From a virus (taxonomy: Duplodnaviria > Caudoviricetes), in IMG/VR virus record IMGVR_UViG_3300014205_000010, positions 27,321-91,320 of that record: 64,000 bases of DNA; one strand, given 5' to 3'. Shown piece by piece: positions 1 to 64,000 of the stretch. Within the stretch, counting starts at the first letter, position 1. The number at the start of each line of letters is the position of its first letter. The position numbers were made by a program, and so were the translations under genes. Under the pieces are notes generated by a model. That model was not told the origin of the DNA, searched no databases, and was given only the letters and a program-made list of their open reading frames with translations.

Positions 1-2175
1 AATAAGATTATAGCTGCTGCAATAGCTGGTGTACTTGCTCCATTTACAGCTTTCATCGCTATTCCGCTCACTCTATTCTTGAAGTTCGATGGACCTGGAT
101 TTATATCTAATGTTGTTAACGAGGTTCAAGGGTATGTAGACACTCTTCAAACTAAACTCTCTGATATATTATCTGGTATTGGTGGAGGAATATCTGCAGT
201 AACTGGTGGAATTGGAGATTTCCTTTCTAATCCAGCTAGTCTTGTATCTGGTTTTTCAGCTGCTATTGTTGGAGTGTTTAGTTCTACCGTTTCAACGATA
301 ACTGGTTTTGCTACTGACGTATTTAACCTCGGTGGATCTGTTCTTGTTGGTATATCTAGTTTCTTCAGCGGAATAGGCGGTATAATAGGTAATACTGCAA
401 GAGACGTCGGTGGATTTGCAAGTGGTCTATTAGGAGGCATAACATCTTTTGTCTCTTACGTTGGCGGACCACTTGTAGGAGCTATCGGTAATGTTCTATC
501 ATTCTTAGAGCCATGGTTAAATTTCTTTGGCACCATAGCAAGAATATCTGGAGATTTACTAGCTCTTCCATATAATATATTTGCAGACTTCTTAAATGTT
601 ACTCTTGTACCAATTCTAGAGCTTATTGTTCCTAAGGCTATTGGAGTATTTGTCGGAGCCTTTGGTGCTATTAAACAGCTTGGTTCAAATATATTTGGTC
701 CAGTTGTAGCAGCTGTTGGTGGAGGAATATCAAAACTAGCCACCATTATTACTGATGAATTTGTAGCCTCCTTTAGCCATGCCAAGAATTTTCTTACAGA
801 TACATTCTTGCCTGGTCTTGGTTCAGTTGCTTCATATATTGGTGGTGGATTCAGAGATGCATTCACCGGAACTATAACGTTCCTTACTGAAGACTTTTTG
901 CCTGGTCTTGGCTCAGTTGCTTCTGCTATCGGTGGAGCATTTGCATCTGCATTTACTGGAATTGGAACTCTTGTTACAGATGCAGTAACCGGAATACCAG
1001 GAGTAATAGAACTCGCGCTTGGTGGTATAACTAATACTATTACCAGTGTTTTTGCTCCTCCATTTAAAGCCTCAATGGATGCTGTTGGAGCTATAGTAAC
1101 TGGTACAGTAGATAATATAATCGCACCAGCTTTTAATAGCATACCTGGTATAATATCTGCAGTAGCTGAGCCAGTACAAAATGCTCTTAGTCCAATAACT
1201 AGTGCTATTTCTGGTGCGTTCTCTAGTGGCCTTGATTTTATTCAAAATACATTCATACCATTCTTCTTCACAGATCTGCCAAATACTCTTAATGGATTTG
1301 CCAGCAAGGTAGAAGCATTTACTTCTTCTGATTTTCTCAACAGTCCATTTACATCATTTAAGAAACTGTTGACTGATGATATACTTCCATTCCTCGGTAC
1401 TATACCCGAAACCGTTGGTGGATTCTTCTCTGGTCTTGGTACAACTCTTGCAGGTATAGATTATACTGCTCCATTTTCAGTTTTTGCTACGTTTATTGAA
1501 GAAAGATTCTTCCCACTTCTTGTTTCAATCGTAAATAATATCAGAACCTATGTTACTGGTATATCCACAAACTTTGGAACATTTGTTAGTAACTTTACTG
1601 GTCATGTTGGAAGAATGGTCCAAGAGGTTACCAATCTTCCTACGAGGATTGTTAGTGCCGTTGGGACTGGCTTAACAACATTGTATAATTTTGGTTATAA
1701 TGTTGTTGTAGGGTTTATAAACGGTATTAGAGCTAAGTTTACAGATCTTACAAATACTATTCAGGAACTAGTTAATCTTATACCTGGGCCGGTTAGGTCA
1801 GCTCTAGGATTAACGTCTCCTTCAAAGTTGTTTAGAGGATTTGGTAAGAATATAGTCGAAGGGTTAGTGATAGGATTAAGATCAGAAAGTAGTTCAGTTA
1901 CTGGCATTATGAAGCAAATATCTGATGAAGTATCGAATGGTTTTAGTGTTAAAATACCTGATGGCCAAATTGAGGCCTCGAGATTCGCCAAATCCTTCCT
2001 TGGAGGAGTTGATAGAGAGCTTGCGAGAAGCCCAGCCATTAATGCATTCCTCAAAGCTAATATCAATCAAGTGACTGTTAATCAAGAGGGTAATAAACAG
2101 CAGATTGTTAAGACTAAAAACAATTCTGATACAGCTAATGTTGTTAGCAGAATCGTTAAGGCGGCAGGAAATTGA
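1..2175 (+). CDS. Tail tape measure protein, C-terminal part (5' truncated by the window)
   Basis: Frame is open from base 1. G/A/S/F-rich amphipathic repeats, an internal 30-aa duplication (FLPGLGSVAS at about 805 and 895), and the C-terminal SPSKLFRGFGKNIVEGL motif typical of tape measure proteins. Confidence 0.9.
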   Translation, partial: NKIIAAAIAGVLAPFTAFIAIPLTLFLKFDGPGFISNVVNEVQGYVDTLQTKLSDILSGIGGGISAVTGGIGDFLSNPASLVSGFSAAIVGVFSSTVSTITGFATDVFNLGGSVLVGISSFFSGIGGIIGNTARDVGGFASGLLGGITSFVSYVGGPLVGAIGNVLSFLEPWLNFFGTIARISGDLLALPYNIFADFLNVTLVPILELIVPKAIGVFVGAFGAIKQLGSNIFGPVVAAVGGGISKLATIITDEFVASFSHAKNFLTDTFLPGLGSVASYIGGGFRDAFTGTITFLTEDFLPGLGSVASAIGGAFASAFTGIGTLVTDAVTGIPGVIELALGGITNTITSVFAPPFKASMDAVGAIVTGTVDNIIAPAFNSIPGIISAVAEPVQNALSPITSAISGAFSSGLDFIQNTFIPFFFTDLPNTLNGFASKVEAFTSSDFLNSPFTSFKKLLTDDILPFLGTIPETVGGFFSGLGTTLAGIDYTAPFSVFATFIEERFFPLLVSIVNNIRTYVTGISTNFGTFVSNFTGHVGRMVQEVTNLPTRIVSAVGTGLTTLYNFGYNVVVGFINGIRAKFTDLTNTIQELVNLIPGPVRSALGLTSPSKLFRGFGKNIVEGLVIGLRSESSSVTGIMKQISDEVSNGFSVKIPDGQIEASRFAKSFLGGVDRELARSPAINAFLKANINQVTVNQEGNKQQIVKTKNNSDTANVVSRIVKAAGN

Positions 2176-2555
2176 GTGAATTTAGAATAGGAAATGCAAT
2201 TATATCCTTGACAGATTTAATAGATGATCCTCACCCTATAGAGGTTCTTACTCAGCAGATTGGGTTTACATTAGCTGGTAACCCAATAAATTCTGCTTTT
2301 GAGACTATAATCTGGAGATGGACTAATATGTCTCAACCAGGTTGGAATCAAATTATGGAGTTTTGGAAAACAAACGTCGAGATAGCTAATCCTCCAGCCC
2401 ATGTTTATATTACTTCTAGAAAAGAAACTGGTGAAATATTTGAATTTGGAAACTATAAGTGTCGTATGGGAAAACCTGTCAGCACCGTTGATGCCGTAGT
2501 ATCTCAAATTAGAAATGGACAGGTCACATTTTATCAGTGTGAGTTATTGTCTTGA
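2172..2555 (+). CDS. Putative distal tail (Dit-like) protein
   Basis: 127 aa, coupled directly to the tape measure stop. Called from position only. Confidence 0.5.
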   Translation: MSEFRIGNAIISLTDLIDDPHPIEVLTQQIGFTLAGNPINSAFETIIWRWTNMSQPGWNQIMEFWKTNVEIANPPAHVYITSRKETGEIFEFGNYKCRMGKPVSTVDAVVSQIRNGQVTFYQCELLS

Positions 2556-5500
2556 CTTATATACAGCAATATGGTAATTTACTTTATACTTCTGTAGCTT
2601 TTTCTACATATTCAGAAACAGACCAAAGAACATACTGGGGTATTAAAGCTGATCAAGAGATTCCATTTTTCAAGACTTATGATATTTCTCCTGTTCCAAT
2701 AGATCCACTTCCTGAACCTGTTGCAAACGATTATGACCCGACTTTAAACAAGTTGAGCTATACTACTGTAGCTTTTTCATCTTATATACACATTGTTAAT
2801 CAGGCCAGATTTATGGCTATTAGAGATCCAGAAGTTCCAGTATATATAGCTGACCAAGTTTTATCTGAAATTAATCCAACTCATGCTTATAACACAGCCG
2901 CAGTTTATGGAACATATGGATCTCATTTACAGAATTTATCTTATACATCTGTAGCTTTTAGATCTAATCTTATAGCTGGTCCAAAAGTAGACTGGAAAGG
3001 TATACCAGACCCAGAAATACCTTATCAACAGTATCCAGTAGCTATTGTTACTCCATATAGCCAGAAGGTTTCTCAAACTCAAAATGCTTTAGTGTCTGGA
3101 TCTGATTCATATACTACAGCAAATAATCCAGCCGTTATTATTGAACTCTGGGAATGGGAATGGGGAGATGACACCGTAAATGGTTTTGGAGAACAAGCTT
3201 TTCATTCATATGCTGAATTAGGTACTTATGTTGGCACATTAACTGTAACAGATTCTCTAGGTCAAAAAGCTAAGGCTAGTTTTACAGTAGAAGTTCTTGA
3301 ATTTGCAGAAAATAGAACTTTATACGCAACTAGTGAAGAGGCCGATCTTTTTGTTACCTTTGATAATGGTGAAAGTTGGAGAAAATACGCAACTAGATCT
3401 ATAAAACAGCAAACAATGAAAAATGTTTCTGGTAGATGCGTTGAGTCGGATCCAATTAATCAGTTTATGGCATACTTTGGTTTTAATAATGGAACGGTGT
3501 GGAAAACAAGAGATGGTCTTGGTACATTAGATTTACTGTATGATCTAGGCAGAAAAGTAGATATAACCAGTATTTCTATTGATCCTTATACTGGATATAA
3601 ACTATACTTTTCAACAGAAGATGGATATATATACGAAGCTGATTCAGACGGTTTTACACCGCTTAAAGTTATCGGAAATTTTGGTGAAACGTCAAAAATA
3701 AATGTCATAAAAGTTGGCGGTATTGGTGGAAATAAAATTCTTGCAGGTTTTCAAGAGCCAACTGGAGTAAGCTTACACCCTGGAAGTATATTCTATGACG
3801 AAGAATTTCCTTACTATCAACCTAATACAGCTAGTCTTTCTACTCTTAAGCAGTATAAAAAAGGTTCTGCTATAACATCTGTTACAGATGGGCATGGAAA
3901 TCCAGTTACTGACGGCGAAGGAAATCAGATAGTTAGGACCACTTATTTTAATGGCTGGTATAACGAAAGTGATGTTTTTGACGAGCCACCTGAAATAGAT
4001 TCTTATGTAAAAGAACCCGTTCTTGATATTGCTTTTAGCAGATATAATTCTCGTATATATTTTGCAGCTACTTCTGGGTATGTTCTTGAATATGGAAATA
4101 CAGCAAATGATGAAAGTCCATTTGGAGAGCCTACATATCGGACAAATAAATATGAACAGGTAGGTCTTAACAGTATAGATTCTGTTCTTATTAGACATGT
4201 ATTTTTGCCTAACGGAGAATACGCTAGGGCAGTAGGTGATGGCGGAATTATAGCTGGTGCATCTAGTACTCCGCATCTTGTTAAATCAATACGAGGAGAA
4301 ATTAGTCCAGGAACTCCTGGCTTTGTTAATGCTATTGCCTTGCCTCAGCATAGTCCATTTGGTCCAGTTCCAGAGGCTCAAATAGTTAAAGCTGATAATT
4401 CTACTCAGAATAAATTTTGGTGGACATATCATAATGGAGTTTTCAGAAGTTACGAAGGCACGTATTATTTAGGATATCAAACTGGAAGGCATCCAAGCAG
4501 TGTTGATGTTCCAATTCTTATCACCTATACGCAGTCTTATTATCTTCTAACAGCTCCATCTTATATCAGAGGTATATCTCAAGGACCAACAATATCTGCA
4601 TATGATATTCCAAAAACATTTTGGGATCCACTCCTCCCAATAAAAATACCATACAATCCAGGTAATACATACTTTCCGATATATTATCCATACTTTCCGA
4701 TATATTATCCGCCATATCTTGGTTACGATGGTTATCCTGGATATTTTCCAGATGGACCATATTATCCGTATCTTCCTCCTTTACCTTATCCAGATCCTGG
4801 TACATTATATCCACCAGATTGGCAACCACCAGGTACTTATGATCCATTTCCAGACCCACCATATCCACCTCCACCAACATGGACTGGAGGAACATTTCCT
4901 ACAGATATAAATCCATTTATGCCAATTGGTCCGTATGGTACAAGATGTGGTATAACAGATAATGCTACTTTCTTATCACAGCCAGTAAATGTCAGCCAAA
5001 ACGATATATATTTTCAGACTCCTTCAGCTAGAGATTTTGAAGTTGGAGAATATGTAGACATTCAGGTTGAAAAAATGAGAGTTCTTGAAGTACATCCCGG
5101 TATGTTAATTGTAGAAAGAGGAGCGCTGAATACAATACCATATCCTCATTATAGAACTGAAATTATAAGAGCAGTTATAGAAACAGGAGATTTTGAGACA
5201 GGTAATGGAGTAGTCTTGAATGAAGCTATAACTTCTACTCAGACTGTTATACCATTTATAATACCAGGAGCTGAAGGATTTGATGTTGACGATTATGTCA
5301 TGGGTAACCTTGAAAAAATGCGAATACTCTCGATATCAGTTGATGATATAACTGTTGTACGAGGAGTACTTGGCACAACTGCAACAAGCCACCCTCTTGG
5401 AACAATCCTCTGGGCAATAACTCCTGATTCTGGTGGAGATCAAGTAGTAGGTCTTAAAGCATCACAAGATATACATGCCGATGATACTGACTTGTATTTT

Positions 5501-6802
5501 GAAGATGTTAGACCTTTTGATCTTGGTGGGGTATATGAGATAGATGATGGCCATGGGACCATAGAGAATATATTTGTCCATTCCAAGACGGAATTTGGTC
5601 CTCCATTCTTTCCTGGGCAAGGATACATTTCTGTTTCTCGTGGATATAACGGAACTGTTCCTTCTTTCTTTGTTAAAGGCTGGTTTGCTCATCCATTTGA
5701 ATATGGAGCCAGATCTAAATACAAAATCTCTAAGCTAATAGCTGGAGATATTAGAATTGGTACTCAAAGTGGCGGATCTTTTGAGGATTCTGAGTTCCAT
5801 GTGGTATCTCCGACATCTATGAGATGTTCTCTTATAAGACCAACTGCTATATCTGGAGATAAAGTAGGTTTACAAGTAGATGTTCATGCAAGTCAAGTAG
5901 CCATAGGTTTCTTTTGCAGAATTGATATGCCTGGGTATGAAGCTAGCGAAGAACCACCTCAATGGGGATTAGAATATGCCGCTGTTAATCAGTGGTATGG
6001 ACTATTTGGAACCATGATAGGGTTTTCTTGTGATGGCCCTAATTATGAATCTGGTATTATAAGAAGAAGTCAATGGCCTGGCAATCCTAAGTATTATCCT
6101 CCAATTGGAGGCTCATTAACTATGGGTAACTGGGCCTGGGCAAACGGTCAATTGCAAGAATATTCAAGTCAATTTGATACTACTACTCCTACTCAGTGGG
6201 CTATTCCAGATGTAGCTGGTGCTCATATACCTATAAGAAAATGGTTTTGGATTTCTGCGGTATTTGATGTACATGCACAACCATTCAAAACAGATATAGG
6301 TGAACATGAAACTAGGTTATTTGAAGAATATGAATTCTGGGATCCGACTATTATTTGGAAAATTACTAGCATATATGGAGATATAATTACTAGTGATTCT
6401 AATCGAAATGGAATAATTAGTTTAAATGTTGTAGATAACCCGCAAGCTATTTTAGCAAAAGCTGGAAATTTTGCTGACAAAGAGTTTTTTACCGTAGGTA
6501 ATTATAAAAATATTTATGATGCTCTGCATTTTGATGGATGGGATAGCAGAGTGGCTAGCTCTCAACTAGATGGACCTCAGTTTGATAAGATATTTATTGG
6601 TCCTCATGTTGCTGTGAATGAATATCTTGAATCACTTGGTTATGGATGGAATATTCCACCAGATATAACTGTTTGGTATGATGGTATAGATATTAGACCA
6701 GGTGAAAATCAATTATTTGGGCCTCCAGCCATAACTAATTTAAAGGGTGAATGGCAAGAACCTGGAACTGAATTATGGCCATGGCAATATGGAGAACTAT
6801 GA
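2552..6802 (+). CDS. Large tail/receptor-binding protein (PKD domain, beta-propeller-like region, Pro/Tyr linker, repeats)
   Basis: PKD signature WEWGDD...HSY..LGTYVGTLTVTDS; BNR-like TFDNGESW and TRDG; three N-terminal LxYTxVAF repeats; three central E(K)MR..V.RG..(G/N)T repeats. Confidence 0.75.
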   Translation: MTYIQQYGNLLYTSVAFSTYSETDQRTYWGIKADQEIPFFKTYDISPVPIDPLPEPVANDYDPTLNKLSYTTVAFSSYIHIVNQARFMAIRDPEVPVYIADQVLSEINPTHAYNTAAVYGTYGSHLQNLSYTSVAFRSNLIAGPKVDWKGIPDPEIPYQQYPVAIVTPYSQKVSQTQNALVSGSDSYTTANNPAVIIELWEWEWGDDTVNGFGEQAFHSYAELGTYVGTLTVTDSLGQKAKASFTVEVLEFAENRTLYATSEEADLFVTFDNGESWRKYATRSIKQQTMKNVSGRCVESDPINQFMAYFGFNNGTVWKTRDGLGTLDLLYDLGRKVDITSISIDPYTGYKLYFSTEDGYIYEADSDGFTPLKVIGNFGETSKINVIKVGGIGGNKILAGFQEPTGVSLHPGSIFYDEEFPYYQPNTASLSTLKQYKKGSAITSVTDGHGNPVTDGEGNQIVRTTYFNGWYNESDVFDEPPEIDSYVKEPVLDIAFSRYNSRIYFAATSGYVLEYGNTANDESPFGEPTYRTNKYEQVGLNSIDSVLIRHVFLPNGEYARAVGDGGIIAGASSTPHLVKSIRGEISPGTPGFVNAIALPQHSPFGPVPEAQIVKADNSTQNKFWWTYHNGVFRSYEGTYYLGYQTGRHPSSVDVPILITYTQSYYLLTAPSYIRGISQGPTISAYDIPKTFWDPLLPIKIPYNPGNTYFPIYYPYFPIYYPPYLGYDGYPGYFPDGPYYPYLPPLPYPDPGTLYPPDWQPPGTYDPFPDPPYPPPPTWTGGTFPTDINPFMPIGPYGTRCGITDNATFLSQPVNVSQNDIYFQTPSARDFEVGEYVDIQVEKMRVLEVHPGMLIVERGALNTIPYPHYRTEIIRAVIETGDFETGNGVVLNEAITSTQTVIPFIIPGAEGFDVDDYVMGNLEKMRILSISVDDITVVRGVLGTTATSHPLGTILWAITPDSGGDQVVGLKASQDIHADDTDLYFEDVRPFDLGGVYEIDDGHGTIENIFVHSKTEFGPPFFPGQGYISVSRGYNGTVPSFFVKGWFAHPFEYGARSKYKISKLIAGDIRIGTQSGGSFEDSEFHVVSPTSMRCSLIRPTAISGDKVGLQVDVHASQVAIGFFCRIDMPGYEASEEPPQWGLEYAAVNQWYGLFGTMIGFSCDGPNYESGIIRRSQWPGNPKYYPPIGGSLTMGNWAWANGQLQEYSSQFDTTTPTQWAIPDVAGAHIPIRKWFWISAVFDVHAQPFKTDIGEHETRLFEEYEFWDPTIIWKITSIYGDIITSDSNRNGIISLNVVDNPQAILAKAGNFADKEFFTVGNYKNIYDALHFDGWDSRVASSQLDGPQFDKIFIGPHVAVNEYLESLGYGWNIPPDITVWYDGIDIRPGENQLFGPPAITNLKGEWQEPGTELWPWQYGEL

Positions 6803-6851
6803 TTTGAAATTCCTAGAAATAAAAACTTAAAGAATAGGTTATAATATCATT

Positions 6852-7886
6852 ATGGCGATTATTCATGACTCTATATACCCAGTGACTGTAAGTGGTGGAT
6901 TATCTCAAGGTGGATACACCTGTACTTTCACCATTTCCGAGGCTGCTAATGAAATTCTACCTGATCAGCAGATTAGTCTGTATATAGATGATAAATATGG
7001 CATATCATGGCATGGATCTCATCTTCTTTTCTCTGGATATATACCTAGCGGAAATATTAGAAGAAGACAAGAATCTGGCTTATTTGAAGTAACTGCTCAT
7101 ACTGCAGATTATATGCTTAGAAGACTATTTCTTCCAGGTACTGCATATAGAGAAGGAAATAACGAAAATACAAAAACTCCAAGTTCTCTGAAACTTTCTT
7201 ATATCATAGAAAATATTCTTACGAGAATGACAAATGCTAGCAATTATATAACTTGGAATATAGAAGAATCTGATTTTGAAATACCTGAATACTCAATTGA
7301 TGAAGGAGATCCATGGTCTTGGTTTGAAGAAATATCAGACTACGACCAGTTTTTACTGTATTTTAAGAGAATAAATGAGCTTCAGTATCATAAGCATCCT
7401 ATGTTTTTGCCTGAACCTCCCAATGCTATTTTTGATTTCAATAAAGATACAATGTCAGATATTACTATACAAAGACTTGATCCATACCAGGTCTCACAGG
7501 CCTATGTCATTGGGTTCTTTAAGTATACCACCTTTGCCTCACTATATCCACTCATACCTGTCGAATCCGGTGGAAAGCTGCTTGAGAAGAAGGGTGTACC
7601 TGTTAAAACTCAACAAGACGTGGACACAATCGCTCGACGAATGTTTATATTCAATAATTCAAAATATGCAGTAACTATTACAGATCATAGAAATCATCAC
7701 CTGGAAATAGGTGATATAGTTACTGTAACTCATGTTAATGACGAAGATGGTATTGACTGGTCGTTTGGCAAAAGATTTTATGTAGAAAATGTTTCATTTA
7801 GTTTTGATCTTTCTGATGGAAATCCAGTGTTAAATGCTAGTTTTGAGTTAATTGAAATACCTGAGCAGGTATATTTTAATGCCTGA
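6852..7886 (+). CDS. Putative baseplate hub / Tal-like tail protein
   Basis: Position in the tail module; LFSGYI and HLEIGDIVTV...FYVENVSFSF patterns resemble tail hub proteins. Confidence 0.6.
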   Translation: MAIIHDSIYPVTVSGGLSQGGYTCTFTISEAANEILPDQQISLYIDDKYGISWHGSHLLFSGYIPSGNIRRRQESGLFEVTAHTADYMLRRLFLPGTAYREGNNENTKTPSSLKLSYIIENILTRMTNASNYITWNIEESDFEIPEYSIDEGDPWSWFEEISDYDQFLLYFKRINELQYHKHPMFLPEPPNAIFDFNKDTMSDITIQRLDPYQVSQAYVIGFFKYTTFASLYPLIPVESGGKLLEKKGVPVKTQQDVDTIARRMFIFNNSKYAVTITDHRNHHLEIGDIVTVTHVNDEDGIDWSFGKRFYVENVSFSFDLSDGNPVLNASFELIEIPEQVYFNA

Positions 7887-8847
7887 TTTTAATAATGACC
7901 CAGAAGATAGTGGATTTTCTCTTCAAAAAGATAGATCTTCAAAATTACTTCGTAGAATGTTTAAACCTTCTGAGATAATTAGATGTTCTGTTATAGAAAC
8001 AGTTGATGATGAAACTGTAATGGTATTAACTCCAAGATTAACATACAGATATGTAAGAAAGCCAGCTAATGTTTATGTTACATATGGAACCCAAGTAAGT
8101 GTGTTTAATCCTGGTGGTCAAAGTTCTGGCAAACTCCTAGAGATGATAAATGTTTCTCCTGATGCCAGTTCTCCAGCAGGTGTATCTGCTATTAATAGTC
8201 TTCAAGGCGAAGTAAGCGTATATGGCTCTGGTGTTATTACGGTTACAGAAGATGGTAACGACATTATAATTTCTTCTGAAGCGAGCGGTGGCGGAACTGA
8301 TTATGAAGCTGGGCTAGGAATTGCTATAGGCACTGGTGTCATTTCTGCTAATTTAGTTGCTGGAGATAATATAACTCTTACTGACCTTGGTGGTAACGCT
8401 CTAGAAATAAATTCTTCAGCTGGAGGTGGTGGTGGAACAAATACTAGACATGGAGCTTCAGCTTCTTTATCTGGGTATGTTGGAATACCTACCGCATCAG
8501 CTACCGTAATAGATTGGGTGGTAAGTAATGATACAGATAGTTATGAAACAGCTAATCCAGGAGAATTCAAGGTCCCAACTGGTTTAGCTGGTGTATATGT
8601 AATATCAGTTACAGCTCAATGGGATGAAGCAAATTCAACTGGCATTAGATCGCTAATAATTGTTGCAGCTGGAAATACAGTAGCTAGAACTGATTTTGCT
8701 GCAGCAGATTATTCTACTCCAAATTTTCAAGCTCATATTGTTATGCCTCTGGATGTTAATGATGTAGTTTATATACAGACATATCAAAATTCAGGTACAA
8801 CACTTGACTATTACGGTAGATTTAATATGTACAGGATTTCAGATTGA
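7879..8847 (+). CDS. Tail fibre/spike with C-terminal C1q/TNF-like domain
   Basis: Gly-rich linkers; C-terminal FKVPTGLAGVYVISV...LDVNDVVYIQTYQNSG. Likely start is the ATG at 7879 overlapping the upstream stop. Confidence 0.65.
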   Translation: MPDFNNDPEDSGFSLQKDRSSKLLRRMFKPSEIIRCSVIETVDDETVMVLTPRLTYRYVRKPANVYVTYGTQVSVFNPGGQSSGKLLEMINVSPDASSPAGVSAINSLQGEVSVYGSGVITVTEDGNDIIISSEASGGGTDYEAGLGIAIGTGVISANLVAGDNITLTDLGGNALEINSSAGGGGGTNTRHGASASLSGYVGIPTASATVIDWVVSNDTDSYETANPGEFKVPTGLAGVYVISVTAQWDEANSTGIRSLIIVAAGNTVARTDFAAADYSTPNFQAHIVMPLDVNDVVYIQTYQNSGTTLDYYGRFNMYRISD

Positions 8848-9143
8848 TATTTCTAGCTGCTGAGCTACCAATTAATTTTATAGTGGCGGTTGGAGCTTTT
8901 GGAGCTACTGCTATTACCGGAATGGCTAGTTTGATAGCCTGGATGATTAAGGAGGAATATAAAAGATCAGCTACAAGAGGAAGAGAAGATGCCCTGCTAG
9001 TCGAGAATGCGGCCCTTAAAAAGGAGCTGTCAAGAATGACCGAAAAGAGTAAAAGTCTTGAAGACTTAGTGGAAGAGTTGGAACATGAACGCGACTACGA
9101 AAGAAAACGAGCTATCGAGGCCTCTCGTGAAATCAATTCTTGA
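8844..9143 (+). CDS. Membrane-anchored coiled-coil protein (lysis region)
   Basis: N-terminal hydrophobic helix followed by a charged heptad region. Confidence 0.6.
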   Translation: MIFLAAELPINFIVAVGAFGATAITGMASLIAWMIKEEYKRSATRGREDALLVENAALKKELSRMTEKSKSLEDLVEELEHERDYERKRAIEASREINS

Positions 9144-9378
9144 CAAGATAAGAGAGTGGGCCTATTTGTTTTCTTCAGAAAATACAAGACACCAAATAGA
9201 GAGAGCTAATGAAGCTAAAAAAGCTGAAGTAGAAGGTGAACTTAGCTTGATGCGGTTGGCTAGCAAAAGTTTCGAGTGGAGGAGAGACTTCATAGATGGC
9301 CAAGCTAGAAGAGAAGAAATTAATTGGAGACAATTTAGAGAAGAGGCAGCCAATAGAAAAGAAAATAATTTGGGGTGA
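9085..9378 (+). CDS. Hypothetical protein
   Basis: ORF in operon orientation. Confidence 0.5.
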   Translation: MNATTKENELSRPLVKSILDKIREWAYLFSSENTRHQIERANEAKKAEVEGELSLMRLASKSFEWRRDFIDGQARREEINWRQFREEAANRKENNLG

Positions 9379-9381
9379 AAA

Positions 9382-9786
9382 ATGGGTTGGAAAATAATCA
9401 TTGAGATAGAGTCTACAGTCTTTTTCTTGCTGTGGTTATTTTTGTTAGTATATGCCAAACCTAGTTTTAATCATACATGGAGACAAAAGAAACCATTTTC
9501 CAAGGGAATCATGTATTCTACTGTACTTGGCTTATTTATTTCTGGTATACTTATGCTTATGGCTTTCTTTGGTAGGGCACCATCATCCACGGGTATCGCG
9601 CTCCTTGGAATTCTCCTAAGGATATCTATTGGAGCTTTTGGATTGATTAACCTATTCGTGATAAGATCAATATATCACAGAAAGGAGCCATTTTTTACTG
9701 AAGAAAAACAAGATGAGTTAGCTCGAGAACTAAACATACAAAGATGGCAAGTAAATGTAGTTATCAGAAGATTTATCGATGGGTAA
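9382..9786 (+). CDS. Membrane protein (about 3 TM helices), possibly holin-associated
   Basis: Three hydrophobic segments. Confidence 0.6.
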   Translation: MGWKIIIEIESTVFFLLWLFLLVYAKPSFNHTWRQKKPFSKGIMYSTVLGLFISGILMLMAFFGRAPSSTGIALLGILLRISIGAFGLINLFVIRSIYHRKEPFFTEEKQDELARELNIQRWQVNVVIRRFIDG

Positions 9787-9895
9787 ATCATATTAATTTG
9801 GAGGTATAGAAATTGTAACATTATCTATTTTCGGGTTTGAAATAATCAGAAGTTCAGTAATAGAAAGAAAAATTCAGGAAGTTAAGGAGATAATT

Positions 9896-10114
9896 ATGGC
9901 TAGTGTAGAAGATTTTACGGTTGCTTTTAGCCGAGTTAATGAGGCAACCAATGGTATTGCGGCTAAGCTTACCGAGCTTAGGGATCAGGTAGCAAATTCA
10001 GGCCTTAGTTCAGAACAAGAAGCTGACGTTCTTTCACAGCTTGACACCTTAGCATCGCAACTTACCGCAATGGCACAGGACCCAGAAAATCCTGTCCCTG
10101 AATCGACTGAATAA
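9896..10114 (+). CDS. Small coiled-coil protein
   Basis: AAGGAG RBS; helical acidic sequence. Confidence 0.7.
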   Translation: MASVEDFTVAFSRVNEATNGIAAKLTELRDQVANSGLSSEQEADVLSQLDTLASQLTAMAQDPENPVPESTE

Positions 10115-10503
10115 TGGATCTTGGTGAACCTACCGTAAGAAATTGGAATGAAGTATTTCAGGCTTTTGACCCTGACAAGGTAATATGGCTTGCTGTACTT
10201 TTAGGATTAGAGTTTATTCTTGGTGTCCTGATTGCATTCAAGCGAAATGAATTTGATTGGGACCAAATTTTTGAGATTGCCAAGAAAAACGTCGTCATCA
10301 TGATTGCTTGGGCGGCCGCTTTTATTTATAGCGAGAACGCTGGCATCATAGTCTATGGCTTAGCACTGGCATATGTAGGCGGTTCAATTGCAGCCAATAT
10401 AACATCATTACTCGGGATATCAATAAGTGGTATTCCTGGGCAAATTCTGACAAGAGGTCCTGGAGACTCGAATAACACTGAAGTGTCTGACACAGACTCA
10501 TAA
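10114..10503 (+). CDS. Putative holin
   Basis: About 3 TM segments, LGLEFILGVLIAFKRNEFDW pattern, last gene of the late operon. Confidence 0.6.
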   Translation: MDLGEPTVRNWNEVFQAFDPDKVIWLAVLLGLEFILGVLIAFKRNEFDWDQIFEIAKKNVVIMIAWAAAFIYSENAGIIVYGLALAYVGGSIAANITSLLGISISGIPGQILTRGPGDSNNTEVSDTDS

Positions 10504-10544
10504 CATATGGGATTCCTAGCAGAAGGCTTCGCCACCCATCTCTG

Positions 10545-10577
10545 CTAGTCCTAGCCTCGGAGTAAGACTAGACTTTT
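10545..10577 (+). terminator. Possible terminator at the convergence of the late and replication operons
   Basis: CTAGTC...GACTAG stem followed by TTTT. Confidence 0.35.
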
Positions 10578-10587
10578 CGCCCTAGTT

Positions 10588-11109
10588 TTATTCCGAGGTT
10601 TTTTCTATTATTTTAGCCAAGAATCTTTGTCTCATTCCATGAATAGCTGACTGATGAGAATACCCATACTTTTTTGCGAGATTCGTATCTGTATCGGTTC
10701 TAAAAACAGCTTCTATTAACACTGGTTTTTTATCTTTTAATGCAGCTGTTATTTGCATCAATTTTTCTCTATCTTCAATTAACTGTGCTAAATCATATGG
10801 AGCAGGTTTTTCTTCTTCTTCTTTAATTTCTTGTAAAAGAGTTGGTCTAAGAATTCTCCTTCTATTCATCTCTGCTTTTATTCCATTTGCCATATAAGTC
10901 TGAATTTTTTTACTTGCCCAATAATTCCACGGAACTCCTAAAGCAGAGTTATAAGTTTTATTGGCCATCATCAAGCCCCAAAAACCATCACTTACAAGTT
11001 CATCAATATCTAGGTAATAAGTGTCAAATTTTTTCATCAATCGCCAGGCTATATTGTAAACAATCTTTGTATCTGTTTCATCTATACAGTTAAATACCAC
11101 GAGATTCAA
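10588..11109 (-). CDS. Phage sigma70-family factor (region 2 plus C-terminal HTH)
   Basis: DELVSDGFWGLMMANKTYNSALGVPWNYWASKKI region-2 pattern; C-terminal LAKKYGYSHQSAI HTH. Confidence 0.75.
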   Translation of the reverse strand: MNLVVFNCIDETDTKIVYNIAWRLMKKFDTYYLDIDELVSDGFWGLMMANKTYNSALGVPWNYWASKKIQTYMANGIKAEMNRRRILRPTLLQEIKEEEEKPAPYDLAQLIEDREKLMQITAALKDKKPVLIEAVFRTDTDTNLAKKYGYSHQSAIHGMRQRFLAKIIEKTSE

Positions 11110-11578
11110 TAGTGCAGGCTAAATAATAGCCTAATAGAACAGCATCATAAACGTCATATGGTAGGTCATCGTCTAAATCAAAAATCTCGATGACAAGTTT
11201 TTTTACTCTCTCCTTTGCTGTTGCTGAATCTCTAGCACCTACACCATGATAGGCTCTTACTGTCATGGCATTTTCTTGAACCAGTTTAACATCTTTCAGA
11301 AGATCTATGACTTCTTTAATCAGTTTGATTGCAACTACTAGAGGTACTGAACCTCTATCAACTTTGAACGTTCTCTCCAACATAACATATTCTGGTTGAT
11401 GCTCTGATAATAGATCTATGACTGTGCCATATATCCTATTGAGCTTATGTAGTATGGTGTCACAGCCTTCAAACTCTACACTTCCGCTATCTATAAGGTT
11501 AACGTCTTCACCTTTAAGGGTGAGTACTGCGTATCCAAGTGTGGTAGTTCCGGGATCTATCGCTAAAATTGTTTTCAT
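11090..11578 (-). CDS. ruvC: RuvC-like Holliday junction resolvase
   Basis: ILAIDPGTTTLGYAV, central Glu (VMLE), C-terminal DVYDAV. Confidence 0.85.
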   Translation of the reverse strand: MKTILAIDPGTTTLGYAVLTLKGEDVNLIDSGSVEFEGCDTILHKLNRIYGTVIDLLSEHQPEYVMLERTFKVDRGSVPLVVAIKLIKEVIDLLKDVKLVQENAMTVRAYHGVGARDSATAKERVKKLVIEIFDLDDDLPYDVYDAVLLGYYLACTIESRGI

Positions 11579-11993
11579 CTGCTAAATCGATCTCCTCTAT
11601 TAGGGTTAACCCTTGATTCTTGGTCTCTAATAGTAACCTGCCTACTTAAAGATTCATACATGATTTTCATAGACTCTGATAATTTTTCTAATCTCTTCAT
11701 CATACCTTGAACTAAAGCATAGGTTCTTTCTTCATCTGGAGATATACTTCTACCTTTAATTCTTTTTTCTGTAGCAACTATACAGTATATAGCTGTTACT
11801 TCTCCAAGGAGGCTGTCGATAAAAGCCTTCCAGTTGGCTGTGTGTTGTAACTTTTCAGCTAATAGTCTCCCCGACAGATCCTTCAGATTCGGCAGTGAAT
11901 AACTTGGCTCGCCTTCTGGCACGGCTAATGTTGGCAATCCTCTTCGCTGCAGGGCTCTCTCGAGACTTTCTATCAGTTCCTGACTTTCCCCAA
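11575..11993 (-). CDS. Coiled-coil protein (start uncertain; see frameshift finding)
   Basis: Helical ORF ending LSRQVTIRDQE. Plausible coding portion begins near 11993. Confidence 0.55.
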
Positions 11994-12691
11994 CAGGACT
12001 CTTTGTGAGCGCAGAAACGACAGCGCTCATCGTTGGAGGTCTTTGGCTCTTTCTCTGGGAGGGTGCCTTCTCTTCTGTGCTTTGAGAGCCTAACGAGCCT
12101 TCGCTCGAGTTTTTCACCGAGTTTTTGGTCGTAGTCGATGTCGATGATGTCCCAGCGCGGCGTGGTCTCTCCGTTCCGTCCCTCAAAGTTTTTCTCCCTG
12201 TCAATATACACAAGCCATCCCTTAGAAAGCTTGAGTAAATGCATATACATCATTATTTGATAAATATGAGACTTGTCTGGCGGTTTTTTACCAGATGCAA
12301 TTAAATCAAAATCTCTTGAGCCTTTGGTCTTGACTTCAATGGCTATATCTTCACCTTCCCAAACTCCGAGTCCATCCATATAGCCATTTGCTTCAAGATG
12401 TCTAATGTTTACCTGCATATCTTTCCAGAGTATGCCACCATGCTTCAACAGATTTGCCTGCTTGAATCTCTCTAAAATCCAAACTTCGTAAGCACTGCCC
12501 CAGCTCATATTCATCATGCCACGCATGTCTGGTGGTTCAAAATCTGCTTCAGTTGCTCTTAAATCTAGCATAGTTTTAAGCATACAATCTCCGATAAGAC
12601 GCATGCCGATGCTTCTAGGAGGTCTGAATTTATTGAATGACTCAACAAACACTCTGTTGACTAAAGGAACTGCTTCATGCTTAGGCATCAT
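11855..12691 (-). CDS. Cas4-like / PD-(D/E)xK exonuclease with Fe-S cysteines
   Basis: N-terminal Cys, GYMDG...IEVKT, QIMMYM, C-terminal CRFCAHKESC. Confidence 0.85.
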   Translation of the reverse strand: MMPKHEAVPLVNRVFVESFNKFRPPRSIGMRLIGDCMLKTMLDLRATEADFEPPDMRGMMNMSWGSAYEVWILERFKQANLLKHGGILWKDMQVNIRHLEANGYMDGLGVWEGEDIAIEVKTKGSRDFDLIASGKKPPDKSHIYQIMMYMHLLKLSKGWLVYIDREKNFEGRNGETTPRWDIIDIDYDQKLGEKLERRLVRLSKHRREGTLPEKEPKTSNDERCRFCAHKESCWGKSGTDRKSRESPAAKRIANISRARRRAKLFTAESEGSVGETIS

Positions 12692-12705
12692 AATCCTTAT
12701 CGTAA

Positions 12706-12748
12706 TGAGTTATCAGAGTGAGGTCTGTTGTCGATAACTCACCTCACC
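12706..12748 (-). ncRNA. Putative H-type pseudoknot leader RNA (copy A)
   Basis: P1 GGTGAGG/CCTCACT, P2 TGAGTTATC/GATAACTCA, loop GACAAC. Starts just after a TGnTATACT -10 box and precedes an AAGGA RBS. Homologous copy at 41821. Confidence 0.55.
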
Positions 12749-12771
12749 TATATAGTATATCACATACACTT

Positions 12772-13089
12772 TTAATGTTGTATCATAAACCAGGAAATGA
12801 ATGAATCGTAGTCCATAACTACATATTTCTTGCCGTTTACATCAAGAGCCATAGTAGGCCAGGTACCATTAGAGGCAGCTATTCTATCAACTTCTTTCCA
12901 GTCAGTGTTTTTTAGTGAAAATGAATCTCTTGCTGTTGTTTTGCAAGAAACAGTAAAGTCTTTTCCGACTACATCTCCTTTGGCAAACCACTGATTACCA
13001 CTGCCTGGAGTAGTATTGGCTTTAAAGTCATGAGCGACTTTTTCTTCAAACTTACTCCACTGTGGTTTCGGCATCTGGTTCAACCTCAT
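12772..13089 (-). CDS. Hjc-like PD-(D/E)xK resolvase/nuclease
   Basis: FEEKVA...PGSG...KGDV...VSCKTT pattern. Confidence 0.7.
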   Translation of the reverse strand: MRLNQMPKPQWSKFEEKVAHDFKANTTPGSGNQWFAKGDVVGKDFTVSCKTTARDSFSLKNTDWKEVDRIAASNGTWPTMALDVNGKKYVVMDYDSFISWFMIQH

Positions 13090-13381
13090 ACATATAATCT
13101 GGCTTTACATAGAATTTGTTAATATCGTAGTCGGCAAGAAAAATCATAACACTACCATTGCCATGACGCCACACTGCCTTGGATCCCTGTCCAACATCCT
13201 CAATTTTAACTAGACCAGTGTTATCAATCACATCTATACCATGCTTGGTATAAAGTTTCATGATAATAAACGGACCTTCAATTGCTCCAGTATCAGCCTT
13301 CTTGAATAAGTGCATACCCATCTTGACTTCGCCAATTTTATTTAACATTCTGTATCTACTAGCCATTGAAATTCTCCTCAA
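13052..13381 (-). CDS. Hypothetical protein
   Basis: ORF coupled to neighbours. Confidence 0.5.
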   Translation of the reverse strand: MRRISMASRYRMLNKIGEVKMGMHLFKKADTGAIEGPFIIMKLYTKHGIDVIDNTGLVKIEDVGQGSKAVWRHGNGSVMIFLADYDINKFYVKPDYMYEVEPDAETTVE

Positions 13382-14447
13382 TTAATTTTCTTTTTTCAGT
13401 TCGATCTAAAGAACCGAACCAATCCATTATTCTGAGATTTTTCGCATACTCAGCGTACGGTCTGAGATCAATAAATTGTTTTCCTCGTCTAGGATTGGAT
13501 TCTCTTTGTAGGGTTCGTCTTGCACTTGCTCCGAGCCACTCTCCCATGAAGCAGGTGACAGCCTTCCCAGCCTGTGCATATTGATTTCCCACGTTTCCGA
13601 TAAATTCGAATTCATCTCCGTAACCAAAGATTCGAGCTTCTTCACGAACAGTGAGAAATCTGTCAAAGCTTGGGTGGATAATTGTAGGGCCGCCGGTGAT
13701 TGTGGGCCCAGGAGATCTCCAACTTGCTCTCCTAGTAGGACCGAAAGGTTGACCATATAGATTATCTCTAGCTGAGGGGAGTCTTCTCCAGATTTCCGAG
13801 GCTGTAAATCCAGGTGGAATATACTTCGCGATGGAAGCGACTTGCCCTGTGAATTTAGTTTTGTCATGATTCAGAAATTCTCCTTCTGCTATAAATTGTA
13901 AATCCCAGATAGCATCTTTTATTGTTGGAACTGGCATTGGATTAAATTTTGCCAGCTTAAAGTCGTATTTACTAGCTATATAATGAAATCTCGGTCTTAT
14001 CTGTGGGCTACCATGTAATACGCTATCGGAGAACAGATAAGTATGCTGATACTCATGGAAAATACTATCCAGGTCGGCGAGTATATCTTGACCTTTATTC
14101 CATAGGCCAGGAACAGACTCCATAATAAAAATATCGGTATCCAAAGCCATGGCAATATCAGCACACTCATACATACAGTTATTAATTGGGTCGTGTGAAC
14201 CACGATTAGCACCCATAACTGAAAAGGCTGAACATGGAGGATTTGCCACGACCAGATTAATATTTTTTGGTAAATAACTACCCCATTTATTCTTCGGATA
14301 TATTATCGGAAATGAAAAATTATGCCTGGCAGTCTCAAGGCCAAGACCAAGATTTTCGTACATGGCTTTTACTTCAAAACCAGCTCTTTGTATCCCAATT
14401 ATAAACGAGCCAGCAAAAATATGGACACCTACCGCTGTTAAGCTCAT
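13359..14447 (-). CDS. C5-cytosine DNA methyltransferase-like enzyme with atypical motifs
   Basis: Motif IV NPPCSAFS, VI ESVP, VIII PQIRPR, IX RFLTVREEARIFGY, X QAGKAV; motif I HIFAGSF. Confidence 0.85.
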   Translation of the reverse strand: MSLTAVGVHIFAGSFIIGIQRAGFEVKAMYENLGLGLETARHNFSFPIIYPKNKWGSYLPKNINLVVANPPCSAFSVMGANRGSHDPINNCMYECADIAMALDTDIFIMESVPGLWNKGQDILADLDSIFHEYQHTYLFSDSVLHGSPQIRPRFHYIASKYDFKLAKFNPMPVPTIKDAIWDLQFIAEGEFLNHDKTKFTGQVASIAKYIPPGFTASEIWRRLPSARDNLYGQPFGPTRRASWRSPGPTITGGPTIIHPSFDRFLTVREEARIFGYGDEFEFIGNVGNQYAQAGKAVTCFMGEWLGASARRTLQRESNPRRGKQFIDLRPYAEYAKNLRIMDWFGSLDRTEKRKLIEENFNG

Positions 14448-15022
14448 TTTATCGGAATACCTTTTCTTTTGAAATAATCTCCATCTGCTAATATTATCTT
14501 AATACGATATTCTCTTCTAAAACACTCAACCTTATCTAAGCCAATATGCCGGCCCTTTACTTCAATCCAGGTGTTTTTTTCAGGTAAGAAAAAATCTGGT
14601 AGATATGTTCCAATAGAAATTTTGAATCTTTTTGGTTCATAAATCCATTTTATATTTTTAGAATCTAGCCATCTTGCAAAGCTTGATTCCCATCTACTTC
14701 TAAACCAGATATTTTTGTATTGTACTCGTCTTGTAATTCTATGATTTTCAGGTTTAAATCTTCCTTCCATCATAGCTGTAATTACTTTGGCTGATATTTT
14801 AGCTCTAGTTTCAGAGTTTAATTTTTGACCTTTGAGCTTATTAGAAATTTTATTTTTACATTCTTGAGATCGAGGCTTTCCTTTTCTCCAGGCTGCTTGT
14901 CTTATTAATTCTTCTTTTGTTCTATTTCTAGTTGCATTAGCAATTTTATTACTATGTTCTGGATCACAAACCTTGCAATAGTTGTGAGCTTTACCGCATG
15001 ATTTGATGGTCCAGTTTCTCAT
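14444..15022 (-). CDS. Free-standing homing-endonuclease-like protein (NUMOD3 repeats + PD-(D/E)xK nuclease)
   Basis: KGKPRSQECKNKIS and KGQKLNSETRAKIS NUMOD3-like repeats; RSRWE...YEP...YLPDF...IEVKG nuclease. Confidence 0.8.
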   Translation of the reverse strand: MRNWTIKSCGKAHNYCKVCDPEHSNKIANATRNRTKEELIRQAAWRKGKPRSQECKNKISNKLKGQKLNSETRAKISAKVITAMMEGRFKPENHRITRRVQYKNIWFRSRWESSFARWLDSKNIKWIYEPKRFKISIGTYLPDFFLPEKNTWIEVKGRHIGLDKVECFRREYRIKIILADGDYFKRKGIPIK

Positions 15023-16047
15023 ATAGCAGCCATTACCTGTTTTCTTATGTCAATTAAAGCTGCTCTATCTGATTTTAAGAAATCTGCAAATGCTTTGGCT
15101 CCTCTGTAATTGATACCATCATATTTATAGAATGCCCCTGACTGAGTAATAATGCCTGTAACACGCCCAGCTGCAATAATATCTTTGATTCTATCGATTT
15201 TGCCGTTGTAATAGAAATCAAATTCGGCTTCTTTTCCATGAGGGCCTCCGACTTTACATTTTCTTACTCTAGCCTTTACTGTATGACCAACCTGTGCTTC
15301 TTTGTTTTTTGGATTAACTGGAACAGATAGATACGATGGTATATCATTCGGTTTTATCCATTCGCCAGCCCTGAGTTCAATCCTGAGTGAAGCGAAGAAC
15401 TTAAGGCCTCTACCACCTGGTTGAAAATCTCCTGCTCTGGGCCCACCGATAGTACTTCTATTTTGATTAATTATGACGATTGCTGTGTTGTGGTTTCTTG
15501 CATTAATTCTCTTGAATCCGAGGTTATTAACTCTAGCATCAACTGCCATGTGCGTTTGCATGTCATTATCTGTGATGGCCATAGGAGCGAACGCGGTAAG
15601 AGAATCAAGAATGATGAGGTCAACTGGCTCAAAGTCATGATACTCCTTGCTCCTTGGATTACCTAGATTAATAGCCTTGAATAGGATATCAAATCCTTCT
15701 TCAGATTCTGCAATTTGAGATACAACCAACCTAGATACATCTACACCTAGAGTAGTCATCCATGCTGAATCGAAAGATTTTTCTGCATCTACCCATAAGC
15801 ATGTCATTTTCTTTTTCTGAGCTTCTACGATAATTTTGGCTGCGATAGCTGATTTACCAGCTGACTCATTGCCAAATATCTCGGTTGTCTTACCCATTGG
15901 GATTCCACCATTAGTTGCCCAATCTAAAAAGAGAGATCCAGTTGATATTCTATTTACCTCTTGCTTTTGCCAATCTGATCCAAGGAAAATCGAATCGGCC
16001 CCGTGTTCTTTTTGTATGATTGCTATGAGGTCGCTAATACTTGTCAT
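15019..16047 (-). CDS. recA: RecA/UvsX-like recombinase
   Basis: ISTGSLFLD, Walker A GNESAGKS, DAEKS, IILDS, INQNR, PGGRGLKFFASLRI. Confidence 0.95.
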   Translation of the reverse strand: MTSISDLIAIIQKEHGADSIFLGSDWQKQEVNRISTGSLFLDWATNGGIPMGKTTEIFGNESAGKSAIAAKIIVEAQKKKMTCLWVDAEKSFDSAWMTTLGVDVSRLVVSQIAESEEGFDILFKAINLGNPRSKEYHDFEPVDLIILDSLTAFAPMAITDNDMQTHMAVDARVNNLGFKRINARNHNTAIVIINQNRSTIGGPRAGDFQPGGRGLKFFASLRIELRAGEWIKPNDIPSYLSVPVNPKNKEAQVGHTVKARVRKCKVGGPHGKEAEFDFYYNGKIDRIKDIIAAGRVTGIITQSGAFYKYDGINYRGAKAFADFLKSDRAALIDIRKQVMAAI

Positions 16048-16616
16048 GATTTTTTAGGCTTAGGAAGCATATCTAACGGAGTCCATTCAGCTCGAGTTTT
16101 TCCATATCTTCCAGTGTATTGAGATTCAGTAAGACCAACATTATGGAAAGTAATTTGAGCTATTCTCTCTCCGACTTCAATTGATACGTCAAAGTCAGAA
16201 TCATTAGTCATTTCCATAGTCCAGCGAGATACATAACCAACATCGCCAAGACCAGCACATTTACACACCGAGAGACAGTGTCTACCTGTCGTGGATTTAG
16301 CTTTCATCTCAGTGGTAATGATATTCATACCACCAATGAATTCCTCGGTGTGGCAGAGGATAGTCTCACGCGCTCTGACAACGATCAACTCATCCGCCTT
16401 TATAGGCTTATCCCACATTAAATTGAAAGCATCAGAGGTGCCATAGCGAATTGTAGGCCTTCCAGCATAATATTGTTTTTGCCTAAAAAACCATTCTCCG
16501 AGTCTAACGTCGTATGAATTTGAATTTAACTGGCTATTAAAATATGGGTCAATCAGAATATTTCCTTCTTCCATTTGACCCTTGATTTCTGCATCACTTA
16601 ACATTGAGTGCCTCAT
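16044..16616 (-). CDS. dcd: dCTP deaminase
   Basis: MLSDAEI, NSYDVRLG, AKSTTGR, DVGY..RWTMEM, GERIAQI, YTGRY. Confidence 0.85.
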   Translation of the reverse strand: MRHSMLSDAEIKGQMEEGNILIDPYFNSQLNSNSYDVRLGEWFFRQKQYYAGRPTIRYGTSDAFNLMWDKPIKADELIVVRARETILCHTEEFIGGMNIITTEMKAKSTTGRHCLSVCKCAGLGDVGYVSRWTMEMTNDSDFDVSIEVGERIAQITFHNVGLTESQYTGRYGKTRAEWTPLDMLPKPKKS

Positions 16617-19236
16617 TCTTTCTGAGAATTACAAAAGCTCCTGCTTCTTCTAATGCAGCAACAGCTCTTGAATTTAATTTTCTCTTGACTACTCTTGATT
16701 CGAAATCTTCGAAAGAAATAAATGGTCTCTTAGTTATAATTTCTTCTAGACCAGCTGGTCCAACTCCTTTTACTGTTCCTAATCCGAACCTTATAGAGCC
16801 ATTGTCAAGAGTATATGATTTACCGGATTTATTAATATCAACTCTTCTGATTGGAATTCCTAATCTCTTTGCTTCAGTAACTAACTTATATTGTTTTTCT
16901 TCTTCTATTGTATGGGCAAGTGAAGCAGACATAAACTCAGCTGGATAATGAACCTTCATATACATAGTCCAGTATGATATGAAAGCATAAGCGCATGAAT
17001 GAGATCGGTTAAATCCATATCTTGCAAACGAAAGAATCTGATCCCATAAGGCAGAAGCATCTACTTGATCCATGTTATTCTGTACTGCGCCTCTAACGAA
17101 TTTCTTTCTGAGAATATTTAATTCATCATCTCTGTGTAATTTAACTTGTTCTGACTTTTTAACAATATCTTTTCTGAGTTTTTCTGCATCCGCAAGAGAC
17201 ATATTAGCAAGTTTAGAAGCTAACTCTGTCATCTGTTCTTGATATGTAATAACCCCGTAAGTTCTTCCTAAGACCTGTTCAACAGCAGGGTGCTTGAATT
17301 CATATGTTTCTCTACCAAGTTTTCTTGAGGCGTAGACTTTGTCCATACCCACGTCTCTAGGACCTGGCCTACAGAGAGCACCCGCTGCAATGAGGTCTTC
17401 AAACTCTGTGGGTCTGATGTCTCGCAAAGTTCTTCCAGCGGCATATGCCTCAAACTGGAAAATACCAGTGTAATTACCCCTCTGGAATTCTTTATAGACT
17501 TTACGGTCATCGATTGGATAATCATACACAGAAGTATTTGTAAGCTGTTCACATTCTCTGAGAATTGAGAGGGTGTTAAGTCCAAGAAGGTCAAACTTAA
17601 TAAAACCCATTTCTGATAATTCTTTTGATTCTCCTTCCTGCCAAGCAGACAATAAATCTCCACCGTATCTGATAACGGGGAGAGTTCCATTCGCATCGAC
17701 AGCAAATCCGGCGGCGTGACGGCCCATTTGCCTGATAGAGCCGTGTAGTCTATCCAGACTTTCTCTAATCTGTGGATTTCCATTAAAAATGATTTGAACT
17801 TCAGGGACATTATCTGCTATTTCCTCAATAGTCTCAGCCCAATCTGGTAAGGCTGGCAGTCTAACATCTATCTCCCAAACTCGTATCAAATCTCTGATGA
17901 GGTTTCTATTCTGAAATGTTCCATAAGCAGGAATTTGAAATACTTTTTCTCCATACCTACTTTTTAGTCTATCCATGACTTCGACTCTTCTGTCTCTAGG
18001 AAAGTCTACATCAATATCTGGATACCCTATTCTATCTTTGGTTAGAAATCGCTCAAACATTAAATCGAATTTTATCGGATCTATCGTAGTAATAGAGAGT
18101 AACCAAGATACGATACTGCCAGCAGCAGAACCACGACCTGGACCGACGAATATATCATTTCTCTTAGCCCAGTGAATAAGATCTGCAACGACCAGGAAAT
18201 AGTTTGCGAAACCTTTTTCATTGATTACACCTAGTTCTCTGTCCAATCTATCTTTATATACAGAAAACTCATCAGCTGGTATAATGCCTTCGCCACTCCA
18301 AATGTTTAGCTTCTTATAGCAGAATCCCTTAAGCCATTCTTCTGGTGTTTTATCTTTTACGAATGGTGGAATAGGCAAATTAGGTTCTTCAATTGGACTG
18401 AATTTTTCTATTCTATCAGCTATTAAATCTGTTTCTTGAATAGCCTGTAATGCTCTATCTTCAGATATTCCACCATATTTTTTGGCCCAAACAAGCATTT
18501 CTTTTTCTGTTTTAAGATATAAACCATGAGTAGATTCCCAACCATCACCTCTTTCAGAGGCAATAGTAGTTTTACGAATAATCGCGAGAAGAGTTGTGCG
18601 ATATTTTGCCCAACCTTTTCTTGGATAATGACAATCATTCGTAGCTACAAGAGGAATACCACTCTTGTCAGACAACTTTATCAGAAACTTATTAATTGTT
18701 TGTTGCTGTTCTAATTCGTTAAATTGGATCTCGAGATAAAGTCGGTCTCCAAAGATAGTTCTGAGTCTCTTGAATCGCTGAATAGCCAACTCTCTATCGC
18801 GTTGTCGAATGAGCCCATCTCCAATTGGGCCTTGAACGCATCCAGTGAGGCATATAATACCTTCTTTGTACTGTTCAAGGACTGACCAGTCAATTCTTGG
18901 CCTATTATAGAAACCTGTAATGTGACCTTCATTTGTCGCCTTAATTAAATTGTGATATCCTTCTCTGTTTATAGCCAACAGAGTAAGATGCATTCTTTCT
19001 TCGCCAGGAGATTTAACTAACCTATCTTCTACGAAATAAACTTCACAACCGAAAATTGGTTTAATATCTTGTTGATTACAGGCTAACCAAAATCTAGGAA
19101 ATCCTCCTAGAGTTCCATGATCTGTAATAGCTAGGGCTTTTTGGCCAAATTCAGTGGCTGTCTTAGCCCATTCTTCTACCCGGCAGATAGCATCACCGAT
19201 AGAATATTCTGTATGAACATGTAGGTTAGTTACCAT
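16594..19236 (-). CDS. dnaE: DNA polymerase III alpha subunit (family C) with intact PHP domain and shortened C-terminus
   Basis: HVHTEYS, TDHG, NDCHY, GRGSAAGS, PDIDVDF, KFDLLGL, YGFNRSHS. Confidence 0.95.
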   Translation of the reverse strand: MVTNLHVHTEYSIGDAICRVEEWAKTATEFGQKALAITDHGTLGGFPRFWLACNQQDIKPIFGCEVYFVEDRLVKSPGEERMHLTLLAINREGYHNLIKATNEGHITGFYNRPRIDWSVLEQYKEGIICLTGCVQGPIGDGLIRQRDRELAIQRFKRLRTIFGDRLYLEIQFNELEQQQTINKFLIKLSDKSGIPLVATNDCHYPRKGWAKYRTTLLAIIRKTTIASERGDGWESTHGLYLKTEKEMLVWAKKYGGISEDRALQAIQETDLIADRIEKFSPIEEPNLPIPPFVKDKTPEEWLKGFCYKKLNIWSGEGIIPADEFSVYKDRLDRELGVINEKGFANYFLVVADLIHWAKRNDIFVGPGRGSAAGSIVSWLLSITTIDPIKFDLMFERFLTKDRIGYPDIDVDFPRDRRVEVMDRLKSRYGEKVFQIPAYGTFQNRNLIRDLIRVWEIDVRLPALPDWAETIEEIADNVPEVQIIFNGNPQIRESLDRLHGSIRQMGRHAAGFAVDANGTLPVIRYGGDLLSAWQEGESKELSEMGFIKFDLLGLNTLSILRECEQLTNTSVYDYPIDDRKVYKEFQRGNYTGIFQFEAYAAGRTLRDIRPTEFEDLIAAGALCRPGPRDVGMDKVYASRKLGRETYEFKHPAVEQVLGRTYGVITYQEQMTELASKLANMSLADAEKLRKDIVKKSEQVKLHRDDELNILRKKFVRGAVQNNMDQVDASALWDQILSFARYGFNRSHSCAYAFISYWTMYMKVHYPAEFMSASLAHTIEEEKQYKLVTEAKRLGIPIRRVDINKSGKSYTLDNGSIRFGLGTVKGVGPAGLEEIITKRPFISFEDFESRVVKRKLNSRAVAALEEAGAFVILRKNEALNVK

Positions 19237-19272
19237 ATGATATTCTACTCCATGTATAGCTGGAAGTAAATG

Positions 19273-20217
19273 TTAATACCATTCTAGATGTTTTAACAAA
19301 ATTGAGTATGACCCACAAATAGAAGTATCTATTGTAATATCAGGATTTCTTCTAATCCTGTAATATAGAAGAGTAGATAGCATGTCTTTAACAGTATCAT
19401 CTTCATCTATTGATAGTATTTCCTCAAGAGTCTTGTGCAATTCTTCAGTAGTAAAATCTGTTTTTCGTATTTTATACTCAAGAGTTGATACTCTGTGTAT
19501 GTTTGAAATTAGAGACGTCTTTGTGCTTTCTTGAAAACTAATGATTTTTGGTTCTTCATCTACTATCTGATTAAGAATTTTTACATTACTCTCATATGCA
19601 TGAAGCGAGCCACATATATGAGTATATGTTCCTACACCAAGTGATGTTTGATTTGCTACAATTTCTAGAAGTGAAGCCCAATGATAGAAATCATATGGAA
19701 GGCCTAGATATATATCTTGAGATCTAACGTATACTACAAGATCTAACCATTCACCTCGTGGCAAGAAATGTAACATGATATTACATGGAAAGTCCTTCGT
19801 ATTAACCGTCTGATCTCTTGGCTGATAAATTGTAGCAACTGCTTGTCTTGTACTCTTATCTAGGTTTATTTTATTGATGATGCTCGGTATCTGTCTCATC
19901 AACCTTGGGCCATAAGCTCCATGTAGGGTTCTTCCATCATCAGAAAACTCCCACATCTTCTTGTTATAAAAGCCAATCATGTCTGCTCTGTTATTTTGTG
20001 TAGTTATCCACAAATATTCTGCAATCATGAAGTATGGATTTATTCTTCTGACTTTATTAGTTATAATTTTACTAGTCGGATTTTCCACAACTATAGATGT
20101 AGGCCCGATGTCTAATGTTGGAATACCTCTAGGAGAATATCTTGCTCCATGATCTAGAATATATTTTATTATTTCTGGATATATTGTTTCAATGTCCTCT
20201 GCATCAAATACTTCCAA
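19273..20217 (-). CDS. Thymidylate-synthase-family enzyme, dCMP-type (hydroxymethylase/methylase/hydroxylase)
   Basis: GAYGPR, DFPCN catalytic Cys, RSQD...GLPYD (Asp at the ThyA Asn177 position), SLHAYE. Confidence 0.85.
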   Translation of the reverse strand: MEVFDAEDIETIYPEIIKYILDHGARYSPRGIPTLDIGPTSIVVENPTSKIITNKVRRINPYFMIAEYLWITTQNNRADMIGFYNKKMWEFSDDGRTLHGAYGPRLMRQIPSIINKINLDKSTRQAVATIYQPRDQTVNTKDFPCNIMLHFLPRGEWLDLVVYVRSQDIYLGLPYDFYHWASLLEIVANQTSLGVGTYTHICGSLHAYESNVKILNQIVDEEPKIISFQESTKTSLISNIHRVSTLEYKIRKTDFTTEELHKTLEEILSIDEDDTVKDMLSTLLYYRIRRNPDITIDTSICGSYSILLKHLEWY

Positions 20218-21334
20218 TGTTTACGTCCTTTATAAACTTCTCGACGATATTGTCTATAGAGAATTTATTTCGAAAAAACTTTCCTTGCTCTTCTTGAGCA
20301 TATGGCCCAAAATCTAAAAGTCGTTTAATATTTGTAACTGCACCCATCGTGGTTACATATTCATTTTCTTTTGGAAAGAACCATTCTTTAGTCATTTCAG
20401 CATAACCAGCAAACTTAGGGAATATACATCTTAGTCCAAGAGAGAGTCCTTCGCCCATGCTCATAGACCACTGGCCTGGGTAATCGAAGAGTGTTAAGTG
20501 CACCCATCCCTTGGAAATGTGTGTCAAATATTCTTCATAGCTGTTGGTAACTGAATTTATTACCTTTGGATGATTTAAGATTGGGTGAGCTTTTCCACTC
20601 GGATTAGTAATGATTATCTTTAGACCTGGTACATGTAATCTATCTAAGATTCGTTCAAGGCTACTGATAGCATTAGCATATTGTGGAGCTGAAGATAGTC
20701 TGTGATTGTAGATCAACGTCGGATAGTCATTCTTAATGGCTATTTTAGCGATTGATCCTATGAGTTCAGTGTTGAGCGGAGGGTTAATAATAAGAGGCTT
20801 GGCTTGAGGAGGTTTAAGTCCATTTATAAGTCGCAATCCTCCTAGATATCTTTCATATCCAGTCTGAGAATTGAATGCAATATAATCAGCTTTCCATGCT
20901 GCTTCAATTTGTCTGAAGAAATAAGAATTTTTCAGTTCTATTACTGGATTATCTGGACTATCTATCCAGTGATTATAGGCAATAATTATTCCGTCATATA
21001 CTGACCTATATTGACCAACTCTGCATGGATCATTAGTCCATAAAATATCTGGATTTTCTTTGTTTATAACTTTCTTGACATAATTATCAACAAAGAATCT
21101 ATCCTGAACTATACCATGAAAATCTACATAATACAATACAGCATTTGGCATAGATTGATAACCGTCGCCAATACGCTGTTCATCCCATGGCATCAGAATA
21201 ACACATTCATGGCCTCTTTTAGAAAGGCCTTCTATCATGCTTTTCATGAAGATATAATTACTGTCTGATGTAATTAAAAGTTTTCCATCAATGTCTAAGC
21301 TGCTAATCTGCAGATCGAACAGAATTTTTACCAT
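20204..21334 (-). CDS. GT-B fold glycosyltransferase (putative DNA glycosyltransferase)
   Basis: GLSKRGHEC, NPDILW, IAFNS, YNHR, WSMSMGEGLSLG...P (GT4-like acidic/Gly motif). Confidence 0.7.
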   Translation of the reverse strand: MVKILFDLQISSLDIDGKLLITSDSNYIFMKSMIEGLSKRGHECVILMPWDEQRIGDGYQSMPNAVLYYVDFHGIVQDRFFVDNYVKKVINKENPDILWTNDPCRVGQYRSVYDGIIIAYNHWIDSPDNPVIELKNSYFFRQIEAAWKADYIAFNSQTGYERYLGGLRLINGLKPPQAKPLIINPPLNTELIGSIAKIAIKNDYPTLIYNHRLSSAPQYANAISSLERILDRLHVPGLKIIITNPSGKAHPILNHPKVINSVTNSYEEYLTHISKGWVHLTLFDYPGQWSMSMGEGLSLGLRCIFPKFAGYAEMTKEWFFPKENEYVTTMGAVTNIKRLLDFGPYAQEEQGKFFRNKFSIDNIVEKFIKDVNIGSI

Positions 21335-21854
21335 TAGAATTTATCCAGCCTATAATTCTATCAATTTTATCTGTAGTTGGTTTAAAAGTCATATAATCTA
21401 GGCCTTCTTCAAAACCAAGTTTTTTCAACATTGTATTATACTCTGTTATGATAGGTATAATATATTCTGTTGGTTTATCCTCTGCTCTCCATCTTTCAAC
21501 TATAGTTTCTATTTCTTCTATAACCAGAATGAGCTTAATAACATCCTTGTTCTGTCTCATTTGTTTTTCATACCAAGGAAAATCACAAGCTCGGCCAAAT
21601 ACCTTGGCATAAACTAATTCACTGAATGAAAACCTATCTAGAATAAAATCTTTATATGCATTTACTTCTCTGGCAAGTTTAATTATTTTTTCACAGTCTT
21701 CTTTGCCTCTTCGAAATTCTCTTATAGTTTCCCATCCATTTTCTGAAGGCCTTGGGACTGTTAATACTTTAAAATTATATGGATCACCAGAAAGTGTTGT
21801 CAGAAGTGTAGTTTTGCCTACGCGATCTATTCCTTCAAGTACAAATGCGGTCAT
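21303..21854 (-). CDS. dNMP kinase (thymidylate kinase-like)
   Basis: P-loop LEGIDRVGKTT; ILDRFSFSELVY. Confidence 0.85.
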   Translation of the reverse strand: MTAFVLEGIDRVGKTTLLTTLSGDPYNFKVLTVPRPSENGWETIREFRRGKEDCEKIIKLAREVNAYKDFILDRFSFSELVYAKVFGRACDFPWYEKQMRQNKDVIKLILVIEEIETIVERWRAEDKPTEYIIPIITEYNTMLKKLGFEEGLDYMTFKPTTDKIDRIIGWINSNGKNSVRSAD

Positions 21855-22951
21855 AGAAAAGTTGCTCTCCTAGAAGATAATTGTTCTGCCTCAGCATTCA
21901 TTTTATAGTATCTGGATGGTCCACTACTACACATTCTACATATCTCGTTTTGATCATTAATATGTTCAGCAGCTATTCTTTCAATGTTTTCTTTTGTCAT
22001 TATCCGTAACAACGGAGTATCATATATATTTCCGTATGAGTACTTCATATCTCGCTGATCGAAAGGAAGATTATCTCCGACGAGATAGCAACAAGGAAAT
22101 ACTGAACCATCAGTATCTATAAAAGCATGCAGATATGGAATAACACAGTTTTTTGGGTCTACTGGAGATACTTTGTCTCCATTTGTTATAATTTGGCGTA
22201 CGTTAGTATATCTGTCTATCCAATCACTAAAATCTGAGGTATTACCAAATAAATTTGCCAGGTCATAGCGAAGTTTAAGTACCTGTTGTTCTGTAACTAC
22301 GTTATAGTCATGAACAAAATACCCATAAATTGGTATCTGATTATCATAGCATTTTTTTACCATAAGCGGAAATTCTTCTATGTTTTCTGACTGTATGGTG
22401 TACTGAACTCTAACCTTATCTAAACCAGCTTCGCTATAGAGTCGCACGAATTCATTCTTAACAAAAGCTGCATTTACAAAAGCAGTTTCATATGAATTTG
22501 GGTGTGAACCTCTAATTTTTGCCCAAGTTTGTGGTGTAGCTCCGTCTATAGAAAACCTGATAAATCCGAATTTAGTCAAATCCAGATCAACATATCTATT
22601 GGTAGAATTATCAAGACCAGTAGTAAACATCCCAAGTTTTATCTCTGGTTTAATGTGATCAATGAGAGCTTTGAGATGAACATAATTCATTGGGTCTCCA
22701 CCAGATAAAACAATAGTTTCAAGATCTGGTAGGCTATTAAGCTCTCTTACGGCTAATTCAACTTGAATGACATTTTTGCTACCGGCTTGAATAGCTGCCC
22801 ATTCTGGTTTATGACACATAATACATTTTTGTGGGCATGTATTCGTGACATTAAGCTGAACTGAAACAAGGTGTGGTTCTTGTCTTTTTATCCATGATTC
22901 ATACATAGTAACATATTGCGGCATTATTCTATTATAACCACCTATATACAA
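21851..22951 (-). CDS. Radical SAM enzyme with SPASM/Twitch domain
   Basis: CPQKCIMC, SGGDP, FSIDG, C..PY...IDTDGSVFPCC...GNI...CRMC. Confidence 0.9.
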   Translation of the reverse strand: MYIGGYNRIMPQYVTMYESWIKRQEPHLVSVQLNVTNTCPQKCIMCHKPEWAAIQAGSKNVIQVELAVRELNSLPDLETIVLSGGDPMNYVHLKALIDHIKPEIKLGMFTTGLDNSTNRYVDLDLTKFGFIRFSIDGATPQTWAKIRGSHPNSYETAFVNAAFVKNEFVRLYSEAGLDKVRVQYTIQSENIEEFPLMVKKCYDNQIPIYGYFVHDYNVVTEQQVLKLRYDLANLFGNTSDFSDWIDRYTNVRQIITNGDKVSPVDPKNCVIPYLHAFIDTDGSVFPCCYLVGDNLPFDQRDMKYSYGNIYDTPLLRIMTKENIERIAAEHINDQNEICRMCSSGPSRYYKMNAEAEQLSSRRATFL

Positions 22952-22960
22952 GATGTAAAT

Positions 22961-23641
22961 TTATATTCTTGAAGAAATTGTATTCATGATGGCTTTATAA
23001 GCTCTTTCGTTTTCAGTTACGAATTCTAATTTCTTCATAGCAGCTATAGTTCTATCAGTATGTCTGTATCTTTCATATGCTGGATGATACATTGTCATGT
23101 ATAATCCACTATAATATTCTCTTGACATGTATAGAATTTTGTTTCTAATTCTGTCTGTTGTTATAAATGGATCTTTTTGGTGTGTTTGATCAAAAAACCA
23201 TGAATGCGCCAAATTTCCCAGGGATAAAATCGCCCAGGGATCTATTAGTCTGATTTGATCTTCAAGCCACTCCCTGCAATTATATACTTCTTCATGGGTA
23301 GGCAATGAGTTATCTGGAGTTCTACACTTTATGATATTTGTTAGTGCCCAGACAGTATCCTCTGAAAACCCTTGCTTTAACCACTCGCCAATAGGGGCCT
23401 CCATGAGACCCCTTGCATATCCTTGCTGGAACCTGCGCCACTGTTCTTCTTCTGCGTATGAATTGTCATCCCAACCAGAAGCTCTTTTACTTAACTGTCC
23501 TGGATTTTGTGCAACAACCAAAATCTTGGCATCTTTTGGAAAAAACCCAGGCATGCTAGCGAATTGAAACCTAGGACAAGTCCTACATTTCCATATTCGC
23601 TGATTTAACTCTTTCAACGGCGATTGGGTTACCTTCGGCAA
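22961..23641 (-). CDS. Uracil-DNA-glycosylase superfamily protein (family 4/5-like, Fe-S)
   Basis: CRTC, VAQNPG, TNIIKCRTPDN...C, YHPAY. Confidence 0.8.
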   Translation of the reverse strand: MPKVTQSPLKELNQRIWKCRTCPRFQFASMPGFFPKDAKILVVAQNPGQLSKRASGWDDNSYAEEEQWRRFQQGYARGLMEAPIGEWLKQGFSEDTVWALTNIIKCRTPDNSLPTHEEVYNCREWLEDQIRLIDPWAILSLGNLAHSWFFDQTHQKDPFITTDRIRNKILYMSREYYSGLYMTMYHPAYERYRHTDRTIAAMKKLEFVTENERAYKAIMNTISSRI

Positions 23642-23972
23642 CTTGTCTATCCCAGTTCATTCTAATTTTGGTGAGAATCCACTCTGTAGCTTCATCAGCT
23701 TCTATTCCAAGGATGAGAAGCATGTTAACAGAGAAGATGAAGCAATCAACGGCTTCCTCGATTTGTTTGTCTCGATTGTGAGGCCGCGCTCTCTTGGACA
23801 CTTTCCAATTGAATTCATCTCTATACTCGAATGCTTCTCTTGCTAGGCCCGTAGAAAGATAATCTGCGATCTTGTCGAGATATTGAGGATCCTCGCTGAC
23901 TTTTTTGAAGTCAACGAAGAGAGCCTCAAATTCTTTCTGGACCTTGAAGATTTCTCCAAGGCCTTCAGCCAT
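23583..23972 (-). CDS. All-alpha dimeric dUTPase/dCTPase (MazG-like)
   Basis: REAFEY..E.NWK...EEAVDCFIF. Confidence 0.8.
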   Translation of the reverse strand: MAEGLGEIFKVQKEFEALFVDFKKVSEDPQYLDKIADYLSTGLAREAFEYRDEFNWKVSKRARPHNRDKQIEEAVDCFIFSVNMLLILGIEADEATEWILTKIRMNWDRQVAEGNPIAVERVKSANMEM

Positions 23973-24853
23973 TAATCATCGTCCTCGAGATCGAAGTCTT
24001 CATCGTCTTCGTCCTCGTCTTCTTCATCTTCATCATCCTCAGATTCTTCATCATCCTCGTCCTCATCCTCAGCCTCCTCATCCTCATCATCATCTTCTTC
24101 ATCTTCCTCGTCTTCTTCTTCGTCCTCTTCTTCATCTTCTTCAGGAGGAGGCGCAGCCTTCTTAGATGGCCGCTTCTTTTCACGAATTGGAGCTACTTCA
24201 GGTTCTTCATCATCTTCTTCATCATCTTCAGGTTCTTCTACTGGAGCAGCTCTTCGCTTAGGTGGAGTTTCTTTTGCTACGGTTTTAACTTTTCTAGTAA
24301 CAGCGGTCTCATCAGTAAGACGCCTTCTAGGTTCTTTCTTTTTTGGCTCAGGCGCAGAAAACAACTCTACAAGATCATATTTTTCCTTGTATAGCTTCAG
24401 ATCAACTGCATCCATTTTCTTAACAGCTCTAGGAGTGAACTGATATCTAGTGCCTTGCCCTTCACCAGTCTTTTTAACTCTATAATCTCGATCATGAATG
24501 TTTCCATATTCATCGACGAATTCAAGAATGCTTTGTGCATGACTTGCTGCGATGGAGAATACCTTGCAAATACCATCAGCTCTGTCAATTACATTAAATG
24601 CATAATATTCACCTGGTCGATTTTCAGCCTCGCAAAATTCGCACTGACCATCCAATTCTTCAGTATCATCTTGACAGAGTCTATACTTCTTGTCAATATA
24701 ATGTTGCCTGAAGAAAACAACATCATCTTCAGTCCTAACAAGAAAACGTACAACTACGATCTTGTTGGCTTCAACCTTAAGGTACTTGGCCGATGGGCCT
24801 CGTTCTGCTCTCGTTCTGAGAGCCGTCCATCCCTTACTTGCCATTATATCCAA
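23972..24853 (-). CDS. Single-stranded DNA-binding protein with very long acidic tail
   Basis: VRFL, H..C..CEFC, YAFNVIDR, RDYRVKKTGEGQGTRY; about 55-residue D/E tail. Confidence 0.75.
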   Translation of the reverse strand: MDIMASKGWTALRTRAERGPSAKYLKVEANKIVVVRFLVRTEDDVVFFRQHYIDKKYRLCQDDTEELDGQCEFCEAENRPGEYYAFNVIDRADGICKVFSIAASHAQSILEFVDEYGNIHDRDYRVKKTGEGQGTRYQFTPRAVKKMDAVDLKLYKEKYDLVELFSAPEPKKKEPRRRLTDETAVTRKVKTVAKETPPKRRAAPVEEPEDDEEDDEEPEVAPIREKKRPSKKAAPPPEEDEEEDEEEDEEDEEDDDEDEEAEDEDEDDEESEDDEDEEDEDEDDEDFDLEDDD

Positions 24854-25074
24854 AACCTCGCATTTTTACTAAGTATGTTTACAAGCCTCTCTCGAACTTG
24901 AGGACTCATTCGATCTTCATGTACATCAAGAAGCCATTGTAAATAATCTGTATCGTCTTCAGCTATTTCCTTAAACGATCGCCCATCATATTTTCCGAAA
25001 TGTACTACTACATCATTTCCTTCTTTCAAGCCAAAACGCTGATTTTTTCTTAATCTGTCAAAAGCGCTAGACAA
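24844..25074 (-). CDS. Small FGKYxG-motif protein (DUF3820 / exodeoxyribonuclease X C-terminal-like)
   Basis: FGKYDGRSFKEIAEDDTDYLQWL. Confidence 0.65.
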   Translation of the reverse strand: MSSAFDRLRKNQRFGLKEGNDVVVHFGKYDGRSFKEIAEDDTDYLQWLLDVHEDRMSPQVRERLVNILSKNARFWI

Positions 25075-26014
25075 AACAGAGTTTCTTACTTTTAAGAATT
25101 GGAACCCATATTTCTGCTATTTTACTTGTAAACAAAATGTTTTGAATCTCCTCTTTAGTGAGATTGTCTATATCTTCGTACGAAATTGTCGGGATGTAAA
25201 CCTTTGAATTTATTCTTTTCCAAGCTGCGATATTAGACTTCGGTTTATTTAAAGGTCCAAACATTCCATAAGTTCCAGCATCGTCATCATCAAAAAGCAT
25301 GAAAACTTTTTTGAATGAACTTAAAAACTGAGCTTGCTTTATACTAACAACACTGCCCATAGTAGATACGCAAGGTATACCTAAACTATAGAGCCGTATA
25401 GCAGCAATAAGGCCTTCAACGACTACTACTTCATCTGTAGTATCCATTAAGTGAAGCCCAAAAATATGCTGTTTCTTAGAGAATGGCTGTATGAATTTAT
25501 ACTTATCTTCATCTACTGATTTAAGTATAGTTCTACCTTGAACTCCAACTAGTTTACCTGTATGATCTCTAATTGGTATAGTTACTCTAGCTGAAGAAGA
25601 ATCATATCCAAGTTCAAATTTTTTTCTAATTTTAGGCCCTATTCCTCTTGTTCTCCAGTATGGATGATCAACTTGGTATTGATTTAATACTGAATCACTA
25701 TATATTTTGTCAAACTGTGTCTCTGTATACTTTGATATTTCCTTGAACAGACTTGCTGGTTTGTAGAAACCTCCGTAACGATTCCTCAGCCATAATTCTG
25801 CTTGTTTGTATTCCCAGCTTTCTATTAAGGAAACAAAGTCTATCGAGTTTCCACCGATCTTGCATCTGAAGCATGTCCAGAGGCTGTTGTGTATGTTGAA
25901 ATTTGCTGAAGGGTCTCTGTCGTTGTGAAATGGGCAACGGAACGCGAACTCACTTCCTCTGATTATACCTTCTATATTATAGTAAGAAAGCAAATCTAGT
26001 ACGTCGACTCTCAT
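25067..26014 (-). CDS. dnaG: DNA primase (CHC2 zinc finger + Toprim)
   Basis: CPFHNDRDPS...CFRC; RVTIPI; VVEG; FDDDDAG. Confidence 0.9.
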   Translation of the reverse strand: MRVDVLDLLSYYNIEGIIRGSEFAFRCPFHNDRDPSANFNIHNSLWTCFRCKIGGNSIDFVSLIESWEYKQAELWLRNRYGGFYKPASLFKEISKYTETQFDKIYSDSVLNQYQVDHPYWRTRGIGPKIRKKFELGYDSSSARVTIPIRDHTGKLVGVQGRTILKSVDEDKYKFIQPFSKKQHIFGLHLMDTTDEVVVVEGLIAAIRLYSLGIPCVSTMGSVVSIKQAQFLSSFKKVFMLFDDDDAGTYGMFGPLNKPKSNIAAWKRINSKVYIPTISYEDIDNLTKEEIQNILFTSKIAEIWVPILKSKKLCFV

Positions 26015-27297
26015 TCCTCATCCTCGAACAAGCCAAGAGTCTTTACTTCTTTTTCTGTTAATTCTCTTATCTCAATTCTACCTCCTAGATTCCATTTACA
26101 GATTATATCTTCGCCTTTAATACCATCTCTATTTTTTGCTAGTCTAACAGATGCCACGCCTCGTTCAAGCATTTTTACGTCTTGAAACACACCAACAACT
26201 ATATCGGATAACTGGCCAATAGCATCTGCAAATGAAATATTTTCAGAATTTACGCCTTCTTTCGCTGAAGCTCTATTACTTTGAACTACTCCGCAAAATG
26301 GGATGTTTGTATATAAAGCCATTTGCTTTATTTCATCCATTACTTGGGTAATTTTTTGCCAATCAACAGAATATGTATTACCCATTCTCAATAGGTGAAC
26401 ACCATCTATAAGTACAATGTCTGGCTTAATTCTTTCCACGTAACTGAGAATAGTGTCTGGACCCATTCTTCTAAGTCCAGATATTACAATATGCTCATTG
26501 TCATAATCTTCCGCAAACCTTTTGGCGTTTTCTCTCCACCTAGCTATTTCAGATTTAGACATTGATAAAGTTTTCAAGTCATCATAATTCAAGCCACCAA
26601 GCATTGAATCGAATCTGCGCTCAAATAGCTCCTTGGATTCTTCAAGTGAAAAGGTTAATACGTTTTTTCTATCCAAGAAATTTGTCATGGCGATATGCTT
26701 CAATAGATTAGACTTTCCAGTGCCTAATCTTGCAGCTATATTTACAAAATCTCCGTCTTTCATTCCCATCGTGCGTTTATCTAGTGTAGGTAAACCAAAT
26801 CTTAGGCCCATGGGACTTATTCCTCTTACAACCAAGTCCTCGTATTTATCAATACGTTTGCCCATGTCTCTGACTTTTACCATATCTCCGGTAGATGCAA
26901 TTCCAGCCATTTGCATTCCAGCTCTAATGAACTCATCATATACTGATGGATCATCTTCGTCTACGAGCTGAGCAATTTTTCGCACGCTTTCAACAACATG
27001 CTTATATCTGACATTCTGCATGACTTCTTCACAGATGTCTAAAAATGGTTCAGTTTCTTGATTTACCTTGAGTAGTCTTAAATCTGGGAATTGTCTCTTG
27101 AATCGTTCTTTTGTCGGAACAACTCTAAATTTTGAATAAAATCTGAATATCCAGCTAAAAGCTTTTTTGCTTTCAACATCGAAAAATATTGACTCAGAAA
27201 TACCAATTTCTAGTGGTGTTGTTATATCTGAGTTTTGTAAAATAGCCGAAATAAGTTTTCTTTCTGAGCTCATCTTACAGATCAAACTCGCCTTCAT
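26011..27297 (-). CDS. dnaB: Replicative helicase
   Basis: ARLGTGKS, FSLE, IDGVHL, QSNR, D.I.Q.SD, KNRDG. Confidence 0.9.
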   Translation of the reverse strand: MKASLICKMSSERKLISAILQNSDITTPLEIGISESIFFDVESKKAFSWIFRFYSKFRVVPTKERFKRQFPDLRLLKVNQETEPFLDICEEVMQNVRYKHVVESVRKIAQLVDEDDPSVYDEFIRAGMQMAGIASTGDMVKVRDMGKRIDKYEDLVVRGISPMGLRFGLPTLDKRTMGMKDGDFVNIAARLGTGKSNLLKHIAMTNFLDRKNVLTFSLEESKELFERRFDSMLGGLNYDDLKTLSMSKSEIARWRENAKRFAEDYDNEHIVISGLRRMGPDTILSYVERIKPDIVLIDGVHLLRMGNTYSVDWQKITQVMDEIKQMALYTNIPFCGVVQSNRASAKEGVNSENISFADAIGQLSDIVVGVFQDVKMLERGVASVRLAKNRDGIKGEDIICKWNLGGRIEIRELTEKEVKTLGLFEDEE

Positions 27298-27475
27298 TAA
27301 AGGCTTTTTTCAGGCCGTCTCTAGCGCTACTGCAGTACTTAGCTAGAACATTGTGACACTCTGTTAAACCACGTTTCTTATCTTCAAATTCTTCCTCAAC
27401 TGATGCTTGAATTTCTATGAAAGAATAATCAGCTATCTTATAATGTTCTGTTCTTGTTATTTTAATCACAGGCAT
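27275..27475 (-). CDS. Hypothetical protein
   Basis: ORF in operon with an AAGGA RBS. Confidence 0.55.
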   Translation of the reverse strand: MPVIKITRTEHYKIADYSFIEIQASVEEEFEDKKRGLTECHNVLAKYCSSARDGLKKAFNEGEFDL

Positions 27476-27478
27476 TGA

Positions 27479-27742
27479 TTAATCCTTTGCAAAAGAGGCT
27501 AAGCTTGCATTACGGTTTGATATTCTTTCAGCTTTTATTTGAGCAAGTCTAAAAGACTGTTTCGGATCAAAATATCTGTGATTATCAATTCTAATCACAA
27601 TTATTTTGTATGTACCGAATAAGCCTAATCTTTCATATCCACGAATCGCACTCTGACTAACATGTGCAAGTCTTGACATTTCTCTAATAGAAACCCATCT
27701 TTTTCCGCTAGTGTCAGTGTACTCTAAAGATCTTCTAGCCAT
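27479..27742 (-). CDS. MerR-like HTH DNA-binding protein
   Basis: SIREMSRLAHVSQSAIRGYERLGL...HRYF. Confidence 0.75.
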   Translation of the reverse strand: MARRSLEYTDTSGKRWVSIREMSRLAHVSQSAIRGYERLGLFGTYKIIVIRIDNHRYFDPKQSFRLAQIKAERISNRNASLASFAKD

Positions 27743-27807
27743 TTATCATCTCGAAAGTGTGGTATTGCAATACTAAACTAAAATAGTCTTGTTGTAAAAT
27801 TCTTGAG

Positions 27808-29166
27808 CTATTTAATTTTCCACCTATTAGATCTGTATTTAGCTCTCCTGTTATTAAATTGTTTTGACAAAGTATTTTGTTGCCAATCCCAGTAATCATA
27901 TACAATAGCATCTTTTTTGTTCGGATGAGGTCTTCTAATACGACCTATCTGTTGCATATTTCTATTTGGATTTGAAGTCGGAAATGTAAGGTGTAGTCTA
28001 TCCAATATAGGTATATCTAGGCCTTCATCTGCGAGAGATGTAGCAAATAATACATGAATTTTTCCATTTGCTACTCTCTCAAATATTTCTTGCCTGTCTT
28101 TAATCGGCACAGACCCAATAACCATTTCTGATTTAATTCCAATCTTATCCAACAGCATTTTTAGATAATCTAAATGAGCTATTCTGTCAGATAATACTAA
28201 ATGATATCTTTCAGGTTCCATAGCTATCATGGTAGTTATCAGTTTATTTCTATTATCATCTATTACTAGAGCAGGCATTAATTTTGTAAAATCTTTTCTA
28301 GTAAAAGTTGGAAAACCAACAAAACTAGTTCTCACAGCAATGATAGTTGGATCAATAACTGCTCCATTTGATGTTCCTTCTGACATAACATGTCTCACTG
28401 GACCAATAGCCAAAAACATAAGCTTTTGAAGCTGATCTTTTCTAACTGTAGTAGCAGTACAACCATAAATATGGTGAGCTCTAATCCTGCATATATTACT
28501 AAGCCAAGTATACGCCGGAACATGGTGGCACTCATCAATCATTAAGACAGAAAACCTGTCTTTTATTTTTTCTATTCTGTCTGGATTAGCATGAAGAGTA
28601 GGAATCATAGCGATGGTAATATTTTTGACCTTGAATTTTCCTTCTCCTATTATACCAGGTTCATAACCTAGATATTTTTTAATTCTTTCTCGCCACTGCT
28701 TCAGTAAATGGTTTCTATGAACGAGAATTAATGTTGGAAGACTAAGCTTCTGCATTAATTGTATCATGATATTTGTTTTGCCAGATGCTGTTGGAGCTGA
28801 TAATATTCCTTCTGTGTATTCGAACATTGTTTCAACAGCTTCTAGCTGATAATCTCTATGCTCCATGTATTCTTTATATGTCAGGTCTATTTTTTCGTGA
28901 AGAATTGTATCCCACTCTATTTCAACTGATGGCAGTATGTCCATCAGCGTATACAAAAAGCCCCTAGGTATGTATATATATTTACCTACGATATCATAGA
29001 CCTCATACTCTGCAACTTCATCAGCTCTGTTATAGCCTTGTATTGCCAAATTATCTTCATAGCTTTTATTCTTTACAGTACAGCCGTAAATAATCTCATC
29101 TAACTGGTCTTGGCTTAGATCAGAAATCTTGATTTTTATCTGGCTTGATATGAAGAGCAGAGTCAT
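27808..29166 (-). CDS. Superfamily 2 helicase (UvsW/XPB-like)
   Basis: RDYQ, APTASGKT, DECHH, GCTAT, EGLDIP, QQIGRIRR. Confidence 0.9.
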   Translation of the reverse strand: MTLLFISSQIKIKISDLSQDQLDEIIYGCTVKNKSYEDNLAIQGYNRADEVAEYEVYDIVGKYIYIPRGFLYTLMDILPSVEIEWDTILHEKIDLTYKEYMEHRDYQLEAVETMFEYTEGILSAPTASGKTNIMIQLMQKLSLPTLILVHRNHLLKQWRERIKKYLGYEPGIIGEGKFKVKNITIAMIPTLHANPDRIEKIKDRFSVLMIDECHHVPAYTWLSNICRIRAHHIYGCTATTVRKDQLQKLMFLAIGPVRHVMSEGTSNGAVIDPTIIAVRTSFVGFPTFTRKDFTKLMPALVIDDNRNKLITTMIAMEPERYHLVLSDRIAHLDYLKMLLDKIGIKSEMVIGSVPIKDRQEIFERVANGKIHVLFATSLADEGLDIPILDRLHLTFPTSNPNRNMQQIGRIRRPHPNKKDAIVYDYWDWQQNTLSKQFNNRRAKYRSNRWKIK

Positions 29167-29167
29167 T

Positions 29168-29434
29168 TTACTCTAGTGCCTTTAAAACTTCGCAGTCTTG
29201 GTTTTGAGCGATTGCTTTTCTGTGACAATCAACAACATATAGCGAATCGCTTCTTGCATCTTTTTTATCTACATGGCCTTTTCTCGATGAAACTAAATAT
29301 GAATCTCCTAAATTTTTTCCTCCATGAAGAGTTATCCATTTTCCTTCATGATACTTGAAAGTAATTTTTTCTGAACATCCAGATATACATTCACCAATAA
29401 TAGGGGCAGGTTCTTTATTTTTCATAGTACCCAC
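29168..29434 (-). CDS. Hypothetical protein
   Basis: ORF in operon. Confidence 0.45.
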   Translation of the reverse strand: MGTMKNKEPAPIIGECISGCSEKITFKYHEGKWITLHGGKNLGDSYLVSSRKGHVDKKDARSDSLYVVDCHRKAIAQNQDCEVLKALE

Positions 29435-29868
29435 ATGCTTCGGGTGAAAGTTTTGCTTCGAGTTTTTCGAATAATAGCAGCTGTGTCAGAATCAATTTGA
29501 CCACTTTCAATCAATTCGTCAAGGGCTTTAGCATCGTATTTTACTGTTCCGTTTTCTCCGCCTCTCCACTGAATCCTACCTTCTGGAAAATCAAATTCAG
29601 TATCATACTCAAGAGACATTTTCTTTACATATTCTCTGTCTTTTTCTACCTGTTTTTCCATTGATTTCAGGCCCTGATACTCAATAAGTTCAGAACAATG
29701 AGGGCATGGAGCTTCGTAACCTCCATTCAGACTTTTTATCCTCTTAATTGCATTTCTGATCTCCCTTCTTTCTGCGATATTAATTTTTCTCGCGACCCTG
29801 GTTTTCATGCTTGTCATTTTATTTTGCCTTAGTTCTTCAGTTTTTGGGAGATTCTTACTAGAAACCAC
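29422..29868 (-). CDS. Hypothetical protein with CxxC
   Basis: GAGG RBS before GTG; basic N-terminus. Confidence 0.6.
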   Translation of the reverse strand: MVSSKNLPKTEELRQNKMTSMKTRVARKINIAERREIRNAIKRIKSLNGGYEAPCPHCSELIEYQGLKSMEKQVEKDREYVKKMSLEYDTEFDFPEGRIQWRGGENGTVKYDAKALDELIESGQIDSDTAAIIRKTRSKTFTRSMWVL

Positions 29869-29900
29869 GTTTTTAGATACCTCTTTCTGAAAACCTTTTT

Positions 29901-37836: not shown

Positions 37837-38547
37837 TTGGATCCAAAAATCGCAGAGCTGATTCGAAGGCTGGATGCCATGAAGAACAGCCCAAATGTCC
37901 ATGAAGCGGCAACGGCAGCCAAGAAGCTTCAAGAGTTGCTATTCAAGCACAATCTTCAAATGCAAGATGTGCCTGAAAAGCAGGAAGGCCCAGAATTTGT
38001 AAAAATCAAATTCGACCTTGGTGAAGGAAGAGCGGTTGCATGGAAGAGAGATCTTCTCAATGCAGTTTCTCGATACAACTTCTCTCGTTCATTCTATCAT
38101 CACGATGTTGATGCTCGAGGACATCTTCACCGCGTCAATTGGATGTGGCTACTCGGTCAGCGACACAACGTCGAGGTAGTTCAGTACCTCATGTCTTATC
38201 TGTCAGGCGAAATCATCCGCCTTTCAGATGTCAAGTACGATGAAGAAGGCTACGGAAACAAGGCTTCATGGAAGACACAGTTCTGTTATGGAGCGGTCCA
38301 AGGAGTCGCGGATGTTCTTCGAGCACAGTTTGAAGATAACCGAACCTCAAACTCCATGACCATGTCTTTGGTCGTAGTAAAGGACAAAGAGCTGACGCAA
38401 TTTGTCCAAAAGTCATTCGGAAAACTCAGCTCAATGAATCTTTCTGGTCGAAAAGACACGGACACGTTCAACAGAGGTCGAGAAGCTGGACATAACATTC
38501 AGATTCGGAAGGGTGTAGAAACCTCTTCAACTCGGCTTTTGAGCTAA
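37837..38547 (+). CDS. DUF2786-domain protein
   Basis: KIAELIRRL..SPNVHEAATAAKKLQELLFKHNL; FCYGAVQG; C-terminal RGREAG. Confidence 0.75.
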   Translation: MDPKIAELIRRLDAMKNSPNVHEAATAAKKLQELLFKHNLQMQDVPEKQEGPEFVKIKFDLGEGRAVAWKRDLLNAVSRYNFSRSFYHHDVDARGHLHRVNWMWLLGQRHNVEVVQYLMSYLSGEIIRLSDVKYDEEGYGNKASWKTQFCYGAVQGVADVLRAQFEDNRTSNSMTMSLVVVKDKELTQFVQKSFGKLSSMNLSGRKDTDTFNRGREAGHNIQIRKGVETSSTRLLS

Positions 38548-38555
38548 TTCATGTA

Positions 38556-38570
38556 GGAGAGAGCGGCTCC
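38556..38570 (+). promoter_or_regulatory. AGAGCGR-loop hairpin before RBS (copy 2)
   Basis: GGAG-AGAGCGG-CTCC. Confidence 0.6.
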
Positions 38571-38587
38571 CTTTAGGAGAATTTCAA

Positions 38588-38890
38588 ATGACTGTCAAAG
38601 AACTTATTGAGTTTCTTCAAGAGTATGATGAAGAAGCGCATGTCTTCATCATGCAGCAACCAAATTGGCCATTCGAATTCTCGATTCAAGGAATTATCTC
38701 GCGCCGAGAGATTTTCCAGAATAACATCGAATACGATGAGAATGGAGAACCTGAGGAAGAACTGAACGAAGAAGACTGGCCTAAGGAAGTGTCTTACAGC
38801 GATCGATGGGGAGCCAACAAGCTTCCACTGAACGATGTCTTCATCCTTGAAGGCACCCAACTCTGCTATGGGAGCAAAAACGCATGGTAG
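38588..38890 (+). CDS. Hypothetical early protein (MTVKELI family)
   Basis: AGGAG RBS. Confidence 0.75.
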   Translation: MTVKELIEFLQEYDEEAHVFIMQQPNWPFEFSIQGIISRREIFQNNIEYDENGEPEEELNEEDWPKEVSYSDRWGANKLPLNDVFILEGTQLCYGSKNAW

Positions 38891-39096
38891 CGCGCCAAGA
38901 ATGGATCATTCAATTCAGACGGTCCGATGACATGGGTTGGCATCGATTTGGTGGAGAATCGTGGCCACTCAAGCAGCAAGCTTATGATAAAGCCAAAAGT
39001 GAAAATCGACCAGAACTTGAATTTCGAATCAGGAGGCTGAAATATGACGAGCCAAAGCGACGAAAGGCAATTGGAAAACGAAAAAAAGCTGCGTGA
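38884..39096 (+). CDS. Hypothetical early protein
   Basis: GGAG RBS, overlapping start. Confidence 0.55.
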   Translation: MVARQEWIIQFRRSDDMGWHRFGGESWPLKQQAYDKAKSENRPELEFRIRRLKYDEPKRRKAIGKRKKAA

Positions 39097-39234
39097 AGAA
39101 GTAGTCAAAGCTGAAATTCAAGTTATCCTTGCTCAACAAGAATTGGCCAGGATAATGAACAATGTTCGATGCGCCAAAATTCAGTACCGCTCTCTTCGCG
39201 GTTACAGAGATGGGTGTTAATTAGAAAGGAAACT

Positions 39235-39570
39235 ATGGCAAGACACATTAAGAGAAGGAAGAGCTTTTCTAGAAACCAAAACAAAATATTAACACTGGCC
39301 CAGGCTCATGGCTGGGTCTGTTATATATGCGGAAAACAAATACCTAAAAAGGTATGGGATTTGCTTTCGCCAGATTCTCCTTCAATTGACCATGTTCTTC
39401 CACGAGCTCTTGAAGGAACTCGGGCAAGCCACAACATAAGACTCGCCCATAGACTCTGCAATGTCATAAAGGGAGACAAAACTGTAGAGGAAGCAAGGCA
39501 AATTTTGATAGAAAGAGGTATTGAAGTTGAAGACGTACCTGATTTCAGTCTGCATCTTACTGGTAGCTAG
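39235..39570 (+). CDS. HNH endonuclease
   Basis: CYICG...IDHVLPRALEG...NIRLAHRLCN; likely start at 39235 after AAGGA. Confidence 0.85.
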   Translation: MARHIKRRKSFSRNQNKILTLAQAHGWVCYICGKQIPKKVWDLLSPDSPSIDHVLPRALEGTRASHNIRLAHRLCNVIKGDKTVEEARQILIERGIEVEDVPDFSLHLTGS

Positions 39571-39594
39571 CTACTTTGTCGGAACAACTTTGTC

Positions 39595-40326
39595 ATGAAA
39601 AACAACCTACTGGTAGTAGACTGGGACTATTTCTTTCCGACCAATGAGAGGCCAGATGATGAAAATCTAAGGCCTGAGCGAGGTAATTGGTCTCTCTGGG
39701 ACTGGGGTCATAAAGAAACTGAATTTCATATCAATGATGTTTGGGCTATTAGAGGAGCAATGTTCAAAAGAGCTGGTATAGATTTACCTCAGACCAGTTC
39801 TAAGGAACTGTCCTTTTGGGATCGTTTTAACTTCAAGCCAAATAGCAGTACTTTGTACTTCGCGGACAGTAATATGTTTGCTGGCACGGCAAAATTCCTG
39901 GGGTACAAACACGTTTACCTGTTTGACGCTCACCATGATTGCAGTTATCGGCTTAAAAAGGCTGAAGAATTCTTTGATGGTGAGTCATTTTCTTGTGAAG
40001 ACTGGATGCTGAATCATTATTTCAGTGGCTCAAAACTTCATGTTCGTTACCCAGCCTGGAAGACTTATGCAATGGATGAGCCAATTCTAGGAGAACTTGG
40101 AGTAGATAGACAGATTGACGACGGTAAAGATCTAAGCCCGATCTTTGATCGAGTTTTTGTTTGTAGGTCTGGGGCATGGACGCCTCCTTGGATAGACCAC
40201 AAATTCATGACCTTCCTTAGAGCATGCCCTATTAGTAGGGTCGTCAATATGGATAACCTCAAGATTAGAAATCTTGATGAGGAACAATTCCAAGGATTCT
40301 TCGATGCTTTTGGAAGAACAATATGA
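39595..40326 (+). CDS. Putative metal-dependent hydrolase (arginase/deacetylase-like, UPF0489-like)
   Basis: VDWDYF and FDAHHD metal-ligand-like motifs. Confidence 0.5.
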   Translation: MKNNLLVVDWDYFFPTNERPDDENLRPERGNWSLWDWGHKETEFHINDVWAIRGAMFKRAGIDLPQTSSKELSFWDRFNFKPNSSTLYFADSNMFAGTAKFLGYKHVYLFDAHHDCSYRLKKAEEFFDGESFSCEDWMLNHYFSGSKLHVRYPAWKTYAMDEPILGELGVDRQIDDGKDLSPIFDRVFVCRSGAWTPPWIDHKFMTFLRACPISRVVNMDNLKIRNLDEEQFQGFFDAFGRTI

Positions 40327-40610
40327 AAAATATACTGATGCCATCTGATATCCTAGGCGAGCCGTATAGGCCATGCACTGTCTGTAAGAAGCAGGTATAT
40401 GCCATGGATATCTCCAAGCAATACACCAGAGATGGTTGGGCTCATGCCAATTGTCTGCGAAGGCCAGATGATCAGAGTTAATGAATGATATGATGTACCA
40501 GATATCATCAGATAACTTCAGATGACGTCTGTAAACGTCCAGCTATCATTCATATATATCCATATACATCATCATCTGAGAAAAACAGCCAATATATCAG
40601 GAGGTAAAAC

Positions 40611-40997
40611 ATGACTGCAATGGATTACTATGCAATGCAAGATGAGATATCTAAGCTCAAAACTGAGCGAGAAATTCTCATGAATGTTTTTGAAGCCTTA
40701 GTTTCTTTTAACGATCCAGAAATGCACATGGATAATGTAAGCATGATCTGTACCGGAGAATGTAAAGAGGCTAGGGCAGCTATCTTGAGAGCTCTAAAAG
40801 CAAGGCTTGTCCCATATAACTGGAATGAGGAGGCTGTCCAGAAATCTATTGAACTGCTAGAACTCCAAGACAGGGTTAGGATGCCATGTATTCGCTGTCA
40901 AGGTTCAGGCTTCATGGTTCTTGATTCTCCAAATCATGGTGGTCCTCCGACCTATCATGAACCTTGTTCATTCTGTAACAGTACTGGGTTTATCTAA
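40611..40997 (+). CDS. Hypothetical protein with C-terminal CxxCxGxG zinc finger
   Basis: CIRCQGSG...CSFCNSTG; AGGAGG RBS. Confidence 0.7.
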   Translation: MTAMDYYAMQDEISKLKTEREILMNVFEALVSFNDPEMHMDNVSMICTGECKEARAAILRALKARLVPYNWNEEAVQKSIELLELQDRVRMPCIRCQGSGFMVLDSPNHGGPPTYHEPCSFCNSTGFI

Positions 40998-41200
40998 TGG
41001 CCAGCTTATTTGTCATGCATAGAACCTGGACATCCAGAATATGGCACTGGCATAAGGATGGAAATGTTTCTGTATGCGAAAGATTCATATCAGATAATCT
41101 TTCACAGAAAAAGATACTTACTTTGAATCAGATTCAAGAAGCTCGTCTTCGTGTTTGCTCCTACTGTCAAAAACAAATTGATAAGAAAGGACCTAGGTAA
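40997..41200 (+). CDS. Small zinc-binding protein
   Basis: H...C...CSYC; TAATG coupling. Confidence 0.55.
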   Translation: MASLFVMHRTWTSRIWHWHKDGNVSVCERFISDNLSQKKILTLNQIQEARLRVCSYCQKQIDKKGPR

Positions 41201-41415
41201 TGACATTCACAAGCGCAGTAATCGATCTTAAGAACGCCGAAGAAGATCGAGGCATGATTAGAGCCGGTATTTCTCGTAGGCCAATATTCATTTTCATGGA
41301 TGAACTTCAAGTTCGAGCGCCGGAAGGTCATTTTGTGGATGCTCAGTTCACTATCGATGATTATATCGCTGATGACTGGGTAACACTTTCTCTAGAAGAT
41401 GAAGGCCCTGATTAG
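41200..41415 (+). CDS. Hypothetical protein (ADDW motif)
   Basis: TAATG coupling; DDYIADDW. Confidence 0.6.
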   Translation: MTFTSAVIDLKNAEEDRGMIRAGISRRPIFIFMDELQVRAPEGHFVDAQFTIDDYIADDWVTLSLEDEGPD

Positions 41416-41418
41416 ATA

Positions 41419-41487
41419 TTTACATCTTGTACCCGATGTTATATAATTAACTATACACTGTAAAAAATCTCCAGTGTATATCAGGAG
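41419..41487 (+). promoter_or_regulatory. Early promoter/stem-loop/RBS cassette
   Basis: TTTACA-17-TATAAT, TATACACTG/CAGTGTATA, AGGAG. Confidence 0.85.
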
Positions 41488-41495
41488 TAAGGAAA

Positions 41496-41810
41496 ATGGC
41501 AGAGTTCGAATATCAAGAATTGCAGGCAATTCCAGAAATGGACAATCGCACTGGCCCTCGAAAGACATCCATTGGCTACAGAATTTGGCAGATCATTGAA
41601 AAAACGGAAAGTGGAATCATTGAGTTGAAGCCGAATCCCAAGTATGACCTTCGCCAGGTGTATGCAAGTGTGTATCAGTTCTCGGTTCGATGGGGTAAGG
41701 AGTACCCAATGAGGGTTCGTTTCAGTGGCGAAAATCTCGTTATCTGGAACTACGTCCGATACAACGCTCGGGATGTTACAAAGGAAGTTGAAAACATTCT
41801 TTCTCAATAG
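41496..41810 (+). CDS. Hypothetical early protein
   Basis: Directly after a cassette. Confidence 0.75.
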   Translation: MAEFEYQELQAIPEMDNRTGPRKTSIGYRIWQIIEKTESGIIELKPNPKYDLRQVYASVYQFSVRWGKEYPMRVRFSGENLVIWNYVRYNARDVTKEVENILSQ

Positions 41811-41820
41811 AGTCCTATAG

Positions 41821-41862
41821 GGTGAGTGAGGTCTCGACAACCTCGCTCACTCTGCAACCTCA
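41821..41862 (+). ncRNA. Putative H-type pseudoknot leader RNA (copy B)
   Basis: P1 GGTGAG/CTCACT, P2 TGAGGT/ACCTCA, loop GACAAC; homologous to 12706-12748. Confidence 0.55.
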
Positions 41863-41875
41863 CATAGAGGATGAA

Positions 41876-42124
41876 ATGAGAAATCCTAGAGGTTTAGAAC
41901 CAGATCTCAAGATCTATCGTCGATTCGCATGTCCTTATTGCCAGCATCTTATTGTATTGTATTCTTCTAGATGGGAACTTGATCACACAGAATACCATTG
42001 TAGTCGATGTCATTTTACCTCAGCATTTGTTGAAAATATTTTGATACCATATCCAGTTTTTCATGCCATGGCTCATCTAGGTGCTCATGGTTTGGCCATA
42101 CCAAATGGAGATATAGACCTGTGA
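41876..42124 (+). CDS. Zinc-ribbon protein
   Basis: CPYC...CSRC; GAGGA RBS before the ATG at 41876. Confidence 0.6.
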   Translation: MRNPRGLEPDLKIYRRFACPYCQHLIVLYSSRWELDHTEYHCSRCHFTSAFVENILIPYPVFHAMAHLGAHGLAIPNGDIDL

Positions 42125-42681
42125 ATATTTTTGCTAGAAAATCACCATTATTTTTAGCTGGAGAACTTTGTCGTCTAGAACAGGCTAATGAAAGGCACGT
42201 TGAAGGAATTTTAAAAGCAGTTGAAAAATCTCCTTTCAATTCATTTATACACGTACCAAAAAATCTAGCTGAAGCATTACTGTATGTCAAAGAGATACCT
42301 AATACGCTACAGTTTGTTATTGTCAGAATTTCTGATGAAACTATAGTTGGGTGTACTAGGCTTCAGTTTCATCTTGAACATATGCAATTGGGCTGGACCT
42401 GGCTTCAAAAAGATGCCAGAGGTACTGGTATAAATCTTGAATCTAAAATTATATTGTTCAGATATTTGTTTGAAGTTCTTCGTGTCAATGAGGTGTATAT
42501 AACTGTTCCAACCAGAAATACTCCATCTATTAAAGCCATGAAAAAGCTTACTCTTGTTCATGTAACTGAAAACTTTAGTACTGTTTTTTGTTTGACTAGA
42601 GGAGAATGGACCTTTAGAAAAGATCAGATAATTGAAGCATCCAAGGCTAAGGGTATACACCTTGATCCTGATATATTATAA
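42121..42681 (+). CDS. GNAT (RimJ/RimL-type) acetyltransferase
   Basis: QLGWTWLQKDARGTGIN.ESK...N.PS.KAMKKL. Confidence 0.85.
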   Translation: MNIFARKSPLFLAGELCRLEQANERHVEGILKAVEKSPFNSFIHVPKNLAEALLYVKEIPNTLQFVIVRISDETIVGCTRLQFHLEHMQLGWTWLQKDARGTGINLESKIILFRYLFEVLRVNEVYITVPTRNTPSIKAMKKLTLVHVTENFSTVFCLTRGEWTFRKDQIIEASKAKGIHLDPDIL

Positions 42682-42722
42682 TTAACTATACACTGCAAAA
42701 ATACTCCAGTGTATATCAGGAG
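42654..42722 (+). promoter_or_regulatory. Early promoter/stem-loop/RBS cassette
   Basis: TATACA-17-TATAAT; 58 bp identical to 34892-34949. Confidence 0.85.
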
Positions 42723-42728
42723 AAAATA

Positions 42729-42923
42729 ATGCTGAGACTTGATTATCACCTTGTCGCGTTCGTTCGCGATGAGGAAGCAGCTGAAGGAGTGGAAAAGGCA
42801 GTCGTTGAAGGCACTTTCACTCTCTGGGTCAACGGCTTCCGGGTAGTCCTCGTAAGCGAGGTCAAGGAAAACGATCAGCCGTTCATGACCAACGATCTCC
42901 CTCAAGAATTCAACCGAGACTAG
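42729..42923 (+). CDS. Hypothetical early protein
   Basis: After a cassette. Confidence 0.7.
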   Translation: MLRLDYHLVAFVRDEEAAEGVEKAVVEGTFTLWVNGFRVVLVSEVKENDQPFMTNDLPQEFNRD

Positions 42924-42931
42924 GAGAAAGC

Positions 42932-43237
42932 ATGCCTACCAGGCCAGAGTTTACTGGTACTCTCGCTGATCTTCAGGCCAAGATGGCAAAGCTGAAGGAC
43001 AAAAATTCTACCACCCTGGATATGGATCCATCTCAGGACCCAAATACTAACCTCATCATCATGAAGCGAGATCTCTTCATCATCCTTCAAGATGAAGAAA
43101 GGATCAGAGGCGCTTACGATCAAATAGTTTTCATGGACCAAGATGGTGGAATTACCATCGTCTGCCACAACTTTGACTGCATTGCTGACAAAGAGTGGAC
43201 CTACACCGCATTCGGAGTTTTTCTAGAGGAGGATTAG
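42932..43237 (+). CDS. Hypothetical early protein
   Basis: AGGAG RBS. Confidence 0.7.
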   Translation: MPTRPEFTGTLADLQAKMAKLKDKNSTTLDMDPSQDPNTNLIIMKRDLFIILQDEERIRGAYDQIVFMDQDGGITIVCHNFDCIADKEWTYTAFGVFLEED

Positions 43238-43432
43238 ATGACAGTAAAAGAACTAGCCGAAAGGCTCAACAAGTTGTGCCAAGACGGTCATGGAGAAAAT
43301 GCCAGCATCATCGTAGTCCTCGAAGGTTCAAACGACATCGTCGCTTCAAGAGAGGTTTCCTTCAACTACGGTATGTGGACTGGAAGGCCCTCCCTGATCA
43401 TCAGAGCCAAGTCTTCGGCTGTAATTAGCTAA
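43238..43432 (+). CDS. Hypothetical early protein (MTVKEL family)
   Basis: GAGGAGG RBS. Confidence 0.7.
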   Translation: MTVKELAERLNKLCQDGHGENASIIVVLEGSNDIVASREVSFNYGMWTGRPSLIIRAKSSAVIS

Positions 43433-43440
43433 AATTACTA

Positions 43441-43457
43441 GGGAGAGAGCGACTCCC
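43441..43457 (+). promoter_or_regulatory. AGAGCGR-loop hairpin before RBS (copy 3)
   Basis: GGGAG-AGAGCGA-CTCCC. Confidence 0.6.
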
Positions 43458-43469
43458 ACTGGAGGAAGC

Positions 43470-43676
43470 ATGACAATCCAAGAGCTGATTGATGAAATGG
43501 CCCAACTTGATCCCTCCTTAGAAATCCGAGTCGAAATAGAAGACCTAAATGGACCTTATAGAGACGAGCCTCTCTTAAGCTGTAATTTCAGACCCGAAGG
43601 ATATGGTGCACAGCCTACTTTCTATCTTCAAGTTCAGATTCCTTACGATTACCAAAGCTATGATTTCGAGTTCTAG
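43470..43676 (+). CDS. Hypothetical early protein (MTIQELI family)
   Basis: GGAGG RBS. Confidence 0.7.
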   Translation: MTIQELIDEMAQLDPSLEIRVEIEDLNGPYRDEPLLSCNFRPEGYGAQPTFYLQVQIPYDYQSYDFEF

Positions 43677-43684
43677 CCTATCTA

Positions 43685-43753
43685 TATACATCAGGAGCCC
43701 GATATTATATAATTAACTATACGCTGTAAAAAATCTCCAGCGTATATCAGGAG
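43685..43753 (+). promoter_or_regulatory. Early promoter/stem-loop/RBS cassette with compensatory stem change
   Basis: TATACA-17-TATAAT, stem TATACGCTG/CAGCGTATA. Confidence 0.85.
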
Positions 43754-43758
43754 TGAAA

Positions 43759-43959
43759 ATGAAGACAATTATCTGGACTTGTGAAGAATGCCTGTACAGC
43801 AATCGGGTCAACATCAGCGATATTGATGAACCCGATACGGAACTTCTTCTCGATGTAACCATGCATCGTGATGATCATGACATGATTGAGGACGGACAGA
43901 TGCCAAGCAATCCGACCGTAGCTCAGATCATGATTCAGCTCAAGCTTAAATCGAAGTAG
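43759..43959 (+). CDS. Hypothetical early protein
   Basis: ATG 5 nt after AGGAG; CEEC. Confidence 0.65.
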   Translation: MKTIIWTCEECLYSNRVNISDIDEPDTELLLDVTMHRDDHDMIEDGQMPSNPTVAQIMIQLKLKSK

Positions 43960-44006
43960 CAGGAGCATATAGGCCCAGGGTATGAATCCTGGGTCTAGGC
44001 TAACTG

Positions 44007-44076
44007 TATACATCAGGAGCCAGATATTATATAATTAATTATACACTGATTCAAAATCTCCAGTGTATATCAGGAG
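44007..44076 (+). promoter_or_regulatory. Early promoter/stem-loop/RBS cassette
   Basis: TATACA-17-TATAAT, TATACACTG/CAGTGTATA, AGGAG. Confidence 0.85.
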
Positions 44077-44082
44077 AAAAGG

Positions 44083-44349
44083 ATGCCAAACAAACTCATG
44101 GTTCGTTGCCAAGGCATGGGAGCATGTTCATTGTCCAACGAAGTGTCAGAGTTCGCGATGGTAGAGCATAGCAAGTGCGACTATCGGTGCTGCCACAACC
44201 CAGATCATGACGAACGAGCAGTCGATGAGTACACCGGAAACGAAATCTGTGCCATCGCTCGACGTCCTGATGGTTCCATCTACATGTCCCACAGCGTACA
44301 CTTCGCCATGTGTGCCGAGTGTCAGAAAGCTGAGTTTGAACTTCCATGA
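44083..44349 (+). CDS. Cys/His-rich early protein
   Basis: After a cassette. Confidence 0.7.
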   Translation: MPNKLMVRCQGMGACSLSNEVSEFAMVEHSKCDYRCCHNPDHDERAVDEYTGNEICAIARRPDGSIYMSHSVHFAMCAECQKAEFELP

Positions 44350-44996
44350 ACAAAATCCAAAGGGTAGCTGTCGTCGGAGACTCGTTCGATAGCCTAATGT
44401 CTACTCGAAACATGGAACAAGTCGACAACGTCAACGGCAGTATCATCTATGAGGAAACTCAAGATAAAACTGTAAGGCGAAAGGTTCTTGGCTTCATCTA
44501 TATGATGCCAGGACGCGCTGAAAACAAGTTCTGGTATAATGCACCTATGGGCAAATTCAAAGATCGGGCTTCCATGATCACCAGGCTTGTTAGAACTGAG
44601 AATGGTAACCCAAAGGGTACAGAAATTGTATGTACTCTTGAAGGTGACATTGATGGTCTCTACGACGATGAGAAGACGGCAATCAAGTTGATCTTTGGTG
44701 AACATGCAAAAAGTTCTCCTGGTATCTGTACTACCAAGACGGCCTGGGCTGAGTGGGATTACATCTACGATCCAGAAGTAGACCCAGAGCCTGACTCTCT
44801 TGACCACCCAGAGCATTTCATGAATGAGGTGCTGACATTCAGGGAGATCATCAAAAGGTTCGAGGCTGATCCAATTGGCATGGTGACTGACCCTTCTACT
44901 CCAGCAACAGAGTGTATAGTCATGACTACCAAGGATGCTCATCTGGATCATGACTACATGGACGACTGGGATACAGACGAAGACACAGACTGGTAA
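44346..44996 (+). CDS. Hypothetical acidic early protein
   Basis: ATGA coupling; 216 aa. Confidence 0.7.
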   Translation: MNKIQRVAVVGDSFDSLMSTRNMEQVDNVNGSIIYEETQDKTVRRKVLGFIYMMPGRAENKFWYNAPMGKFKDRASMITRLVRTENGNPKGTEIVCTLEGDIDGLYDDEKTAIKLIFGEHAKSSPGICTTKTAWAEWDYIYDPEVDPEPDSLDHPEHFMNEVLTFREIIKRFEADPIGMVTDPSTPATECIVMTTKDAHLDHDYMDDWDTDEDTDW

Positions 44997-44997
44997 T

Positions 44998-45077
44998 AAT
45001 CCTTCAGGGTATATATCCTTCTGGGTATATATCCTCCGGGGTTAACAACCACCTGGGTCTATATCCTTCGGGGTCTA
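44998..45077. repeat. Five 16-bp tandem iteron-like repeats
   Basis: GGGT at 45007, 45023, 45039, 45055 and 45071; consensus WATCCTYCNGGGTMWA. Confidence 0.85.
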
Positions 45078-46182
45078 GACCCATAGGTACCCTCACGCTC
45101 CTGCTCCTACCAATAGGCTGTCTGTATACACCTACGATAGCAGAACCTGTTGGTTACCTGATGAAAATATTTGGGCCCTCCTTGGATCCCTCTGATCCTC
45201 TATCAGTTTACTAATCTATTTCTATATACGATTTCAATCAATTTACACTGTCGGTTTGATTCATTTCATGACCAAACTCAGTCTGTTTCACCATTCTCCT
45301 GGCAAAAGTCAGTCTGTTTCACTATTCTCGCAATGGTTTAATCACTGAAACACGCCCGCCGGCTATCGCATAAGAACTGATGTGTAAAAAAATCACCTCT
45401 GCTCACTAAAATGAGCGCTGCCTCACTATTTTCGCAAATGAATAGGCTCCCTAACACCCTCTTCTTCCAACTCACTGCCTCACTCCAGGTGTACTGAAAA
45501 TAATTTGGGCCCTCCTTGGAACCCACTTCTCCTCCTACTATCTATAAGAGGAGATACACTCTAATTCTACTCTTTCTGCTCAGTCACCTTTCTCGACAAT
45601 CTCCGGTCACTCTGTTGTTCTCTTATCTGCTCTCTCTCTTTTTCTGTACCTGTACTCTCTCCTCCTCTCCTCTCTGATCCCTCTCTTTCTAGCCTTATTA
45701 TTTTGTCTATTACACCCAATACTCGCTCTTTCTCAGCTCTCCTCTCTTAATCTTCTCTTTTCTCTTGATCCTGTTTCAACATTTAACCTTGTCCTGCGTC
45801 TGGAAGTTATAAAATTTGATGATTATCGCGATGGAGGGGCGAATCGGCAGCGTCTAGAAAATAGTGTTTTCCTGACATTAGTGTTTTCTGTACTTGCTCT
45901 AACTCCTCTCCTCCTCACCTCCGGTTCATCGGCCGGGCCTCTGCAGTCAAAAAATAGCCATTAATCCTGGCCGACCCGCTGCAGACGTGACCCAGCAATA
46001 AGTACCGGGCCTCTAGAGCTAGCCCAGGGCTCACCAGGGACTCGTCCGGACGCGACCGGGCTTGGCCGGGACACCTCCAGGCTTCAGGACGCTAACCTGA
46101 CCACCCAAGGGCTTGTGTAGGCCTATTAACTCACCTTCTCCACGTTGGCTGTCGACATCGGGGTGACCTTATCGTGACAATA

Positions 46183-46268
46183 TAATCACTCAGGTCTATA
46201 TCCGTCTGGGTCAATACCCTCCAGGGTCACAATCCTCCAGGGTCACAACCCTCCGGGGTCAGAATCCT
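46183..46268. repeat. Second array of the same 16-bp repeat
   Basis: (A/G)GGT at 46192, 46208, 46224, 46240 and 46256. Confidence 0.85.
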
Positions 46269-46303
46269 TAGCAGACATTATTTTTTGAGTACCTGCCTAC
46301 CTA

Positions 46304-46372
46304 TATACATCAGGAGCCCGGTATTATATAATAGATATATACACACCAAAAAATTCAAGTGTATAGCGGGAG
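46304..46372 (+). promoter_or_regulatory. Early promoter/stem-loop/RBS cassette
   Basis: TATACA-17-TATAAT, TATACAC/GTGTATA, GGGAG. Confidence 0.8.
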
Positions 46373-46381
46373 AAAAACCAC

Positions 46382-46684
46382 ATGGAAATCATTGAATCGG
46401 CCAAGCTCAACCACAACATTTGGTACAAGGTGGAAGCGGACTTCGGCGGTCTCAACGCAGACGATGATGGGCACGAACTTCGTACCATGATCAGTGAGTT
46501 CGTGTCGAAGGAGTGGCCAACTCTGGTCGGACCATACTCTCACCTCTCGTTCTCCACCGAGACCATCAATTGGAAGCCCACTGGCTGTCTCTTCGAATGG
46601 TCCACCGAGGCTCTGAGCAGTGACCTCATGAGTAACCCAACCATCACGATCCTCTTTTTCGAAAAGGATTTGCCAGTAGACTAA
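46382..46684 (+). CDS. Hypothetical early protein
   Basis: After a cassette. Confidence 0.7.
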   Translation: MEIIESAKLNHNIWYKVEADFGGLNADDDGHELRTMISEFVSKEWPTLVGPYSHLSFSTETINWKPTGCLFEWSTEALSSDLMSNPTITILFFEKDLPVD

Positions 46685-46782
46685 GTGGAATCCTATGCCT
46701 ATAGGGTATAGGGCTACGTAAGGCTTGATCCAAGAGGTGGGCAGTACCTAACCAGTGCTCGCCTGCCTATACGTACACGGGC

Positions 46783-47103
46783 GTGACGGGCTCATGCCAC
46801 CACCACCCAGGAGACCCTCCCTTGGATTACGTTCCCTTCAGCGAACTAGGCATCAGTCGAGGATTAGGCGATATAGCTATGCTTGATAAGGTCCATAGGG
46901 CCTTGGCTATCAGGCTCAGGATCAAGTATGGTCTGTTCATGCCTGAGCAGTTCAACTTCATCCAGACTGAGTTCAAATACACACACTCCACCGAGACTGG
47001 TGGTCGATACCAGTGGACCATGGAGCGGGTCAGCAGGATAACAGGTAATGTTGTCCAGGCAGTAGGAATCTACACCACCCTAACCTGGCCAGAGAGTAGC
47101 TGA
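46783..47103 (+). CDS. Hypothetical protein
   Basis: ORF with an internal AGGAG; start uncertain. Confidence 0.5.
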   Translation: MTGSCHHHPGDPPLDYVPFSELGISRGLGDIAMLDKVHRALAIRLRIKYGLFMPEQFNFIQTEFKYTHSTETGGRYQWTMERVSRITGNVVQAVGIYTTLTWPESS

Positions 47104-47594
47104 CCAACCGGCTCAGGTCGGCCGGCCGCTGCAGGCGATGGCCTACTATAATGACCGGCCGGCCCGGTTCTGCAGGCGATTTTGCCTCTATAAGGTGCCG
47201 GGCCAGAAATCGTCTAGAACGGGTCGGGTTCTAGTCCAGCCCATTTAGCGGCGCCGGTCAGGGCCACGTCAGGCGCGGGCCGGATGAGTCTGGCCGGGTC
47301 GATCTGGCCCAAGACCGCTTCTGGCCGGCCGTCGAGACCCGGCGGTCGAGTTCGGGAGGTGACGAACGGCCTCGAGTCCCGGTCCAGAACACTGTGACAA
47401 CGATGTCCGCCGGACCACCATTCTGGTCATCCCGTTCAGCTGACCGTGTGAGCAGGCGCCGTGTCGTTGGGTAATAGATCAACGACCGGTCGGTACGAGG
47501 TGCCACAAGACCCAGTGCGATGGCTGGGCCAATGGCCTCCGCTAGAGGAGGATGTGGAGGAGGGCCGCTGCCAGTAGCACCCAGGCTACCAGCT

Positions 47595-47732
47595 TCAGCA
47601 CGTAGGCTCCTTGTGGAGCAGGCACCGGCGTCGGCCGCAGGCGTAGCAGGAAGGTCCGAGCTTGGCCTCGTGATGGTCGAGGGTGGTGTTGATGGCGGAG
47701 AGAAGGTTCTCGATCTGGGTCAGGGTGTCCAT
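47595..47732 (-). CDS. 45-aa Cys-containing protein (below cutoff)
   Basis: GGAGAA RBS after an AGAGCGG hairpin; MDTLTQIENLLSAINTTLDHHEAKLGPSCYACGRRRCLLHKEPTC. Confidence 0.65.
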   Translation of the reverse strand: MDTLTQIENLLSAINTTLDHHEAKLGPSCYACGRRRCLLHKEPTC

Positions 47733-47751
47733 TGTGGTTCTCCAGGAGGTG

Positions 47752-47776
47752 GGAGGAGAGCCGCTCTCTCTCCTCC
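47752..47776 (-). promoter_or_regulatory. AGAGCGR-loop hairpin before RBS (copy 4)
   Basis: GGAGGAGAG-AGAGCGG-CTCTCCTCC on the - strand. Confidence 0.65.
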
Positions 47777-47788
47777 GGGCGTGGTGGG

Positions 47789-47998
47789 TTAGGCCTTGAA
47801 GGACTTGCCCTTGAGCGCTTCGCGGATGGTGTGCTCGAGGCGGGTGGCTCGGATGTGGAGGAACTTGTCCTCGCTCTCGGTGAGCTTCGTCCGGTCCATC
47901 TTCGAGATCTTGGTGACGAGCGGCTGGATGGCAGTCAGGGCCTTCGTGAGGGCTTCGACTTCGGTGGTGGGGATCGAGGTGGTGGTGTTGTCTGCCAT
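47789..47998 (-). CDS. KF..RA.R paralog family member 3
   Basis: GGAGAA RBS before ATG at 47998; DKFLHIRATRLEH. Confidence 0.8.
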   Translation of the reverse strand: MADNTTTSIPTTEVEALTKALTAIQPLVTKISKMDRTKLTESEDKFLHIRATRLEHTIREALKGKSFKA

Positions 47999-48108
47999 GG
48001 TGTGATTCTCCAAATCTGCGATCGCGCAGGCGACTGGGTGGGCGGAGTGGATGGTGGGAGCGGAGGTGGTGGGTGGTGGGATGGGCTTCTCCGTTTGTTG
48101 ATAGATTA

Positions 48109-48137
48109 ATTATACACCATCTGGAGCGGGACGTATA
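48109..48137 (-). promoter_or_regulatory. Sigma70-type promoter of the early class
   Basis: TATACG-17-TATAAT. Confidence 0.7.
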
Positions 48138-48852
48138 TAACCTGCCGAGAAAAAGTAGTAAAAACTTTGTATAGCTGGCCGGTCGTTCCTACCCAAGTCT
48201 CGTTCTGGCCCATCCTCCGTCTAGTTCTAGCGCCGTCGAGCTCCTGCGCTGGTCGAGAGCGGGCCTCCTCCACGAACGGCGCCGTTTTTCGCCCAGCGCT
48301 GTCGTCCGGTCGGGGTTGAGTCTGGTCCTTCGCCAAGTCTAGCCTGGACTCGAGCCTGGTCCGAGGGTCGGTGGCTGTGATCTACAGCCCAACGACACCG
48401 TCACCCTCCTGGTGCTCGCCGCCGGCCCGAAGCAGGCCGCCTCGCCACGGCTCTGGCACGAGACCTGGTGGTTCGTACGGCCAGCCTCACCGCTCTAGAA
48501 GTTACAACTTGGTTACAATAGTTACAACTAAGTATACAAGCTTACTATATGATGTTTCACATGAAACGTAATAAAAAGTTACAACTAAGAGAACGTTTGT
48601 ATACCATATGTACCCTGTTGAACGTTTAAGAGATTGTCGATAGTAAGAGTATGAACATCTTCACTCGCATCAACAATCGACAACGCATCAACAATCGTCT
48701 GAGCATCATTCGCATTACGCGTAAATGGCGCTAAGATTCTTACGATTCTCATACTGTTGCTATCGCTCAAACAGACGATAATAACAGTGTAAGGGTCGTA
48801 AGAGCCCTGGGCTCAACAAGTGCCACGATGCAATTCGTAAATGGAGAGAATC

Positions 48853-49119
48853 ATGGAAACGACTACGAACAACACCCTCAACGTCAACGCTGTCGAAGCG
48901 TTCGATGCTGCTACGCGCGCTGCAATCAAGAGCGCACATGCAATCGTCAAGGCAACGACGAAGGAAAAGTTGAGCGACCGTGATGACAAGTTCATCTACA
49001 TTCGCGCTATGCGCGTGATTCACTTCGGTTTGGAATCGCTTGACCGCAAGTCATACGATTCGCCAGAACAAGCCATGACGAAATCGAAGACGCTTGCGGC
49101 CATTCTCGCAAGCAAGTAA
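48853..49119 (+). CDS. KF..RA.R paralog family member 4
   Basis: GGAGAG RBS before ATG at 48853; DKFIYIRAMRVIH. Confidence 0.8.
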   Translation: METTTNNTLNVNAVEAFDAATRAAIKSAHAIVKATTKEKLSDRDDKFIYIRAMRVIHFGLESLDRKSYDSPEQAMTKSKTLAAILASK

Positions 49120-49184
49120 CGCGTAAAGCGTCCACAATGCGCGTAGGATGCCACAAACATCCTACGCGTACAGGGATAAAGGAA

Positions 49185-49355
49185 ATGCCATTAATGGCCC
49201 GTGAAGTGTCACACGCAAAGCCACAACGATACGATGCGTATACGCGTGAGAGAATCGTACGTTTCAAACCAAAGCCTATGCTTTGTCGCATATGTCATCA
49301 ACCAATCGCGAACGTTGGTAATCGAACGTTCGAAATCCTATGCAATTGTGATTAA
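49185..49355 (+). CDS. Small zinc-binding protein
   Basis: AAGGA RBS after a hairpin; CRIC...CNC. Confidence 0.5.
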   Translation: MPLMAREVSHAKPQRYDAYTRERIVRFKPKPMLCRICHQPIANVGNRTFEILCNCD

Positions 49356-49421
49356 AGCAATAGTCACAATCGTAGTCATTGCGCTAATCGTTTCACGATT
49401 CGTTTAGCGAACGTCCACTAA

Positions 49422-49465
49422 AGTGACAATGTAGTGAATACGCCATCGTTTACTACATTGTCACT
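49422..49465. repeat. 17-bp near-perfect inverted repeat
   Basis: AGTGACAATGTAGTGAA / TTTACTACATTGTCACT. Confidence 0.8.
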
Positions 49466-49864
49466 AAAAAGTTACAATAGTTACAAAATGGTTACAGAAT
49501 TATAAATGTAAAATTTTGGGACCCTGCCCAGTCGCGTCAGAAATTCCCAGGGACTTTTCGTCCCGGAAAATGACAGGGGTTTTCTCTCTGAAACTTTTTC
49601 CTATCTCACAAATTCCCAGGGGTATTTTTGACAGGGGTAATCATTCTGATCCAGGGGTATTCCAACCAGGGGTTATCGCACAGACCAGTATTGTTACCAC
49701 TAGACTCTGAACCACACACCCCGCACTCCTATCGGAGGTCCCTAAAGGACTGTAGCCTGAGGGCATAGTAAAACCCTCCTTTAGGCTGCCCTGCTCCCTC
49801 AGGATGAGGAATGTCAGTCACAAACCGCTCTCTGAACTCAATCAGGCACACATGCTTCAGCTTC

Positions 49865-50332
49865 TTACGCACGATTCATCCGCCAAGAACCGGCGCACTT
49901 GTTACAGACATAATCCTGCTTTGCAAGAAACTCACGAGCTTCGGACCGAGGCACTTCCTTGGACTCGAATGCGGTCTTATATGCATATCTCTTACAGGCA
50001 ATGCCTAGAATTCCACTGTCGGTCTGCAAATGCCAGGGCCCATTCTTAGCAATTTTCACGAAAATAAAAGGACCAGAGCACTTGTGATTTTCAAGTTGGA
50101 AAAGGGACAGATTGTCTGTAGCCGTTGATCCAGATCGCCCGCAGGTAGAGCACTTCCACCTGTACTCTGGTCTAAAGGTAACGATACCCTTATCGGTAGT
50201 AGTAACGATCCTGTCCAAGGTGGAGAGCCGGTGGCGGTACTCATACAAGGCGTCAAGAATGTCACCTCGATCGGAGATCTCGATTGAATGCTTGGCTAGT
50301 TCTGTGTCTGAGAGTTTAGATATATCAGGCAT
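49865..50332 (-). CDS. Hypothetical zinc-binding protein
   Basis: CSTCG, H..C, CNKC; AAGGA RBS. Confidence 0.65.
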   Translation of the reverse strand: MPDISKLSDTELAKHSIEISDRGDILDALYEYRHRLSTLDRIVTTTDKGIVTFRPEYRWKCSTCGRSGSTATDNLSLFQLENHKCSGPFIFVKIAKNGPWHLQTDSGILGIACKRYAYKTAFESKEVPRSEAREFLAKQDYVCNKCAGSWRMNRA

Positions 50333-50610
50333 TATTCATCCTTATGAATTGGGCAGTCGATCGTGAGCATCATATTCTGGCGTAGAAGACTGTTGTAGTA
50401 AACTCTGCATTGGCAGGTCTCTTTAACGAGTATGGTAACAGTATCAATAGCGCCCTGGTTCATAGTCGTCTGCATGACCAGTTGACCACTCAGGCGTCGT
50501 ACCTCGGCCACCAGATCTCTTACCGCCTGCGCTACGCTAGGAGAGCCGTACTCGTCAATATATTCATGGTGAGCCATTCTCTCGTATTTTTGAAGCTGTT
50601 CTTCGTTCAT
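50332..50610 (-). CDS. Hypothetical protein (paralog of 50755-51162)
   Basis: EVRRLSGQLVMQTTMNQGAIDTV...CQC...CPIH. Confidence 0.7.
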   Translation of the reverse strand: MNEEQLQKYERMAHHEYIDEYGSPSVAQAVRDLVAEVRRLSGQLVMQTTMNQGAIDTVTILVKETCQCRVYYNSLLRQNMMLTIDCPIHKDE

Positions 50611-50754
50611 TTCTTCCGCCTATTCTTGGAGTGTGATCGCCGTTTGCGACCCATGTGGAAGTGGCCTAGCCAGCAGTACCGAGGCTCTCGTCTCCAGCTG
50701 CCGCATTGGTATAGGCTGGAATTGTTTTTATTGAACCAGATTTGCGTGATCATA

Positions 50755-51162
50755 CTACCAGCCTCGGTGGATTATGCATTGGGAATTGATCGTGATCGTT
50801 TCTCCACTCTTGTTAAGATGAGACCAGCAAAGGCATTTCTCTTCAGCCAAGTGAGTCACAGTGTTAAGAGCGCCTTTTGTCATAGCTGTCTGCATAGCTA
50901 GTTCACCAGTAATCGTTGCTAGTTCGCCAGTCAGTCTTTGCACTTCGAGAGCCAGCTCCTTGGCAACATCATCCTGGTTTATCTTTTCAGTCCTTACAAG
51001 GTCATGCAGGAAGTCTAGGATATCCAGCTTCTTTTCGATGAAAGCCTCGTATTCGACTATCATTTGGACAATAAGCTTTTCGGTTTCTGATAGTTCTTCC
51101 TCTCTGTCAGTCAAAGACTGAAGATACTTGGTGATTAGCTTAAACTGCCTATTTGTCAGCAT
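50755..51162 (-). CDS. Hypothetical protein (paralog of 50332-50610)
   Basis: EVQRLTGEL...MQTAMTKGALNTV...CLC...CIIH. Confidence 0.7.
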   Translation of the reverse strand: MLTNRQFKLITKYLQSLTDREEELSETEKLIVQMIVEYEAFIEKKLDILDFLHDLVRTEKINQDDVAKELALEVQRLTGELATITGELAMQTAMTKGALNTVTHLAEEKCLCWSHLNKSGETITINSQCIIHRGW

Positions 51163-51511
51163 CGATCTTTTCCAGTACGGTTTTCATTTGCTGGTATGTA
51201 CGCCTTGAGTGAACTTCACCAGCTTCGACCCTAGCAACGAAACCTCGGATAATGTCTTCCATCTCTTTTCTGATAGCCTGCTGCTTCTCTAGGCCTGGAT
51301 TGATGAAATTGAGGATACGCCGTAGTCTGAAGTCTGAGATGGTGATGGCATGCTGTTCGCCAGTCGTCTGTTCAACGATGTGAAACGATATGCCATGAAC
51401 CTCTCTACGAAGTTCGAGAAGATAGTCGCCTTCGTCTCCCCAGATCCCGAGGCACAGTCTGCTATCTTCATCAGTCCATGGTCCTTCACCGACTTTGATT
51501 TGATCTGCCAT
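51149..51511 (-). CDS. Hypothetical protein
   Basis: AGGAGG RBS. Confidence 0.65.
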   Translation of the reverse strand: MADQIKVGEGPWTDEDSRLCLGIWGDEGDYLLELRREVHGISFHIVEQTTGEQHAITISDFRLRRILNFINPGLEKQQAIRKEMEDIIRGFVARVEAGEVHSRRTYQQMKTVLEKIDADK

Positions 51512-51720
51512 TATCTTCCTCCTTCTTTTGGATGTAATTCGTCTTTAAGAGCCTGGCCAATGATTTCAGCCCAAGTCTTATCTCGAACCTTGGCTATCAG
51601 AGTTGTGATCTCAATCTTGGTAGGTAGAGTATGAACATATGCGATAGCAATCGGAAGATCTTCGTCCTCATATGCTTCAGAATCTTCAATTCGGTATGGA
51701 TAGAGGTGATTGTCGGCCAT
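51511..51720 (-). CDS. Hypothetical protein
   Basis: AAGGA RBS. Confidence 0.6.
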   Translation of the reverse strand: MADNHLYPYRIEDSEAYEDEDLPIAIAYVHTLPTKIEITTLIAKVRDKTWAEIIGQALKDELHPKEGGR

Positions 51721-51733
51721 TATATTTGTCCTT

Positions 51734-52081
51734 TCATCGTTTTATCGCGTTTCTGTCTACTATGGTAGGAGTCAATCTTTCGATAATTTCTTTTGCCTCT
51801 CTTTCTGATAGAGCTATATGAACGTAATGAGAATCTGGTTTAGGTATACAGATGAATCCGTAACCAAGTTCATCCTTGATTTTCCTTAACTCGGCTACTC
51901 TTGCCCTATACTCCTTGTATATGTTTTCAGCTTGTTCTGTTTTAATCTTGAATCTGGCCTCCTTATTGATGTGCATTTGGCAGCCAGGCTTACCGCTTTC
52001 GAGTTTTCCTTTGGCTTGGTTTTTACACTGATGCTCTCGTGACCAAGGGCCCTTTTCTTGGACCATATACTCGCATCTCAT
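51734..52081 (-). CDS. Hypothetical protein with N-terminal C3H zinc motif
   Basis: GGAGG RBS. Confidence 0.6.
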   Translation of the reverse strand: MRCEYMVQEKGPWSREHQCKNQAKGKLESGKPGCQMHINKEARFKIKTEQAENIYKEYRARVAELRKIKDELGYGFICIPKPDSHYVHIALSEREAKEIIERLTPTIVDRNAIKR

Positions 52082-52328
52082 GGCTTGATGCCTCCATGCT
52101 CCTGGGAAAACATATAGGCATGGTTAGAACAAACTTTTCGAAGTTTATTCCATATAGAGCTTTTCCTAGTTGTTCTATAGGCTATTTCATGGGTAGCCAG
52201 GTTAGTGCAACCGTCTTCTTCACAATTATTCTCTTCTACTTCTGGTTCCAACTTTCATTTACCTCCTGGGCAATTTCGTCAAAGCATAAATCACAGGCCA
52301 TCTTTGCAAATCCCTGATCTATGAAAAC

Positions 52329-53189
52329 TCACCTGTCGGTAGACTTCAGAGGCTTGTTACACTTGCCACAAACTGCATTATTCTTTACTGCTCTTGAATC
52401 CCAGGCATCTCCCTCTTCGATTAATCCATTGACCTGGAAGAGTGATTCAACCCAGTGCGGCGTCTCGCCTCTCGCGAAGATAACGAGGCCGATGCAGCTG
52501 CCGCCTACCTTAGCTCTAGCTTCTTCCATACTCTTACCGGTAGTGTAGACATCATCCACGATCAGGGTGGTTTCGCAGCCTTCAGTTACAAAGGCTGACA
52601 TGTAAGTAGCGAGTCTGTCACCGCCCCTTGGAATAGAAACTACTTCGCCAAACTCAGCCAGAAGATACTTATGAGCTATCTTAGAGATGGCTTCGATATC
52701 AATGTCTGACAGCGCGTCGCAGTCGATTTTCATCTGGCTAGTCTTGCCGGAAGATAGCATAAATCCTCCGTAGTTGACTAGGTGAACCTGCTCATTTACT
52801 AGCTCACTCCACATGAACCTCTGTATAACTGGAAAGAGGAACGGATTATCCATGCACTCTTCGTCAGCCCAGCTCTCGAGCTCCCCTTGGAGATAATTCA
52901 CCACCAGATTCATAAGCTCTTGCCTAGTATTAGGTTTACGATAGGTGAAATTTGTCGGCGTGGTATATGGGAGAGTCTTGAGCGGCCTAATGTTCTCTTC
53001 CTGGACATCCTTCTCATCAAACAGGCCGTTAAATCTATCAATCTCAATCATCGGCTTGCCAATAATCTGATTGTAAAAGACTCGGTTAACTTCTCCTATC
53101 TCTGTCTTGTTATTTCTCTTGAAAACTACTCGGTCGCCAACAAGAATCGGCCTTTCATCTTTCCATTTCATGTGCCGCATATTACCCAT
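52329..53189 (-). CDS. Phosphoribosyltransferase (OPRTase-like) with an extra N-terminal domain
   Basis: FMLSSG..S.MKIDCD, SIPRGG, LIVDDVYTTGKSM (PRPP loop). Confidence 0.8.
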   Translation of the reverse strand: MGNMRHMKWKDERPILVGDRVVFKRNNKTEIGEVNRVFYNQIIGKPMIEIDRFNGLFDEKDVQEENIRPLKTLPYTTPTNFTYRKPNTRQELMNLVVNYLQGELESWADEECMDNPFLFPVIQRFMWSELVNEQVHLVNYGGFMLSSGKTSQMKIDCDALSDIDIEAISKIAHKYLLAEFGEVVSIPRGGDRLATYMSAFVTEGCETTLIVDDVYTTGKSMEEARAKVGGSCIGLVIFARGETPHWVESLFQVNGLIEEGDAWDSRAVKNNAVCGKCNKPLKSTDR

Positions 53190-53601
53190 CCACCTTTACG
53201 CATTGATTGCAGCTGGTAATGCTTTCTCCATCATCTTCGTCTGATGGTCCTAGAGAACCTTTCATGCGCATAAGGCCTGTCCCATGACAGGTTTGACAAT
53301 ACCTGCGATCTACTTTTACTGGCCTGATAAAATGTGTACTACTTGCAACGCTGATAGCGATTGAATCTTGATCGTATGCTCTACATATTTTCTGTAGCAA
53401 GAGAATCATTTTCATATACGCGTCGTCTGTTACCTCTAAACAGTAACAAGCGTTTTGGTATATTGAATTTGGCGCGGAGTAAAATTTGCCATGCACGTTG
53501 CCAAGGTACAAGACCTCGTCAATATCTCCACAGAGACTACTCCACCGATCTTGTGTTAACTTATTGTCAGAGTTGCCTATCTGGATAAATATAGTTTTCA
53601 T
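53182..53601 (-). CDS. Hypothetical protein with C-terminal zinc finger
   Basis: IQIGNSDNKLTQ..W; CQTCHGTG. Confidence 0.6.
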   Translation of the reverse strand: MKTIFIQIGNSDNKLTQDRWSSLCGDIDEVLYLGNVHGKFYSAPNSIYQNACYCLEVTDDAYMKMILLLQKICRAYDQDSIAISVASSTHFIRPVKVDRRYCQTCHGTGLMRMKGSLGPSDEDDGESITSCNQCVKVDG

Positions 53602-53718
53602 TTGTACAGAACCTCAATTAGTTGGATTAGCTTCCTATGCCTTTCTGAAGCTCGATGCTGGGCCCAGGCGACACTGAAATAATATCTTTCACAGGTAGCA
53701 CAATATGTCTGTTCTTTT

Positions 53719-53961
53719 TTAATCATGAACTTTTCTCCTCGCTAGATATCCTCCATGGTGTCCGACAATTTCAATACCATCTATCTCTTTGTTAAGCTGG
53801 CAAATTTGTGCTCTGAGACAACCGATGGTACTTTTGCCAGCAAATTCCATAATTTCATCAGGAGAAAATCTTGCTTCTGGTTCGCTCCAAAGTAGCTCCA
53901 AAATCAACCATCGTTTGATTGGTCTATAAGCAGTTAAACGACGGCGTACGCGAGGGTCCAT
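53719..53961 (-). CDS. Winged-helix (OmpR C-terminal-like) DNA-binding protein
   Basis: LILELL...FSPDEI...LRAQICQLNKEI...GGY. Confidence 0.6.
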   Translation of the reverse strand: MDPRVRRRLTAYRPIKRWLILELLWSEPEARFSPDEIMEFAGKSTIGCLRAQICQLNKEIDGIEIVGHHGGYLARRKVHD

Positions 53962-54290
53962 AAGCTATAGTATCCTATATATAGATAGGCAAAATCATTG
54001 CTGTCGTTCAAATCCATCGAAGGAAACCTTGAATTTTTTCTTTGCTCCACACTTTTTACATATGCCTGTGCGGTACTTTAAACCTTCTTTAGGAGTTCTA
54101 ATTTTCCAGTGATGAACACAAATTGGTGTATCTGGCATTATATTAGCCTAGACTTATAGCTGTGTCTTTTCTCGGATGTCTCTTTAATAAGTCCTGTAAG
54201 TCTTCTTCAAAATCTTTATTCCTATCTTTTGCTAGTCTGACTCTCACTTCTCCTAGCAAATTAGAGATGTAGTTGTCTCTGTTAATTTGT

Positions 54291-55001
54291 TTAGTCATGA
54301 TGCTCCTTTCTGATATGCGAATCTCTTGCATCCCATGCCTCTCGATCATCTCTACAGGCCAATACCCAATCGCAATGAGGACAGTCAGCCTTAGAGATGT
54401 CTAAATTTACTACTTTAGAATTAGGTTGGGCCATATCTTCAGTGGATCTCAATACTTCGACAAACTCCCTGACCTTTGGATCGGCTAATTTATTTCGAAG
54501 CCTAAGAGCCTGATGCCATGCATCGCTAACTGCGTAATGAGGAACCCAGTCAGGATCGTCAACTGATTCTCCAGGAAGGAAGAATCGATCGATTGTCCGA
54601 AGGTCAAGGACATCACGATACTTCCAAGGAGTACTCCTTCCAAGCGTCCGATAGGCATTGTCAAGAATGATGGTATCAAAGGTCTTGTGACACCACACTC
54701 CTTGGATCCCTCTCGAAAACGAAGATAGAATATCTAAAGCTTGTGGTAGCTTATGCCAGCCATGCTGAAGAACTTCTCTAGCCTGATCAGATTGCTTTAG
54801 CCACCACATAATTGTCTTGCCGTCAACCTTCAGTCCATGGTCCATGCAGTCTTGAAGGTCAACATTCAAGTAAAGAGTATCTTCTCCGATAGCTACTAGC
54901 GATTTTGGGTTCATATCGAATCGGACTGCTCCGATTGCTACGATAGCAGCGTTAGGATTCGATCCCATTGTCTCGAGATCGATCATTATCTGGTCTTTCA
55001 T
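54291..55001 (-). CDS. DEDDh 3'-5' exonuclease (exonuclease VIII / Rv2179c-like)
   Basis: MIDLETMG, FDTIILD, DLRTI, HYAVSDA.HQA. Confidence 0.85.
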   Translation of the reverse strand: MKDQIMIDLETMGSNPNAAIVAIGAVRFDMNPKSLVAIGEDTLYLNVDLQDCMDHGLKVDGKTIMWWLKQSDQAREVLQHGWHKLPQALDILSSFSRGIQGVWCHKTFDTIILDNAYRTLGRSTPWKYRDVLDLRTIDRFFLPGESVDDPDWVPHYAVSDAWHQALRLRNKLADPKVREFVEVLRSTEDMAQPNSKVVNLDISKADCPHCDWVLACRDDREAWDARDSHIRKEHHD

Positions 55002-55102
55002 ACTTACTCCTGTGAATTTTGTTGGCCCATGCCGCTGAAATTGGTATCCAGATTAGTGGTATAAGGATAGCGATAACGACGCTGCCTATGTTTACCAGGG
55101 CT

Positions 55103-55288
55103 TCATTCATTTTCTAACATAATAATGTCTGCCTGCAAATCTCTTTGCTGGCGTCTAGAAATGTACTTAGTACCATTTTTGGTGGTAAATGTAGTATTTC
55201 CAGAACTACTGTCTGTAAATATGCTTTCAATTTCTGAAAATCTTAGCATATAACTTTCGCTGAGCTTGAGAAAACCTTTAATCTCCAT
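55103..55288 (-). CDS. Hypothetical protein
   Basis: GAGG RBS. Confidence 0.5.
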   Translation of the reverse strand: MEIKGFLKLSESYMLRFSEIESIFTDSSSGNTTFTTKNGTKYISRRQQRDLQADIIMLENE

Positions 55289-55290
55289 GA

Positions 55291-64000: not shown

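Follow-up and report, generated by a model that had tools for sequence, protein, structure and literature searches.

Phage cytosine hypermodification is known to start in one of two ways: at the nucleotide level, with a homologue of thymidylate synthase, or in DNA, with a methyltransferase that is either linked to TET or is CmoX. In Synechococcus phage S-B43, CmoX uses Cx-SAM to form 5-carboxymethylcytosine in DNA; the CmoA of the phage supplies the Cx-SAM, and the ligase CmoY then adds glycine (PMC12783734, Nature Communications, December 2025). The CmoX family was defined by the motif SPPC together with Arg350 and comprises 5,615 sequences, on whose contigs 4,257 CmoA were found, roughly three quarters of that number; in the S-B43 enzyme (SpCmoX), Arg350 takes the position of Asn304 of M.HhaI and touches the carboxymethyl group of Cx-SAM (PMC12783734). 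Carboxymethyltransferases have also been engineered, as M.MpeI N374K (PMC13288465, PMC12783734) and as the equivalent variant of M.CviPI (PMC13288465).

Two further precedents concern chemistry at C5 that is driven by attack on C6 or that proceeds without SAM. The aGPT-Pplases of thymidine hypermodification attack C6 with a thiolate and so drive chemistry at C5 (PMC8989533), and C5-methyltransferases without SAM couple thiols to 5-hydroxymethylcytosine and add formaldehyde to cytosine (PMC7176277).

In this work, we analysed P0001, a phage protein with the fold of a cytosine C5-methyltransferase and a lysine in motif X, and placed it in a clade of viral proteins marked by NPPC, ESV and Lys, Arg or Gln at the motif X position. 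A natural carboxymethyltransferase is already known in CmoX; what is new is this clade and its coupling to a hydroxymethylase. We find it possible, and favour tentatively, that the substrate of P0001 is hydroxymethylcytosine in the phage DNA, on which it would act through Cys-C6 catalysis.

A C5-methyltransferase fold with four altered motifs

The window analysed covers the right-hand 64 kb of a phage genome from IMG/VR that is complete at 91,320 bp and has direct terminal repeats. The DnaE of this phage matches phages of Firmicutes and gut phages at only about 36%. The P0001 reading frame has no internal stops (Table 1), and the small frame downstream of it probably starts at the ATG at 13366, which follows GAGGAG and overlaps the P0001 stop. 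Because of these overlaps (ATGA upstream, ATG 13366 downstream), P0001 is predicted to be translationally coupled to the genes on either side.

The protein matches PF00145 well above its cut-off (E 8.6e-27; 94.8 bits against 22) and stays under the curated cut-off of the NCBIfam model TIGR00675 (dcm; 60.4 bits against 100.65). Its AF2 model, for which a 73-sequence alignment served as input, reaches a mean pLDDT of 96.3 and has the C5-methyltransferase fold. Searched with Foldseek, the model has M.HaeIII as its best match (E 7e-22, TM 0.69-0.76) and SpCmoX (8YF3) at rank ten.

Table 1 Features of the P0001 locus and of the cytosine-modification genes in the window
Feature	Coordinates	Strand	Basis or remark
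C5-methyltransferase-fold gene P0001	13359..14447	(-)	362 aa; NPPC/ESV/[K,R,Q] viral clade member
Motif I, FAGSF, residues 11-15, replacing FxGxG	14403..14417	(-)	Alignments and coordinate check
Glu31, motif II acidic residue	14355..14357	(-)	Aligned to SpCmoX Glu47; at least 90% conserved in alignment A3
Motif IV, NPPC with catalytic Cys72, then Ser, not Gln	14232..14243	(-)	P70 and C72 invariant; N69 at least 90%
Motif VI, ESV for ENV	14112..14120	(-)	Glu110 invariant
Motif VIII, QIRPR	13989..14003	(-)	Arg151 and Arg153 invariant
Motif X, GKAV	13557..13568	(-)	Lys295, codon 13563-13565, at M.HhaI Asn304 / SpCmoX Arg350 position
Small ORF, function unassigned	13052..13381	(-)	Downstream of P0001
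Homing-endonuclease-like gene	14444..15022	(-)	Stop overlaps P0001 start (ATGA)
dCTP deaminase-like gene, pyrimidine pool control	16044..16616	(-)	PF22769, E 6.7e-30
Thymidylate-synthase homologue, dCMP-hydroxymethylase signature	19273..20217	(-)	Pfam, PHROG, residues
Rest of cytosine-modification block	20204..23972	(-)	Pfam, PHROG

All of the motifs that the sequence-only reading had quoted (FAGSF, PPC, ESV, QxRxR and GKAV) are present at verified coordinates. Its description of motif I holds for the string FAGSF but not for a simple replacement of FxGxGG, as the register is shifted relative to M.HaeIII, with the family Phe aligned to the first Gly of FxGxGG and His9 occupying the canonical Phe position. 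That the motif X lysine replaces the cofactor-pocket Asn was borne out by HMMER, which puts Lys295 on the Asn of GNAV in M.HaeIII and DNMT1/ZMET2, and by MAFFT and profile alignments, which put it on Arg350 of SpCmoX.

In an alignment of 73 diverse members of the clade (A3), the residues P70, C72, E110, R151 and R153 never vary, and Glu31 and the glycine loop are conserved as well. The canonical counterpart of Glu31, in motif II, binds the ribose of the cofactor, and of the adenosine contacts named for SpCmoX this is the only one that the clade keeps: the adenine contacts Phe25, Phe48 and Asp69 have no conserved counterpart. The clade instead has a conserved Trp55. The four altered motifs (I, IV, VI and X) all appear to ring the site of the transferred group or C5 substituent. 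The residues that follow the catalytic Cys and the motif VI Glu are smaller than in canonical enzymes, and Asn69 together with Lys, Arg or Gln at position 295 would bring extra hydrogen-bond donors into the pocket, a reading of the cofactor site that rests on alignments.

These features bear on one alternative, which we regard as somewhat unlikely: that P0001, despite its divergent motifs, makes 5-methylcytosine from SAM as ordinary methyltransferases do, and would methylate particular sites, cytosines that escape replacement, or host or early DNA. Canonical C5-methyltransferases (M.HaeIII, M.HhaI; PF00145) are its best matches in fold and sequence, the catalytic Cys, Glu and RxR are common to both, and the conserved Glu31 and glycine loop fit the use of SAM. 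Enzymes of the DNMT3 type moreover use SAM although their motif X has an Arg, and the Asn is therefore not absolutely required. Against ordinary methylation, the canonical FxGxG, GPPCQ, ENV and GN are all altered in P0001, and the four motifs round the transferred group have changed together across the whole clade; the loss of the adenine contacts and the low TIGR00675 score point the same way.

A large clade from uncultured viruses

The close family of P0001 consists of six metagenomic relatives with 61-69% identity, in all of which the odd motifs are invariant (FAGSF, NPPCS, ESV and GKAV). In an exhaustive profile search, the score falls from 726 to 182 bits beyond this family, and a large clade lies below the gap. 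Among the best 150 representatives, motif X carries Lys in 84, Gln in 35, Arg in 23 and Asn in 8, all eight of the last being canonical proteins with GGPPCQ and ENV. For genomic context we kept 80 IMG/VR loci from 202 confirmed matches, 71 of them with a called clade reading frame; in these 71, motif X has Lys 33 times, Arg 30 times, Gln 8 times and Asn never, NPPC[A/S] is always present and ES-V nearly always. The close-family alignment (A2), used as a profile against viral contigs and genome contigs, gave no loci, and the genomic contexts described below therefore come from more distant members of the clade.

The clade consensus thus reads [IV][FY]AGGF, NPPC[A/S], ES-V and Lys, Arg or Gln in motif X. 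P0001 fits it, with Ser14 of its motif I being Gly in most members. Clade members including P0001 score 54-65 bits on TIGR00675, under the cut-off of the model. On a phylogenetic tree (a quick maximum-likelihood search with few canonical rows), SpCmoX groups with four canonical methylases, apart from the 76 clade rows that include P0001 (SH-aLRT 95). Within these 76 non-canonical rows, P0001 clusters tightly with its six relatives as a sub-family of its own (support 100), and across the rows Lys, Arg and Gln interchange many times in motif X.

A tblastn search of 50,697 GenBank phages with Lys-, Arg- and Gln-type members returned no member of the clade, only canonical methylases with at most 28% identity; the matches inspected (A-1(L), NatCom_9287 and PfAC20) have GN in motif X. 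We found no description of the clade in papers on TET-linked phage methylases, 5-hydroxycytosine or MetaGPA. Judged against the 50,697 GenBank phage records, this large and unstudied clade is known from uncultured viruses only.

Comparison with natural and engineered carboxymethyltransferases

From the motif X lysine, the sequence-only reading had proposed that P0001 transfers a carboxymethyl or other non-methyl group to cytosine. One of the two engineered Asn-to-Lys enzymes that it named, M.MpeI N374K, is documented; the other, 'Dcm N436K', was not found in the literature searched. The broader idea, of an activity other than plain methylation, stays plausible. A natural carboxymethyltransferase has its precedent in CmoX with Arg350, but for P0001 the version that involves Cx-SAM fits the comparative data poorly, given the lack of CmoA and CmoY, the exchanges of Lys, Arg and Gln, and the separate branch.

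In that version, P0001 would be a Lys-type cytosine C5-carboxymethyltransferase that obtains Cx-SAM from a CmoA-positive host, which we consider improbable. P0001 resembles CmoX of S-B43 (PDB 8YF3) in being phage-encoded, in its C5-methyltransferase fold, in the basic residue of motif X and in the string PPCSAFS. Lys295 lies where SpCmoX has Arg350 and where the engineered M.MpeI and M.CviPI variants have their Lys; it is basic like N374K and is not the Arg of the CmoX definition. A host source of the cofactor is also conceivable, as the CmoA of E. coli by itself sufficed as a supplier for SpCmoX (PMC12783734).

The differences are more extensive. Whereas CmoX combines Arg with SPPC, ENV and a canonical FAGGGG, P0001 combines Lys with NPPC, ESV and FAGSF; CmoX passes TIGR00675 at 158 bits, whereas P0001 does not. 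The tree sets the two on different branches, SpCmoX with canonical methylases and P0001 with the non-canonical clade, and we conclude from this comparison of sequences that P0001 is not a relative of CmoX. The engineered enzymes are single substitutions in canonical proteins, whereas four motifs are altered in P0001, and, unlike theirs, the Lys of the P0001 clade alternates with Arg and Gln, the latter replacing Lys or Arg in roughly a quarter of the clade.

The gene setting differs as well, as CmoX sits beside CmoA and CmoY. The sequence-only reading had seen no CmoA in the window; this was confirmed, and the whole 91,320-bp genome holds none either (TIGR00740). The same model found no CmoA in 50 viral records that bear the clade, 23 of them at least 90% complete, and phmmer searches with SpCmoA and SpCmoY, run on this genome and on the 80 loci with their 10-kb flanks, found neither protein. 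Given how often CmoA is found on CmoX contigs, this counts against carboxymethylation.

Coupling to hydroxymethylase-type synthases

Of the 50 viral records that bear the clade, 46 have a homologue of thymidylate synthase, among them every one of the 23 that are at least 90% complete. It also occurs in 10 of the 11 clade lineages that share less than 40% identity, the sole lineage without one being represented by a fragment with an estimated completeness of 48%. As a control, we took 48 viral records chosen by the canonical methylase motif GGPPCQGFS: a single one has a synthase homologue, in a set that is rich in proviruses and in which about 25 records are non-proviral, the one positive among them. 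That one scores as a full-length thymidylate synthase (E 2e-118) and belongs to a 243-kb phage. The co-occurrence could in part stem from shared phage ancestry and the counts include related phages, yet 10 distant lineages agree.

The synthases themselves are of a particular type. All 62 sequences examined (from 53 distinct records) have Asp at the position of ThyA N177, Asp or Glu at L143 and Asp at D169. This pattern is the signature of T4-type 5hmdCMP synthases, and D169N would instead mark 5-hydroxy-dCMP synthases (PMC13326640, NAR 2026). The synthase of this phage reads DFPC (Asp at L143) and SQDIYLGLPYD (Asp at D169 and N177).

Clustering of neighbours gave a consistent set of genes within 6 kb of the clade gene in the 71 loci. 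The commonest is the synthase homologue (32 loci, including this window), and a P-loop thymidylate-kinase-like protein occurs at 29 loci, dUTPase_2 or MazG pyrophosphatases number 51 combined, and a dCMP deaminase occurs at 21 loci. At least one of synthase, P-loop kinase, MazG/dUTPase_2 pyrophosphatase and dCMP deaminase lies within that distance at 58 of the 71 loci.

In the phage of P0001, the block next to the synthase (Table 1) encodes a GT4-like glycosyltransferase, a P-loop nucleotide kinase, a radical SAM/SPASM protein, a protein of the UDG superfamily and a MazG/dUTPase_2-like pyrophosphatase. This resembles the hydroxymethylcytosine pathway of T4 (gp42, gp1, gp56 and glucosyltransferases) in its Asp-type synthase, kinase and pyrophosphatase, and also in the presence of a glycosyltransferase. 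To our knowledge, the T4 pathway as described has no enzyme of C5-methyltransferase fold, unlike this phage.

The coupling bears on several of the readings. The sequence-only reading had placed P0001 in a second layer of modification beside the dCMP-synthase route; that such a layer is independent is contradicted by the strict coupling of the clade to that route (23 of the 23 complete genomes). The coupling also argues against ordinary methylation, as the clade is found only with dCMP hydroxymethylase, and canonical viral methylases of the control set almost never have a synthase homologue. For carboxymethylation, the synthase of the clade would leave C5 already filled, and the reference CmoX phage genome has no thymidylate-synthase homologue, whereas the P0001 phage has one. 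More generally, an enzyme that needs a free C5 would not be expected solely in phages that fill C5 before replication.

Domain fusions

Some clade members are fused to other domains. One (P0049) is joined to the helical domain of the 5-hmdU DNA kinase (PF18723, E 3.6e-29), three to a class I domain resembling O-methyltransferases, three to a domain of the UDG superfamily and one to PolA. In one genome (G048), a PF18723 kinase gene adjoins the clade gene, and in another it lies 7 kb away. The PF18723 helical domain was not found in 48 of the 50 clade genomes or in this phage; with a DNA kinase domain in only 2 of 50 genomes and none here, activation by phosphate cannot be the general route. We also considered the fused class I methyltransferase domains as CmoA-like Cx-SAM synthases and rejected this, as phmmer gave no match and NCBIfam only weak, UbiG-like ones.

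The fusions and the coupling together bear on a further possibility, that P0001 is a post-replicative DNA cytosine hydroxymethylase, which would add a one-carbon unit from formaldehyde or methylene-folate to residual cytosine and so back up the nucleotide route. Such a role would account for the link with the hydroxymethylase pathway as well as for the lost cofactor contacts of canonical enzymes, and M.HhaI can hydroxymethylate its own sites with formaldehyde (PMC7176277). We nevertheless judge it very improbable: nature offers no known example, the conservation of Glu31 suggests a nucleoside cofactor, and the fusions to DNA kinase and O-methyltransferase-like domains would be left unexplained.

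Possible action on hydroxymethylcytosine

The reading that we tentatively favour, action on hydroxymethylcytosine, is preferred because the clade occurs only in phages that block C5, the pocket is rebuilt, the apparatus for Cys attack is invariant, and the chemistry has precedent. The clade would then be functionally tied to the phage T4-type dCMP hydroxymethylase pathway, in which the synthase homologue, the nucleotide kinase and the enzymes that remove dCTP would lead to 5-hydroxymethylcytosine replacing cytosine in phage DNA. P0001 would flip out the hydroxymethylcytosine, hold it through Glu110 and Arg151/Arg153, and add Cys72 to C6. The reaction itself would proceed on the exocyclic 5-CH2OH, within the rebuilt pocket formed by Asn69, Ser73, Ser111 and Lys295: a nucleophile bound in the former cofactor site would displace the hydroxyl, or the hydroxyl would be alkylated. 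The result would be a cytosine that carries a further modification, and neither 5-methylcytosine nor 5-carboxymethylcytosine made from plain cytosine. We infer all three elements of this reading, namely the presence of hydroxymethylcytosine in the phage DNA, the use of that base as substrate, and the chemistry.

More doubtful is the stricter form of this proposal, in which P0001 performs no C5 alkylation from SAM and uses its Cys-C6 covalent catalysis to bring about a substitution on 5-hydroxymethylcytosine in DNA, yielding a hypermodified cytosine that has not been described. Given the conservation of Glu31 and of the glycine loop, SAM or another adenosyl cofactor may still bind, and transfer from it is possible.

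The pair of aGPT-Pplase and the kinase 5-HMUDK (PMC8989533, PMC5889632) may be a functional analogue, as it also involves a C6 thiolate and a 5-hydroxymethyl pyrimidine in DNA, and P0049 carries the helical domain of that kinase. The aGPT-Pplase differs in that its fold is unrelated and its base is derived from uracil, and most clade genomes lack the kinase domain. Two features of this phage count against action on hydroxymethylcytosine: about 5 kb separate the P0001 gene from the synthase, which it does not adjoin, and the glycosyltransferase would compete for the same hydroxyl of the 5-CH2OH group.

Discussion

The clade described here combines the two known starting points of phage cytosine hypermodification, in that enzymes of methyltransferase fold, with a rebuilt pocket, occur only where a nucleotide-level route already fills C5. 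Should its members instead prove to be carboxymethyltransferases or methyltransferases, then the motif X Asn and the definition of CmoX by SPPC and Arg would both be too narrow. If hydroxymethylcytosine is their substrate, they would add a new reaction to the natural repertoire of a very well-studied fold, many environmental phages would contain a new DNA base, and the enzymes might serve as a tool for labelling 5-hydroxymethylcytosine. P0001 and its relatives would then do for cytosine what the aGPT-Pplase step does in thymidine hypermodification, and the uncultured phages that carry them are a widespread group.

Domain fusions and gene neighbourhoods of the clade

Among the viral proteins of the C5-methyltransferase-fold clade that carry Lys, Arg or Gln at motif X, three are fused to a uracil-DNA glycosylase (UDG)-superfamily domain and one to a family A DNA polymerase (P0079, P0096, P0107 and P0064), and these fusions suggest that the clade acts close to, or at, the replication fork. 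A free-standing gene for a UDG-superfamily protein is present in the window itself (Table).

In the window, the homing-endonuclease-like open reading frame (ORF) lies between RecA and the methylase-like gene, and its stop overlaps the start of the latter. For the small ORF in the same region, a GAGGAG motif stands 8 nt ahead of an ATG at 13366, which is more likely to be the start than the TTG of the mechanical call; searches of its protein against Pfam and PHROG returned no matches. The tRNA genes sit where the replication module meets the early region, which is richer in GC.

In the Pam3-like lineage whose members have Arg at motif X, the thymidylate-synthase homolog and the kinase flank a conserved ORF of 348 aa that matches nothing in Pfam and is a candidate for an additional pathway enzyme. 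The Arg-type lineage also encodes a UDP-glucose/GDP-mannose dehydrogenase, located several kb downstream of its clade gene, which hints at uronic-acid sugars in the DNA modification of this lineage.

One contig (L012) carries two clade genes in inverted relative orientation, with identical HMM scores and motif strings; this pair may be an assembly fold-back and not biology.

Coordinates of the features discussed
Feature	Position	Strand	Remarks
UDG-superfamily gene	window 22961-23641		free-standing, within modification block
Homing-endonuclease-like ORF	window 14444-15022	-	NUMOD3 and restriction-endonuclease-like domain; several endonuclease PHROGs
Small ORF	window 13052-13381	-	mechanical call, TTG start
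tRNA genes Leu-taa, Met-cat, Arg-tct	window 30906-31816	-	three genes
348-aa conserved ORF	L040:11561-12607	+	homologs in 21 loci
UDP-glucose/GDP-mannose dehydrogenase	L078:16983-18254	+	plus 12 other loci
Clade gene, copy 1	L012:2302-3330	+	8.7-kb contig
Clade gene, copy 2	L012:5407-6435	-	8.7-kb contig
Fpv5 gp38 methylase	NC_031921.1, L236:8929-9996		cultured Flavobacterium phage

A further substitution at motif X

The methylase gp38 of Flavobacterium phage Fpv5 resembles CmoX, the DNA cytosine carboxymethyltransferase of Synechococcus phage S-B43, in that both have SPPCS and ENV. Its motif X reads GMSV, with Met at the Asn position, a further natural replacement at the cofactor-pocket site. 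Of the 36 records matched in the search that returned Fpv5, 29 belong to phages of Flavobacterium psychrophilum; the motifs were read from Fpv5 alone. Fpv5 gp38 may deserve separate study.

Follow-up and report, generated by a model that had tools for sequence, protein, structure and literature searches.

In phage T4, glucosyl-5hmC is made with a dCTPase (gp56), a dCMP hydroxymethylase (gp42), a dNMP kinase (gp1), cd and alpha/beta-glucosyltransferases. Phages RB69 and DLP3 have arabinosyl-5-hydroxycytosine, and the paper describing that pathway (Lee et al., NAR 2026, PMC13326640) gives residue rules for thymidylate synthase (TS) homologues: N177D indicates dCMP as the substrate, L143D/E indicates hydroxymethylation and D169N indicates 5-hydroxycytosine (5hoC), with Asn at position 169 in every 5hoC synthase tested. 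The only published radical SAM enzyme in DNA base hypermodification that we found is gp53, the isomerase of the 5-NedU pathway of Pseudomonas phage M6 (PMC8989533), and our literature search found no published cytosine-modification pathway with such an enzyme. Two further enzymes bear on the comparison. MilA has Ala176 and Lys133 in place of the deoxyribose-type Ser and Arg (PMC5175136), and BlsE, of blasticidin S, acts on a cytosine-attached sugar (PMC3715490).

The locus described here lies in a window of 64,000 nucleotides from a 91-kb uncultured phage. Six minus-strand open reading frames (ORFs) at 19273-23972, whose ends overlap or nearly abut, form a block that we interpret as a novel form of the T-even pathway in which a radical enzyme is predicted to tailor the sugar. 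These genes and others that concern us are as follows, with the evidence in brackets.

13359-14447, C5 cytosine methyltransferase
16044..16616, minus strand, dCTP deaminase, Dcd (PF22769 6.7e-30, TIGR02274 4.1e-25)
16594..19236, minus strand, DnaE-type DNA polymerase directly downstream of the block (Pfam PHP, DNA_pol3_alpha, finger and HHH_6; PHROG 405, 3e-273)
19273..20217, minus strand, TS homologue with a dCMP hydroxymethylase signature (PF00303 3.4e-24, active-site residues)
20204..21334, minus strand, GT-B glycosyltransferase (GT), GT4-like with a retaining-type fold (AlphaFold model)
21303..21854, minus strand, thymidylate-kinase-like nucleotide kinase (PHROG 761, family profile)
21851..22924, minus strand, radical SAM enzyme of 357 aa with a twitch-like SPASM domain (Pfam, AlphaFold model)
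22961..23641, minus strand, family-4-type Fe-S uracil-DNA-glycosylase (UDG)-like protein (Pfam, NCBIfam, PDB)
23583..23972, minus strand, all-alpha NTP pyrophosphatase (NTPase), MazG/dimeric-dUTPase/DCTPP1-like (Pfam, PHROG, family profile)
23972..24853, minus strand, SSB-like protein upstream of the block (PHROG SSB families only, 1.5e-9 to 3e-4; no Pfam match)
55558..56229, minus strand, ThyX, flavin-dependent thymidylate synthase (PF02511 1.9e-37)
56214..57242, minus strand, RmlB-like NDP-hexose 4,6-dehydratase (TIGR01181 1.4e-84, below its cut-off; GDP_Man_Dehyd 1.3e-54)

Taken alone, Pfam is strong for the TS homologue, the radical SAM enzyme and the UDG, and weak for the GT, the kinase and the NTPase, which are backed by other tests. 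A RecA/UvsX gene also lies downstream of the block, together with DnaE and Dcd.

The pathway that we consider probable is a pre-replicative replacement of cytosine in the T-even style, to which glycosylation of the DNA and a single radical step are added. Every substrate and product named in this scheme is a prediction, drawn from the gene set, active-site signature, folds and synteny that we observe. The DCTPP1/gp56-like NTPase would hydrolyse dCTP to dCMP, and probably dUTP to dUMP as well, and Dcd would drain dCTP too, towards dUTP/dUMP. The TS homologue would then convert dCMP to 5-hydroxymethyl-dCMP, the thymidylate-kinase-like enzyme would yield the diphosphate and a host NDK would yield 5hm-dCTP, which the phage DnaE would incorporate. 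The GT4-type GT-B enzyme would move a sugar from an NDP-sugar onto the 5-hydroxymethyl group in DNA. The radical SAM/twitch enzyme would abstract a hydrogen from this sugar, before transfer while it is on the NDP-sugar donor or once it is on the DNA, and would oxidise, dehydrate, decarboxylate or epimerise it to an undescribed glycosyl-hmC derivative. The family-4 UDG-like protein would take no part in the synthesis; it would excise uracil, or the 5hmU that arises when hmC is deaminated, with Dcd raising the dUTP pool. Two of the points against this scheme come from other genes of the phage: its C5 cytosine methyltransferase would find nothing to act on if hmC fully replaced cytosine in the DNA, and a separate 11-kb glycosyltransferase/methyltransferase island in the same genome could instead be what the radical SAM enzyme or the RmlB-like dehydratase works for.

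The radical SAM enzyme is the most unusual member of the block. It matches Radical_SAM (PF04055, 5.7e-10) and SPASM (PF13186, 3.4e-11) and has the cluster motif CX3CX2C (CPQKCIMC) of a partial TIM barrel; its model resembles radical SAM structures with Z near 20. A full SPASM domain, with seven or eight C-terminal cysteines and two auxiliary clusters, was rejected even though PF13186 matches, as only five conserved C-terminal cysteines (C260, C278, C279, C329 and C332) are present; these are enough for one cluster, and therefore the domain is twitch-like. The ORF extends to a TTG at 22951, and the orthologues, of which about ten exist, begin at the ATG at 22924, which from this alignment of starts is probably the real one. 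The orthologues of the radical SAM enzyme, the synthase and the GT are apparently on the same four long contigs, judging from their matching sizes (89784, 65726, 34653 and 11033 bp). The AlphaFold model (pLDDT 79.4) has as its VIA neighbors BlsE (Z 21.4), SkfB (21.2), DesII (20.5) and MoaA (20.5), all tied within 1 Z. Since these neighbors mix sugar-tailoring enzymes (BlsE, DesII) with peptide-modifying (SkfB, CteB, SuiB) and nucleotide-modifying (MoaA) ones, the fold does not single out a sugar substrate. However that may be, some related modules have NDP-sugar enzymes in the corresponding place, namely an epimerase/dehydratase in locus L006 and a methyltransferase plus a UDP-galactopyranose mutase in L035, and a distant radical SAM homologue is found among five GT4 genes in L095. 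We predict that the enzyme is a tailoring enzyme acting on the sugar. Our tentative proposal, one possibility among several, is that it remodels the sugar of glycosyl-5hmC, on the donor or on the DNA, to an undescribed deoxy, keto, decarboxylated or epimerised glycosyl-hmC. If true, cytosine hypermodification would gain its first radical SAM step, and phage DNA a way of diversifying its sugars that needs no oxygen. Because the enzyme is rare and absent from the cytosine-modification pathways found in the literature, the base that ends up in the DNA could be novel.

An unlikely explanation, but one that deserves discussion, is that the phage makes ordinary T4-like glycosyl-5hmC and that the radical SAM enzyme is a passenger, which matures a protein or a cofactor or modifies a virion glycan of the head-module GT island. 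Peptide maturases are indeed among its top structural matches, another large GT/methyltransferase island exists in the genome, and no radical SAM homologue was found within 8 kb of the synthase in the 43 synthase loci of our wider comparison. However, the gene is part of the block, with a 4-nt overlap with the kinase gene, neither an RRE domain nor a peptide gene next to it was found, and its orthologues occur only alongside synthase and GT orthologues, again as judged from matching contig sizes. A second explanation, which we regard as improbable, would have the enzyme act on the base or the nucleotide, by an anSME-like, oxygen-independent oxidation of the 5-hydroxymethyl group or by a MoaA- or viperin-like nucleotide change. 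Its gene adjoins that of a nucleotide kinase, and anSME (Z 19) and viperins (Z 17) match the model well, as does MoaA; anSME converts the CH2OH of a serine to an aldehyde. Oxidation of the hydroxymethyl group would, however, destroy the acceptor required by the adjacent GT, and the related modules hold sugar-nucleotide enzymes, not base-modifying ones, at this position.

The TS homologue, whose top PDB match is MilA (1e-26), presents a clearer picture. Its Cys145, in KDFPC, corresponds to the catalytic Cys146 and is shared by all 121 proteins of the comparison. In the GLPYD motif, Asp176 occupies the N177 position (N177D) and aligns to the Asn of canonical TS and to the Asp of MilA; T4 gp42 also has Asp here, SPO1 gp29 has Asn, and Asp is present in all but one of the 120 homologues listed. 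Asp142 occupies the L143 position (L143D), which is Leu in canonical TS and Asp in T4 gp42, and Asp168, in RSQD, retains D169. The signature at positions 143, 146, 169 and 177 is identical to that of T4 gp42. RSQD and TRQA of the TS homologue align to RAND and SKRA of MilA, and S166 (S167) and R124 (R126) are the deoxyribose-type residues. From these residues we predict hydroxymethylation of dCMP, rather than methylation, 5-hydroxylation or the use of CMP. The earlier note had deduced dCMP specificity from the Asp of GLPYD, which agrees with the alignment to T4 gp42 and MilA, and had left the modified dCTP as hmC, mC or hydroxy-C, of which the active-site signature retains only hmC. It would be very surprising if the enzyme were instead a dCMP methylase of the XP12 type or a 5-hydroxy-dCMP synthase of the RB69 type, with 5mC or glycosyl-5hoC as the base. 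Asp177 is common to all cytosine-specific TS homologues, and glycosylated 5hoC has recently been found to be widespread (PMC13326640). Nevertheless, 5mC does not fit because position 143 is Asp and not a bulky hydrophobic residue, and 5mC would offer no hydroxyl to the GT; 5hoC does not fit because D169 is retained. The RB69 gp48 type was consequently rejected as a candidate, the Asn required at position 169 being absent. Thymidine hypermodification by a 5-HMUDK and an aGPT-Pplase was also rejected, as the synthase has Asp177 and not the Asn177 of a dUMP-specific hydroxymethylase and the kinase profile matches nucleotide kinases; Pfam, PHROG and NCBIfam gave no match to the aGPT-Pplase family.

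The GT family is not captured by Pfam (6.3e-5, under the Pfam cut-off), and its assignment comes from structure. The AlphaFold model (pLDDT 84.6) has a GT-B fold with an NDP-sugar-binding C-terminal domain, and the VIA Z scores are 31.2 for 6kih, 29.0 for MshA (3c4q), 27.9 for BshA (3mbo) and 27.3 for PimA (2gej). These are the same PDB neighbors that are given for the proven DNA arabinosyltransferases of RB69 and DLP3 (Lee et al., PMC13326640). Foldseek also matches the model to T4 alpha-glucosyltransferase (AGT, 1y6f) at 1e-10. In L006 and L012, members of the GT family belong to modules of the order kinase-GT-UDG-(NTPase)-synthase-polymerase (hhalign 97.5% and 98.5%); others adjoin the synthase in L005 and L007 or were found by HMM search in L016 and L018, and in all six loci the neighbors include the synthase, UDG or kinase. 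We predict that the GT is a DNA 5hmC glycosyltransferase; the one line of evidence for DNA as the acceptor is that the gene keeps company with those of the synthase, kinase, NTPase and polymerase. It is extremely improbable that the acceptor of the GT is a protein, the cell wall or a small molecule or, at the furthest, that the synthase, GT and radical SAM enzyme copy the nucleoside-antibiotic logic of MilA/MilC/MilG or BlsD/BlsE. In favor of such a reading, GT4 acceptors are highly varied, no PDB sequence matches the synthase better than MilA, and BlsE heads the structural matches of the radical SAM enzyme, though in a tie. Against it, the Ser and Arg of the synthase are of the deoxyribose type, unlike the Ala and Lys of MilA, family scans of the cluster genes did not find a MilB-type N-glycosidase, and the GT family is embedded in kinase/NTPase/polymerase replication modules of several unrelated phages. 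The RmlB-like dehydratase is encoded 32 kb away from the cluster and could provide a modified sugar donor; this link to the cluster is inferred. The genome encodes no nucleotidyltransferase or aminotransferase for the synthesis of a sugar donor.

The enzymes of nucleotide supply complete the predicted DNA glycosyl-5hmC pathway. The NTPase matches Pfam dUTPase_2 (1.7e-4) and PHROG 173 (3.3e-7), and a profile of nine synthase-linked homologues matches dCTP pyrophosphatase 1 (6sqw, 7mu5) at 1.3e-5. Its acidic residues E46, E49, E73 and D76 are invariant, and its similarity to T4 gp56 is local, with a common C-terminal motif (39% over 38 aa, pairwise E 5e-6). It is predicted to be a dCTPase that takes the place of gp56, and is probably a dUTPase as well. 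The kinase (Pfam 2.9e-4, PHROG 761 5.4e-9) has a visible P-loop, EGIDRVGKTT, and an LDRF motif; its family profile matches SPbeta YorR (7e-17) and thymidylate kinases (1e-7), and 26 of the 43 loci have a homologue no more than 8 kb from the synthase. We predict that it is a 5hm-dCMP kinase. All four enzyme classes of the T-even-type cytosine pathway that had been suggested for this DNA, a dCMP-specific synthase, a kinase, a dCTPase-like NTPase and a GT-B enzyme, are thus encoded, as are the ThyX and Dcd that had been thought to supply dTMP separately and to drain dCTP.

The UDG-like protein (Pfam UDG 4.2e-16, NCBIfam type-4 UDG 2.9e-21, PDB 4zbx 2e-13) has the Fe-S cysteines of family 4 (Cys19, Cys22, Cys106 and Cys122) and motif B (HPA). 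Its motif A is AQNPG, which aligns to GEAPG of 4zbx and departs from GE(A/G)PG; in synthase-linked homologues the motif is GINPG, GQSPG, GDAPG or GEAPG. The xNPG resembles the MUG/TDG/SMUG1 motif. Family-4 UDG-like genes are present in 10 of the 43 modules, most of which have no radical SAM gene. Being so frequent in such modules, the UDG alone is no sign of an unusual base; a role in repair or at the replisome is more likely, and most likely it is a replisome-linked glycosylase and not a biosynthetic enzyme.

The comparison of loci also revises other parts of the earlier note. It had described six coupled genes inserted between SSB and DnaE; the coupling holds, but "inserted" finds no support, as distant relatives have a like module before the polymerase gene. 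It had called for a search for the six-gene block in other phages, where the kinase-GT-UDG-NTPase-synthase-polymerase module, with this GT family, does recur in unrelated metagenomic phages, but no radical SAM homologue was found near any of the 43 loci. Lastly, it had taken both the radical SAM enzyme and the Fe-S glycosylase, as outsiders to the textbook T4 pathway, for hints of an unusual base. This stands for the radical SAM enzyme but is weakened for the UDG, a common companion.

How, then, does the block compare with the known systems? BlsE and DesII (desosamine) are top structural matches of the radical SAM enzyme over nearly its full length (298 residues aligned for BlsE), but the identity is only 14%, peptide and nucleotide enzymes are in the same tie and the substrates of BlsE and DesII are free metabolites. 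The M6 5-NedU pathway likewise has a radical SAM enzyme in DNA base hypermodification; however, it is a thymidine pathway (5hmU, 5-HMUDK, aGPT-Pplase), and gp53 resembles spore photoproduct lyase rather than a SPASM/twitch enzyme and has an amino-acid adduct as its substrate. In the RB69/DLP3 system, too, the TS homologue carries N177D and is acidic at 143, the cluster includes a thymidylate-kinase-like kinase, the dCTPase resembles DCTPP1 and the DNA glycosyltransferases are GT4-like, but its synthases have D169N and make 5hoC with the help of a flavin, and it has neither a radical SAM enzyme nor a UDG. With T4 the block shares the logic and the enzyme classes, including the gp42 active-site signature, the gp56 C-terminal motif, a GT-B transferase and a deaminase route to dUMP. 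It differs from T4 in that the kinase is thymidylate-kinase/YorR-like and not gp1-like, the GT is GT4-like instead of belonging with AGT or BGT, the roles of cd and td fall to Dcd and ThyX, DnaE serves as the polymerase, and there are two additions, the radical SAM enzyme and the family-4 UDG.

We read the six genes at 19273-23972 as a T-even-like, pre-replicative 5hmC pathway with glycosylation of the DNA and a predicted tailoring of the sugar by a radical SAM enzyme. The IMG/VR virus record that carries them is 91,320 bp long, has direct terminal repeats and is estimated to be complete (the window is its bases 27321-91320); a nucleotide search of GenBank phages with the block gave no match. 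The six ORFs overlap or nearly touch at their ends, which confirms the tight coupling described in the earlier note.

23972-24853, minus strand: SSB-like gene (PHROG evidence only)
23583-23972, minus strand: NTPase
22961-23641, minus strand: uracil-DNA glycosylase (UDG)-like protein
21851-22924, minus strand: radical SAM enzyme
21303-21854, minus strand: kinase
20204-21334, minus strand: glycosyltransferase (GT)
19273-20217, minus strand: synthase, a thymidylate synthase (TS) homologue
13359-14447, minus strand: C5 cytosine DNA methyltransferase (PF00145, 8.6e-27)

The order of transcription is that of the first seven lines, followed by DnaE, Dcd, RecA/UvsX, an HNH-like gene and the C5 DNA methyltransferase. 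The same note called the block inserted between the SSB and DnaE genes; this word is unsupported because modules of a similar kind lie immediately upstream of the polymerase gene in distant relatives, too. In comparison with shuffled sequences, the region shows no enrichment of promoter-like or terminator-like sites. A TTTACA-17-TATAAT site at 22931-22959 on the minus strand, in the short gap from the UDG stop codon to the ATG of the radical SAM gene, matches the sigma-70 consensus at 11 of 12 positions and, given the lack of region-wide promoter enrichment, may be a chance occurrence.

The translation of the synthase includes KDFPC and RSQDIYLGLPYD, and in an alignment with canonical TS, Asp142 is opposite Leu143 and Asp176 is opposite Asn177. 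A MAFFT alignment that included T4 gp42 and SPO1 gp29 gives D-C-D-D at canonical positions 143/146/169/177, the same as gp42, and gp29 has D-C-D-N. The N177D change confers cytosine specificity, an acidic residue at 143 accompanies hydroxymethyl products and D169N marks the 5-hydroxy-dCMP synthases (PMC13326640). The best PDB match is MilA (1e-26), with Ser166 opposite Ala176 and Arg124 opposite Lys133; Ser/Arg versus Ala/Lys distinguishes dCMP users from CMP users (PMC5175136). As judged from these alignments, all of the positions are in the state expected of a dCMP hydroxymethylase.

Three other readings of the synthase were rejected. A 5mC product conflicts with the acidic residue at position 143 (Asp142), a 5hoC product with the Asp kept at position 169, where D169N is absent, and a nucleoside-antibiotic role with Ser/Arg in place of the Ala/Lys of MilA. 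Thus, where the earlier note allowed hmC, mC or hydroxy-C, the dCMP-type assignment stands and D-C-D-D narrows the predicted product to 5hmC.

By overall similarity, the nearest relatives of the synthase in cultured phages are SPO1 gp29 and the SP-10 and phage G homologues. With a single exception, the 120 database homologues listed have Asp at position 177; the synthase therefore falls in a cytosine-type branch that is large and consists mostly of metagenomic sequences. A scan of viral contigs with the synthase alone found nothing, and with the synthase alignment it found one distant locus. At its C terminus, the synthase also carries an extra segment of about 90 aa (residues ~226-314; 19273-19540, minus strand) that is absent from T4 gp42, partly common to SPO1 gp29 and phage G gp319, and conserved in the clade with Y285, Y286, R289 and W313 invariant.

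Loci with synthase homologues display some variation of their own. Two of them (L072:9959-11119 and L082:9959-11119) have D-C-D-N, the dUMP hydroxymethylase signature, and adjoin a DnaE with 31% identity to that of the phage under study; therefore, related phages probably modify thymine, not cytosine. The signature of the 5-hydroxy-C type, D-C-N-D, occurs in four other loci. C5-methyltransferase-like genes adjoin Asp-type synthases in L028, L032, L038, L045 and L079.

The NTPase and the kinase both needed family profiles. As a single sequence, the NTPase had marginal Pfam and PHROG matches and no PDB match. When nine homologues encoded at synthase-linked loci were combined into a profile, the best match was dCTP pyrophosphatase 1 (6sqw, 7mu5; 1.3e-5), with dimeric dUTPases next. 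The NTPase has a C-terminal motif in common with T4 gp56 and four invariant acidic residues. In the kinase, the P-loop is of the thymidylate kinase type and a DRF motif is present; nothing useful came from a single-sequence PDB search, and the family profile matched SPbeta YorR (7e-17) and thymidylate kinases (1e-7). The RB69 cluster likewise includes a thymidylate-kinase-like nucleotide kinase (Lee et al., PMC13326640).

The GT has only a below-threshold Pfam match and no homologue among the proteins of GenBank phages. A confident model built from ten orthologues (pLDDT 84.6) has as its best structural matches the GT4 retaining enzymes 6kih (Z 31.2), MshA (3c4q, Z 29.0), BshA (3mbo, Z 27.9) and PimA (2gej, Z 27.3), and with Foldseek it also matches T4 alpha-glucosyltransferase (1e-10). 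The same four PDB entries are given for the experimentally proven DNA arabinosyltransferases of RB69 and DLP3 (Lee et al., PMC13326640). The acceptor cannot be read from the fold by itself, and synteny is more telling.

The synthase alignment, used to scan metagenomes, produced 80 loci. In the 43 of at least 8 kb, iterated HMMs were used to count module genes within 8 kb of the synthase; because the set includes near-duplicate loci, its counts cannot be treated as independent. The kinase family occurs in 26/43, the NTPase family in 18/43, the UDG-like family in 10/43, the GT family in 4/43 and the radical SAM gene in 0/43. A GT of the same family also adjoins the synthase in two short contigs, L005 and L007. 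Three metagenomic phages unrelated to the one under study have the following gene orders.

L012:7209-12566: kinase, GT, UDG, NTPase, synthase, PolA, RecA
L006:6437-12753: NDP-sugar epimerase/dehydratase, kinase, GT, UDG, synthase, PolA, dCMP deaminase
L035:4794-10822: kinase, UDG, methyltransferase, UDP-galactopyranose mutase, 354-aa ORF, synthase, DnaE, RecA

The GT recurs with kinase, UDG, synthase and polymerase and is therefore part of a recurring nucleotide/replication module. This module has a variable slot for sugar-nucleotide enzymes, which the radical SAM gene fills in the phage under study. The differing sugar enzymes in L035 and L006 suggest many distinct glycosyl-hmC chemistries.

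The UDG-like protein is of the family-4 type (4zbx, 2e-13), with four Cys and HPA as motif B. Its motif A is AQNPG where 4zbx has GEAPG, and synthase-linked homologues have GINPG (L012, L006), GQSPG, GDAPG or GEAPG. The xNPG motif belongs to MUG/TDG and SMUG1, enzymes that remove U and 5hmU paired with G. It would fit a role of the protein in the repair of deaminated hmC, or of uracil when Dcd raises the dUTP level of the cell. The Fe-S glycosylase had been taken as a sign of an unusual base, but it accompanies many modules that have no radical SAM gene and so is not evidence for one. Overall, the interpretation in the earlier note is partly supported, and its choice of bases is sharpened to 5hmC.

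The predicted radical SAM step is the interesting part of the system. Translation of the enzyme most likely begins at the ATG at 22924, which would give 357 aa as in all orthologues. It has CX3CX2C, no N-terminal RRE domain and five conserved C-terminal Cys, which suffice for one auxiliary cluster, and therefore the domain is twitch-like and not a full SPASM. Only about ten orthologues (55-62% identity) were found among 5.8 billion clusters. Their longest contigs are 89784, 65726, 34653 and 11033 bp, the same sizes as for the synthase and GT orthologues, which points to a small clade that retains the three genes. More distant searches were less informative. A profile search gave generic SPASM relatives by the thousand, whose architectures were uninformative, an Atlas search gave generic radical SAM clusters only, the nearest non-orthologous homologues have generic cluster names, and the alignment had only distant or partial matches in viral and genome contigs. 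Fusion partners of distant homologues (TPR, TIR, tandem radical SAM) give no functional clue. L087 was discarded as a second radical SAM and TS pairing; its TS is a canonical ThyA beside DHFR.

The model of the enzyme (pLDDT 79.4) matches BlsE (Z 21.4 over 298 residues), SkfB (21.2), DesII (20.5), MoaA (20.5), CteB, SuiB and anSME; the matches are tied, and therefore the fold leaves the substrate undecided. DesII acts on a TDP-deoxysugar. The substrate of BlsE is cytosylglucuronic acid (PMC3715490). Against proteins of GenBank phages there was a single weak match (24% identity) in L095, a human-faecal phage contig. At L095:3478-12423 (MT836080.1), this SPASM radical SAM gene is surrounded by genes for five GT4 glycosyltransferases and one DUF6169 protein. 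Taken together, the structural neighbours, the distant homologue among GT4 genes and the variable slot make sugar tailoring the most likely role, which we hold tentatively and at somewhat less than an even chance.

Further genes of note lie outside the block.

54291-55001, minus strand: Rv2179c-like 3'-5' exoribonuclease domain protein (2.3e-34), near ThyX
55558-56229, minus strand: ThyX
56214-57242, minus strand: RmlB-like NDP-hexose 4,6-dehydratase (TIGR01181, 1.4e-84, below its cut-off)

The dehydratase gene overlaps the ThyX end and adjoins an M23 peptidase gene; its product is a possible source of a sugar donor for glycosylation of DNA or of the virion. The genome has no sugar nucleotidyltransferase, DegT-type aminotransferase or second radical SAM gene. 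A separate GT/methyltransferase island in the head module, with two of its GTs confirmed, is another possible client for sugar enzymes. The C5 methyltransferase, downstream of RecA and an HNH/NUMOD3-like gene and transcribed in the same direction as the block, is odd in a phage predicted to replace all of its cytosine; it is hard to reconcile with complete replacement and weighs against the model.

Which restriction, CRISPR and glycosylase-type defences a phage can evade depends on its hypermodified bases, and these are also a source of enzymes for epigenetic sequencing and DNA labelling. Three predictions follow from the cluster: that many uncultured phages have a new family of DNA glycosyltransferases associated with hmC, that an Fe-S UDG-like protein whose motif resembles that of MUG/TDG recurs as a partner and may handle uracil or 5hmU in hmC genomes, and that a radical SAM enzyme carries out a tailoring step unreported for cytosine. 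In the search for further glycosyl-cytosine chemistries, the combination of kinase, GT, UDG, NTPase, synthase and polymerase genes with a variable slot for a sugar enzyme can serve as a practical key.

In the literature on DNA base hypermodification, the only published radical SAM enzyme that we found is gp53 of Pseudomonas phage M6; it is spore photoproduct lyase-like and belongs to a thymidine pathway (PMC8989533). Searches of the literature on radical SAM enzymes with cytosine, hmC or dCMP hydroxymethylase gave no cytosine-pathway precedent. The system shares its working logic with the T-even hmC pathway and the RB69/DLP3 pathway, although the RB69/DLP3 base is hoC and the base predicted here is hmC. 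It also differs in its kinase and GT families, in its Dcd/ThyX/DnaE setting and in the added radical SAM and UDG genes.

Follow-up and report, generated by a model that had tools for sequence, protein, structure and literature searches.

A phage radical SAM/Twitch enzyme encoded beside a glycosyltransferase in a predicted hydroxymethylcytosine cassette: a candidate for remodelling a DNA sugar

Hypermodifications of phage DNA govern the action of restriction enzymes, CRISPR nucleases and sequencing chemistries, and tools for epigenetics have come from them. The T-even pathway to hydroxymethylcytosine (hmC) comprises the dCTPase gp56, the dCMP hydroxymethylase gp42 and the dNMP kinase gp1 (as named in T4), together with alpha- and beta-glucosyltransferases. 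In Streptomyces, the mildiomycin and blasticidin S pathways build a free nucleoside antibiotic by means of a CMP hydroxymethylase (MilA), a cytosylglucuronate synthase (MilC/BlsD) and a radical SAM enzyme (MilG/BlsE), the latter acting on the sugar after its attachment. Carbohydrate radical SAM enzymes include the cytosylglucuronate decarboxylase BlsE, the TDP-4-amino-4,6-dideoxyglucose deaminase/dehydrogenase DesII and the Twitch dehydrogenase BtrN; to our knowledge, enzymes of this type do not make up a single common sequence family. SPASM and Twitch domains are Cys-rich C-terminal domains that start with CX9-15GX4C and hold at least one auxiliary Fe-S cluster, the full SPASM domain having 7-8 Cys, including a CX2CX5CX3C block, and two auxiliary clusters. 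In phages, a DNA glycosyltransferase (GT) may require an NDP-sugar epimerase encoded next to it (bioRxiv 10.1101/2023.12.21.572611). Furthermore, gp53 of the Pseudomonas phage M6 is a radical SAM isomerase of N-alpha-glycinylthymidine and, according to its authors' statement of 2021, the first radical SAM enzyme for which a part in installing a modification of DNA was shown (PMC8989533).

Here we analyse a radical SAM gene in a phage DNA window (W), i.e. the whole stretch of 64,000 nucleotides under study, and compare its surroundings with those in the loci L012/L013, L039, L040 and L041/42/44, most of the comparison records being fragments. The features of the window are collected in Table 1.

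Table 1. Position of the radical SAM gene, its motifs and the associated genes in the window
Feature	Position	Strand	Remarks
Radical SAM/Twitch enzyme gene	21851..22951	(-)	366 aa counted from TTG at 22951
CxxxCxxC, SAM-cleaving [4Fe-4S] site (predicted)	22814..22837	(-)	C30-x3-C34-x2-C37 (P0002 numbering), invariant in 38 sequences
SGGDP, 'GGE'-type SAM-binding motif (predicted)	22691..22705	(-)	residues 74-78; G75, G76 and P78 invariant
Twitch-like auxiliary Fe-S domain (predicted)	21929..22147	(-)	C260, C278, C279, C329, C332; Pfam SPASM
P-loop dNMP kinase-like, 183 aa	21303..21854	(-)	4-nt overlap with radical SAM stop codon; weak Thymidylate_kin and PHROG 761
GT-B/GT4-fold glycosyltransferase, 376 aa	20204..21334	(-)	weak Pfam GT4; AF2 pLDDT 86.8
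TS homologue, predicted dCMP 5-hydroxymethylase	19273..20217	(-)	best PDB match MilA CMP hydroxymethylase, 1e-26
Family-4 UDG-like protein	22961..23641	(-)	Pfam UDG 4e-16 and NCBIfam family 4
MazG/dimeric-dUTPase-like NTP pyrophosphatase, candidate dCTPase	23583..23972	(-)	in cassette of L012, L040, L041
dCTP deaminase-like	16044..16616	(-)	Pfam DCD 7e-30; TIGR02274 88.5 bits
NDP-glucose 4,6-dehydratase-like SDR	56214..57242	(-)	TIGR01181 1.4e-84; GDP_Man_Dehyd 1e-54

A single minus-strand open reading frame coincides with the interval 21851..22951, where the preliminary description had seen a radical SAM enzyme with CxxxCxxC, GGDP and a Cys-rich SPASM/Twitch C-terminus, situated inside a DNA-modification block and lacking an adjacent precursor-peptide gene. 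All three observations stand, with the refinement that the C-terminus is Twitch-like rather than a full SPASM domain. The neighbours are indeed a TS homologue, a GT4-like GT, a P-loop kinase, a family-4 UDG-like protein and a MazG/dUTPase_2-like protein. Between 19273 and 24853 consecutive genes either overlap or are separated by no more than 36 nt, and each open reading frame of at least 20 aa overlaps some larger gene, which leaves no free frame of that size for a precursor peptide. The gene probably starts at the ATG at 22924 (giving the 357-aa protein P0002), a start favoured by the N-termini of the orthologues and by a GGTGG box that lies 12 nt upstream. The protein exceeds the Pfam cut-offs for Radical_SAM (PF04055; 5.7e-10, 40 bits, cut-off 29.5) and SPASM (PF13186; 3.4e-11, 43.7 bits, cut-off 21.5), and its motifs, Pfam score and fold (Z 15-23 to many radical SAM structures) place it in the radical SAM superfamily. 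Its eight motif Cys (three N-terminal, five C-terminal) are invariant in 38 family members with 22-63% identity, which is far beyond chance. The equally invariant C260-x12-G273-x4-C278 conforms to the SPASM/Twitch signature, and the Twitch-like region matches the Twitch domain of BtrN at the profile level (4e-5). A full two-cluster SPASM domain was considered and rejected, as there are only five conserved C-terminal Cys and no CX2CX5CX3C block; five Cys, not 7-8, fit a Twitch-like domain with one predicted auxiliary cluster.

The surrounding genes carry the marks of a T-even-type hmC pathway, i.e. the TS signature, a dNMP kinase, a MazG-like protein and a GT4 fold, with DNA as the putative acceptor. 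The TS homologue has Asp at the positions of ThyA N177 and L143 and has kept D169 (motifs 'KDfPC', 'RSqD' and 'PyD'), whereas Asn occupies the N177 position in the dUMP hydroxymethylase of SPO1; the residue rule for dCMP hydroxymethylases, which asks for Asp at N177, Asp or Glu at L143 and a retained D169, is that of PMC13326640. Conserved orthologues of the kinase adjoin the radical SAM gene, and the copy in L041 is fused to a dCMP deaminase, which argues that the kinase acts on mononucleotides like T4 gp1. The GT model aligns over its full length with sucrose-phosphate synthase (Z 32.0) and with MshA, BshA, PimA and PglA (28-30). In L012 and L041 the UDG-like protein forms a fusion with PolIII alpha, and it probably goes with the replisome and not with the sugar chemistry. 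Farther away, the dehydratase-like SDR may supply a 4-keto-6-deoxyhexose, which would constitute a putative link to the cassette; a search for the dehydratase (PF16363) in four related records, 10-80% complete, did not find it.

The GT and the kinase are conserved companions of the radical SAM gene: both lie at most two genes away from it in W, L012/L013, L039, L040 and L041/42/44, lineages in which the radical SAM proteins are 23-30% identical to that of the window and in which stop and start codons often overlap. For the closest radical SAM orthologues (P0004-P0007), the GT linkage is read solely from the agreement in contig size, four close GT orthologues and four radical SAM orthologues being located on contigs of identical size (89784, 65726, 34653 and 11033 bp). 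The gene that activates the base, on the other hand, alternates. A TS homologue is present beside the radical SAM/GT pair in W, L039 and L040, and a U32-family 'peptidase' protein in L012 and L041-44 (the L012 protein has no match among PDB sequences), although absences of the TS homologue, the U32 gene and the dehydratase are not firm, most comparison records being fragmentary. That the radical SAM and GT genes stay while the base-activating gene changes points to a substrate common to the TS-type and U32-type cassettes, presumably the sugar.

A sister cassette, found at 34 loci, has the shared order MazG, kinase, slot, GT, TS, with the MazG-like gene present in 30 of the 34 and the dCMP-type Asp in all 22 TS homologues that have a readable motif. 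In about half of these loci the slot holds a related radical SAM gene, and the radical SAM gene is therefore optional and placed where a donor-sugar enzyme sits; in L078, a UDP-galactopyranose mutase (3e-40) has been added in the same slot. The 365-aa slot protein has no match among PDB sequences.

Judged by its sequence matches, the radical SAM family is small and phage-only. Close homologues number 10 among 5.8 billion proteins, matches below 1e-30 number 39 among 1.84 billion representatives, and a scan of 185,579 species genomes yielded one weak partial match, in an Endomicrobiaceae MAG. In 50,697 phage records there was no tblastn match to the radical SAM protein, its GT or an L040-type GT, and no megablast match to the 16-kb block. 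No cultured phage with this family was found, more distant members matching weakly, and a full-text literature search returned no paper that describes the radical SAM/GT module. The stretch itself is contained in one sequencing run, of landfill metagenome DNA, which may be the source sample; no RNA run is listed.

The AF2 model of the radical SAM protein (pLDDT 89.7) has SkfB (Z 22.7), DesII (22.5) and BlsE (22.4) as its best, i.e. tied, structural neighbours, with lower scores for SuiB (21.4), CteB (21.3), anSME (19-20) and BtrN (15.8). The sugar enzymes and the peptide maturases (SkfB, SuiB and CteB) reach equal scores, so that the fold does not tell one group from the other; the substrates of DesII and BlsE, both among the three best neighbours, are hexoses linked to a nucleotide or nucleoside. 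At the sequence level DesII, BlsE and BtrN are 13-18% identical to the protein, with no family-level match, and the profile reaches BlsE in the core only (5e-13). The model has no N-terminal RRE domain, its first core strand beginning at residue 21, and DesII, BlsE and BtrN presumably likewise work without an N-terminal peptide-recognition domain. No curated NCBIfam family was reached, the best score (tungsten-enzyme maturase) being 59 bits where 380 are required; the weak similarities are to models of tungsten-enzyme maturase, NrdG, MoaA and sactipeptide maturase. An Atlas search returned generic radical SAM clusters only, one of them viral with 938 members. The GT-rich surroundings of the gene would suit a sugar enzyme.

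Several described types of radical SAM enzyme were compared directly, of which RNR activases, RiPP maturases and the M6 type were set aside and QueE is disfavoured. The preliminary description had regarded a grouping with RNR activases or peptide maturases as the outcome contrary to its proposal, and such a grouping did not appear. NrdG, an anaerobic RNR activase of ~150-190 aa without SPASM, is co-encoded with NrdD; its models score 30 (TIGR02826), 23.7 (TIGR02491) and 21.6 bits (TIGR02495) against cut-offs of 152, 126 and 131, and NrdD (NRDD domain) was not found in the complete 91-kb phage genome. RiPP maturases, such as sactisynthases and enzymes of the SuiB, CteB and SkfB type, have an N-terminal RRE or peptide-binding domain and an adjacent precursor-peptide gene; here the scores are 28.7 versus 625 bits for StsB, 19.4 versus 340 for PapB and 21.7 versus 450 for DynA, with neither an RRE nor a precursor open reading frame. 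The best 25 of 30 NCBIfam matches include no QueE model. An isomerase of the M6 gp53 type is marked by its likeness to spore photoproduct lyase and by a neighbouring aGPT-Pplase, 5-HMUDK and PLP enzyme; the neighbours in the window are a GT, a dNMP kinase and a cytosine-type TS, and tblastn gave no match in the 50,697 phage records. Spore photoproduct lyase is absent from the fold matches of the model, an absence that is not decisive.

Starting from the established fold, motifs, gene linkage and residue signatures of the neighbours, we infer a route whose catalytic steps, DNA target and sugar are worded conditionally. Its outcome would be phage DNA in which cytosine is probably swapped for sugar-coated hydroxymethylcytosine. 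The MazG-like NTPase and the dCTP deaminase would drain the dCTP pool, the TS homologue would make 5-hydroxymethyl-dCMP, the P-loop kinase would phosphorylate it, PolIII alpha would put the modified nucleotide into the phage DNA, and the GT4-fold transferase would move a sugar from an NDP-sugar onto the hydroxymethyl group. To the radical SAM protein we assign, with moderate confidence, an accessory role in remodelling the sugar, whether this is still the NDP-sugar donor or already on hmC. The 5'-deoxyadenosyl radical would take a hydrogen from a carbon of the sugar, be it in the NDP-sugar before transfer or in the sugar already on the base. Resolution might then occur by passing an electron to the auxiliary cluster, giving dehydrogenation, dehydration or decarboxylation (as in BtrN, DesII and BlsE), or by return of a hydrogen from a conserved Cys, giving epimerisation. 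Both would result in a non-standard sugar on the DNA, which probably bears a sugar or base that has not yet been described. A landfill habitat would suit such an oxygen-sensitive enzyme. The preliminary proposal that the enzyme tailors the sugar or the base is thus partly supported: the link to the GT/hydroxymethylcytosine cassette is well supported (by the synteny in five lineages, the optional slot of the sister cassette and the folds of DesII and BlsE), and the fold, tied with that of peptide maturases, does not discriminate.

The enzyme could also act in situ on DNA, a possibility that we regard as tentative. The attached sugar of 5-hydroxymethylcytosine (of 5-hydroxycytosine in U32-type cassettes) would in that case be converted into a keto-, deoxy-, epimeric, decarboxylated or base-cross-linked form. 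If true, radical SAM chemistry would for the first time be seen on a glycan bound to DNA, and a never-described DNA base would be reached without the need for oxygen. The median pI, 6.1-6.9 for the radical SAM proteins and 6.4 for most partner GTs, is mildly acidic, which speaks weakly against direct binding of DNA.

Instead of the sugar, the radical SAM enzyme might have the base or nucleotide as its substrate, e.g. by oxidising hm-dCMP or the hmC of DNA to a formyl group or by making a C-C bond at the exocyclic carbon, the new base then being used by the GT or by other enzymes. The fold is close to that of anSME (Z 19-20), which converts Ser-CH2OH into an aldehyde, and the gene sits amid genes of nucleotide metabolism. 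Moreover, a distant relative in L001 adjoins ThyX, with no GT within 7.3 kb, and M6 gp53, the sole known radical SAM enzyme of DNA hypermodification, targets a base appendage in DNA (PMC8989533). Nevertheless, we consider action on the base rather unlikely: the constant neighbour of the radical SAM gene is the GT and not the TS homologue, to which it is not adjacent in the window, L039 or L040, and it persists in U32 cassettes that have no TS homologue, so that a hydroxymethyl substrate is not universal.

It is unlikely, too, that the radical SAM/GT pair works on a glycan away from DNA, such as one on virion proteins or a host envelope polymer, its position in the replication module then being incidental. 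Both proteins are acidic, the phage has three methyltransferases, three GT1 and two GT2 among its structural genes as well as the dTDP-glucose 4,6-dehydratase-like gene, and in the podovirus MW202801 the capsid gene is directly followed by genes for a radical SAM protein, a GT, a dioxygenase, a methyltransferase, NodB and a GT. The latter pair and the phage's own glycan cluster make protein or virion glycans possible targets, but the MW202801 protein is a distant relative, with ~25% identity over only 72% of the query. All true members with enough flank, in contrast, embed the pair among dCMP-hydroxymethylase/U32, dNMP kinase, MazG and PolIII alpha genes, to which it is often translationally coupled, and the layout of NTPase, kinase, GT and TS mirrors that of T4 gp56, gp1, GT and gp42. 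Very improbable is a role as maturase or activase of another protein (i.e. an RNR activase, an anSME-type or RiPP maturase, or a QueE/MoaA-type cofactor enzyme): despite the weak NCBIfam likenesses and the presence of SkfB, SuiB and CteB among the top fold matches, the scores are far under the curated cut-offs, the ~20 residues before the first core strand hold no RRE, there is no room for a peptide gene, and synteny with a GT and a kinase has no role in such systems.

If sugar remodelling is indeed the function, the tie between a Twitch-type radical SAM enzyme and a DNA GT would bring radical sugar chemistry to DNA with a compact set of four to five genes. It would also imply that phages of anoxic habitats have an oxygen-independent toolkit of their own, with the radical SAM enzyme here and U32-type hydroxylases in the sister cassettes.

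Compared to the described systems, the window resembles the T-even phages in having one block with an NTP pyrophosphatase, a TS homologue with the cytosine/hydroxymethyl signature, a dNMP kinase and an NDP-sugar transferase. It differs in that the transferase has a GT4 fold without a match in the 50,697 phage records, the replicase is PolIII alpha, and the added radical SAM/Twitch enzyme has no T-even counterpart. With the C5-MT/5mYOX(TET)/GT 'subclass II' clusters, whose combinations vary among metagenomic phages, it shares the pairing of a DNA GT with a neighbouring donor-sugar enzyme. There, however, hmC arises via TET and the partner of the GT is an SDR epimerase, whereas in the window hmC is predicted to arise before replication via the TS homologue and the putative partner is a radical SAM enzyme. 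Like M6 gp53, the window protein is a radical SAM enzyme within a phage DNA hypermodification cluster, but gp53 resembles spore photoproduct lyase and has as its target an amino-acid appendage of thymidine, whereas the window protein has a cytosine/sugar context and a SPASM-type domain, which has not been reported for gp53. The fold is common to the window protein and DesII, BlsE and BtrN, and the Cys pattern of the BtrN Twitch domain aligns. Finally, the mildiomycin and blasticidin S pathways have the same trio as the window, i.e. a cytosine-specific TS homologue, a GT and a radical SAM enzyme. Unlike in these antibiotic pathways, the trio in the window adjoins genes for a phage dNMP kinase, a dCTPase-like protein and a replicase, and this company points to incorporation into DNA.

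Across deep divergence, the radical SAM gene co-travels with a glycosyltransferase (GT) and a kinase, as seen in distant family members (23-30% identical) that were taken from IMG/VR and JGI metagenomes and whose locus ORFs were compared with the window proteins, using BLAST and HMMs made for this purpose. The order is dTMP kinase, MazG, radical SAM, GT, kinase, PolIII alpha fused to UDG and a U32-family 'peptidase' gene (U32) in locus L012; radical SAM, GT, kinase in L013; kinase, UDG, radical SAM, GT, thymidylate-synthase (TS) homologue in L039; MazG, radical SAM, kinase, second radical SAM, GT, TS homologue, second GT, PolIII alpha in L040; and PolIII alpha fused to UDG, radical SAM, GT, MazG, kinase fused to dCMP deaminase, U32 in L041, L042 and L044. 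The stop and start codons of the three co-travelling genes frequently overlap, and four close GT orthologues lie on contigs whose lengths match exactly those of the contigs with four radical SAM orthologues. In L041:10314-11258 a dCMP deaminase domain (PF00383 1.7e-22) is joined to the cassette P-loop kinase, which indicates that the kinase acts on mononucleotides; the UDG-like protein is probably part of the replisome, because a family-4 UDG-like domain is fused to PolIII alpha in related phages (L012:7197-11792, L041:4778-7945).

Within the DNA examined, two kinds of base-activating gene alternate: the window, L039 and L040 have a TS homologue of the dCMP-hydroxymethylase type, and L012 and L041-44 have a U32-family protein. 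The radical SAM gene and the GT are present whichever of the two would supply the hydroxyl handle, so the substrate of the radical SAM enzyme is more likely the sugar than the hydroxymethyl group, and we consider action on the base or nucleotide unlikely. The U32 gene (L012:11807-12889, PF01136 4.8e-11; L041:11255-12364, 36% identical; also L042 and L044) ends the radical SAM/GT/kinase operon in cassettes that have no TS homologue within the DNA examined. The U32 proteins TrhP, RlhA and UbiU/V are oxygen-independent hydroxylases, acting among others on RNA pyrimidine C5 (PMC6599085, PMC6747719, PMC10990095); by analogy, the cassette protein may make 5-hydroxycytosine or 5-hydroxyuracil without oxygen, to serve as the sugar acceptor in DNA. 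Two further contexts were observed: L040:7214-13410 (= L057), on a 40-kb phage record, where two differing radical SAM/SPASM genes and two GTs (one Exostosin/GT47-like) surround the kinase and a TS homologue of the dCMP-hydroxymethylase type, and L001:2916-6859, on a high-GC viral contig, with ThyX, a short-chain dehydrogenase, a 23%-identity family member and an FkbM-type methyltransferase, and no GT seen in the 7.3 kb examined.

Relatives of the L040-type GT number in the hundreds, and 34 IMG/VR loci (L052-L085) share a widespread sister order, namely MazG, kinase, a variable slot, GT and dCMP-type TS homologue, with the cytosine-type Asp in all 22 readable TS motifs. In about half of the loci the slot is occupied by a related but shorter radical SAM protein (type-2, ~285 aa, with another auxiliary Cys pattern), and in ~9 by a 365-aa protein, for which the nearest family-bearing Atlas clusters include T4 beta-glucosyltransferase-like ones (a lead only). 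In the slot of L078 a UDP-galactopyranose mutase (3e-40) directly follows the radical SAM gene, and in some loci nothing separates kinase and GT. Judged from gene content, the core cassette is thus predicted to function without the radical SAM enzyme, since the slot is variable and in some loci empty; radical SAM genes are optional here and sit where a putative donor-sugar enzyme or extra transferase can also be placed.

The preliminary description had located the gene in a DNA-modification block, which is borne out by its neighbours, all on the minus strand (see table). The complete virus record comprises 91,320 bp with direct terminal repeats, and its right-hand 64 kb form the window; a landfill metagenome, the sole public sequencing run containing the stretch, may be the source sample.

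Radical SAM gene and other genes in the window
Feature	Position	Strand	Remark
C5-cytosine methyltransferase-like protein	13359-14447	-	PF00145 8.6e-27
HNH/NUMOD endonuclease		-	in block
RecA		-	in block
dCTP deaminase	16044-16616	-	
PolIII alpha	16594-19236	-	
TS homologue	19273-20217	-	
GT4-like protein	20204-21334	-	
P-loop kinase-like protein	21303-21854	-	
Radical SAM gene	21851-22951	-	single ORF, coordinates as in the preliminary description
Family-4 UDG-like protein	22961-23641	-	separate gene, directly upstream of radical SAM gene
MazG/dimeric-dUTPase-like protein	23583-23972	-	
SSB-like protein, primase, DnaB, SF2 helicase		-	further members of block
dTDP-glucose 4,6-dehydratase-like SDR	56214-57242	-	beside ThyX

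Among solved structures, the CMP 5-hydroxymethylase MilA is the best match to the TS homologue (1e-26). According to the residue rules summarised in PMC13326640, Asp at ThyA N177 specifies cytosine, Asp at L143 the hydroxymethyl rather than the methyl type, and a kept D169 excludes the 5-hydroxy-dCMP synthase type; the window protein has both Asp residues and keeps D169, which indicates a cytosine-specific enzyme of the hydroxymethyl type and not a 5-hydroxy-dCMP synthase, and the SPO1 dUMP hydroxymethylase aligned alongside has the expected Asn at N177. The Pfam match of the GT is weak; its AF2 model (pLDDT 86.8) superposes over the full length on GT4 enzymes (Z 32.0 for sucrose-phosphate synthase; 28-30 for MshA, BshA, PimA and PglA). 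A C5-cytosine DNA methyltransferase homologue shares the leftward all-minus block of this phage, which is predicted to swap C for 5-hydroxymethylcytosine (hmC).

That the radical SAM/GT pair would act on a non-DNA glycan is somewhat less probable still than action on the base. It draws on three methyltransferase, three GT1 and two GT2 genes among the structural genes outside the window, on the SDR gene beside ThyX, and on a distant relative in podovirus MW202801 that is paired with a GT adjoining the capsid gene. The first group (G000:C1:6375-17661 of the whole record; loci L049 and L050), in which one methyltransferase is an RMNT/CmcI-like O-methyltransferase, may add sugars to virion proteins or lengthen a DNA glycan. 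At 55558-57242 (-), ThyX (1.9e-37) is followed by the overlapping SDR gene (TIGR01181 1.4e-84), and the phage can probably make an NDP-4-keto-6-deoxyhexose. In the 40-kb podovirus (L051, MW202801.1 19272-24303), the radical SAM relative, directly after the major capsid gene, overlaps the GT; behind this pair come genes for a PhyH-type dioxygenase, a methyltransferase, a NodB-like deacetylase and another GT.

The start Met of all orthologues lies ten codons into the ORF and a GGTGG box 12 nt upstream of the ATG at 22924, so that this ATG is the most likely start, giving a protein of 357 aa. Pfam matches to Radical_SAM (5.7e-10) and SPASM (3.4e-11) each exceed the gathering score, and the radical SAM motifs noted previously, CxxxCxxC (C30, C34, C37) and GGDP (within SGGDP, 74-78), are invariant in a 38-sequence alignment (22-63% identity), as are C260, C278, C279, C329 and C332 in the C-terminus. 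The Cys-rich SPASM/Twitch C-terminus noted there is better described as Twitch-like than as a full SPASM: with five conserved Cys and no CX2CX5CX3C block, the domain fits one auxiliary cluster. Genes between 19273 and 24853 either overlap or are separated by 36 nt or less, and this span contains no free small ORF; there is therefore, as previously described, no adjacent precursor-peptide gene.

The protein reaches no curated family, the top NCBIfam match being a tungsten-enzyme maturase model (59 bits vs a cut-off of 380); NrdG models score 21-30 vs 126-152. An activase or maturase role is highly improbable, with NrdD, RRE and peptide gene all absent and scores far under the cut-offs. The AF2 model (pLDDT 89.7), which has no N-terminal peptide-recognition domain, confirms the radical SAM class but does not discriminate the substrate, since the top neighbours SkfB (Z 22.7), DesII (22.5) and BlsE (22.4) tie; SuiB, CteB, MoaA, anSME and PqqE (19-21), viperins (17) and BtrN (15.8) follow. 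No match was found in 50,697 phage genome records, and among 5.8 billion proteins there are ~10 close homologues (55-62% identity), all metagenomic. An exhaustive profile search gave 39 representatives below 1e-30 and 767 below 1e-10, the remoter ones being radical SAM/SPASM proteins of generic type, of which some carry an additional TIR, HD or TPR domain. These distant relatives (P0059-P0115) include ~660-aa fusions with an unannotated ~290-aa N-terminal region; fusions to TIR, HD-CE or TPR domains (P0073, P0094, P0066) suggest defence-system proteins.

For tailoring of a sugar destined for DNA, the following steps can be proposed from family knowledge. MazG-like and dCTP-deaminase enzymes would lower the dCTP pool, the TS homologue would produce hm-dCMP, the kinase would phosphorylate it, PolIII alpha would put the hydroxymethylated nucleotide into DNA, and the retaining-type GT4 enzyme would transfer a sugar from an NDP-sugar onto the hydroxymethyl group. 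The 5'-deoxyadenosyl radical of the radical SAM enzyme would remove a sugar hydrogen, after which the auxiliary cluster could accept an electron, so that the sugar would be oxidised, dehydrated or decarboxylated as by BtrN, DesII and BlsE, or one Cys of the invariant CC pair could donate a hydrogen for epimerisation, resembling the radical SAM enzymes NeoN and HygY. Between NDP-sugar donor and DNA-bound sugar we lean slightly to the donor, because the pI is mildly acidic (5.6-6.9) and the slot is shared with a UDP-sugar mutase.

The observation of the gene and its features is confirmed, and the preliminary reading of it is partly supported: the link to a DNA-modification/GT cassette is strong, by conserved gene order, and the sugar or base chemistry is a prediction only. 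Full-text searches of the literature gave no description of this module. The cassette would work like the T-even hmC pathway, but its GT4-fold transferase is unrelated and a radical SAM enzyme is added. The SPL-like isomerase gp53 of phage M6, whose substrate is a thymidine appendage, was described by its authors as the first proven case of a radical SAM enzyme installing a DNA modification (PMC8989533); the window protein belongs to another radical SAM class and to a cytosine and sugar context. A parallel to the slot with a donor-sugar enzyme in the sister cassette is offered by phage clusters known from the literature, whose DNA GT requires a neighbouring NDP-sugar epimerase (bioRxiv 10.1101/2023.12.21.572611).
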